Assembly: GCA_963755715.1 (NCBI GenBank)
Contig: CAVWLW010000075.1
Location: 24,483 to 88,482, forward strand
Length of the DNA: 64,000 nucleotides
DNA from: an uncultured delta proteobacterium
GTDB lineage: Bacteria; Desulfobacterota; Binatia; UBA9968
Direction of reading: 5' to 3'
Each line of letters starts with the position of its first letter. The stretch's first letter is position 1. The notes beneath the pieces were generated by a model, which worked only from the letters and a program-made list of their open reading frames with translations, was not told the DNA's origin and did no database searches. Below, one piece after another: positions 1 through 64,000 of this stretch. The translations under genes and the position numbers were made by a program.

Positions 1-24670: not shown

Positions 24671-25279
24671 ATGGCAAGTAGTTCTCACTCTTCCCACGGA
24701 CACGATCCCCATCATTGGGATTCAGCTGAATATGTTTCGAATTGGGCAAAGGGGCAGGATCCCAAGGAAAGAAATCGGCAAGAAGCGTTCCGCTTGCTCG
24801 CGGATACCATTCCGTTCAACAAAACACTTCCGATCCGCATCTTGGATCTCGGCGCCGGTTACGGCGGATTAACGAAGTTTTTGCTCGAAAGTTTTCCCAA
24901 CGCCACGGCCGTGTGTCAGGACGGTTCGAAAGAGATGGCCAAGCTCGGCGGCGAGCGTATGAACAATCTCGCCGGGCGATTCGAATACGTTCTCTGCGAT
25001 TTTGCCGAGCCTGGCTGGAGCCAAAACCTCAAAGGACCTTTCGAAGCCGTGGTTTCGTCGATCGCGATTCATAACGTTGGCGAGCCGAAAATTATTCAGA
25101 GCATCTACGAAGATGTTTTCCCGTTGGTGAAAACCGGTGGCTGCTTTTTAAATTTCGATCGGCACCGTCCGCCGATCGCGGATCAAATGCAGTGGCTGCG
25201 CGGCGCCGGCTTCGCCGACGTGCAATGTTTTTGGCAGGACGAAAACCGCGCCGTATTCGGCGGTTTCAAGCGAGCCTAA
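24671..25279 (+). CDS. class I SAM-dependent methyltransferase with His-rich N-terminus
   Basis: ILDLGAGYG motif I and VVSSIAIH; AAGGAG RBS; N-terminus MASSSHSSHGHDPHH. Confidence 0.87.
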   Translation: MASSSHSSHGHDPHHWDSAEYVSNWAKGQDPKERNRQEAFRLLADTIPFNKTLPIRILDLGAGYGGLTKFLLESFPNATAVCQDGSKEMAKLGGERMNNLAGRFEYVLCDFAEPGWSQNLKGPFEAVVSSIAIHNVGEPKIIQSIYEDVFPLVKTGGCFLNFDRHRPPIADQMQWLRGAGFADVQCFWQDENRAVFGGFKRA

Positions 25280-25286
25280 ACAAACC

Positions 25287-26297
25287 ATGCGAGTGAAGTT
25301 GATACTGCTCCTGGCTTTGCCGTGGTTTTGCGTGAGCCTCGGCTGCTCGAGAAAAGAACCCAGCCGTGCGCCGGATGCTGCGCAAAAATTAAAGGTCGTC
25401 ACGACGGTAGCGCCGATCACCAGCATCGTGGAGAACGTCGCCGGCGACAAGGCGGACATCGCCGGTATCATCCCGGAAGGGATCAATTCGCACACTTTCG
25501 AGCCGGCGCCGTCGGATAGCAAGTTGCTGAGCAAGGCCGACATAATTATTTTCAACGGGCTCGACCTTGAGACACCGACGGTAAAGCTCGCGCAAGCCAA
25601 CTTGAAACAAGGAGCGGCGATCTATTCACTCGGCGACAAAACGATCAAGGAAGACCAGTACATTTACGACTTCAGCTTTCCCAAGGAACAGGGCCATCCC
25701 AACCCGCACCTCTGGTTGAATCCCGAATACGCGATGCGCTACGCGGCTCTGGCGCGCGATGAGCTCATTCGCCTCGATCCGAAAAACAAGAACTCGTATG
25801 AAACTAATAGCGCGCAGTTCATAAAAAAACTCGAAGCGCTTGATCAGGCGATTAAAGACTCGATTCAGACCATTCCGACGGGCCAACGTCGCCTGCTCAC
25901 TTATCACGACTCGTGGCCCTATTTTGCGCGCCGTTATGGCTTCCAAGTGATCGGCGCGGTGCAACCGTCCGACTTCGCCGATCCGAGCCCCAAGGAAGTA
26001 ATCCGACTGATCGAACAGATCCGCAAAGAAAAAGTTCCGGCCGTCTTCGGGTCCGAGGTTTTTCCGAGTCCGGTGCTCGCGCAGATCGCACGAGAAGCAA
26101 AAAGCCGATATATAGACAAGCTCAGAGACGACGAGCTGCCCGGCAAACCCGGCGATCCGCAGCATTCTTATATCGGCATGATGGTGGAAAATATGACGAT
26201 CATGTTCGAAGCCCTGGGCGGCTCCGCAGATGCGCTGAAGAAAGTCGAGCCGGCGCCGGTCGCGGGTTCGCACGCCGACTATCGGAGAAAGAACTGA
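25287..26297 (+). CDS. metal ABC transporter substrate-binding lipoprotein (ZnuA/TroA cluster A-I)
   Basis: Lipobox SLGC; metal ligands in NSHTFEP, PNPHLWL and TYHDSWPYFARRYG. Confidence 0.93.
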   Translation: MRVKLILLLALPWFCVSLGCSRKEPSRAPDAAQKLKVVTTVAPITSIVENVAGDKADIAGIIPEGINSHTFEPAPSDSKLLSKADIIIFNGLDLETPTVKLAQANLKQGAAIYSLGDKTIKEDQYIYDFSFPKEQGHPNPHLWLNPEYAMRYAALARDELIRLDPKNKNSYETNSAQFIKKLEALDQAIKDSIQTIPTGQRRLLTYHDSWPYFARRYGFQVIGAVQPSDFADPSPKEVIRLIEQIRKEKVPAVFGSEVFPSPVLAQIAREAKSRYIDKLRDDELPGKPGDPQHSYIGMMVENMTIMFEALGGSADALKKVEPAPVAGSHADYRRKN

Positions 26298-26299
26298 GA

Positions 26300-27163
26300 A
26301 TGGTAAATCCGCACGACCATCGGCCCGGCGATCCACACAGTCTCCATCCTCCCGGCGTCGAAGAACGCTCTTACACTCGCCTCGCCGGCGTCCCGTTCGT
26401 GGAGCTGGCGAATGTCAGCAATGGCTACGGCGCCACGCCGGCGCTGACGAACGTTTCGTTAAAGATCTGGCCGGGACAGTTTATGGCGATCGTTGGGCCC
26501 AACGGCGGCGGCAAGACGACCTTGCTGCGCACGATCCTCGGCATGGTATCGACGACGACGGGGAAAGTTCTGCTGCGCGGGCGGGAAGCAAAACGTTCGG
26601 CACTGGAGCGGATCGGCTACGTGCCGCAACTGGAAACCATCGACTGGAACTTTCCGATCACCGTCGAGGAAGTGATTTCCATGGGGTTCTTCGTCAAGAG
26701 TCGCTGGTTCGGTGGCATCGGTGAGAAGGAAAAGCGCAAACTTCAGGAAATCATGAAGCGGTTGAATCTAGACGGCCTCGGCGCTCGCCATATTCGTGAG
26801 CTTTCCGGCGGCCAGCAACAGGCGGTGTTTATCGGCCGCGCCCTCCTCGGCGATCCCGAATTGATCCTGCTCGACGAGCCGGCGTCCGGACTCGACATTC
26901 GCTCACGCGATGACGTGATTCACTTCCTCCACGAGATCAATCACGAAGGGGTCGCCATCGTGCTGACGGCCCACGATTTGAACTGGGTGGCCGCCCACTT
27001 GCCTTGGGCGGTGTGTCTCAACCATCGACTGATTGCCGAAGGCCGGCCCCATGAAATTTTTAACGCCGACGTCTTAAAAGAAGTTTACAGCGGCGAGCTT
27101 GTTGTCATGCATCAAGACGGCATGGTCATGATCGGCGAACGCCCCCACGCACCGCACAACTAA
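26300..27163 (+). CDS. metal ABC transporter ATP-binding protein (ZnuC-like)
   Basis: GPNGGGKTT, IGYVPQ, LSGGQQQ and LLDEP; starts MVNPHDH. Confidence 0.93.
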   Translation: MVNPHDHRPGDPHSLHPPGVEERSYTRLAGVPFVELANVSNGYGATPALTNVSLKIWPGQFMAIVGPNGGGKTTLLRTILGMVSTTTGKVLLRGREAKRSALERIGYVPQLETIDWNFPITVEEVISMGFFVKSRWFGGIGEKEKRKLQEIMKRLNLDGLGARHIRELSGGQQQAVFIGRALLGDPELILLDEPASGLDIRSRDDVIHFLHEINHEGVAIVLTAHDLNWVAAHLPWAVCLNHRLIAEGRPHEIFNADVLKEVYSGELVVMHQDGMVMIGERPHAPHN

Positions 27164-27263
27164 CATCGCAATTGATGTTCAAAAGCCGCAACCGTTCAAC
27201 ATAAAGTCGCAGAATTTGAAACCACTGCGTAGTTTTATCTAAGTAACGATTCTTGAACCTCCA

Positions 27264-28100
27264 ATGTCTCTTCTAATTCCCTTCGAATACGAATTTTTTC
27301 GTAACGGCTTCATTGCAGCGGTAGTGATCGGTGCGCTCTGCGGCTTTATCGGCGTCTATGTCGTCCTGCGGCGCATGAGCTACATCGGCCACGGCCTGTC
27401 CCACGCTATCTTCGGTGGCGCGGTGCTCAGCTACGTGCTGAACATTAATTTTTTTATCGGCGGCGGGCTCTGGGCGTTACTCGCCGGCGTTTTGATTCAC
27501 TGGATCAGCCACCGCCGTTGGGTCGGCGCTGATGCGGCTATCGGCGTCGTGACGACGTCCAGCTTCGCTCTTGGCGTCGCGATCATTTCCACGCACCGGA
27601 CCTTTACGCGCAACATCGAAGCCGCGCTCTTCGGCAACATCCTCGGCATCACCGGGACCGACGTCTGGATCGTCGTCCTCGTCTCCCTGATCGTCTCCTG
27701 CGCGCTTTTTCTAATTCGCCGACCGCTGCTCTTCGCCACGTTCGATCCCGAGGTGGCATCGGCGTACGGCGTTTCCACCGGCAAGATCGATCTTCTTTTC
27801 ATCATCCTCTTGGCGGCGACCGTGCTCGCTTCGACGCAGATTCTCGGCGTAACTTTGGTCGCCGCCGCCATGGTCATCCCGCCGGTAATCGCGCGCTACT
27901 TGACGCAGCGTTTTCAAACCCTGCTGATCGTCTCGCCGCTGCTCGGCGCATTTTGCGGCGGCGCGGGGATGTTTTTGAGCTTCTCTTTCGACATCTCTTC
28001 CGCCGCGACGATCGTGCTGACGTCGGCGGCGCTGTTTTTCTTGTTGGAATTGATCTTGATTGCGCGCAGCGCGAAACCCAGTGCCATGCACTACCAATAA
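27264..28100 (+). CDS. metal ABC transporter permease (ZnuB-like)
   Basis: GVYVVLRRMSYIGHGLSH, DAAIG, LFGNILG and TFDPEVA. Confidence 0.93.
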   Translation: MSLLIPFEYEFFRNGFIAAVVIGALCGFIGVYVVLRRMSYIGHGLSHAIFGGAVLSYVLNINFFIGGGLWALLAGVLIHWISHRRWVGADAAIGVVTTSSFALGVAIISTHRTFTRNIEAALFGNILGITGTDVWIVVLVSLIVSCALFLIRRPLLFATFDPEVASAYGVSTGKIDLLFIILLAATVLASTQILGVTLVAAAMVIPPVIARYLTQRFQTLLIVSPLLGAFCGGAGMFLSFSFDISSAATIVLTSAALFFLLELILIARSAKPSAMHYQ

Positions 28101-28169
28101 GGATGTCGGCAAGAAACCGCTTGATCGTTTCCCAGACCGTGTATAGAATCGCGCTATCGTGGTCTTTTG

Positions 28170-28544
28170 ATGAAACCTATCGCTCTTCGCCCCCGGCCAC
28201 TCATCACACGCAGCGCGTCCGCGCTCTGGGCTGCGTCTTTTCTGTTTTTCTTACTCTATTCCGCGCCCCATCAGGTACATCATTTTTTCGATCAGTTTCC
28301 CCAAGCGCATCAACACGATGCTGATCATGAACATGCGCCCACCGATCGCAACAACCGTTCTGCCGCCGACTCTAACTGTGTCTTTCAAGTCGCGGCAAGC
28401 CGATGTCATCTCGGCTTGGCGTCGCAAGTTATTCCTGCTTCGCTGCCAATCCTAGTCCGCCCTCTCAGCTTCTTCCACGCCAGCGACCGCGGTGCCGATC
28501 CTTTCCCGACAGCATTCCAGAGCCGCGCTCCTCCACTAGTCTAA
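28170..28544 (+). CDS. exported His/Cys-rich protein with C-terminal RAPP arrest motif (DUF2946/CruR-like leader)
   Basis: Hydrophobic signal, HQVHH, HQHDADHEH, two Cys (CVFQVAASRCH), and C-terminus FQSRAPPLV*. Confidence 0.75.
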   Translation: MKPIALRPRPLITRSASALWAASFLFFLLYSAPHQVHHFFDQFPQAHQHDADHEHAPTDRNNRSAADSNCVFQVAASRCHLGLASQVIPASLPILVRPLSFFHASDRGADPFPTAFQSRAPPLV

Positions 28545-28849
28545 CTGACCTCACATCAGCAGTTATTTCCAAATACGCGCGCTATTGCCAGGCCCTCAAG
28601 CAATCAGGCGCGCGCGAAGTAGTTTTCCAGGGGAGTCTATGAAGCGCTGTTTCAGCATCGCGCTTGACGCGCTCTGTCCCAATTTAACCTTAACCGACAG
28701 CGGGTCAGATAATCGCGGCTTCGGCGCCGAACGTCACGAGGTTTCAACGGCGAGAGACACCCATGTAACTCATGGAGATTGCACATTGACCATCGTTGAC
28801 AAATCTCCATGAGAAGCAATCTCGACAGAACAAGTTTACGGAGATACCA

Positions 28850-29667
28850 ATGACAAGTTCAAAATTAAAAATATTCTTGCTGATCAGCGCGGCGCTAATC
28901 TTGCCGCGCTCAGTCCAGGGCCACGACGGCTGGATCCAGGTCACCAGATCGTCGAAAAGGGTCAGCCAGTGTCTATTGCGCTCATGCACGGCAACCACTC
29001 CAACGAACATGGAAGTTTTCGTCTCGCCGGCAAATGGGATGCGCAGTACACGAAATTGCTCGTTATCGATCCGTCCGGAAAAATAAGCGATCTCACCAAC
29101 ACAATTGTCGACCTCGGGGAAGATCCCGAGAAGACCGGACCCAAGGGTCCGAAAGGTTCTCATCTGGCGCGGTTCACGCCAAAAACAGACGGCGTTTATA
29201 TCGTGCTGGCTCGACAGGAGCGAAGCCTGCAACAAGGGGACGGGCCCAAACTGCGGACGATGAGAAACGCCAGATCGGCATTCGTTGCGCTGGGCAATCC
29301 GAAGGTCGTCGAGGCACAAAAGGCGAAAGGCTTCGAGAGAACCTTTGCGCTGAACAATCTTTTGGAGATCGTCCCGATGAGCAATCCTTTCAGCACGACC
29401 GAGAAAGGCACTCTGATCCTGCAAGTGCTATTAAATGGCCAACCGGCAGCAAACCAGTCAGTGACTGTCATTGGCCAAATGGCCAGCGCGGCGTCGGCGC
29501 AAGATCTGAAAACCGATAGCCAGGGACGTGTTCACGTCACGGTCGGTGCGCCGGACACCTATCTTGCCCGGGTCAAGTTTGACGAAGACGTCCGTCAATC
29601 ATCCGAGCAAACTGACAAGAGTTCTTACGAGGCGACGTATGTCTTTCAAGTTTTCAATCGCAGCTAA
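28850..29667 (+). CDS. DUF4198 family periplasmic protein (frameshift near 28945)
   Basis: Signal peptide followed by HDGWI; HGNHSNEH; LEIVPMSNP; LQVLLNGQP; KTDSQGRV; C-terminal YEATYVFQV. Confidence 0.75.
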
Positions 29668-30016
29668 TCTCGCTCTGGCCGCGCTGTTTTGTGCCCGGAT
29701 TCAGCCCGCTTTCGGACACGCTTATCCAATCATCGTGTCTCCGGCTGACGGCGCCTCGCTCAAAGAATCGCCGCGCGAAGTCCGGATGCAATTTACCGAG
29801 GGTATCGAGCTCGCGTTCAGCCGGATCACGGTGAAGGGAGCCAAAGGCGAAGTGGTAGGCCAAGGTAAATTACGTCAATTGGCCGATGACACCGTCGCGA
29901 TCGACCTGAAGCCTTTAAGCGCCGGAAATTATACCATCGAATGGCAAGTACTCTCCGTCGATACCCATATAACGGAAGGCACGCTGCACTTCACGTTCAG
30001 CCCGGGCGGTAAATAG
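29639..30016 (+). CDS. copC: copper resistance protein CopC
   Basis: Mature N-terminal His (HAYPIIVSPADGA) and WQVLSVDTHITEG Cu(II) motif. Confidence 0.9.
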   Translation: MSFKFSIAANLALAALFCARIQPAFGHAYPIIVSPADGASLKESPREVRMQFTEGIELAFSRITVKGAKGEVVGQGKLRQLADDTVAIDLKPLSAGNYTIEWQVLSVDTHITEGTLHFTFSPGGK

Positions 30017-30024
30017 TCACGTCT

Positions 30025-31283
30025 ATGCTCGCGCTCGAAGCTATTGTCTCGGCATTGAGTTTTATCGCTCTCGCGCTGTTTCTTGGACAGATCGTCGCCG
30101 CCGGTTTTTTATTGCCGGGCGGCGAGCCGCGGACGTTTCGCGCGAGTCTCATGCATGGGGGTTTAATCTCGTTGAGCGCATTTCTTGGCATCGCGCTCAT
30201 CGCTCTATTTTTGCAAGGCGCAAAAATTCAGCGCGCGATCCCATCGCTCGAGTTGCTTTGGCGCTATCTTACGATGACGCAAAGCGGTCACGTCTGGCTT
30301 GGACGGGAAACCTACGGTGCGGCATTGATTCTAATTGTTTGGACTTTTGTGAAAAAGGCGAACGGTGTCAAAGCCGTTCGAACCTTCGCGGTACTGGCCC
30401 TGCCGCTGGTCGCAAGCCGCAGTTTGATGAGTCATGCCGCGGCGCTGCGCGAAGGCGCCGCCGTGGCGATCGCCGCCGACGCGCTCCATTCAATCGCGAC
30501 GGCGCTTTGGGCTGGCGGTTTGATGGCTCTCTGCCGAGTACTTTTCCTCGCCGCCAAACGCTGGCCACAAGCCGCTTCGTGGCGTGCGGAAATCGTCAAT
30601 CGCTTCTCTCGTCTCGCTCTTGTCAGCGTCGCGCTGATTATCGCCACGGGTACCTATCAAAGCTGGATCCACGTCGGCGGTTTCGAAACACTGGTCAATA
30701 CCGACTATGGAAAGACTCTGATACTCAAACTAGTATTTTTCGTTCTTATGCTCGGATTAGGTGCGTTGAATTTATTCGCGACAAAACCCCTGCTGAAACG
30801 CCTCGCACCGCCGGCGACAACCAGCCATCGGAGAACAGGAAATCATTGCGGAGAATCGCCGTCGAAAGTATTATGGGTTTGCTAATTTTCAGCGCCACGG
30901 GCTTGCTGACCGTGCTTCCACCAGGAGTTCATGCCGTCCACCAAGCCGCCACGATGAATCGATCCGCCATCTCAACGACCGCCACCGGCACGGCTCAACC
31001 GCTGATGCTCGCAGAAGGCGCTCGGGTTAAGATTTTGTCTCCTGCACCGCAGCAAATATTCACCGGTGACAAAGTGCCGTTAAAATTCACTTTAACCAAG
31101 GGCAAGCGCGGCGCGCACGTGCACGCGTACATCGACGGTGAATTATTGGGCATGTTTGAAAGCCAACAGGGAACCTTGAATGGCATCACGCCGGGTCGTC
31201 ATACATTGGAGCTGCGTGTCGTCGCCGCTGATCATCAAACGGAATTGGATGCCAAGGATCGTATTGAATTCATCGTCAAATAG
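30025..31283 (+). CDS. copD: CopD family copper importer fused to a C-terminal HVH beta domain (frameshift near 30810)
   Basis: SLMSHAAA, DALHSIATALWAGG, RFSRLAL and TDYGKTLILKL. The second frame supplies the last TM (IAVESIMGL...LTVLPP) and a soluble domain. Confidence 0.8.
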
Positions 31284-31298
31284 GTTGAAGAGGGAAAT

Positions 31299-31712
31299 AT
31301 GAAATTTTTGAATTTGGCCGCTGCCTTCTTGTCCGTGGGTTTCGTCGCAGTCGCTCAAGAGGGCCACGACCACATGAAGAGCATGGAGACGCCAACCAAG
31401 CAGACTGAGAAAACGGCGGCGAAATCGGCTCTGAAGCCGGCTCAGGGCGCCAGCGTCAAAATTGTTTCTCCTAAAGCGGGCCAGGTCATCAAGGGCGACT
31501 CCGTACCGCTCGAGTTCAAACTGACCAAGGGCAAGATCGGCGAGCATGTTCATGCTTACGTCGACGGCGAGATGGCGGGCATGTTCAAAGGCGCCAAGGG
31601 AACCTTGAATGGCATCAAGCCGGGCCAACACACTCTAGAGCTCCGAGTCACCACCGGCGATCACAACACCGAGTTAAATGCCACTGACACCGTGCAGTTT
31701 GTCGTCAAATAG
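31299..31712 (+). CDS. periplasmic HVH-motif beta-sandwich protein (DUF4399/DUF6130-like)
   Basis: Signal peptide; EGHDHM; SVKIVSP...EHVHAYVDG...PGQHTLELRV...DH. Paralogous to the CopD C-terminal domain. Confidence 0.7.
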   Translation: MKFLNLAAAFLSVGFVAVAQEGHDHMKSMETPTKQTEKTAAKSALKPAQGASVKIVSPKAGQVIKGDSVPLEFKLTKGKIGEHVHAYVDGEMAGMFKGAKGTLNGIKPGQHTLELRVTTGDHNTELNATDTVQFVVK

Positions 31713-31726
31713 AGAAAGGATTTGTT

Positions 31727-32638
31727 GTGAACTGGATCTGTCACAAACAGCGCGGCCTCGCCAGGGTTGTCTTCTCACTCTTGACGGTTTTGCAGCTGTT
31801 TGGCGGGGCGAAAGATTTGTCCGGCGCCGAGCGCGCTATGGACACGCAAGACCCGATGACCGTAATCCAGAGTTACCTGCGCGCAACTTATGCCCGCGAT
31901 TTCGCCGCCGCCTATCGGTTTATTTCGGCCGAAGACCGCAACGTGCGTGACGTGAATCGTTACGTTCAGCAACGCGGTCCTTACAGCGGCTTCATACTCG
32001 ATGCAGCGAGAAAGCTCAGCGAATTTATCGAAGTCGGGATATTGAACGCGCAAGAATCGCCGCGCGGTGTCCGCATGGCGATCAAGTACCGCGTGCCCGA
32101 CCCGCAAAAAATCGCGCCGCTGTTGTTGAATTGGGACGCTCGTCGACTGAACTCTCTGCCAGCGACCGAGCGCAAACAAATCATCGATGCGCTTGATAAG
32201 CGCCAGCACGAAGGCTCTCTTGAAATGAGCGAAGGACAAGAAATATTCGAGCTGATTAGAGAAGCGAACGAGTGGCGAGTTTTTTTGAATTGGCAAGCCG
32301 GTGTTAAAATCCCGCTCAAGCTCGACTTGTCCAAGTCGCCGGACTTGGACGTGATGCTTTCCAAGAATGAATTCGTCGTACAGCCCGGCGACTTGTTCGA
32401 GATCGTCTTAAAAATCAAAAACCGCACCCAACAGCCGATGACCGTGCGCATTGGCCATCTCGTCGAGCCCAGCACGATCGCCGATTATCTCGATTTCGTC
32501 CAGTGCGGTTTTCTCTTGCCGGTAACGGTTCAGCCGGACAAGGAACAGGAATTTTCTGGCACCTATATGCTGCGTGGCAGTCTTCCCGAAGGCGTCCGGG
32601 GCCTGAACCTGACCTACGATTTTCGTCAGCTTAAGTGA
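31727..32638 (+). CDS. exported protein with NTF2-like N-domain and CtaG/Cox11-like C-domain (paralog A)
   Basis: YARDF..AYRFISAED. The C-terminal VVQPGDLFEIV.KIKN...HLVEP...YLDFVQCGFLLPVTVQP...LTYDF resembles Cox11 but has a single Cys. Confidence 0.6.
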   Translation: MNWICHKQRGLARVVFSLLTVLQLFGGAKDLSGAERAMDTQDPMTVIQSYLRATYARDFAAAYRFISAEDRNVRDVNRYVQQRGPYSGFILDAARKLSEFIEVGILNAQESPRGVRMAIKYRVPDPQKIAPLLLNWDARRLNSLPATERKQIIDALDKRQHEGSLEMSEGQEIFELIREANEWRVFLNWQAGVKIPLKLDLSKSPDLDVMLSKNEFVVQPGDLFEIVLKIKNRTQQPMTVRIGHLVEPSTIADYLDFVQCGFLLPVTVQPDKEQEFSGTYMLRGSLPEGVRGLNLTYDFRQLK

Positions 32639-32751
32639 GCTGTTGCCGCGCTATCGACTGCCTATCTGGCAGCTCCGTGTTTTTTGTGGTTAATTGTTTT
32701 CAAAGAAAAAGTCCACGCCGTTCGTCTAATGCAATATGAGGTCAGAAACAG

Positions 32752-33342
32752 ATGAAAAACTTTAGCCGCGCTTGCCTAGCGCTGTTTTGGGCCCTGATCG
32801 GTCCATGGCAATTGAGCGATTTCAATTTCCCGGCGCTGTCAATCAGCGTCGCCAGCGCGCAAGATTCATCCTTCGAATCGAAAAAAATTGTGCCCTTTGT
32901 GCCCTCGCCGCAGGAGGTCGTCGATAAAATGATCGAGCTCGCCGGCGTGAAGAAAGACGACGTCGTGTTTGACATGGGTTCGGGTGACGGTCGGATCGTC
33001 ATCGCGGCGGCAAAAAAAGGCGCCAAAGCCACTGGCTTTGAAATCGATGGCGACCTGGTGAAAGAGTCGCGTGAAAATATTCGCAAGGCCGGCGTGCAGA
33101 ATCTAGCCGAGATTCGCCAGCAAGATATTTTGACTGTCGACTTTTCTCCCGCATCGGTCGTGACCATGTATCTGCTGCCGGACGTGAACTTGAAGTTGAA
33201 GCCTAATCTCCTTAGCCAACTGAAACCAGGCTCGCGGGTTGTCTCTCATTCCTTCGATATGGGCGATTGGAAACCGGACAAGGTCGAGAAGGTCGACTGG
33301 CGCACCATCTATCTTTGGACCATCCCGGAAAAGCGGCGCTAA
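32752..33342 (+). CDS. class I SAM methyltransferase with N-terminal signal peptide
   Basis: VPFVPSPQEVVDKMIELA, FDMGSGDGRIVI, VVTMYLLP and LKPGSRVVSHSF; signal ends ASA. Confidence 0.88.
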   Translation: MKNFSRACLALFWALIGPWQLSDFNFPALSISVASAQDSSFESKKIVPFVPSPQEVVDKMIELAGVKKDDVVFDMGSGDGRIVIAAAKKGAKATGFEIDGDLVKESRENIRKAGVQNLAEIRQQDILTVDFSPASVVTMYLLPDVNLKLKPNLLSQLKPGSRVVSHSFDMGDWKPDKVEKVDWRTIYLWTIPEKRR

Positions 33343-33392
33343 TCCGAGGGGACATTCTCGACCCATAGCCTGATCTTGCCTTCGCTTACCGA

Positions 33393-34286
33393 ATGTCCCG
33401 TATTTTCAAAAATTTTCTTCTGTTCGTTTTTAGCGCGGCCATGCTGGCGCTGCCCGCGATCTATTACATCAACGCGGCCCGCGACCGACAATCCGATGAG
33501 CCCAAGCAGGTATTGACGAAATATCTTAGGTTTCTCTATGCGCGCGACTTTCGCCACGCGTATCGTTTTATCGCTAGCGAGGATCAGCGCTTGAAACCGC
33601 AAAAGGATTACGTGCGCGAGCGCGGCCCGTTTAGCGGTTTCGCGTTGGATGCGGCACGAAAGCTTTCCGGGCTGATCGAGTTAAAGCCCGTGTCGGAGCA
33701 ACCGGACGGGAAAGCGAAGCGGGTTCGAGTCGCCATGAAGCTCCCTGACGCCAACGGCGTCTCCGCGTTATTGCTCGACTGGGATGAGAAACGCTTGAAT
33801 GCTCTGCCGGCGCCGGCACAAAAGAAGATCCTCGCGGCCATCGATGATCTAACGCGCCAAAAGAAATTGCCGATGATCGAAGGCGAGGAAGAGTTCGTTT
33901 TGGTGCAAGAAAATGCGCAGTGGAAAGTCCATCTCAACTGGGCCGCCGGAGTGAAGGTCAAGTTCGCTACTGTCCTGCCACCGGGCGGTGGGATCTTAGC
34001 GGAACCGATCATCAAGGAGACCATCGCGCGCTCGGACGACTTGTTCACGATCGGCTTCAACGTAAAAAACCGCACCTCCCGCGAACTCGTCACTCGCATC
34101 GTGCACCGGGTCGAGCCGAAAGAGATGGCGCCCTATCTCGATCTCGTTGAATGCGCCCTGTTGCTGCCAGTACGGCTTCGTCCCGGCGAAGAGCAGACTT
34201 ACAACAGCACCTATGTGGTTCGCGGCGATTTGCCCGATGGGATCAAAAACCTCAATGTCACTTATGAGTTCAAAGTCGAAAATTAG
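33393..34286 (+). CDS. membrane-anchored protein with NTF2-like N-domain and CtaG/Cox11-like C-domain (paralog B)
   Basis: Colinear with 31727..32638: YARDF..AYRFI.SED, RGP.SGF.LDAARKLS, LLL.WD..RLN.LP, HRVEP...YLDLVECALLLPV. Confidence 0.6.
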   Translation: MSRIFKNFLLFVFSAAMLALPAIYYINAARDRQSDEPKQVLTKYLRFLYARDFRHAYRFIASEDQRLKPQKDYVRERGPFSGFALDAARKLSGLIELKPVSEQPDGKAKRVRVAMKLPDANGVSALLLDWDEKRLNALPAPAQKKILAAIDDLTRQKKLPMIEGEEEFVLVQENAQWKVHLNWAAGVKVKFATVLPPGGGILAEPIIKETIARSDDLFTIGFNVKNRTSRELVTRIVHRVEPKEMAPYLDLVECALLLPVRLRPGEEQTYNSTYVVRGDLPDGIKNLNVTYEFKVEN

Positions 34287-34887
34287 CCGGGCAATTTTTT
34301 TCATCCTGCTCCTCAGCGCCTTTTTGGCCTCGGTCGTTTGGGCTCATATCCCCATCCCGCCCAAAGCGCCGAGTGAAATCGGCCGCCGGCCCGTAAAAAT
34401 CGCCGTGCCTGATTTCACGCTCACCGATCAGGACGGCAAACCCTTTCGTTTCGCCGCGGCGCGGGGAAAATTGATCCTGGTCACTTTCATCTTTACGACC
34501 TGTCCAGACGTGTGTCCGCTATTGACGGCCAATTTCGCCGCGATCCAACGCGCATTGGAAGAAAAGAAAGTTAAAGACTATCTCTTGCTGAGCATCACCA
34601 CCGATCCCGAGCAAGACACGGCGCCGGTCCTGAAAGATTACGCCGGCCGCTTCAAAGCGGACCTTCGACATTGGTCGCTTCTTACCGGCACGCGCTCGGA
34701 ATTGGCCAAAGTTTGGCAGGACTTCGGCGTCCACGTGGTCAAAAACGAATCAGGCCAAGTACAGCATACGACGTTTACGACTCTGGTGGATCGCCAGGGT
34801 AATCGACGGATCGACTACTACGGCGACAAATGGCAGGACAAGGAAGTTCTAAAAGACATTCAATGGCTCGCCTCGATAAAAAAGTGA
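34264..34887 (+). CDS. SCO1/SenC family copper chaperone (no. 2)
   Basis: FIFTTCPDVCP, ITTDPEQD and QVQHT. The mature protein is predicted to start HIPIPP. Confidence 0.9.
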   Translation: MSSKSKISRAIFFILLLSAFLASVVWAHIPIPPKAPSEIGRRPVKIAVPDFTLTDQDGKPFRFAAARGKLILVTFIFTTCPDVCPLLTANFAAIQRALEEKKVKDYLLLSITTDPEQDTAPVLKDYAGRFKADLRHWSLLTGTRSELAKVWQDFGVHVVKNESGQVQHTTFTTLVDRQGNRRIDYYGDKWQDKEVLKDIQWLASIKK

Positions 34888-35451
34888 AAGCGCTGATCGC
34901 CGTTGCTTCTTGCAGCCTCCTGATCGCTTTTTGTCTTCTCTCCTTGCCGGCGCGCGCTGCCGACAACGACCAAGGCGTGTTGGAAATACAGCTCAAAGAC
35001 CATCGCGAAGCGATCGACGATTTCGCCAAGTTCGATATCACGGTCGATAAAATCCTCATCAGCCCAAAGCCGGGGCTCATGTTTTGGCAAAGCGGCTGGA
35101 AAGAGTTGACGCCGTCGACCGCAACGATCGATCTGACGCAATACATCAACAAAAAAAGCGCGCGGATTTTTCGTAGCGCGATCAACGCCGGATCGTTCGA
35201 CGCGTTGGATATCAAAATCAAGAGCAGCGAAGCCGTGCTTAAAAAAACTCGTCGAGCCGGCGCAAGTCAAAAACACCGTCGGCCCGATAAAAATCACGTT
35301 CCAAGTACCGGCAAAAGGCGAAACTCTCCTCGTGCTCGATCTCGTCGTCACCGACTTCTCCGACCACCCGCCGCGCGGCTACGAATTGGGAATCAGAGGC
35401 TACGAGCTCTACACCAACGGCAAGCTGATTCAGAAAGTTCCACCAGTCTAG
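34863..35451 (+). CDS. exported DUF4382-like beta protein (frameshift near A7 run at 35241)
   Basis: Signal peptide ending ARA; GVLEIQLKDHREAIDDF..TIDLTQY. The second frame continues VKNTVGPI...LVLDLVVTDFSDHPPRGYEL...KVPPV*. Confidence 0.55.
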
Positions 35452-35703
35452 TCCACATTCCGGAAGTTCATAGAGTCCTCTCTAATTACACCAAGCTCTT
35501 TCATTTCAACATGGTCATCGGCCTGAGGTCGCAGGACGAGCTCTATTAACTTTCTATAACTACTTTGAATAAAGGCGCGTCCTTACGAATGCTTCTGAGC
35601 ATCGCAGTCCGAATATCCTAATGACCCAAACAGTCACCGCACGTGGCAGAAACTCATCGGGATTCAATGTTCGTGATTTTACAGTCTATCGTTGATAATA
35701 CGT

Positions 35704-36207
35704 TTAACAGATTCGAAGAATTGTTTCGCGGTAACCAGACTTGCATATTTTGAAGGACGCAGGCTTGATCGAGATCGCAAAGAGAAGGGACACGAATGCA
35801 AACGAGCCTTCCGGGTACAGGCGCTGACCGATACGAAACGTGGTTAATACGCAAATCGAGAACGAAGCAATAATTGCAAGTCGAACGACGGTCCTCGGAT
35901 CACTAGCGACCATTTGAGCTATTGAATATACGCCACCCAACAAAGCGTAATACAGTGGTCCATAAAGGGTGACAAGGTAAGGCGGGCGGTTAAAGTCGGG
36001 ATACAACTGTCCAGTTGACAAGAATTCCTGAACTCGAAGTAATGTAGCGCTCTCTGGATAGCCGACGTCTCTGAAATGCACTAAGTTCGCAATAGTCGTG
36101 ACCACCGTCACGAACAGGCCCACGACCAATAGAAAACCGATAGTACCTTCGACTATCGGAAGACCATTCGGTTTTTTAGAAGACATATTTGTGTATTGTT
36201 GAGCCAT
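35704..36207 (-). pseudogene. truncated membrane protein, N-terminus of an ArnT/GT39-like glycosyltransferase
   Basis: TM plus GYPES...LYPDFNRPPYLVTLYGPLYY. Opposite strand to the island, AT-richer, and ends abruptly. Confidence 0.4.
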
Positions 36208-36325
36208 AATCTATATTAATCTTGCTACCAGAGCGCACGTGTTTGAAAGCATTTTCTCCAAAGTCTTGTCTCTACACAAACGATAAATTTATCGTTAGAA
36301 TCTCTCCTGCTTAGTTTTTCTGATC

Positions 36326-36973
36326 ATGGAAACATCAAAGACTCGGTTTATCTTGCTTGGCTTGGCCGTGGTCGGCTTGGGAATCGTCTTCGGTACGGCG
36401 CTCTGGCTCAAGCTCGGACCTCACCCGCAATTCAGCCGCGACTCGTCGAACTCGATCGACGGTTTAAATCAGTATGGCCCGGTGCCGGATTTTTCATTCA
36501 TGGAAAGAGACGGCAGCGCCGTGAGCCTGTCACAGTTGCGCGGCAAAATATGGATCGCCGATTTCATCTATACGAGTTGCACCGACACGTGCCCGTTGCA
36601 AACAGCCATGATGGCGAAGCTGCAGGAAGAGTTCGCCGGCAAGCCAGACATTCAGCTCGTGTCGTTTTCCGTCGATCCCGAGCGCGATACACCGCAGGCG
36701 TTAGCGACCTATGCGGCGAAATATCAGGCCGACGCCAAGCGCTGGTATTTTTTGACCGGGCCGCGCGACCGCGTCCTACGTTTGGTGCAAGATGGTTTTC
36801 ATCTGGCGGTGGCCGCTCTGCCCAGCGATACCGATCCGAGCGGCACGATCCCGCATAGTCCGCGCTTCGTTTTAATCGACAAACAAGCGCGCATACGCGG
36901 CTACTACGATAGCCGGGAGTTGGAAGCTTTCGTCCGGCTCAAAAACGATATTGAAACTTTGGCGAAAGGATAG
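36326..36973 (+). CDS. SCO1/SenC family copper chaperone (no. 3)
   Basis: FIYTSCTDTCP, SVDPERDTP and IPHSPRFVLID. Confidence 0.92.
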   Translation: METSKTRFILLGLAVVGLGIVFGTALWLKLGPHPQFSRDSSNSIDGLNQYGPVPDFSFMERDGSAVSLSQLRGKIWIADFIYTSCTDTCPLQTAMMAKLQEEFAGKPDIQLVSFSVDPERDTPQALATYAAKYQADAKRWYFLTGPRDRVLRLVQDGFHLAVAALPSDTDPSGTIPHSPRFVLIDKQARIRGYYDSRELEAFVRLKNDIETLAKG

Positions 36974-36976
36974 GAG

Positions 36977-37849
36977 ATGGCCAACGACAGCATACGAAAA
37001 AACAAGCAAGCGGCAGCCAAAGTGAATTTGCGCGCCGGCCCGAACTGGCTGCTGTTCGGCCTGGCGCTGCTCGGCATGGCCTTGTCCGGCTATCTCACTT
37101 TTTCAGCATGGCAAGGTAGCCGCGTCGCGTTTTGCACCCAAGGCGCCGGCTGCGATGTCGTGCTCAACAGCCGTTGGTCGACGCTCTTCGGCATGCCGAC
37201 TTCTTTTTGGGGCTTTCTCACTTATGTGCTTCTGGCCGCCGTGGCTTGGAACAAAAACGTCGTCGACCAGTGGCGTTGGGCTTGGGTAATTGCGCTGTTC
37301 GGTTTGCTCTACAGCCTTTACCTGACATCGGTCGCTTTTTTTGAATTGCAGGCCGCCTGCCCTTATTGTCTGACATCGCTCGCCTTGATGGCGACCATCT
37401 TCATCGTTACCACATTTCAGCGGCCGAAGAGCTTGGCGAAATTTTCCTGGGGTCCGTGGCTCGCGAAAACCGTCGGTGTCGCCGTCGTTGCGATCCTCGC
37501 GCTCCATCTTCACTATGCCGGCTACTGGGGCGACACTCAGGGCCCGGAAGATCCGTGGGTCCGCGCTCTTGCCGAGCATCTCTCGAAGAGCGACGCCAAA
37601 TTTTACGGGGCTTCTTGGTGTCCCCACTGTGCTCAGCAAAAGGACCTGTTTGGTGCTTCGGTCAAGCGAATTCCCTATGTTGAATGCAGCCCCGGCGGTC
37701 CGCAAGCGCCTTCGGCTCCCGTCTGCAAAGAAAAGAACATCACTACCTATCCGACCTGGATCATCAATGGACAACGCTATACCGGCGTTCAACCTTTGGA
37801 TGCGCTCGCGCAGTTGACCAATTTTAAATATCAGGGGGGCAAACCATGA
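36977..37849 (+). CDS. VKOR family thiol oxidoreductase fused to a thioredoxin-like domain
   Basis: Loop Cys pair FC..GAGCDVVLNS, active site CPYC, and C-terminal YGASWCPHC...YVEC...TYPTW. Confidence 0.92.
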   Translation: MANDSIRKNKQAAAKVNLRAGPNWLLFGLALLGMALSGYLTFSAWQGSRVAFCTQGAGCDVVLNSRWSTLFGMPTSFWGFLTYVLLAAVAWNKNVVDQWRWAWVIALFGLLYSLYLTSVAFFELQAACPYCLTSLALMATIFIVTTFQRPKSLAKFSWGPWLAKTVGVAVVAILALHLHYAGYWGDTQGPEDPWVRALAEHLSKSDAKFYGASWCPHCAQQKDLFGASVKRIPYVECSPGGPQAPSAPVCKEKNITTYPTWIINGQRYTGVQPLDALAQLTNFKYQGGKP

Positions 37850-38325
37850 TCGGGCGCGCATCGATACTCCGCACCGCGATGCTTTTGACGCTTCTCACGG
37901 CGGTGATTCCTTTTTCACCTCGGCCGGCGCGCGCCGATCCGTCAAAATATCCCGAGTTTGCCCAACAACAGTTACCCGACAATATTACGCCGGTCTTTAT
38001 TCACATCGAGGAACTGGTCACGGATTTAAAAGGCGGCGCCAAGCCGCTGATCATCGACGTACGCAGCGAAGAAGAGTTTCGCGAAGTTCATATTCTGGGC
38101 GCGGTCTCCGCGCCGCTGGGCGACTTCAAAGATTATCTCAAGAGCATTCCACGCGACCGACCGGTCGTTCTCTATTGAGCGTGCCCCCATCACCTGGCCA
38201 GTTTGGCCTATGGCATTCTCTACGAAAACGGCTATCGCAACATGAAAGTGCTCGACGAAGGCATCGTCGGCTGGTACGAAAAGCACTATCCTATGGAAGG
38301 CACCAAAGCTCCGCCGCGGTCATAA
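37846..38325 (+). CDS. exported rhodanese-like protein, predicted selenoprotein (UGA at 38176-38178)
   Basis: Signal peptide, then IIDVRS..EF..HILGA. Reading through TGA gives VVLY-U-ACPHH...GYRNMKVLDEGIVGWYEKHYP and stops 3 nt before queC. Confidence 0.85.
38179..38216 (+). promoter_or_regulatory. candidate bacterial SECIS element
   Basis: Apical stem GGCCA-(GUU)-UGGCC with a G-first loop 22 nt after the UGA; lower pairing CCAU/AUGG or GUGCC/GGCAU. Confidence 0.65.
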
Positions 38326-38328
38326 AGC

Positions 38329-39019
38329 ATGGCTGACAAATGCGCGGTGATCTTTTAGCGGTGGCGTCGACTCGGCCACCGCCGCGGCGATGGCAAGAGA
38401 GCAAGGCTTCGAGTTACACGCGCTCAGCTTTCGCTACGGCCAGCGCCACGAGCGCGAGCTCGTCTCGGCGCAGAAGATCGCAAATTATCTGCACGCCAGA
38501 TCGCACAAAGAAATTGCCTTCGATCTTCGCGCGATCGGTGGTTCCGCGCTGACCGACCGAATCGAAGTCCCCAAGCGACGCAGCGCATCAGAAATCTCCC
38601 AAGGCATTCCCATCACCTACGTGCCGGCGCGCAACACGATCTTTCTGGCATTTGCATTGGCGCTCGCCGAGCGGATCGAAGCGCAGGATATTTTTTTCGG
38701 CGCCAATCAACTCGACTATAGCGGTTACCCTGACTGTCGCGAGGAATATATTCAGGCCTTTGAACGAATGGCGAATCTCGCCACCAAGGCCGGCGTCGAA
38801 GGCAAAAGCCGGATCAGGATTCAAACACCGTTGCTCAAAATGACCAAGGCGGAAATCATCCGCGCCGGCTTAAAGCTCGGGCTCGACTACGGGCTTACGT
38901 GGAGTTGCTACGACCCGCTTGCCGATGGCCGCGCATGCGGACGATGTGACAGTTGTCAGTTAAGGTTAAAAGGGTTCGAAGAGGCCGGCGCGGTTGACCC
39001 TATTCCGTATGCCGAGTGA
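38329..39019 (+). CDS. queC: 7-cyano-7-deazaguanine synthase (frameshift in T-run near 38354)
   Basis: [33 protein letters not shown] and TWSCY...ACGRCDSC. Confidence 0.92.
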
Positions 39020-39039
39020 TTTATCGCTGTGAAAGAATT

Positions 39040-41049
39040 TTAAGATCCTGCCTGCTGAACTTCGGAAGTGTCGTCCTTAGTCACCAGTCTCTTAATGCGC
39101 CTTTCCGAGTCTACCACGGGGATCATCTGTAGATTGTACCGTTTCAAAAGCTGGTTGAGCTCTTCTTGATTCAGGTCTTCCGGGGCCGTGATCACGTCGG
39201 TGCGCATAACATCTTGGACGGTCTTATCGCCCGGCGTGAGTAGCAAATCCCTGAAAGTGACTACCCCCAGCAACCGTTCTTCAGAATCGGTCACATAGGC
39301 GTAATAGATGGTCTGGGCGCGGTCCCGAGCATCTCGGCGCAGAAAGCTAACAGCCTCGTCGACGGTCATATGAGATCGCAAGCGGGCGTAACTTGGGTTT
39401 ATCAGGCCGCTAGCCTGGTCCGCCGCGTAATCGATCAGACCTTTCACTTCCCTGCGGGTCTTGTCATCGAGTAGCGCTAAAAGTCCATCACGTTCTTCGC
39501 CGGGCGCTTCCTGGAGCACGTCCAGTGCTTCATCAGGGGCAAGCAGTCTCATCCATAATTTCCGCTCTCCGGGTGGCAGAGCTAAAGTCAGTTGGGCCTT
39601 GTCGCGGGGACTAAGGTGCAGAAAAAAATTCTCCGCGTCATCCTGCTGGAGCAGCTTAAAGCCTTCGACTCGCTCCCGTATGGAAAGGATCGCCCAGGCC
39701 TCATAGAGTTCGCTTAGAGCAAAACTTTTCTCAGCAATTTTTCCGTCCTCACTTTCTAAATATAGTTCCCCGGCGCTGTCGTCGTAGGCAAACAGCTCGG
39801 CGTGCCGTCCCCAACTGATGGCGATGTCTAACTGTTTCTCGCTCAAATCACCGAAGTCCGCTTCCAGCTTGTCGCGGAAATAATCCCACGAGACTCGGCG
39901 ATTTTCGTCCTGCTGGAGGGTTTCATAGATCCAGGCGATAACCGGCAACCGTAAGACCCGCCCGGCGATTATCGCTTTACGGCCCAGAATGGTGGCATCA
40001 GCGTACGCGCGCCCGAGCGGGGTCAGTAGCAGATCGCCTTCATGCACCGTCATGAAACCCAGCAAGTCCCCCGCCTCGACGATCGGCAAGAGATCATCGA
40101 GTTCGAGGACCAGAGCGCCGCTGATCCGGTAAAGATCGACTCGTCCGCCGTCTTCCACAAGTTTCTCCAGCAGACCGGTAAGCGCGCTGAGCTGAGCATT
40201 CGGTAAGGCCCGGGTTACGCCAGGCTGTCCAGGTTGAGTGCCAAGCGTTTCTTCCTTCGGCTTGGATTGACCGGCAACGGCCGCGTACACTTTATCGACA
40301 AGGCCTTGGAAGGCAGTATCTTTGCGTTGCCGCGGCTGACGAAGCGTGACGGGAATCTCCGTTACAATGTGACCGGGATCTTTGCCCATGATCACGATGC
40401 GATCGGCCATCAACACGGCTTCTTCAATGTTGTGAGTGACCATCAAGATAGCTTTTGTCGGGATTTTCTTTTTCAGCCATAGTTCCATCAGCTCGCCACG
40501 TAAAGCCTCGGCGGAAAGCACGTCCAACGCGGAAAAAGGTTCGTCCAAACATAACAATTCCGGCTCGACGGCCATGGCGCGGGCAAAGCCCACTTTTTGC
40601 CGCATGCCGCCGGAGAGTTCACGCGGATATGCAGATTCGAATCCGTCTAGACCGACAACGTCAATCAATTTGAGAGCGCGCTCCTTGCGAGATTCGACCG
40701 GTACCCCGCGCGCTTTCAGTGCAATTTCCACGTTCTCTTGCACCGTGAGCCAGGGATAAAGCGCAAACGTTTGAAAGACAATCGTCGTGTAGGGATTGAC
40801 GCCTTTCAACTGCTGCCCGTGATAGGAAACCACCCCAGAAGTAGCGGCGTTCAATCCTGCAATGATCCGCAGCAACGTCGATTTCCCGCACCCAGATGGC
40901 CCCAGCAAGCAGACAAATTCACCTGGCTTGATGCGGAGATTGATGTCTTTGACGGCGAGAAATTGTTTGGTTTCCAGCCGGTAAGCTTTGGTGACGCTTT
41001 GAAGGTCCAACAAATCGTCGGAGTCATTGAGTGCTGTTGCAGTAACCAT
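39040..41049 (-). CDS. NitT/TauT-family ABC ATPase (with AAA-associated C domain) fused to the MgtE N-domain and a CBS pair
   Basis: GPSGCGKST, LSGGMRQ and DEPFSALD; WGRHAELFAYD. Then EAWAILSIRERVEGF...WMRLLAPDEALDVLQEAP and CBS IYYAYVTD..LLGVV / IPVVD. GGAGG RBS. Confidence 0.85.
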   Translation of the reverse strand: MVTATALNDSDDLLDLQSVTKAYRLETKQFLAVKDINLRIKPGEFVCLLGPSGCGKSTLLRIIAGLNAATSGVVSYHGQQLKGVNPYTTIVFQTFALYPWLTVQENVEIALKARGVPVESRKERALKLIDVVGLDGFESAYPRELSGGMRQKVGFARAMAVEPELLCLDEPFSALDVLSAEALRGELMELWLKKKIPTKAILMVTHNIEEAVLMADRIVIMGKDPGHIVTEIPVTLRQPRQRKDTAFQGLVDKVYAAVAGQSKPKEETLGTQPGQPGVTRALPNAQLSALTGLLEKLVEDGGRVDLYRISGALVLELDDLLPIVEAGDLLGFMTVHEGDLLLTPLGRAYADATILGRKAIIAGRVLRLPVIAWIYETLQQDENRRVSWDYFRDKLEADFGDLSEKQLDIAISWGRHAELFAYDDSAGELYLESEDGKIAEKSFALSELYEAWAILSIRERVEGFKLLQQDDAENFFLHLSPRDKAQLTLALPPGERKLWMRLLAPDEALDVLQEAPGEERDGLLALLDDKTRREVKGLIDYAADQASGLINPSYARLRSHMTVDEAVSFLRRDARDRAQTIYYAYVTDSEERLLGVVTFRDLLLTPGDKTVQDVMRTDVITAPEDLNQEELNQLLKRYNLQMIPVVDSERRIKRLVTKDDTSEVQQAGS

Positions 41050-41068
41050 GGGATACCTCCGATGCAGA

Positions 41069-42792
41069 CTATTCCATGCGATAACGTTGTTCAGCCAATC
41101 TATAGAGGCGGCGCCAGAATGTTCGATTGATAAAAACAACCGTGATCACAAGAGCGAGCGTTGCGGCCAATAGAAGCGCATAATCACCGGTACCGGTCGC
41201 CTGCGCGATCAGCGCTCCGACCCCAGTTGTAGCGTGAGTTTCGCCGCCGAATTCAACGTGTTCAGCTACGATACTTGCATTCCAGGCGCCGCCGCTCGCC
41301 GTGATGGCTCCGGTGATGATGTATGGAAAAAGCGCGGGCAAGATCAAAGTCCGCCAGCGGTCCAGAGATGAGAGGCGAAGCAGGTCGGTGGTGTAACGCA
41401 AATCTTGCGGAATAGCCGCCGCACCCGCGATTACATTGAATAGCAAATACCACTGCGTTCCCATCAACATGAGGAGCACAGCGGCGATGTTTAAACCGCC
41501 CGGCGCTTGCAGCAGCGCCAGCAACATCACGGGGAAAAGCGCCGTCGCCGGAATGGATGCAACCACTTGCACGATTGGCTGGAGAATTGCGGCAAGACGA
41601 CGATTGGTTCCGATAAACACGCCGACCGGAATGGTCCAGATCAAAGTAATCGCGAGTGCAACGCTCACCCGAAGGAAAGTGGCGACGATGCCTTTTCCCA
41701 AATCCGCCCATGCGGAACCGGAAGAGCTAGCCAATAGGGTTGCTGCCCGATAACCTCCGTATAAAGCCCCTAGCAAGAAAGCAGTCAGGATCCCTATCGC
41801 CAGGCGAGAAGCCGTCGCGTCGCCAGACGGTTCAAGCGAGGCAATGACTCCACTCGTGCGTCGCTGAAACCCTCTGTCGACCCATTCACTAAAGGGCCGC
41901 CAGATGCGCGTGCCAAATTGCTCTATAACCCAGGCGCGCGAAATCAAATCAAGAAACCACGACCGCGGCGGCTCATCGCCTTCGACCATGTCGACTTTAA
42001 ACTTATCGGTCCAGGCAATCAGAGGCCGCCAGACAAATTGATCGAGCAAAACGATCACGAGGACCAAGGTTGCGACACCCAAAATGACAGCGCGCAGATT
42101 TCCCTCGTTAGCCGCGGTTTGCAAATACGACCCAGTCCCGGCAAGCGAAAATCTCGGCTCCCGACGTTGAAAATTTCAGCGGCCATGAGGAAAAACCAAC
42201 CGCCCGACCAACTCATCATGCTGTTCCATAGCAATCCCATCGCCGCGAACGGAAGTTCAACCGCCTTAAAGCGTAGCCAGGGATCGAAGCGAAAAACCGC
42301 GGCGGCTTCCCGCATTTCGGTCGGGATCGTGGTCATGGACTGATAAAAACTGAAGGTCATGTTCCACGCTTGCGAGGTGAAGATAAGCACGATAGCGGCA
42401 AACTCGGCGGCAAATGCTTGAGGTAGGACGGCGCTTAGACTGAGCAGGACAACCGGCAGGAATGACAGGATGGGCACACTTTGCAGCACATCCAGCACGG
42501 GCATGAGCACCGTTCGCGCGGTGCGGTTGCGCGCGGCGGCGTAACCGTAGAACAAGCTGAACAGCATGGAGAGAAAATACGCCGCCGCCATGCGTCCAAC
42601 AGAAAGCAAAGCATACCACGGCAATGCCAATGGTGAGAGAGATATATCCGGACCCGCAATGACGGCAGGGACATGGAAAGCCAAGCGCACGCCAACGTAA
42701 AGAATTGTGGAAATGCCCAGCAAGATAAGCACGTCACCAACGGTGAATGCGGGGGTTTCGAGCAGCGCTGGACTGAAGCGAAATTGACGCAC
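41069..42792 (-). CDS. NitT/TauT-family ABC permease with duplicated TM domain (frameshift near 42132)
   Basis: DVLQSVPILSFLP, FTSQAWNM, WNSMMSWSGGWFFL; second half ASIPATALFP, GTQWYLLFNVIAGA, GGAWNASIVAE. Confidence 0.88.
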
Positions 42793-42865
42793 GCTGACCT
42801 CGGCTTAGAGACCGTCCATTGCTTGGGAATGACGGCGAGGCCCGAGAGCCGTGCGGCGTCAAAGC

Positions 42866-42916
42866 CTAAGCGGGACGAGCGTAGCTACGCAAATGTGGAT
42901 TGTCCGACGAATCCAT
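42866..42916 (-). other. candidate 16-aa leader peptide (MDSSDNPHLRSYARPA) in a structured 5' leader
   Basis: Lies between a TTGACT-N17-TAGTTT promoter and hairpins that cover the permease RBS. Confidence 0.4.
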
Positions 42917-42929
42917 AGTTTCTGTAAAA

Positions 42930-42958
42930 AAACTACGCGCGTATCGCAGAAGAGTCAA
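42930..42958 (-). promoter_or_regulatory. sigma70-like promoter of the ABC operon
   Basis: TTGACT-N17-TAGTTT. Confidence 0.5.
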
Positions 42959-43083
42959 GATAGCGATTTCGCTACAGGAACCGTCTCCGATCTTCGACTA
43001 AGACGCATGGAGTCGAACCCTGGGATCTCTACACAAATGGTAAATTAGTCGCTAGAATCGTTTCGACCTAGGGCTGTCCGAAT

Positions 43084-43978
43084 ATGCTGTCTTACCCGTT
43101 CACGCCTGAATTTCTCACCCAGCTGGAAACCCTCAGGCTGCGCACGAGAAGGGAATTTCTCGGCAGCCATACGGGAAGCTACTCTTCGCCTCGCCGCGGC
43201 ACCAGTTTGGAGTTTGCCGATTACCGCAAATATTCGCCCGGCGACGATCTGCGCTATCTCGACTGGGGTATTTACGCGCGCACCGACCGGCTTTACGTCA
43301 AGGTGTTTCGCGAAGAAGTCGACCTGTTCGCCTACGTTTTTATCGACGCGAGCGCATCCATGGCGTTTCCCTCGCGCGAAGAGAAATATTTGCCGGCCAC
43401 CCACATAGCGCTGGCGCTGGCCTACGTCATCTTGGCCAATCACGATCACGTCAAGCTGCATTTACTGCGCAACGCAAACCGCGCCGCGCGCATCGCCATT
43501 TTATCGCGGCCGGCGGCGCATGGCTGATTGTATCGAGTTCGCGACTTCAGCCGTTCCCGCCGGTCCGATGGACTTGGCCTCATCGCTCAGCGAGCATCTT
43601 CAACGCCTGCGCCGGCCGGGTAAAGCGATTCTTATATCCGATTTCCTCATGCCCGCCGCCGCCTACCAACAGGGATTGAATTTGTTGCGCGGTTTCAATC
43701 TCGACATCGCCGCCATTCAAATATTGTCGCGCGAGGAGGTGGAGCCGCGTTTTCCCAACGGCGGCTTGGCTCTGATCGACAGCGAGACCCAGGGAGAGAT
43801 CCGGTATCAGTGGAGCGGCAATTCCCAGCGCGATTATCAATCAAAGCTGGCCCATCACAATCTGGAAATCCGCAGTTTCTGCCACCAAAGCGGCATTCAC
43901 TATTCGCTTTATGTCGCCGACCGCGATCTCACCGATTTTATTTTCGCGACCTTGCCGGCCATCGGACTTTTCAAGTAA
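43084..43978 (+). CDS. DUF58 family protein (frameshift near 43490)
   Basis: GTSLEFADYRKYSPGDDLRYLDW..YARTDRLYVK, IDASASM and ILISDFL. Confidence 0.9.
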
Positions 43979-43982
43979 GGCC

Positions 43983-45795
43983 ATGGAGTTTCTCAATCCC
44001 ACCGCTCTCCTCGGACTGTTCGCGTTGCCTCTGCTGCTGATTCCCTATCTGGCGCGCCGAAAACCGCGCCGGCTGGTTTTTTCCAGCTTGTTGCTGTTTC
44101 TCGAAGGCGGGGTTCAAGTAAGCGGCCGCCCTCTGGGGCGCATTCATCTGCCGCCCATATTCTTTCTCCAGTTATTGCTTCTCGCCCTGCTCATTTTGGC
44201 CCTGAGCGAACCGGTATTCTCCGTTCGACCCACGAGTATTGCCATCGTCTTGGACAACTCGGCAAGCATGCAGACGGTGGAAGACGGTAAAACTCGCATG
44301 GCCCTCGCCAAGGAAAAGGCCGACGGCTTGACCACGGAGCTTGGCGTATCGGGCAAAGTCGATCTCTACACAACCACGCCGCGGCTTCAGCGGGTCAATG
44401 CCGCGCCGCTCGGCGCGATTGAAGCGAAATCACTGATCGGTGGCATTCAAGCCAACGATCTCGGCGATCCGCCGATCGATTACGACGATGCACTCGGCCG
44501 CTTGGCGCGCGAGCGCAAATACGAGCGCGTCTATCTCATCACCGATCATCCGGCGGCCGTCCCAGGGCGCCGTCGCACGGGTGATTTCCGTCGGACAGCC
44601 GAAGTCAAACTTGGCGGTTACCGCCTTCGAGGTGCGCCGTTCTTCTTTGGGCAACGCGCGCTTGGAGGCGAGCGCGACCGTAAATAATTTTTCCAGCAGG
44701 GATGAAAAGGTCAAAATAACGGTCAAAGGCAACGGCACAACTTTATCTAGCCGCGAGATCCTTGTCCGGGCCGATAAGTCGGCCAGCGCGAGCTTCGAAG
44801 GCTTGCCCGAGTATGCAAGTTACCAGGCCGAAATCGACGTCCGCGACGCCTTGCCGCTCGACAATCGCCGCTTCGCCACCGCGCCCGCTTCGCGCCACCT
44901 GCGTATCCTTGCGGTCACGCCTCTGCCTCAAGCGCTAACCAGTCTAAGATCCATTCCAGGCGTCAGCGTCGATGTCGTGGCCCCCGCCGACTATCAAAAA
45001 TCAGAACGCACCGGCTACGGCCTGGAAATATTTCATTTCGCGGCGCCCGAAGTCTTGCCGGAAAATCCGGCGCTCTTCATTCTGCCACCGGAAAAGAGCT
45101 TCTTGGTGGGCCTCGGCGCACCCTTCGGCAATGTGCAGATTTCCAATTGGCGCGAATCCAATATGTTGACCCGCTATATCAATTTTAGTTTGTTTCGACC
45201 GACCTACGCTCGCCCGCTAAAACCACAGACGACCGGCGACGTCGTCATTGAAAGTCCGGCCGGAGCCCTCGCTTTCGCTCTCGAACGAAAAGGCTTTCGC
45301 TATCTCGTTCTCGGTTTCGATCCATTGCCTTATTTGGGCCGCGAAAATTTACCGATGTCGATTTTCACGCTTAATTTTCTCGATTGGTTTTTTGAAAGCG
45401 GCGCGCTCAAGTCTCAAGCGACAGGAGAACCGATCGCTTTGGGACCGATCCAGCCGGGCGATGCTATTATCGCGCCGACCGGCGAGAAGGCGTCGTTGAA
45501 ATCGGGCGGCGACTATTTTTTAGATACCTACCGCCAGGGCGTCTATCAGCGTCAGCGTGGCCGCGAAACCGACCTGTATGCACGCAATTTGGCCGACGCC
45601 AATGAATCCGACCTGAGAACGCCGGCAGCCATCGAACTCCAGGGCTCGACACAAACCCCCGGTAGCGGCTCGGCGCTCTTTACTTTCTGGCCCTATCTGC
45701 TGCTTGGCTCGCTGTTGCTGTTTTTCATCGAGTGGTTTATCAACCCGCCCCTGACCGTTGGTAAATTTCGCCGTGGTTCGCGTCAAGCGGTGTAG
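43983..45795 (+). CDS. BatA N-domain / VWA membrane protein (frameshift near 44555)
   Basis: MEFLNP..LLGL..LPLLL, VLDNSASM, LITD, DALPLDN, NLADANESDL and a C-terminal TM ending IEW. Confidence 0.85.
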
Positions 45796-45800
45796 GTTCA

Positions 45801-48368
45801 ATGAATAATCCATTGAACACATTTCTCGCCGACATTGTTTTCGCCAAGCCATTTTTTCTCTGGCTGTTGCTCGCCTTGCCGCTTTTGTGGTTTCGCTTCC
45901 GCGACCGCCGCCTCGTGGTGTTGCTCGCGCGCAGCTTGATTCTGGCGCTGGTGATCTTGACGCTCGCCGATCCGCAGTCGGCGAGCGAGGAATCACGCGA
46001 TCAGGAGCGCATTTTCGCCTACGACGTTTCCGACAGTATCCCGACTTCGATGCGCGATTGGATGAAAAGCTCGGCCCGCCCGGTCCCTGCGCCCAGTCGC
46101 CACGATCGCGTCTTCGTGTTTGGCGCCGCGGCGGCCGGGGTCAGCAACTGGAGAGAAGTACTCGATGGCGATCGCGCCAAGAATGCCGGCGCGGCGCCGG
46201 AAAAAACCAGTTTGGAAAATCTTTTCAACGCGCTTTTGGCGCTGCCCGCAGGGCCGCGCAGTCTCTACTTATTTACCGACGGTTGGGAAAATCAGGGAAA
46301 CGTCGAACGCCTTTTACCGGCGGTCGCGGCCGCGGGAATCAAGATTTATCCCATCCTGCCTGCCGGGCGTCCAGCGATTGCCAATGTCGCAATAACCAAA
46401 TTGCTGGCGCCGACCCAAGGAAATAGCGGCGAGAGTTTGAACGTCAAAGTAGTGCTCGATAATCAAAACGACCGGCCGGTCGAGGGCACACTCGCGCTCA
46501 CCCGCAACGGGCAGGCACTCAAAACTGAGCCCGTGAAACTCAATCCAGGAAGCCAGACCTTTACTTTTCAGGCCACGCCGAGCGAAGATACCCTGACCTC
46601 TTTTCAAGCGAGCTTTTCCCCGCGCGACAAGGAAACCGACCGCTACCCGGCCGACAACCACGCCGTCGCATGGGTCAGCTCCCGGGCCAAAACCAAGGTT
46701 TTGCTGATCAACGGCCAAAGCGGCGCAGGCCGGCATCTCGAAGAAATAATCAAACGCCAGGGGCTTGAGGTTACCGTGCGGCGGCCGGAAACCGCTCCGC
46801 CAGCGTCCGGTTATAAGATCGTCATTTTTAATAATGCCGAGCGCGACCGCTTCGCATCCGGCTATCTCGCCTCGATCGAACGGCATACCGCCGAAGGAAA
46901 CGGCTTTATCATGCTCGGTGCCGACGCCAGTTTTGCGCCGACCAGTTATCGCCAAACCCCCATTGAAACTATCTTGCCGGTCGAACCCAAAGAGCCGCCT
47001 AAGCGCGAAGAGAAAAACCGCGCCATCGTTTTGGTCGTGGACAAGTCGGGCAGTATGCGCGACGACAACCGCATCGTCTACGCCAAGGAAGCCGCCAAGG
47101 CCGTCGCGCGGCAATTACAGGATATCGACCTGCTAGGCGTGGTCGGTTTCGATGACAGTCCTTTCGTGGTCGTTTACATGGAGACGATGGCGCGTCTGCG
47201 CGGCGTCATCGACGCGCAAATCGATCGTCTCAAGCCCGGCGGTCAAACCTACTTTTTGCCGGCCCTGTTGGAAGCCAAACGCCAGCTCGAACGGACCAAC
47301 GCTTCGCGCAAGCATATTATTTTATTGAGCGACGGTGTCACTCGCGGCAGCCAGGGCGAGCTCGTCGATCTGGTCAGCATGATGAAGAACGAGCTCAAGA
47401 TTACGGTCTCCGCCGTGGCGATCAGCTCCGAGGCCGACGTCCGCGTCATGAAACGGATCAGCCAGTACGGCGGCGGCTTGTTTCATCACGTCGTCGATCC
47501 CTCGACGCTGCCCCAGATCGTGCTGGAGCAGATGCAAGACAAAACGAAAGAAGAGCCGGTAAATGAAGGGCCTTGGACGCCGGTCCAGGAACGAGGTTCG
47601 GAGTTACTCGCCGGCTTCGGCGCGCGGGCTTATCCATCGGTCCTGGGCTTTATGGAAACCGACCTCAAAAGAAATGCCCAGATGGATCTGGCGATTTCGA
47701 AAACAGACCGCCGCCTGCCGCTATTGGCCTCCTGGCGTTACGGCAAAGGGAAATCGATTGCTTTGACGACCGATTTGGAAGGCCGCTGGAGCAGAAACTG
47801 GATTCCGTGGAGCGGGTTGCAGGGGTTTTGGGGACGCCTGTTCGACTGGCTCAATCCACCGGAAGAAAATCTAATCCCGGCGCATGAAGTCCGGGTCAGC
47901 TACGGCGAAAATGGCGCCGTGCTCGATCTGTCAATCTATGATGAAGTCAGCGCCAACAGCCAGTACCGGTTCACGATCCATAACCAAGCAATTAAGGCAG
48001 AGGGCGCTCTCAACCGTTTGGCGCCGGGTCATTACCAGGCGGTTTTGCCGGTTGCGCAGCGCGGCGACTATCGAATCGATATCGTTGAGGAAAGAGGCGG
48101 CCGCCGGGTTCCCTTTCCGCCAGTCGGCTACTCCCTTTCTTATGATTTGAATAGCGAATTGCCGCGCGCAGAATTTAACCATCGACTCTTGTCGCGCATG
48201 GCGCAGGCGACTGGTGGCGAAATCAATCCGCGCTCGGTTCCGAACCAAATCTCAACGACCGTGACCAAGACCTATGAGCCGATCAAGCAGCCCTTTATTA
48301 TTTTGGCGTTTTGTCTATTTCTGCTCGAAATCGCATTGAGAAAATTTGCCTTTGCTGAGCCTGACTGA
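45801..48368 (+). CDS. VWA domain membrane protein with glutamine-amidotransferase-like domain
   Basis: YDVSDSI, LFTDG, MIDAS VDKSGSM...LLSDG, PLLASWRYGKGK, AQATGG and a C-terminal TM. Confidence 0.85.
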   Translation: MNNPLNTFLADIVFAKPFFLWLLLALPLLWFRFRDRRLVVLLARSLILALVILTLADPQSASEESRDQERIFAYDVSDSIPTSMRDWMKSSARPVPAPSRHDRVFVFGAAAAGVSNWREVLDGDRAKNAGAAPEKTSLENLFNALLALPAGPRSLYLFTDGWENQGNVERLLPAVAAAGIKIYPILPAGRPAIANVAITKLLAPTQGNSGESLNVKVVLDNQNDRPVEGTLALTRNGQALKTEPVKLNPGSQTFTFQATPSEDTLTSFQASFSPRDKETDRYPADNHAVAWVSSRAKTKVLLINGQSGAGRHLEEIIKRQGLEVTVRRPETAPPASGYKIVIFNNAERDRFASGYLASIERHTAEGNGFIMLGADASFAPTSYRQTPIETILPVEPKEPPKREEKNRAIVLVVDKSGSMRDDNRIVYAKEAAKAVARQLQDIDLLGVVGFDDSPFVVVYMETMARLRGVIDAQIDRLKPGGQTYFLPALLEAKRQLERTNASRKHIILLSDGVTRGSQGELVDLVSMMKNELKITVSAVAISSEADVRVMKRISQYGGGLFHHVVDPSTLPQIVLEQMQDKTKEEPVNEGPWTPVQERGSELLAGFGARAYPSVLGFMETDLKRNAQMDLAISKTDRRLPLLASWRYGKGKSIALTTDLEGRWSRNWIPWSGLQGFWGRLFDWLNPPEENLIPAHEVRVSYGENGAVLDLSIYDEVSANSQYRFTIHNQAIKAEGALNRLAPGHYQAVLPVAQRGDYRIDIVEERGGRRVPFPPVGYSLSYDLNSELPRAEFNHRLLSRMAQATGGEINPRSVPNQISTTVTKTYEPIKQPFIILAFCLFLLEIALRKFAFAEPD

Positions 48369-48424
48369 AAACTTTCCAAGTTTCCAAAGGAATTCTTTGC
48401 TTTCCCAAGGGCGGGGTTTTTTGT

Positions 48425-48453
48425 TTGACAGAGCCGGCGAAACGGTCTAATTA
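48425..48453 (+). promoter_or_regulatory. sigma70-like promoter
   Basis: TTGACA-N17-TAATTA upstream of the M23 peptidase. Confidence 0.45.
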
Positions 48454-48472
48454 ACTGTAAGCTTTTTTAACT

Positions 48473-49882
48473 ATGACTTCAGTAACGACAACGGGTCGAA
48501 GCGTCGGTTTGGCGCATCAAAAGCTTGCGCTGCGACCAATTCTTGCTTGCCATTTCAAAACCTTAACATGGCTTGCGACTTTCATCGCAGTGCTGGTGAT
48601 GCATTCAGTTCAGGCCCACGCCGCAAAGCAAAAGACCCCACGCAAAGAGGCTCCCAAGGGCAAAGCCAATCCCGTCACCGTTCCCGTTCGTAAAGTCACC
48701 AACATCCCAACGCAGCGAACCCTGCTTTCCTTGCCCTTTCCTCAACCCTTCGATCCATTCGAAAAGCGCGAACATATGACCCACCGGGTTCGCGCCGACG
48801 AAACGATTTTCGATATGCTGGGTCGTTATGGCCTGCCGGAGAAGGAAAGGCAGCAGTGGACACGGTCGATGACACGCGACCTCGGCCGCCAAGTGCTGCC
48901 GGTCGGAAGAGACGTGCATCTGTATTTTAGCAATCCCATATTCCGTCAACGAACCCTAGTCCTTCCGAGCAAATTAAAGGCCCTCGAGATCGACCAAGAC
49001 GACGCTTCGACCTTGACTTGGGAGCAAGGTATTAAAGGAATACTCTTTCAGAAACGCGAAAAACCGTACGACGTGGAAGTGAAAACGGTGAGCGGATCGG
49101 TGGAAACCTCACTATTCGAAGACGGACGCAAGGTCGGAATCCAATCCGCGTTGATCTCGCAACTCGCGGATATTTTTACCTGGGACATCGACATAGAGAA
49201 GGAAATCCGCCAAGGCGATACCTTTAAGATTCTTTACGAACAGCGCAGCCGCAGGGGCCAAGAAACCAAGTCAACCCTACGCATCCTGGCAGCCGAGTTG
49301 ACTAATGCCGGGCAAAAACTGACGGCAATCTATTTCGAAAAGCAACGCGGCCAAGGAAATTATTATAACCTCGAAGGTCGCAGCCTGGCGCGCTCTTTTT
49401 TGCGCTTTCCGCTTGAATTTACCAGCATTACCTCGCACTTCACCGAATCGCGCTTCCATCCGATTCTAAAGACCAATTTGCCGCACACAGGCGTGGATTT
49501 CGCGGCGCAACGGGGCACTCCGGTTCGTGCCGTCGGTGACGGCGTCATCAGCGAAGCCGGCTGGAATGGTTCGTATGGCAAAGCGATCGATATCAAGCAC
49601 GACTCAACATACATGAGCCGGTATGCCCATCTGGACAGCTTTGCCGTAGGCATTCGCGACGGCGCAGCCGTGACCAAGGGACAGATCATCGGCTACGTCG
49701 GTTCCACGGGTCGAAGCACCGGCCCGCACCTCCACTTCGAGCTCTACAAAGACCAGCAATTCATCAACCCGCTGAGCGTCGATTTTCCCGCCGAGGATAG
49801 CATCGAGCCGTCGTTGCAAAAGATTTTCGAAAACCAGACACAAAACTATCTCGTCGAGCTCGGGGCACCGCCGCAGTCTTAG
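48473..49882 (+). CDS. M23 family peptidoglycan DD-endopeptidase (MepM-like)
   Basis: HTGVDFAA..GTPV, YAHL and STGPHLHFE. Confidence 0.92.
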   Translation: MTSVTTTGRSVGLAHQKLALRPILACHFKTLTWLATFIAVLVMHSVQAHAAKQKTPRKEAPKGKANPVTVPVRKVTNIPTQRTLLSLPFPQPFDPFEKREHMTHRVRADETIFDMLGRYGLPEKERQQWTRSMTRDLGRQVLPVGRDVHLYFSNPIFRQRTLVLPSKLKALEIDQDDASTLTWEQGIKGILFQKREKPYDVEVKTVSGSVETSLFEDGRKVGIQSALISQLADIFTWDIDIEKEIRQGDTFKILYEQRSRRGQETKSTLRILAAELTNAGQKLTAIYFEKQRGQGNYYNLEGRSLARSFLRFPLEFTSITSHFTESRFHPILKTNLPHTGVDFAAQRGTPVRAVGDGVISEAGWNGSYGKAIDIKHDSTYMSRYAHLDSFAVGIRDGAAVTKGQIIGYVGSTGRSTGPHLHFELYKDQQFINPLSVDFPAEDSIEPSLQKIFENQTQNYLVELGAPPQS

Positions 49883-50170
49883 GCTCAGCTTTCTAAACTA
49901 GCCTCGCGCCAAATTACTAAAGTCTCAATTCCTCTAAGCCCGATCCATACTGTCCTGTCCTCCCGGTTTAGTCATCGGCGAGATTACCCGGATTACTGTG
50001 AACTTGTTTTCTTACTGGCACGGGATCTGCTTGAGCTGCATTGGTCTTGTTGCGATTTTTTGATATTGCAAAGATATTTGGGCGCCCTCGTTTGAAAGCT
50101 TTCTGGCAGCGCCTGCATCATTTTGGCGGATACCTGACTTTCTGAACCGGGGGACTTCTTAGCGACTAGT

Positions 50171-51409
50171 ATGATACAAACCGCCGTAATCCTGAGTACC
50201 GGCGACGAGCTCACAACCGGCAAAGTCGTCGATACCAATTCAGCGTTTATCGCGGATCGGCTTTTCACCGTCGGTGTAAAGGTCGCCGCCGTGTTAAAAG
50301 TTGGCGATGATCGAGAAAAGCTCCTGTGGGCGATGCATCAAGGTTCCGAGTTAGGTGATATCATCATCGGCACGGGCGGCCTCGGGCCCACGGCCGATGA
50401 TCTCACTACGGAGCTGGTCGCAGAATTTCTCGGCAGAAAGCTCATCACGAACCAAGCCGTCGCCGACGCCCTCAAAAAGCGCTTCGAAGCGCGCGCCATC
50501 GCTTGGACGCCGAATAATCTCAAACAGGCCTGCTTTCCTGAAGACGCGATTATCATCCCTAACCCGGTCGGCACCGCGCCCGGGTTTCGGGTGACAATGA
50601 GGCAAGGCAAAAGTCTCATTTGGCTTTCCGGCGTGCCGCGAGAAATGATCGCCATGTTCAATGAAACGGTCATGCCGTGGATCACCACGGAGCGCGGCAA
50701 AGACAGTGAAATTTTCTCCTGCACGTTTAAGATCCACGGCCTCACTGAGTCGAAGTTAGACGACCTCGTAAAACCCGTCGACCTGGGGCCGCAAGATAAG
50801 CTCTCTTTTCGCGCCCATTATCCGGATTTGACCTTGCGCTTAACGGCGAGCGGTGGCAAAGGGCAAGAGAAAGGCTTTGTCGAACGCTGTAAACAAATTC
50901 GCCGCATCCTGGGTACGTATATTTATGCGGAAGGCGATGTCGCTCTGGAAGAAAAGGTCGGCCAATTGTTAATGGAGAAAAACCAGACCCTCGCTTTGGC
51001 GGAATCCTGCACCGGCGGTTTGATTAGCCATCGCATTACCCGGATCGCCGGCAGCTCCGCCTACTATTACGGCGGCGCGGTAACCTACTCCAATGAAGCG
51101 AAAGTGAAATTTCTTGGAGTGAAGCCGGCAACTTTAGAAAAATATGGCGCGGTCAGTGAGCAAACAGCGCTGGAAATGTCTCGCGGCATCAGGGAGAAAA
51201 CCGGCGCGAGCGTCGGTCTGAGTGTTACCGGGATCGCGGGACCTAGCGGCGGCACCCCGGAAAAACCGGTGGGGACCGTGTGGATCAGTCTCGCACGGCG
51301 GAATAACCACGAAGCGCGTCAATTCCAGTTCCACGGCGAGCGCGAGCGCGTCATTCTCGGCACCTCACAAGCCGCGCTCAATTGGCTGCGGCTCACCCTT
51401 TTAGAATAG
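50171..51409 (+). CDS. cinA: competence/damage-inducible protein CinA (NMN deamidase)
   Basis: GDELTTG..DTN, GGLGPTADD, AESCTGG and TGIAGP.GG. Confidence 0.95.
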   Translation: MIQTAVILSTGDELTTGKVVDTNSAFIADRLFTVGVKVAAVLKVGDDREKLLWAMHQGSELGDIIIGTGGLGPTADDLTTELVAEFLGRKLITNQAVADALKKRFEARAIAWTPNNLKQACFPEDAIIIPNPVGTAPGFRVTMRQGKSLIWLSGVPREMIAMFNETVMPWITTERGKDSEIFSCTFKIHGLTESKLDDLVKPVDLGPQDKLSFRAHYPDLTLRLTASGGKGQEKGFVERCKQIRRILGTYIYAEGDVALEEKVGQLLMEKNQTLALAESCTGGLISHRITRIAGSSAYYYGGAVTYSNEAKVKFLGVKPATLEKYGAVSEQTALEMSRGIREKTGASVGLSVTGIAGPSGGTPEKPVGTVWISLARRNNHEARQFQFHGERERVILGTSQAALNWLRLTLLE

Positions 51410-51411
51410 TC

Positions 51412-51972
51412 GTGATTCGCGCCTTTCTCGCCATCGATCTGGAGCCGCAAGTCATCGAGAAAATTTGCCGGTCCATCGACGATCTTCGAGAGCGCATTCC
51501 CGCCGTTCGATGGGTTCCGATGACGAACCTTCATTTGACGGTCAAGTTTTTCGGTAACGTCGAAGAAGCGCGAGTCGAACCGATCGCCGCGGCGCTTCGG
51601 GAGCAGCTCCACCTCTTTCCGCGCTTCACCATAAATGCTAAAGGTCTAGGGGTATTTCCCGAGCGAGGGCGGCCAAAAATTTTATGGGTCGGCTTGACTG
51701 GAAATGAGTTGGGCGGGCTCGCGGCAAAGGTCCAGTCGTCGTTGCTGCCGCTCGGGTTTGCGCCAGAACAGAGAAGCTTCACGCCGCACCTGACAATTGG
51801 ACGATGGCGCGATTCCGACCGGGCGCCAAAAACGCTCAAGCAAGATCTGGAGAGTTGGCGGCATTGCGTATTTGGTCATTCCGTCGTGAACGAGGTAGTA
51901 CTATTCCAGAGCGTGTTAAAGGCCGAAGGCGCGGTTTACCGCCGGCTCAAAGTAATTTCCCTCGGCAAATGA
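51412..51972 (+). CDS. thpR: RNA 2',3'-cyclic phosphodiesterase
   Basis: Two HxT motifs (NLHLTVKF and FTPHLTIGR). Confidence 0.93.
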   Translation: MIRAFLAIDLEPQVIEKICRSIDDLRERIPAVRWVPMTNLHLTVKFFGNVEEARVEPIAAALREQLHLFPRFTINAKGLGVFPERGRPKILWVGLTGNELGGLAAKVQSSLLPLGFAPEQRSFTPHLTIGRWRDSDRAPKTLKQDLESWRHCVFGHSVVNEVVLFQSVLKAEGAVYRRLKVISLGK

Positions 51973-52000
51973 ATAATAGGCCAGTTGAAGGAGGCAGGAG

Positions 52001-53065
<1,065 letters not shown>

Positions 53066-53137
53066 CTTTAGAAGGTCATTCTGGCGCTCAAGAAAGCCGA
53101 AGTCGATTCCAAAGGAGCCGCGGCCGCGGCAGACGCG

Positions 53138-53581
53138 TTGCAAACTGCGCTACGCTATCTCGGTTATCGCTCACGCAGCGAAGCCGAAGTTCGACACTAT
53201 TTGCATCAACGAGGCTACTTGCCGGCGGCCGTCGAAAGCGCGGTCGGCCGGCTGCGCTCATTGAAGTATGTAAATGACGAGGTCTTCGCACGCGACTGGG
53301 CGCTCGCGCGCGCCCAAGGCACGGGTTATGGCCCAAGGAGAATCGATCAAGAATTGAGAAGTAAGGGTATTAGCCAATCCCTGATTCGCGACACGTTGCG
53401 AGAGACCTTCGATCAAGTCGACGAAGCCGGGCGAGCCAAGCGCCTTCTCGCCAAACGTTTCGCCGGCGCAGCTTTGAAAGAATCCAAAACGCGCAACCGC
53501 GCGGTGGCCTTTTTACAGCGCCGCGGCTATAGCAGCAAAGTGATTTTCGATCTGTTAGGCTATTCGATAGAAGAAGATTGA
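53138..53581 (+). CDS. recX: regulatory protein RecX
   Basis: ALRYLGYRSRSEAE, GPRRIDQELRSKGI and FLQRRGY; downstream of recA. The start may lie slightly upstream. Confidence 0.9.
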   Translation: MQTALRYLGYRSRSEAEVRHYLHQRGYLPAAVESAVGRLRSLKYVNDEVFARDWALARAQGTGYGPRRIDQELRSKGISQSLIRDTLRETFDQVDEAGRAKRLLAKRFAGAALKESKTRNRAVAFLQRRGYSSKVIFDLLGYSIEED

Positions 53582-53591
53582 TGGAAATACG

Positions 53592-56225
53592 ATGACCGGC
53601 AGTGACATTCGCAAATCCTTCCTGGATTATTTCGCAAAACAGGGCCATACCGTGGTCCGCAGCTCGTCTCTCGTACCCGACAAAGACCCGACCTTGCTTT
53701 TCACCAACGCGGGGATGGTTCAGTTCAAAAACGTCTTTCTCGGCCAGGAGCGTTTGCCCTTCGCGCGCGCCACGAGCGCACAAAAATGCCTGCGCATCAG
53801 CGGCAAGCACAACGATCTCGAAGCCGTCGGTCGCGATACGTATCATCACACCTTTTTCGAGATGCTCGGCAATTGGTCCTTCGGCGATTATTATAAAGCC
53901 GAAGCCATCGAGTGGGCCTGGAATCTGCTCACCAAGGAATGGAGCCTGCCCAAGGACAGACTCTACGCGACCGTTTACCTCAACGACGATGACGCCGAGC
54001 GCCTATGGGCGAAGATCAGCGGTCTGCCCGCCGAACGTATCAGCCGCTTCGGAGAGAAGGAAAATTTCTGGGAAATGGGCGAGACCGGTCCCTGCGGTCC
54101 ATGCAGCGAGATTCATCTGGATCGCGGGCCCGAGGCATGCGACCGGCAAGATGTGCCGGGACACGAATGCCGGGTCAACGGCGACTGCGCGCGCTACATC
54201 GAGCTGTGGAATCTGGTTTTCATCCAGTACAACCGCAAAGAAAATCGTGAGCTGGAAGAGCTGCCGTCGAAGCATGTCGATACCGGCATGGGGCTGGAGC
54301 GCATCACCGCCGTGCTGCAGAACGTGTTGTCGAATTACGACATCGATTATATGCGTGCGCTCACAGCCACCACCGAGCAACTTACCGGCAAAAAGTACGG
54401 CGTCAATCCAACGGCGGATATTTCGTTCCGGGTCATCGACGATCACGCGCGCGCGGTTAGTTTCTTGATCGCCGACGGCGTCATGCCGAGCAATGAGGGG
54501 CGCGGCTATGTCTTGCGCCGACTGCTACGGCGCGCCGCGCGCCATGGGCGCTTGATCGGCCTTGAACAACCCTTCTTGCATGAAGTCGCCAAGACTGTTG
54601 CGGCGGTGATGGGTGATGCCTATCCCGAACTGCGCGCCGAAGAGCAGCGCATTCGCGAAGTCATTCGCACCGAGGAAGAACGCTTCGGAGAAACTCTAGA
54701 GAAGGGGCTCGCGCTGCTCGAGGAGGCCACGGCAAAACTCAAAAGAGAAAACCGGCAAGTGCTGTCCGGTGACGTCGCTTTCCGTCTTTACGATACTTTT
54801 GGGTTTCCGCTTGATTTGACCGAAGATATTTTGCGCGGTGAATCCATAGCCGTCGACCAGCCTGGCTTCGAGAAGCTCATGCAGAAGCAGCGCGCGCGCG
54901 GACGTGAAGCGCGCGAATCCACCAGCATGGAATCCAAGATCCAACTCGACCGCCAAGTCCGTTTCATCGGCTATGATCGGCTCGCAGGAGAATCCTCCGT
55001 GCTGGCTATTTATGGCAACGGCGCCGGTCTAGACGAAGCGGTAGAGGGAGATGAGATCGAGCTGCTCACCGCCGAGACACCTTTTTACGGCGAATCGGGC
55101 GGCCAGATCGGTGATCGTGGTACGGTCACTACCGCGCGCGGCGATATTATCGAAGTCTTCGACACACACCATCCCACGCCCCAACTCACAGCGCATCGGT
55201 CACGAGTCAAAAAAGGCCGTGTCCAGGTCGGCGACAAAGTTCAATTGGCAGTCGATCCCAAGCATCGTCAAAAGATCAAGCTCAATCATTCGGCCACGCA
55301 TATTCTGCATTCGGTGTTGCGCCGGGAATTAGGACAGCATGTTCGCCAAGCCGGTTCGCTGGTTACTCCGGAGCGACTGCGCTTCGACTTCAATCATAGC
55401 GGCGCTATCACCGATGAGCAGCTCGCGCTGATTGAGACGAGCGTCAATCATCATATTCGCGAAGATGCCGGCGTTTCCATTCAGGAAGTCAGTTACGACG
55501 AGGCGATCCGCCACGGTGCCCTCGCCTTTTTTGGCGACAAGTATGGCGACCGTGTGCGGGTGGTCCAAATAGGTGATTTTTCCACCGAGCTTTGCGGCGG
55601 CACTCACGTGCGCGCTTCCGGAGAGATTGGAATATTCAAACTCCAATCCGAAGGCGGCGTCGCCGCAGGAGTGCGGCGCGTCGAGGCGTTCACCGGCCAA
55701 GGCGCCTTGGATTTGATTCACAACTATGAACAGCGGCTCAAGGAGATCGGCAACCTGGTGCGCGGCAGCGCCGATGACGCCGTCGACAAAGTCAAGAAAC
55801 TTTTGGAACGCCAAAAAGAGCTGGAGAGGGAAATCGAAAAACTGCGCGGCCAATTTGAAAAAGACCAGATCCCTGAATTGCTGGCGAAGCAAAGTTCCGT
55901 AAATGGAACAAAGTTTTTGATCAGCCAGGTCGACGGCGTCGACGCCAAGCAACTGCGGGATATTGCCGACCAGCTCAAAGAAAAAATTGGCTCCGGAGTC
56001 GTTGTACTCGCAAGCGCCGGCGAAGCAAACGTAAATCTGGTCGCTTCGGTCAGCAAGGAATTGACCCAGCGCTATCATGCCGGCAACATCATCAAAGAGC
56101 TCGCCGGGATAGTCGGAGGCGGCGGCGGCGGACGGCCGGAATTCGCTCAAGCCGGTGGCAAAGAGCCGGCCAAGATTGCCGCCGCGCTAAAACGCGCCGA
56201 AGAGCTGATTCGTGAGGCCAAATGA
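53592..56225 (+). CDS. alaS: alanine--tRNA ligase
   Basis: DPTLLFTNAGM, HHTFFEMLGNWSFGDY, NHSATH, ELCGGTH and GGGGGRP. Confidence 0.99.
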   Translation: MTGSDIRKSFLDYFAKQGHTVVRSSSLVPDKDPTLLFTNAGMVQFKNVFLGQERLPFARATSAQKCLRISGKHNDLEAVGRDTYHHTFFEMLGNWSFGDYYKAEAIEWAWNLLTKEWSLPKDRLYATVYLNDDDAERLWAKISGLPAERISRFGEKENFWEMGETGPCGPCSEIHLDRGPEACDRQDVPGHECRVNGDCARYIELWNLVFIQYNRKENRELEELPSKHVDTGMGLERITAVLQNVLSNYDIDYMRALTATTEQLTGKKYGVNPTADISFRVIDDHARAVSFLIADGVMPSNEGRGYVLRRLLRRAARHGRLIGLEQPFLHEVAKTVAAVMGDAYPELRAEEQRIREVIRTEEERFGETLEKGLALLEEATAKLKRENRQVLSGDVAFRLYDTFGFPLDLTEDILRGESIAVDQPGFEKLMQKQRARGREARESTSMESKIQLDRQVRFIGYDRLAGESSVLAIYGNGAGLDEAVEGDEIELLTAETPFYGESGGQIGDRGTVTTARGDIIEVFDTHHPTPQLTAHRSRVKKGRVQVGDKVQLAVDPKHRQKIKLNHSATHILHSVLRRELGQHVRQAGSLVTPERLRFDFNHSGAITDEQLALIETSVNHHIREDAGVSIQEVSYDEAIRHGALAFFGDKYGDRVRVVQIGDFSTELCGGTHVRASGEIGIFKLQSEGGVAAGVRRVEAFTGQGALDLIHNYEQRLKEIGNLVRGSADDAVDKVKKLLERQKELEREIEKLRGQFEKDQIPELLAKQSSVNGTKFLISQVDGVDAKQLRDIADQLKEKIGSGVVVLASAGEANVNLVASVSKELTQRYHAGNIIKELAGIVGGGGGGRPEFAQAGGKEPAKIAAALKRAEELIREAK

Positions 56226-56311
56226 TTTTCCGGCAGTCGAATTATTTGTTGGTACTCAGCAGATTGTCGCAAAGTTTTTCGGGAACGGGTTTTTGAGAGC
56301 AGCGAAATAGC

Positions 56312-56740
56312 GTGTTAAAGATTCGCTCCAATAAAATCGTCGAACATACTACCGGCTTCTGCGACATCATCGACATCACGCCTAAGCTTCGCGAGCAGAT
56401 TCAAAAAGAAAACATCCACAAAGGTTTGCTCACGGCCTTCGTGTCGGGCTCGACCGCGGCCGTTACCACGATCGAGCATGAATCGGGATTGATTCAGGAC
56501 CTGAAGGAATTCGTCGAGCGACTGATCCCGTCCGATCGCCGCTACCATCACGATGATCGCTGGGGCGACGATAATGGTTTTTCCCACCTGCGGGCCTCGC
56601 TGTTCGGCCCATCGATCGCAATTCCGATTGAGAACGGCGAGCCTTGTTTAGGCACCTGGCAGCAGGTCATCTTGATCGATTTTGACAATCGTTCGCGCAC
56701 GCGCGAAATCATCGTCCAGCTCATAGGAGAAAACGAGTGA
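56312..56740 (+). CDS. yjbQ: YjbQ/UPF0047 family protein
   Basis: GSTAAVTTIE, DNGFSHLRASL and LGTWQQV..DFD. Confidence 0.92.
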   Translation: MLKIRSNKIVEHTTGFCDIIDITPKLREQIQKENIHKGLLTAFVSGSTAAVTTIEHESGLIQDLKEFVERLIPSDRRYHHDDRWGDDNGFSHLRASLFGPSIAIPIENGEPCLGTWQQVILIDFDNRSRTREIIVQLIGENE

Positions 56741-57762
56741 AAGACGAAAGAAAACAACTCGCCAGCATGGTGACCGAGGTCGGCGTTAACGTTCTCGATT
56801 TCCATGATCCGCGCCTGTTCCGCGACCTGTTGGGACAACATGACCAGCATATAAAAATTCTTCAGACTACGCTGCAACTAAAGATTCGTGTGCGCGGCGC
56901 GGCATTGGAGATTGAAGGCGATCCAATTCAAGTGGAGCTGGCGAGCCAGATTCTGCGCCAGCTCTACGGACTTTTAGAGAAAGGTTATCCGGTCTATGCC
57001 AGCGATGTCGACTACGCCATCCGCATTCTGAGCGGCGATTCGCGCGCCCGGTTGCAAGATATTTTCCTCGATACGATTTATATTTCGGCGCATAAACGCA
57101 CGATTACGCCGAAGAGCATCGCGCAAAAAGCCTACATCGACGCAATCCGGCGTTACGACATCGTCTTCGGCATCGGACCGGCGGGCACCGGCAAGACTTA
57201 CCTGGCAATGGCGATGGCGGTCGCCGAGTTGATGAAGAATAATTATGTGCGCATTATCCTCACCCGTCCCGCGGTCGAAGCGGGTGAAAAGCTCGGCTTT
57301 TTGCCCGGCGACCTGGCTGAAAAAGTCAATCCGTATTTGCGCCCGCTCTACGACGCGCTGCACGACATGGTCGATTTCGATCGCGCACGCAAGATGGTCG
57401 AGCGCGGCACCATCGAAGTCGCGCCGTTGGCGTTCATGCGCGGGCGAACATTGAACGATTCCTTTGTGATTCTCGACGAGGCGCAGAATACCACGCCGGA
57501 GCAGATGAAAATGTTCTTGACGCGGCTCGGCTACGGGTCAAAAGCGGTGATTACCGGCGACGCCACGCAAATCGATCTACCCGCGGGAAAGCTGTCCGGG
57601 CTAAAAGAAGCGTCGCGCATTCTCAAGGGCGTACACGGCATCCGCTTTGTCACTTTCACGGAAAAGGACGTGGCGCGCCATCACCTGGTTCAGGAGATCA
57701 TTTCGGCGTACGAGCGCGATGAAAACCAACCGAGCGCGAGGGACACACTCGAGAAAAGCTGA
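56737..57762 (+). CDS. phoH: PhoH family ATPase
   Basis: GPAGTGKTYLA, RPAVEAGEKLGFLPG and LDEAQN. Confidence 0.95.
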   Translation: MKDERKQLASMVTEVGVNVLDFHDPRLFRDLLGQHDQHIKILQTTLQLKIRVRGAALEIEGDPIQVELASQILRQLYGLLEKGYPVYASDVDYAIRILSGDSRARLQDIFLDTIYISAHKRTITPKSIAQKAYIDAIRRYDIVFGIGPAGTGKTYLAMAMAVAELMKNNYVRIILTRPAVEAGEKLGFLPGDLAEKVNPYLRPLYDALHDMVDFDRARKMVERGTIEVAPLAFMRGRTLNDSFVILDEAQNTTPEQMKMFLTRLGYGSKAVITGDATQIDLPAGKLSGLKEASRILKGVHGIRFVTFTEKDVARHHLVQEIISAYERDENQPSARDTLEKS

Positions 57763-57819
57763 TCGCTGCGCGTCATACGCAGACGGACCCACGCCGGCGA
57801 ATCGCTCGCCAACAGAAGT

Positions 57820-58951
57820 TTACTGAACCGCTTCCAACGCTACTTTCGTCTCCACGGTCTTTCCGTTGCGCAAAATCGAGATATTGACGGCGTCGCCAAT
57901 TTTGTATTTTTCCAGCAGCAAGTAGAGATCGTTCGGCGATTCAACTTTTTTACCATCGAGGGCGGTGATGATATCGCCCAAGCGCAAACGGCCTTCGGCA
58001 TCGCGCCGGGTCGGTTGGATTCCCGCCTTCGCCGCCGCACTGCCTCGAGCGACATCGACCACCAGGATGCCCGTGACGCCGAGCCGCTGAGCAATTTGAT
58101 CATCGGCAATTTGAATTCCCAAGCCCGGACGGATGATTTTTCCGCTGCGAATCAACTCCGGGACAATGCGATTGACGGTGTCCACGGGGATAGCGAAACC
58201 AATACCGGCCGATGCCCCGGACGGGCTGTAGATCGCGGTATTGACGCCGATCAAGCGCCCGGCGCTATCGAGCAACGGGCCTCCCGAGTTCCCCGGGTTG
58301 ATCGCGGCATCGGATTGGATCACGCCCTGGATTGGGCGGCGCGTGACGGATTCAATTTCGCGGTTGAGCGCGGAAATAACGCCGGTCGTCAGAGTCTGAT
58401 CCAAGCCGAAAGGGATTGCCGATCGCATAGACGCTTTGCCCGACCTGTAAATCTTTCGACGTGCCGATCGGGATCGGACGGAGCCGGTTGGCCGGCGCGT
58501 CGATGCGTAGGACGGCGAGATCTTTGTCAGGCGCCACGCCCACTACCCGCGCCTTCCAATTCGATTGGTCGGCCAAAGTCACCTGCGCCGAGTCGGCGTT
58601 TTGAATCACGTGAAAATTGGTGATGATGTCACCGTTGGTGTCCCAGACAAAACCAGACCCTGTGCCTTGGGGAATCTGGTAGAGGTTCAGCGTAAATAGA
58701 TCCCGCTCCACGCCGATCGTGGTGATGTTGACGACAGAAGGCGAAGCTTGCCGGAATAGATTGATCGTCGATCGCTCGTCGGAAAAAAGCTCGCCCCGCG
58801 CAGTGACCGTGCGCGGCGCCGCGCGCGGATCATTCAACGAAGCGCTACCAAGCCAAGTTTGTCTCGCAAATAGAACGGCGAGCAAACATGCCACACTGAG
58901 TAGTCCAACCCGAATGTAGCGACTCGTTGAGTTAATTTTTACGTCTGACAC
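57820..58951 (-). CDS. HtrA/DegP-family serine protease with PDZ domain (frameshift near 58410)
   Basis: GSGFVWD..ITNFHV, DLAVL, AIGNPFG, DAAINPGNSGGPL and a PDZ domain; AAGGAG RBS with GTG start. Confidence 0.9.
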
Positions 58952-59089
58952 TTGAATGCTCCTTGAGCGAAACCCATGCAGCAATATTGCCTAGCAGTGC
59001 CGGCAAATGCGCAATTCTTATATCACCTCCCAAGTGTCTTGCCAAAAGCACTCTCGGCAGGCGCGTCAACCGGAGGAAACCAAACTACC

Positions 59090-59420
59090 CTGGCAGAACT
59101 TGGGTGAGCCCGCGTCCTGTAGAGCAAAGATTTGTACCTCATTCGCGCCGAGTTGCCGCGCATGAAAAAAGAGGATTTCAACGTCGAAGTGCCCGATGGC
59201 TCCCTAACGCTGAGTGGCGAAAGAAAATTTGAAGAGCGGCCAATGGCGTCGAATATCATCGCGTTGAACGTGTGGCAGGCAAGTTCACGCGCTCCTTTTT
59301 CCTGCCGGACCGTGAAAAGCGATGCGATTAAGGCGACGTATCGAGACGGCATCTTGGAAATACACGTGCCGAAAGCGGAGGAGGCGAAACCGAAGCCAGA
59401 TTGCCATCACGATCAACTAA
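59090..59420 (+). pseudogene. Hsp20/alpha-crystallin relic
   Basis: YLIRAELP.MKKED..VEV..GSLTLSGERK and IKATYRDGILEIHVPKAEEAKPK, with several frame breaks and no intact start. Confidence 0.75.
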
Positions 59421-59502
59421 CCCTTCGAAGGATTCTTAGTTTCGAAGAGTGAACCTTATAGGCTTCCCTCTTCGCATTTTCAGCCCAAGCACTGGGTCCC
59501 CC

Positions 59503-59538
59503 AAAAGAAAAAAGGCGCCTGATCGCTCAGACGCCTTT
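59503..59538 (-). terminator. intrinsic terminator after groEL
   Basis: AAAGGCGTCTGA-GCGA-TCAGGCGCCTTT followed by a T-run. Confidence 0.85.
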
Positions 59539-59565
59539 GTTGTTTCCTGCGGCTAGCCGAGTTGA

Positions 59566-61498
<1,933 letters not shown>

Positions 61499-61628
61499 AA
61501 CACCCTCCTGAAATAAAACGTAAATTTAGATTCCTGCAGAACAGGTTGGATGCGCCCAATTTAATCTTCGATCGTCGATCGTCAAGGGGTTTGACTAGAA
61601 ATTTAAAAATTTTTGTCGAAAACGCGTT

Positions 61629-62000
61629 TCACGGCTTGTAGGGCGGCACCGCGATGCTCCGGATATAGGCGACGATGTCGCGAACCTGCCGATCGTTTAG
61701 CGCGGCGCCCCAAGAAGGCATAAAAGTCGACTTGCCCACCCCGCTCCCGCCTTTAGAAATAATATCGATGAGAAATTTGTCACTGAGCTGATTCATCACA
61801 GCTCCGTTGGTATGGTCAGCCGGTTTGACCGGCAGCGACGCCCCTGCCACGCCGTCGCCCTTGCCCATCTCACCATGGCAGGTCGAGCAATAAGTCGAAT
61901 ATAGTTTTTTGCCTTCGGCTGGATTTTGCGCTTGGCTTGCCGGCGCCACGGTGAGTTCCGCCAGAACGATCAGCGCCAACCAGAAAAATGCTTTGTTCAT
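61629..62000 (-). CDS. periplasmic monoheme cytochrome c
   Basis: Signal peptide, CSTCHG..GKGDG and axial Met in FMPSWG. Confidence 0.9.
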   Translation of the reverse strand: MNKAFFWLALIVLAELTVAPASQAQNPAEGKKLYSTYCSTCHGEMGKGDGVAGASLPVKPADHTNGAVMNQLSDKFLIDIISKGGSGVGKSTFMPSWGAALNDRQVRDIVAYIRSIAVPPYKP

Positions 62001-62162
62001 AGTCCAATCGCCTTCCATGAAATTTTTATTTACATTCCCTAGCAGATATTTTCGCGAAGCAACAGAGCGCCTGGGCATGCAGCAAGGGAAAATTTCGGCT
62101 ATTCATGGAGCGAAAAGGGTGATAAGAACTAGCCGTAAAATTTCACATCACGGGGGACGCAC

Positions 62163-62782
62163 ATGATCAAAATATGGGGCAGGACAGATTCCTCCAACGT
62201 GCAAAAAGTGCTGTGGTGCTGCGCTGAGCTCGGCATCGATTTCGAACGGCTCGACTGGGGTGGAAAATTCGGCGGCAACAACGACAAGGCTTATCGTGAA
62301 ATGAATCCCAATGGGCTTGTGCCGACGCTTAAAGACGGTGACTTTATCCTGTGGGAATCGAACAGCATCATGCGCTATCTGAACGTCAAATACGGCGGCG
62401 GAAAGCTCTTCCCGCCACGCCGGAAGGCATGGCCAACGCCAACCGCTGGATGGATTGGCAGTTATCGGCTTTCAATGCGACGATTGTGCCGCTGTTTTGG
62501 AACCTGGTCCGAACTCCAGCCGACAAACGCGATCCCAAAGCCGTCGAGGCGGCATTGGACAAGACGATCAAAGCCTGGCAAGTAGTCGAAGATCACTTGG
62601 CGAAAAGCCACTTTCTTGGCGGGGAGGAATTTTCGCTAGGCGATATTCCGCTCGGGGTCTGGGCTTACCGCTGGTTTAATTTGCCGATCCAGCGCCCATC
62701 ACAGCCCAATCTCAACAACTGGTACGAGCGCCTAAAACAGCGAAAGCCTTACCAGACTCACATCATGATACCGGTCACTTGA
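62163..62782 (+). CDS. glutathione S-transferase, GstB-like (frameshift near 62412)
   Basis: IWGRTDSSNVQKVLW, NPNGLVPTL..LWESNSI, RWMDWQ and FSLGDI. Confidence 0.9.
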
Positions 62783-62874
62783 GATTTATTCCGCGCGCCA
62801 GCGGCACTGAGCCGTCAGCAACTCATGAAAATCCGGCGCTCAAAGACCCCGTTCTGGGGCGGTGTCACGCAATG

Positions 62875-64000
62875 TCAAGCTGCGCGCGGTAATGTGATTT
62901 CAACCTTCGTGCCGGCGTTTACGCCGTTAGCAATCGTGATCGTGCCGCCGTTTCGCTCGACGAATTTTTTTGCCAGGGACAAACCGATCCCGGTGCCATG
63001 GGGCTTGGTGGTAAAGAACGGCTCGAAGACCCGTTCGCGATTCTCCGCCGGAATGCCTTCGCCAGTATCTTCGATCGAGAGCTGCACTACAGCGCCGGCG
63101 CCATTATGGTCCGACGATTTAGTTCGGATCGTCACGCTCCCGCCTTTCGGAGTAGCCTCGAGGGCATTTGTGATCAGCACCATCAAAGCTTGTTCCAATT
63201 GATTCACATCCGAGCTGACGCTGGGCGATGTTGCATCCAAATCCAGGTCGAGCGTGACCTTCGCGTCACTGAAGCGCGCGCACATGTTTCCATCACCTCG
63301 CGCACCACCGAGTTCACTTCGACCCGACTCGGGCGCGGCTCGAGAGGTTTGGCAAAATTTAGCAAACCCTGCATGCGCTTTTGCACCCGGTCGACTTGCT
63401 GCATGATGCTCTGTAAATTTTCTCTCGTCTTGCTGTTTTGTCCAGATCCGTCGGCGCCCTCAGCGTCGAGCAAAGCGACCTGAGCTGCGGCGCGGATCGA
63501 CGACAGCGGGTTGCCGATACCGTGGGCGACAGCGGCCGCCATTTCACCGACCAGCGCCATGCGCTGCGAGGCGGCAAGCTCGGCTTGCATCTGGAGCAGG
63601 TGCTCTTGTTGCTCGGCGATTTTCCGCGCGGCGCGGCGCATGATCGCGAAGAGTGAAACATACAGCAGCAAACCGCCACCCACAGCGCCCAGGAGAACCA
63701 CCAATCTCGCCTCATGGACAGCTCGGAAGATCGCGTCCGGACGCCGGTAGGTTTCAAAGACGCCAAGTAATTCTTTACCGTTTTCGCCATAGATCGGCAC
63801 ATAGACTTCAACCACCGGTGACGTGGCTTTTCCGTCCATGGCGTTGTCGCTCTGTTGCCGCTCGCCCATGTCGGCGATCACGTTGCCGCGCAGCGCTTTC
63901 TGCAATTGGGGATTGTCGCCAAAATATTTACCGACGAGTTGCTTATTGTCCGACCAAATGACGATCGCCTTGGGATTATAGACGCGAAATCGGATAATCT
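62875..64000 (-). CDS. sensor histidine kinase, 5'-truncated by window edge (frameshift near 63280)
   Basis: H-box AAAVAHGIGNPL, N-box NALEA, DTGEGI and FFTTKPHGTGIGL. Confidence 0.9.

Follow-up and report, generated by a model that had tools for sequence, protein, structure and literature searches.

Our analysis strongly supports a hidden exported selenoprotein in the window, the whole 64,000-nt stretch of DNA from an uncultured delta proteobacterium of the Binatia that was analysed here, as an earlier note on this DNA had proposed. The gene encodes an exported single-domain rhodanese whose in-frame TGA almost certainly stands for selenocysteine; a hairpin that starts 17 nt downstream would assist its decoding. 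Its U-x-C active-site loop is a sixth form of rhodanese selenoprotein and the mirror image of a C-x-U form encoded in the same genome. The whole explanation, in which selenocysteine recoding serves a periplasmic redox carrier in an SCO and copper context, is favoured with moderate confidence.

A rhodanese gene with an in-frame TGA codon

The ORF at 37846-38178 ends with VVLY-TGA, and the TGA occupies 38176-38178. When this codon is read through, the same frame continues for 48 codons (38179-38322) to a TAA at 38323-38325. The read-through product comprises 159 aa, ...VVLY-U-ACPHHLASLAYGILYENGYRNMKVLDEGIVGWYEKHYP..., and residues 112-159 include ...NMKVLDEGIVGWYEK... The ATG of the gene at 37846 overlaps the TGA of the upstream VKOR-thioredoxin (VKOR-Trx) ORF (36977..37849) as ATGA, and the ATG of queC at 38329 lies 3 nt past the rhodanese TAA. 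The 48-codon continuation and both gene junctions agree with the description in the earlier note. The elements of the gene are as follows.

37846..38325, + strand: exported Sec-rhodanese CDS, 159 codons plus TAA, with the in-frame TGA as codon 111
37846..37935, + strand: predicted Sec-type signal peptide, residues 1-30, with cleavage after A-R-A and before DPSKYPEF (sequence features)
38176..38178, + strand: selenocysteine codon UGA (U111) at the catalytic Cys position of the rhodanese loop
38182..38184, + strand: codon of Cys113, the proposed resolving Cys of the U-x-C pair, followed by P114, H115 and H116

In profile alignments with rhodaneses of solved structure, residue 111 coincides with the catalytic Cys, where the earlier note had located the TGA, and the continued frame completes the fold as claimed. 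Pfam Rhodanese (PF00581) covers residues 60-145 with 59.2 bits against a cut-off of 22.2. The AF2 model has a mean pLDDT of 89, and its best Foldseek matches are the single-domain rhodaneses 3nhv (E = 3e-9) and 6mxv. The active-site loop of the family reads U-x-C-P-[H/R]-H, which is U111-A-C113-P-H-H116 here. C113 is at least 90% conserved, P114 and H116 are invariant, and position 115 is His or Arg; the Arg replaces this first His of the loop in families f2 and f3. Two further segments are family-wide, an N-terminal DPSKYPEFAQQ and P-[HR]-H-L-A-S-L-A-Y...R-N-M-K-V-L.

The signal peptide named in the earlier note is predicted from sequence features, which recur in the orthologs. All 41 full-length orthologs carry a presequence of 20-31 aa whose hydrophobic core reaches a Kyte-Doolittle value of 2.1 or more in the best 10-aa window, with small residues at -3/-1 and with Ala, Gly or Ser at -1 ahead of the conserved DPSKYP; a Lys or Arg lies near the N-terminus in 40 of the 41. 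The AF2 model forms a helix at residues 4-23 in this region. These features suggest that the rhodanese is exported.

Conservation of the TGA codon and the selenocysteine machinery

The TGA codon is kept in 43 of 44 orthologs (E <= 1e-30) from 61 related genomes, in 42 of the 43 loci extracted among relatives, and in 63 of the 65 loci recovered by a scan of all GTDB species. One of the remaining two loci carries GGA and the other, L129, carries TGC and reads VYCACPHH. Cys also stands at the aligned position in the proteins P0177, P0240, P0213 and P0226, the first three of which share CAC-P. The predicted alternation of Cys and UGA was therefore borne out, as homologues exchange TGA and TGC within Y-[U/C]-A-C-P-H-H. 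In a tree with midpoint root only, P0177, P0240 and P0226 fall outside the selenocysteine clade, and P0213 forms a long branch inside a 31-row clade. The Cys-type set derives from a representative search that returned mostly multi-domain rhodaneses; single-domain matches were followed, and 7 of 150 were fetched. The family is present in nearly all sampled genomes of one genus and in most of its order.

The frame downstream of the TGA is under protein-level selection. Its 43 codons past the TGA show codon periodicity, with entropies of 0.52, 0.27 and 1.01 at positions 1, 2 and 3, and this in-frame region has no start of its own and completes the rhodanese fold. In the G036 lineage both U and C are lost and the gene is retained. 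P0130, the sole full-length natural stand-in of the clade, has neither redox residue.

The genome encodes the machinery whose presence the earlier note had proposed as a check. A tRNA-Sec with anticodon tca was found (76.7 bits), and the profiles of selB (416 bits), selA (617 bits) and selD (213 + 155 bits) all score over their cut-offs; selB is over cut-off in 54 of 61 related genomes. In this assembly selD is split over two frames by one frame change. A comparable break in queC is absent from independent contigs, and therefore the frame change in selD is likely, if not proven, to be an assembly error. At the selenocysteine codon itself, an independent soil-metagenome contig (run X2; 1057 nt, depth 30.7) spans the TGA with no difference listed there and thus agrees with the assembly. 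Contigs from RNA libraries (X15 and X16) cover part of the gene, up to 38184, and possibly represent DNA, so that they are no sign of transcription or translation.

These data bear on the contrary reading, in which the TGA truly ends the protein as a 110-aa fragment, results from a sequencing error or specifies an amino acid in a non-standard code. Public gene calls do stop there: among the best 120 database matches, 118 are proteins of 97-111 aa, cut at or before residue 111. Indel errors occur elsewhere in the assembly, and the JGI protein P0010 reads Trp at the TGA site. A different genetic code, to which this Trp could point, is ruled out; neither code 4 nor code 25 fits, since the VKOR-Trx gene and several orthologs of the rhodanese gene themselves terminate at TGA as a normal stop. 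The contrary reading further has to face the TGA in 63 of 65 species-level loci, the conserved start-less frame that completes the fold, the same codon in the independent contig and the encoded selenocysteine machinery. It is already close to refuted and is considered highly improbable, and selenocysteine is retained as the meaning of the codon.

A conserved hairpin downstream of the TGA codon

The hairpin GGCCA-GUU-UGGCC, which the earlier note had seen downstream of the TGA, comprises 5 bp and a GUU loop. Its first paired base lies 17 nt past the last base of the UGA and its loop G (38201) 22 nt past it, the latter being the distance given before. It may form part of a larger element.

38196..38208, + strand: apical hairpin GGCCA-GUU-UGGCC of the proposed SECIS, with conserved pairing and frozen synonymous sites
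38177..38220, + strand: possible full SECIS, tentative, in which 38177-38185 pairs with 38212-38220 as a lower stem around the apical hairpin (MFE structure)

Pairing of the hairpin holds in 98.8% of cells over 64 distinct sequences, with 13 changes from G-C to G-U and one compensatory C-G. The columns hardly vary, and covariation is therefore no proof of the hairpin: shuffles match the observed scores in 148-459 of 500 cases, with this single compensatory change. Over codons +4 to +12, synonymous diversity is lower than anywhere else in the gene (0.31 vs 0.75), a dip over the hairpin codons with a Mann-Whitney p of about 1e-4 for sequences that are related to each other. Ala+7 is encoded by GCC in 63 of 63 sequences and Ser+8 by AGT in 61 of 61. 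Because the codons that contain it are themselves conserved, constraint on the protein accounts for part of the conservation of the hairpin. Homologues with TGC or GGA lack it; L129 (TGC) has no GGCCAGUUUGGCC hairpin although L-A-S-L-A is retained. A similar apical A[GUC]U hairpin is located past the UGA of selD in the same genome.

Folding of a 47-nt element gives -15.7 kcal/mol (z = -1.98; 8 of 200 shuffles fold as well), and the fold of a wider 91-nt stretch is ordinary (z = 0.37). The lower stem is considered tentative because its pairing drops to 84.6% over the family as a whole and fails in family f3. RNAalifold on 69 sequences did not recover the hairpin and returned another, weak consensus of -2.86 kcal/mol. 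Rfam, scanned over 37800-38400 at E <= 10, gave no SECIS match, its sole hit being a chance CRISPR repeat.

Comparison with known rhodaneses

The earlier note was right that selenocysteine-containing rhodaneses are known; the known forms, however, carry other motifs. The table of a 2026 review (PMC13188914), whose supplements may list more, catalogues five forms of rhodanese-domain selenoprotein with the motifs UxxS, UxxG, CxU and UxxxxU, and none of them is U-x-C. The best-scoring curated family is NF041203 'rhodanese_LYCAU' (form 3, C-x-U), which likewise has a single rhodanese domain. Both proteins hold one selenocysteine and one Cys two residues apart in swapped order, C-x-U there and U-x-C here. 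The protein reaches 59.6 bits and the search of the genome 52.9 bits, both short of the NF041203 cut-off (115 bits). The loop nevertheless aligns in register, LY-[C/U]-A-[U/C]-P, with the C-A-U domain of locus L069 in the same genome, at 30% identity. Predicted export, the DPSKYPEFAQQ segment, the P-[HR]-H-L-A-S-L-A-Y...R-N-M-K-V-L segment and the SCO/VKOR-Trx neighbours distinguish the present family from NF041203.

Judged by their motifs in the review table (PMC13188914), forms 1, 2 and 4 likewise place selenocysteine at the start of the PF00581 active-site loop. They are set apart by the table descriptions, which give UxxS or UxxG and no second redox Cys, in contrast to U-A-C-P here. Form 5, TsoB (NF045694), likewise combines selenocysteine with a rhodanese domain, and it is linked to the thiol-redox machinery of the envelope. 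It is a rhodanese/DsbD fusion-like protein of 572 positions with UxxxxU, compared with the single domain of 159 aa here, and its cut-off of 805 bits is missed with 22.3 bits.

The Cys-type C-A-C-P rhodaneses (P0177, P0240, P0213 and L129) have a common fold with the selenoprotein, a Y-C-A-C-P-[HN]-[HE] loop and the RN(M/V)KVL and EG..GW segments, with Cys in place of selenocysteine. L129 lacks the hairpin as well as SCO and VKOR-Trx neighbours, and no characterised member of this C-A-C-P type was found. PspE of E. coli is likewise an exported, periplasmic single-domain rhodanese, but has one Cys, no selenocysteine and a different gene context. The PspE equivalog (26.5 bits) and GlpE (19.5 bits) both miss their cut-offs of 102 bits. 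Overexpression of PspE is said to restore disulfide bond formation in a dsbA mutant, a result attributed to Chng et al. in 2012, and a periplasmic rhodanese can therefore presumably join thiol-disulfide chemistry. Our literature search found no selenoprotein or selenocysteine work on Binatia or Binatota.

Gene neighbourhood

The rhodanese gene follows SCO and VKOR-Trx genes and lies downstream of a copper-handling island.

29528..35549, + strand: copper-handling island (Pfam scans of the window)
29528-30016, + strand: CopC (Pfam)
30025-30885, + strand: CopD (Pfam)
31727-32638 and 33393-34286, + strand: Cox11-like genes (weak Pfam matches, 26.3 and 31 bits vs a cut-off of 25)
34147-34887, + strand: second SCO (Pfam)
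34830-35549, + strand: DUF4382 (Pfam)
36326..36973, + strand: SCO1/SenC copper chaperone with CxxxCP (Pfam SCO1-SenC, 102.5 bits)
36977..37849, + strand: VKOR-thioredoxin fusion (Pfam VKOR, 88.1 bits) with a WCPHC thioredoxin-type motif in the translation

The coupling to VKOR-Trx and SCO asserted by the earlier note holds as gene order: VKOR-Trx is immediately upstream of the rhodanese in 59 of 65 loci, and SCO is upstream in 55 of 65. It does not hold as an obligate partnership with VKOR-Trx, which the presence/absence pattern rules out because each gene occurs without the other. VKOR-Trx is found without the rhodanese in 11 related genomes. In G037 the order is Cox11-like, DUF4382, SCO, VKOR-Trx. 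Conversely, the rhodanese occurs without a VKOR-Trx match in G043 and G045; in G043 it directly follows SCO. SCO is the neighbour that remains where VKOR-Trx is missing (L146), and neither gene adjoins the rhodanese at L117, L141 and L129. The separation of VKOR-Trx and rhodanese in some genomes, the three loci without both neighbours and the G036 lineage without U and C count against the function proposed below.

Proposed function

In the proposed mechanism, Sec111 would act as the attacking nucleophile and Cys113 would resolve the adduct to a selenenylsulfide, making the rhodanese a periplasmic two-electron redox carrier. Because the gene ends a conserved cluster (Cox11-like, DUF4382, SCO1, VKOR-Trx), the carrier would most likely exchange redox equivalents with the CxxxC of SCO or with the client of SCO. 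Where VKOR-Trx is present, its thioredoxin domain might be the partner instead or in addition, which would provide a link to the quinone pool. The exchange would tune the thiol state required for copper insertion. The signals of selenocysteine recoding, the fold, the loop motif, the export features and the gene order were observed, whereas the selenenylsulfide, the redox partners and the course of electron flow are inferred. Together they suggest a periplasmic selenenylsulfide redox role in the maturation of SCO and copper centres. The specific exchange with SCO, its client or VKOR-Trx for copper insertion is put forward tentatively, at somewhat less than even confidence.

A functional analogy is offered by TlpA of Bradyrhizobium, which according to PMC6669012 is the dedicated periplasmic oxidoreductase that keeps the cysteines of ScoI reduced before copper binding. 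It would thus have the role proposed here, setting the thiol state of SCO before metallation. The two proteins would resemble each other in function alone, since TlpA is a membrane-anchored protein of the thioredoxin fold with CVPC and serves as the reductant of ScoI and CoxB. VKOR is described as a DsbB equivalent in PMC5403849. A VKOR system gives oxidising power, while SCO needs reduction, which blurs the direction of any relay. The selenol/thiol relay suggested in the earlier note was drawn only from gene order, and parts of it are weakened because VKOR-Trx and rhodanese are not obligate partners, the first His of the loop varies, and the known selenocysteine-containing rhodaneses carry other motifs.

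The rhodanese fold itself, with its reactive residue at the canonical catalytic position, raises the possibility of a sulfurtransferase or chalcogen carrier. Sec111 would then take sulfane sulfur (or selenium) from thiosulfate, polysulfide or persulfide as Se-S(H), and Cys113 would only protect or release the adduct; the copper context would be incidental or a sign that sulfide or copper sulfide is being detoxified. Among curated families the closest are sulfurtransferase-like, though all are below cut-off, and exported rhodaneses such as PspE exist. However, the aligned sulfurtransferases have a basic loop of the CRxGxR type that U-A-C-P-H-H does not match, the neighbours scanned include no visible sulfur-oxidation or -reduction genes, and the conservation of the second Cys in at least 90% of sequences points to a dithiol-type cycle. 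We regard this alternative as unlikely, and prefer the redox carrier.

C-x-C motifs bind Cu(I) in Cox11 and the SOD1 chaperone. The U-x-C-P-H/R-H loop could similarly be a Cu(I)/Cu(II) site built from selenolate, thiolate and imidazole, with the rhodanese fold as a scaffold only; as a periplasmic metallochaperone or cupric reductase, the protein would then supply SCO, the Cox11-like proteins or CopCD. Such a site would suit a cluster that includes CopC, CopD and two genes each of the SCO and Cox11-like kinds, as well as the constancy of SCO as a neighbour and the invariant His116 beside U and C. The Cys form L129 adjoins an ORF judged Fur-family-like by eye, and other metal-handling selenoproteins with UxC or CU motifs appear in the review table (PMC13188914). 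By contrast, the first His becomes Arg in families f2 and f3, and rhodanese domains are not known as copper chaperones. Literature searches found nothing that ties a rhodanese together with SenC to copper, and no VKOR and rhodanese pair of this kind. Copper binding is considered rather improbable, and the redox carrier remains the preferred function.

Implications

The U-x-C and C-x-U proteins of one genome amount to a natural experiment that asks at which residue of a C-x-C redox pair selenium is of benefit. The in-frame TGA also reveals a family of soil Binatia that annotation pipelines miss and whose proteins are listed as truncated, because nearly all of the best database matches are cut at or before residue 111. 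At the speculative end, and with low probability, this may be the first selenoprotein of copper-centre biogenesis, in which U111/C113/H116 would act on copper by binding or reduction, or switch the CxxxC of SCO between open and closed states, and VKOR-Trx would recycle the rhodanese to the quinone pool. If this were true, the selenium status of Binatia would control whether cytochrome oxidase and other cuproenzymes are assembled. The fixed place of the gene behind SCO1 in a copper-handling cluster makes a connection of selenium with periplasmic copper or thiol chemistry concrete and open to test in this uncultured phylum of soil bacteria.

The read-through product is a complete rhodanese

The selenocysteine (Sec) rhodanese gene occupies positions 37846 to 38325 of the window, directly behind a fusion of VKOR and thioredoxin (VKOR-Trx).

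36977..37849, + strand: VKOR-Trx fusion (Pfam VKOR, 88 bits), with WCPHC in the C-terminal domain
37846..38178, + strand: short ORF of the Sec-rhodanese, ending in VVLY and the TGA at 38176-38178
38196-38208, + strand: hairpin GGCCA-GUU-UGGCC, starting 17 nt past the UGA, with the loop G 22 nt past it

The rhodanese ATG and the TGA stop of VKOR-Trx share the letters ATGA. When the TGA at 38176-38178 is read through, 48 further codons follow in frame to the TAA at 38323-38325, giving a 159-residue product, and the ATG of the next gene, queC, lies 3 nt past this TAA at 38329. This arrangement reproduces what the earlier note had described, including the completion of the fold. The product contains a complete Rhodanese domain (PF00581, residues 60-145, 59.2 bits versus a cut-off of 22.2). 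An AlphaFold2 model built with 30 orthologs as input has a mean pLDDT of 89, and its top Foldseek matches are the single-domain rhodaneses 3nhv and 6mxv (E ~1e-8 to 1e-9). Residue 111, encoded by the TGA, falls on the catalytic cysteine in profile alignments to solved rhodaneses, and the 110-aa fragment by itself would be without the active-site loop and the final helix-strand-helix.

All 41 full-length orthologs tested carry a presequence of 20-31 residues with a hydrophobic core and A, G or S at -1, followed by the conserved mature N-terminus DPSKYP[E/Q][F/Y]AQQ; K or R occurs near the N-terminus in 40 of them. From these features, which agree with the signal peptide noticed earlier, we infer that the rhodanese is exported.

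The TGA codon almost certainly encodes selenocysteine

An ortholog was found at E <= 1e-30 in 44 of 61 related genomes, with an in-frame TGA in every one except G036. Among the 43 extracted loci, 42 read LY-U-[A/Q/E]-C-P-[H/R]-H and that of G036 reads FY-G-N-R-P-R-H. A scan of one genome per species (185,579 species), which used two peptide patterns only and may miss distant members, gave 65 loci. Of these, 63 have TGA (62 by script and L140 by eye), L129 has TGC and the G036 record has GGA. Their record titles name MAGs of Candidatus Binatia or carry older 'Deltaproteobacteria' labels, and a few are labelled otherwise. As the earlier note anticipated, cysteine alternates with UGA: Y-C-A-C-P is read in L129 and in three database proteins, P0177, P0240 and P0213. 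Two unpublished genomes, G005 (locus L036) and G035 (L068), enter the ortholog, locus, selB and VKOR-Trx tallies only; they are left out of the ortholog alignments A1 and A2, and none of the conclusions depends on them.

The frame downstream of the TGA codes for protein. Mean column entropy after the TGA is 0.52, 0.27 and 1.01 at codon positions 1, 2 and 3 in 69 distinct TGA-bearing sequences (72 distinct stretches less the unpublished L036 and two non-TGA forms). The Sec machinery is present in the window's own genome (G000): tRNA-Sec scores 76.7 bits (cut-off 47; ARAGORN anticodon tca), selB 416 (242), selA 617 (268) and selD, with its own TGA, 213 + 155 (125). Across the related genomes, selB is above its cut-off in 54 of 61.

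Two other explanations of the TGA were rejected. Neither TGC nor TGT was seen at the codon in X2, an independent soil run, whose contig (1057 nt, depth 30.7) covers 37589-38643 with no difference listed at 38176-38178; this agreement rejects an assembly error. A change of genetic code is rejected because TGA terminates the adjoining VKOR-Trx gene and several of the rhodanese orthologs. Five lines of evidence agree, and the assignment of the rhodanese as a real selenoprotein gene is well supported.

At least two conserved genes in the assembly, queC and selD, carry an indel. In queC (38329-39019), the ATG at 38329 leads to a TAG at 38356-38358, and QueC then continues in the neighbouring frame. 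Relatives and contigs of three independent runs (X1, X2 and the RNA library X16) have two extra letters behind 38354, and the break is therefore particular to the window's assembly or strain. Besides its in-frame TGA (Sec), selD (G000:C3:71086-72013, minus strand; L018, L019) has one frame change at an A run near C3:71650, probably introduced as a homopolymer error during assembly; were it real, it would leave the genome with no intact selenophosphate synthetase.

The downstream hairpin is a likely SECIS element

A 47-nt element that begins at the UGA forms a lower stem topped by the apical hairpin, with a folding energy of -15.7 kcal/mol (z = -1.98; 8 of 200 shuffled sequences are at least as stable). 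In an alignment of 64 distinct sequences, 98.8% of the cells for the five apical pairs are paired; changes comprise 13 G-C to G-U and a single compensatory switch from G-C to C-G, which uses two synonymous third positions (L112), and one apical pair is broken in four sequences. The lower stem is paired in 84.6% only and does not form in family f3, for which inspection by eye suggests a possible shifted hairpin.

The strongest evidence for a probable constraint on the RNA is the freezing of synonymous sites. Normalised synonymous entropy is 0.31 at codons +4 to +12 versus 0.75 for the other 35 conserved codons, the lowest of all 9-codon windows (Mann-Whitney p ~1e-4, overstated since the sequences are related). 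Ala+7 is GCC in 63/63 and Ser+8 is AGT in 61/61. Of the two non-TGA forms, the high-GC L129 keeps L-A-S-L-A as CTC GCG AGC CTC GCC and has lost the hairpin, and the GGA homolog has no hairpin either. The selD gene of the same genome carries GCAA[GUC]UUGC after its own UGA, with the same A[GUY]U apex.

For the SECIS geometry proposed in the earlier note, the hairpin is present and conserved with frozen synonymous sites, but covariation among the 64 sequences does not exceed shuffling controls, RNAalifold does not predict the hairpin and Rfam has no match to the element. The hairpin is likely, though not proven, to be a SECIS element.

The protein belongs to a U-x-C variant of the rhodanese selenoproteins

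Among curated families, NF041203 'rhodanese_LYCAU' scores highest, with 59.6 bits versus a cut-off of 115. In the table of a 2026 review, rhodanese selenoproteins come in five forms, whose motifs are UxxS, UxxG, CxU (NF041203), UxxG and UxxxxU (TsoB), and U-x-C is absent from that table (PMC13188914); an earlier review is in line with this (PMC9312934). The own genome also encodes two C-x-U rhodanese domains with in-frame TGA.

G000:C57:126227-126571 (L069): FCAUPDE; C-terminal domain of a long membrane protein with a cation/proton antiporter-like look
G000:C50:4197-4382 (L073): LYCSUPNE; upstream part not rhodanese in the same frame

In BLASTP, one of them aligns in register with the Sec-rhodanese (C-A-U-P versus U-A-C-P, 30% identity), and the U-x-C family is therefore a positional mirror of form 3 (C-x-U), with Sec and Cys swapped. 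It is a new variant of the known rhodanese selenoproteins, so far from Binatia-type MAGs only. Public protein sets fail to recognise the family and annotate it as truncated: 118 of the best 120 database matches are 97-111 aa, and 11 of 13 fetched proteins end in [V/I]VLY, with one frameshifted and one (P0010) called with W at the site and continuing ACPHHLASLAY.

A tree of 35 rows, rooted at the midpoint only and with its long branches flagged, places three Cys forms (P0177, P0240 and P0226) outside the Binatia clade. P0213, itself a long branch, sits within a 31-row clade, and the G036 form is nested within the Binatia clade. This topology fits an origin of Sec from a C-x-C rhodanese, followed by a single later loss. 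In G036 (L056/L123, FYGNRPRH), G and R replace U and C, but the protein is otherwise retained, as are its VKOR-Trx neighbour and selB; this form may be a redox-dead derivative. The sole TGC ortholog (L129:3932-4438), from a MAG labelled Rokubacteria, lacks neighbouring SCO and VKOR-Trx genes and runs into the start of an ORF (4435-4911) that resembles a Fur-family metal regulator by eye.

The gene lies in an SCO-centred copper cluster

SCO1/SenC (Pfam, 102.5 bits) lies upstream of VKOR-Trx, and further upstream in the window are DUF4382, a second SCO, two weak Cox11-like genes, CopD, CopC and a ZnuABC-type transporter. Of the 65 loci, 59 have VKOR-Trx directly in front of the rhodanese and 55 have SCO upstream, most misses being contig ends; queC is downstream in 44. 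The proposed coupling to VKOR-Trx and SCO agrees with this gene order, but VKOR-Trx is not an obligate partner, since each occurs without the other: 11 related genomes (G037-G042, G046, G048, G050, G053, G060) have VKOR-Trx and no rhodanese ortholog, and G043 and G045 have the Sec-rhodanese and no VKOR-Trx match. The gene orders of G037 (Cox11-like, DUF4382, SCO, VKOR-Trx, SIS) and G043 (SCO, Rhd(U), SIS), together with this distribution, therefore identify SCO as the constant neighbour.

The Cox11/CtaG matches are weak and C-terminal, in two ~300-aa proteins (31727-32638 and 33393-34286; 26.3 and 31 bits versus a cut-off of 25) that flank a methyltransferase gene in this copper island; their counterpart in G037 reaches 93.5 bits. 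Between DUF4382 and the second SCO gene, a hydrophobic ORF of 167 aa (35704-36207, - strand) runs in the other direction and has no match in Pfam. A 699-aa ORF (39040-41139, - strand) has an unusual architecture, with ABC ATPase and AAA_assoc_C fused to MgtE_N and CBS.

A redox role is proposed for the U111/C113 pair

Copper-binding C-x-C motifs occur in Cox11 and CCS, and U111, C113 and H116 could form a putative copper-binding site. H116 is invariant, but families f2 and f3 have Arg in place of the first His of the 'HH', which weakens the metal binding suggested earlier for this pair. The Sec-rhodanese could also be a genuine sulfur or selenium transferase.

From the motif and gene order we infer a redox exchange role instead. 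The cysteines of SCO are described as having to be kept in the right redox state before copper binding by a dedicated periplasmic oxidoreductase, TlpA (PMC6669012), and VKOR as a quinone-linked generator of disulfides that resembles DsbB (PMC5403849). Electrons could flow in either direction, since oxidising power comes from VKOR and SCO needs reduction. In the proposed redox role, the U111/C113 pair would cycle through a selenenylsulfide, and the rhodanese would exchange redox equivalents with SCO or its client and, where VKOR-Trx is present, also with the fused thioredoxin.
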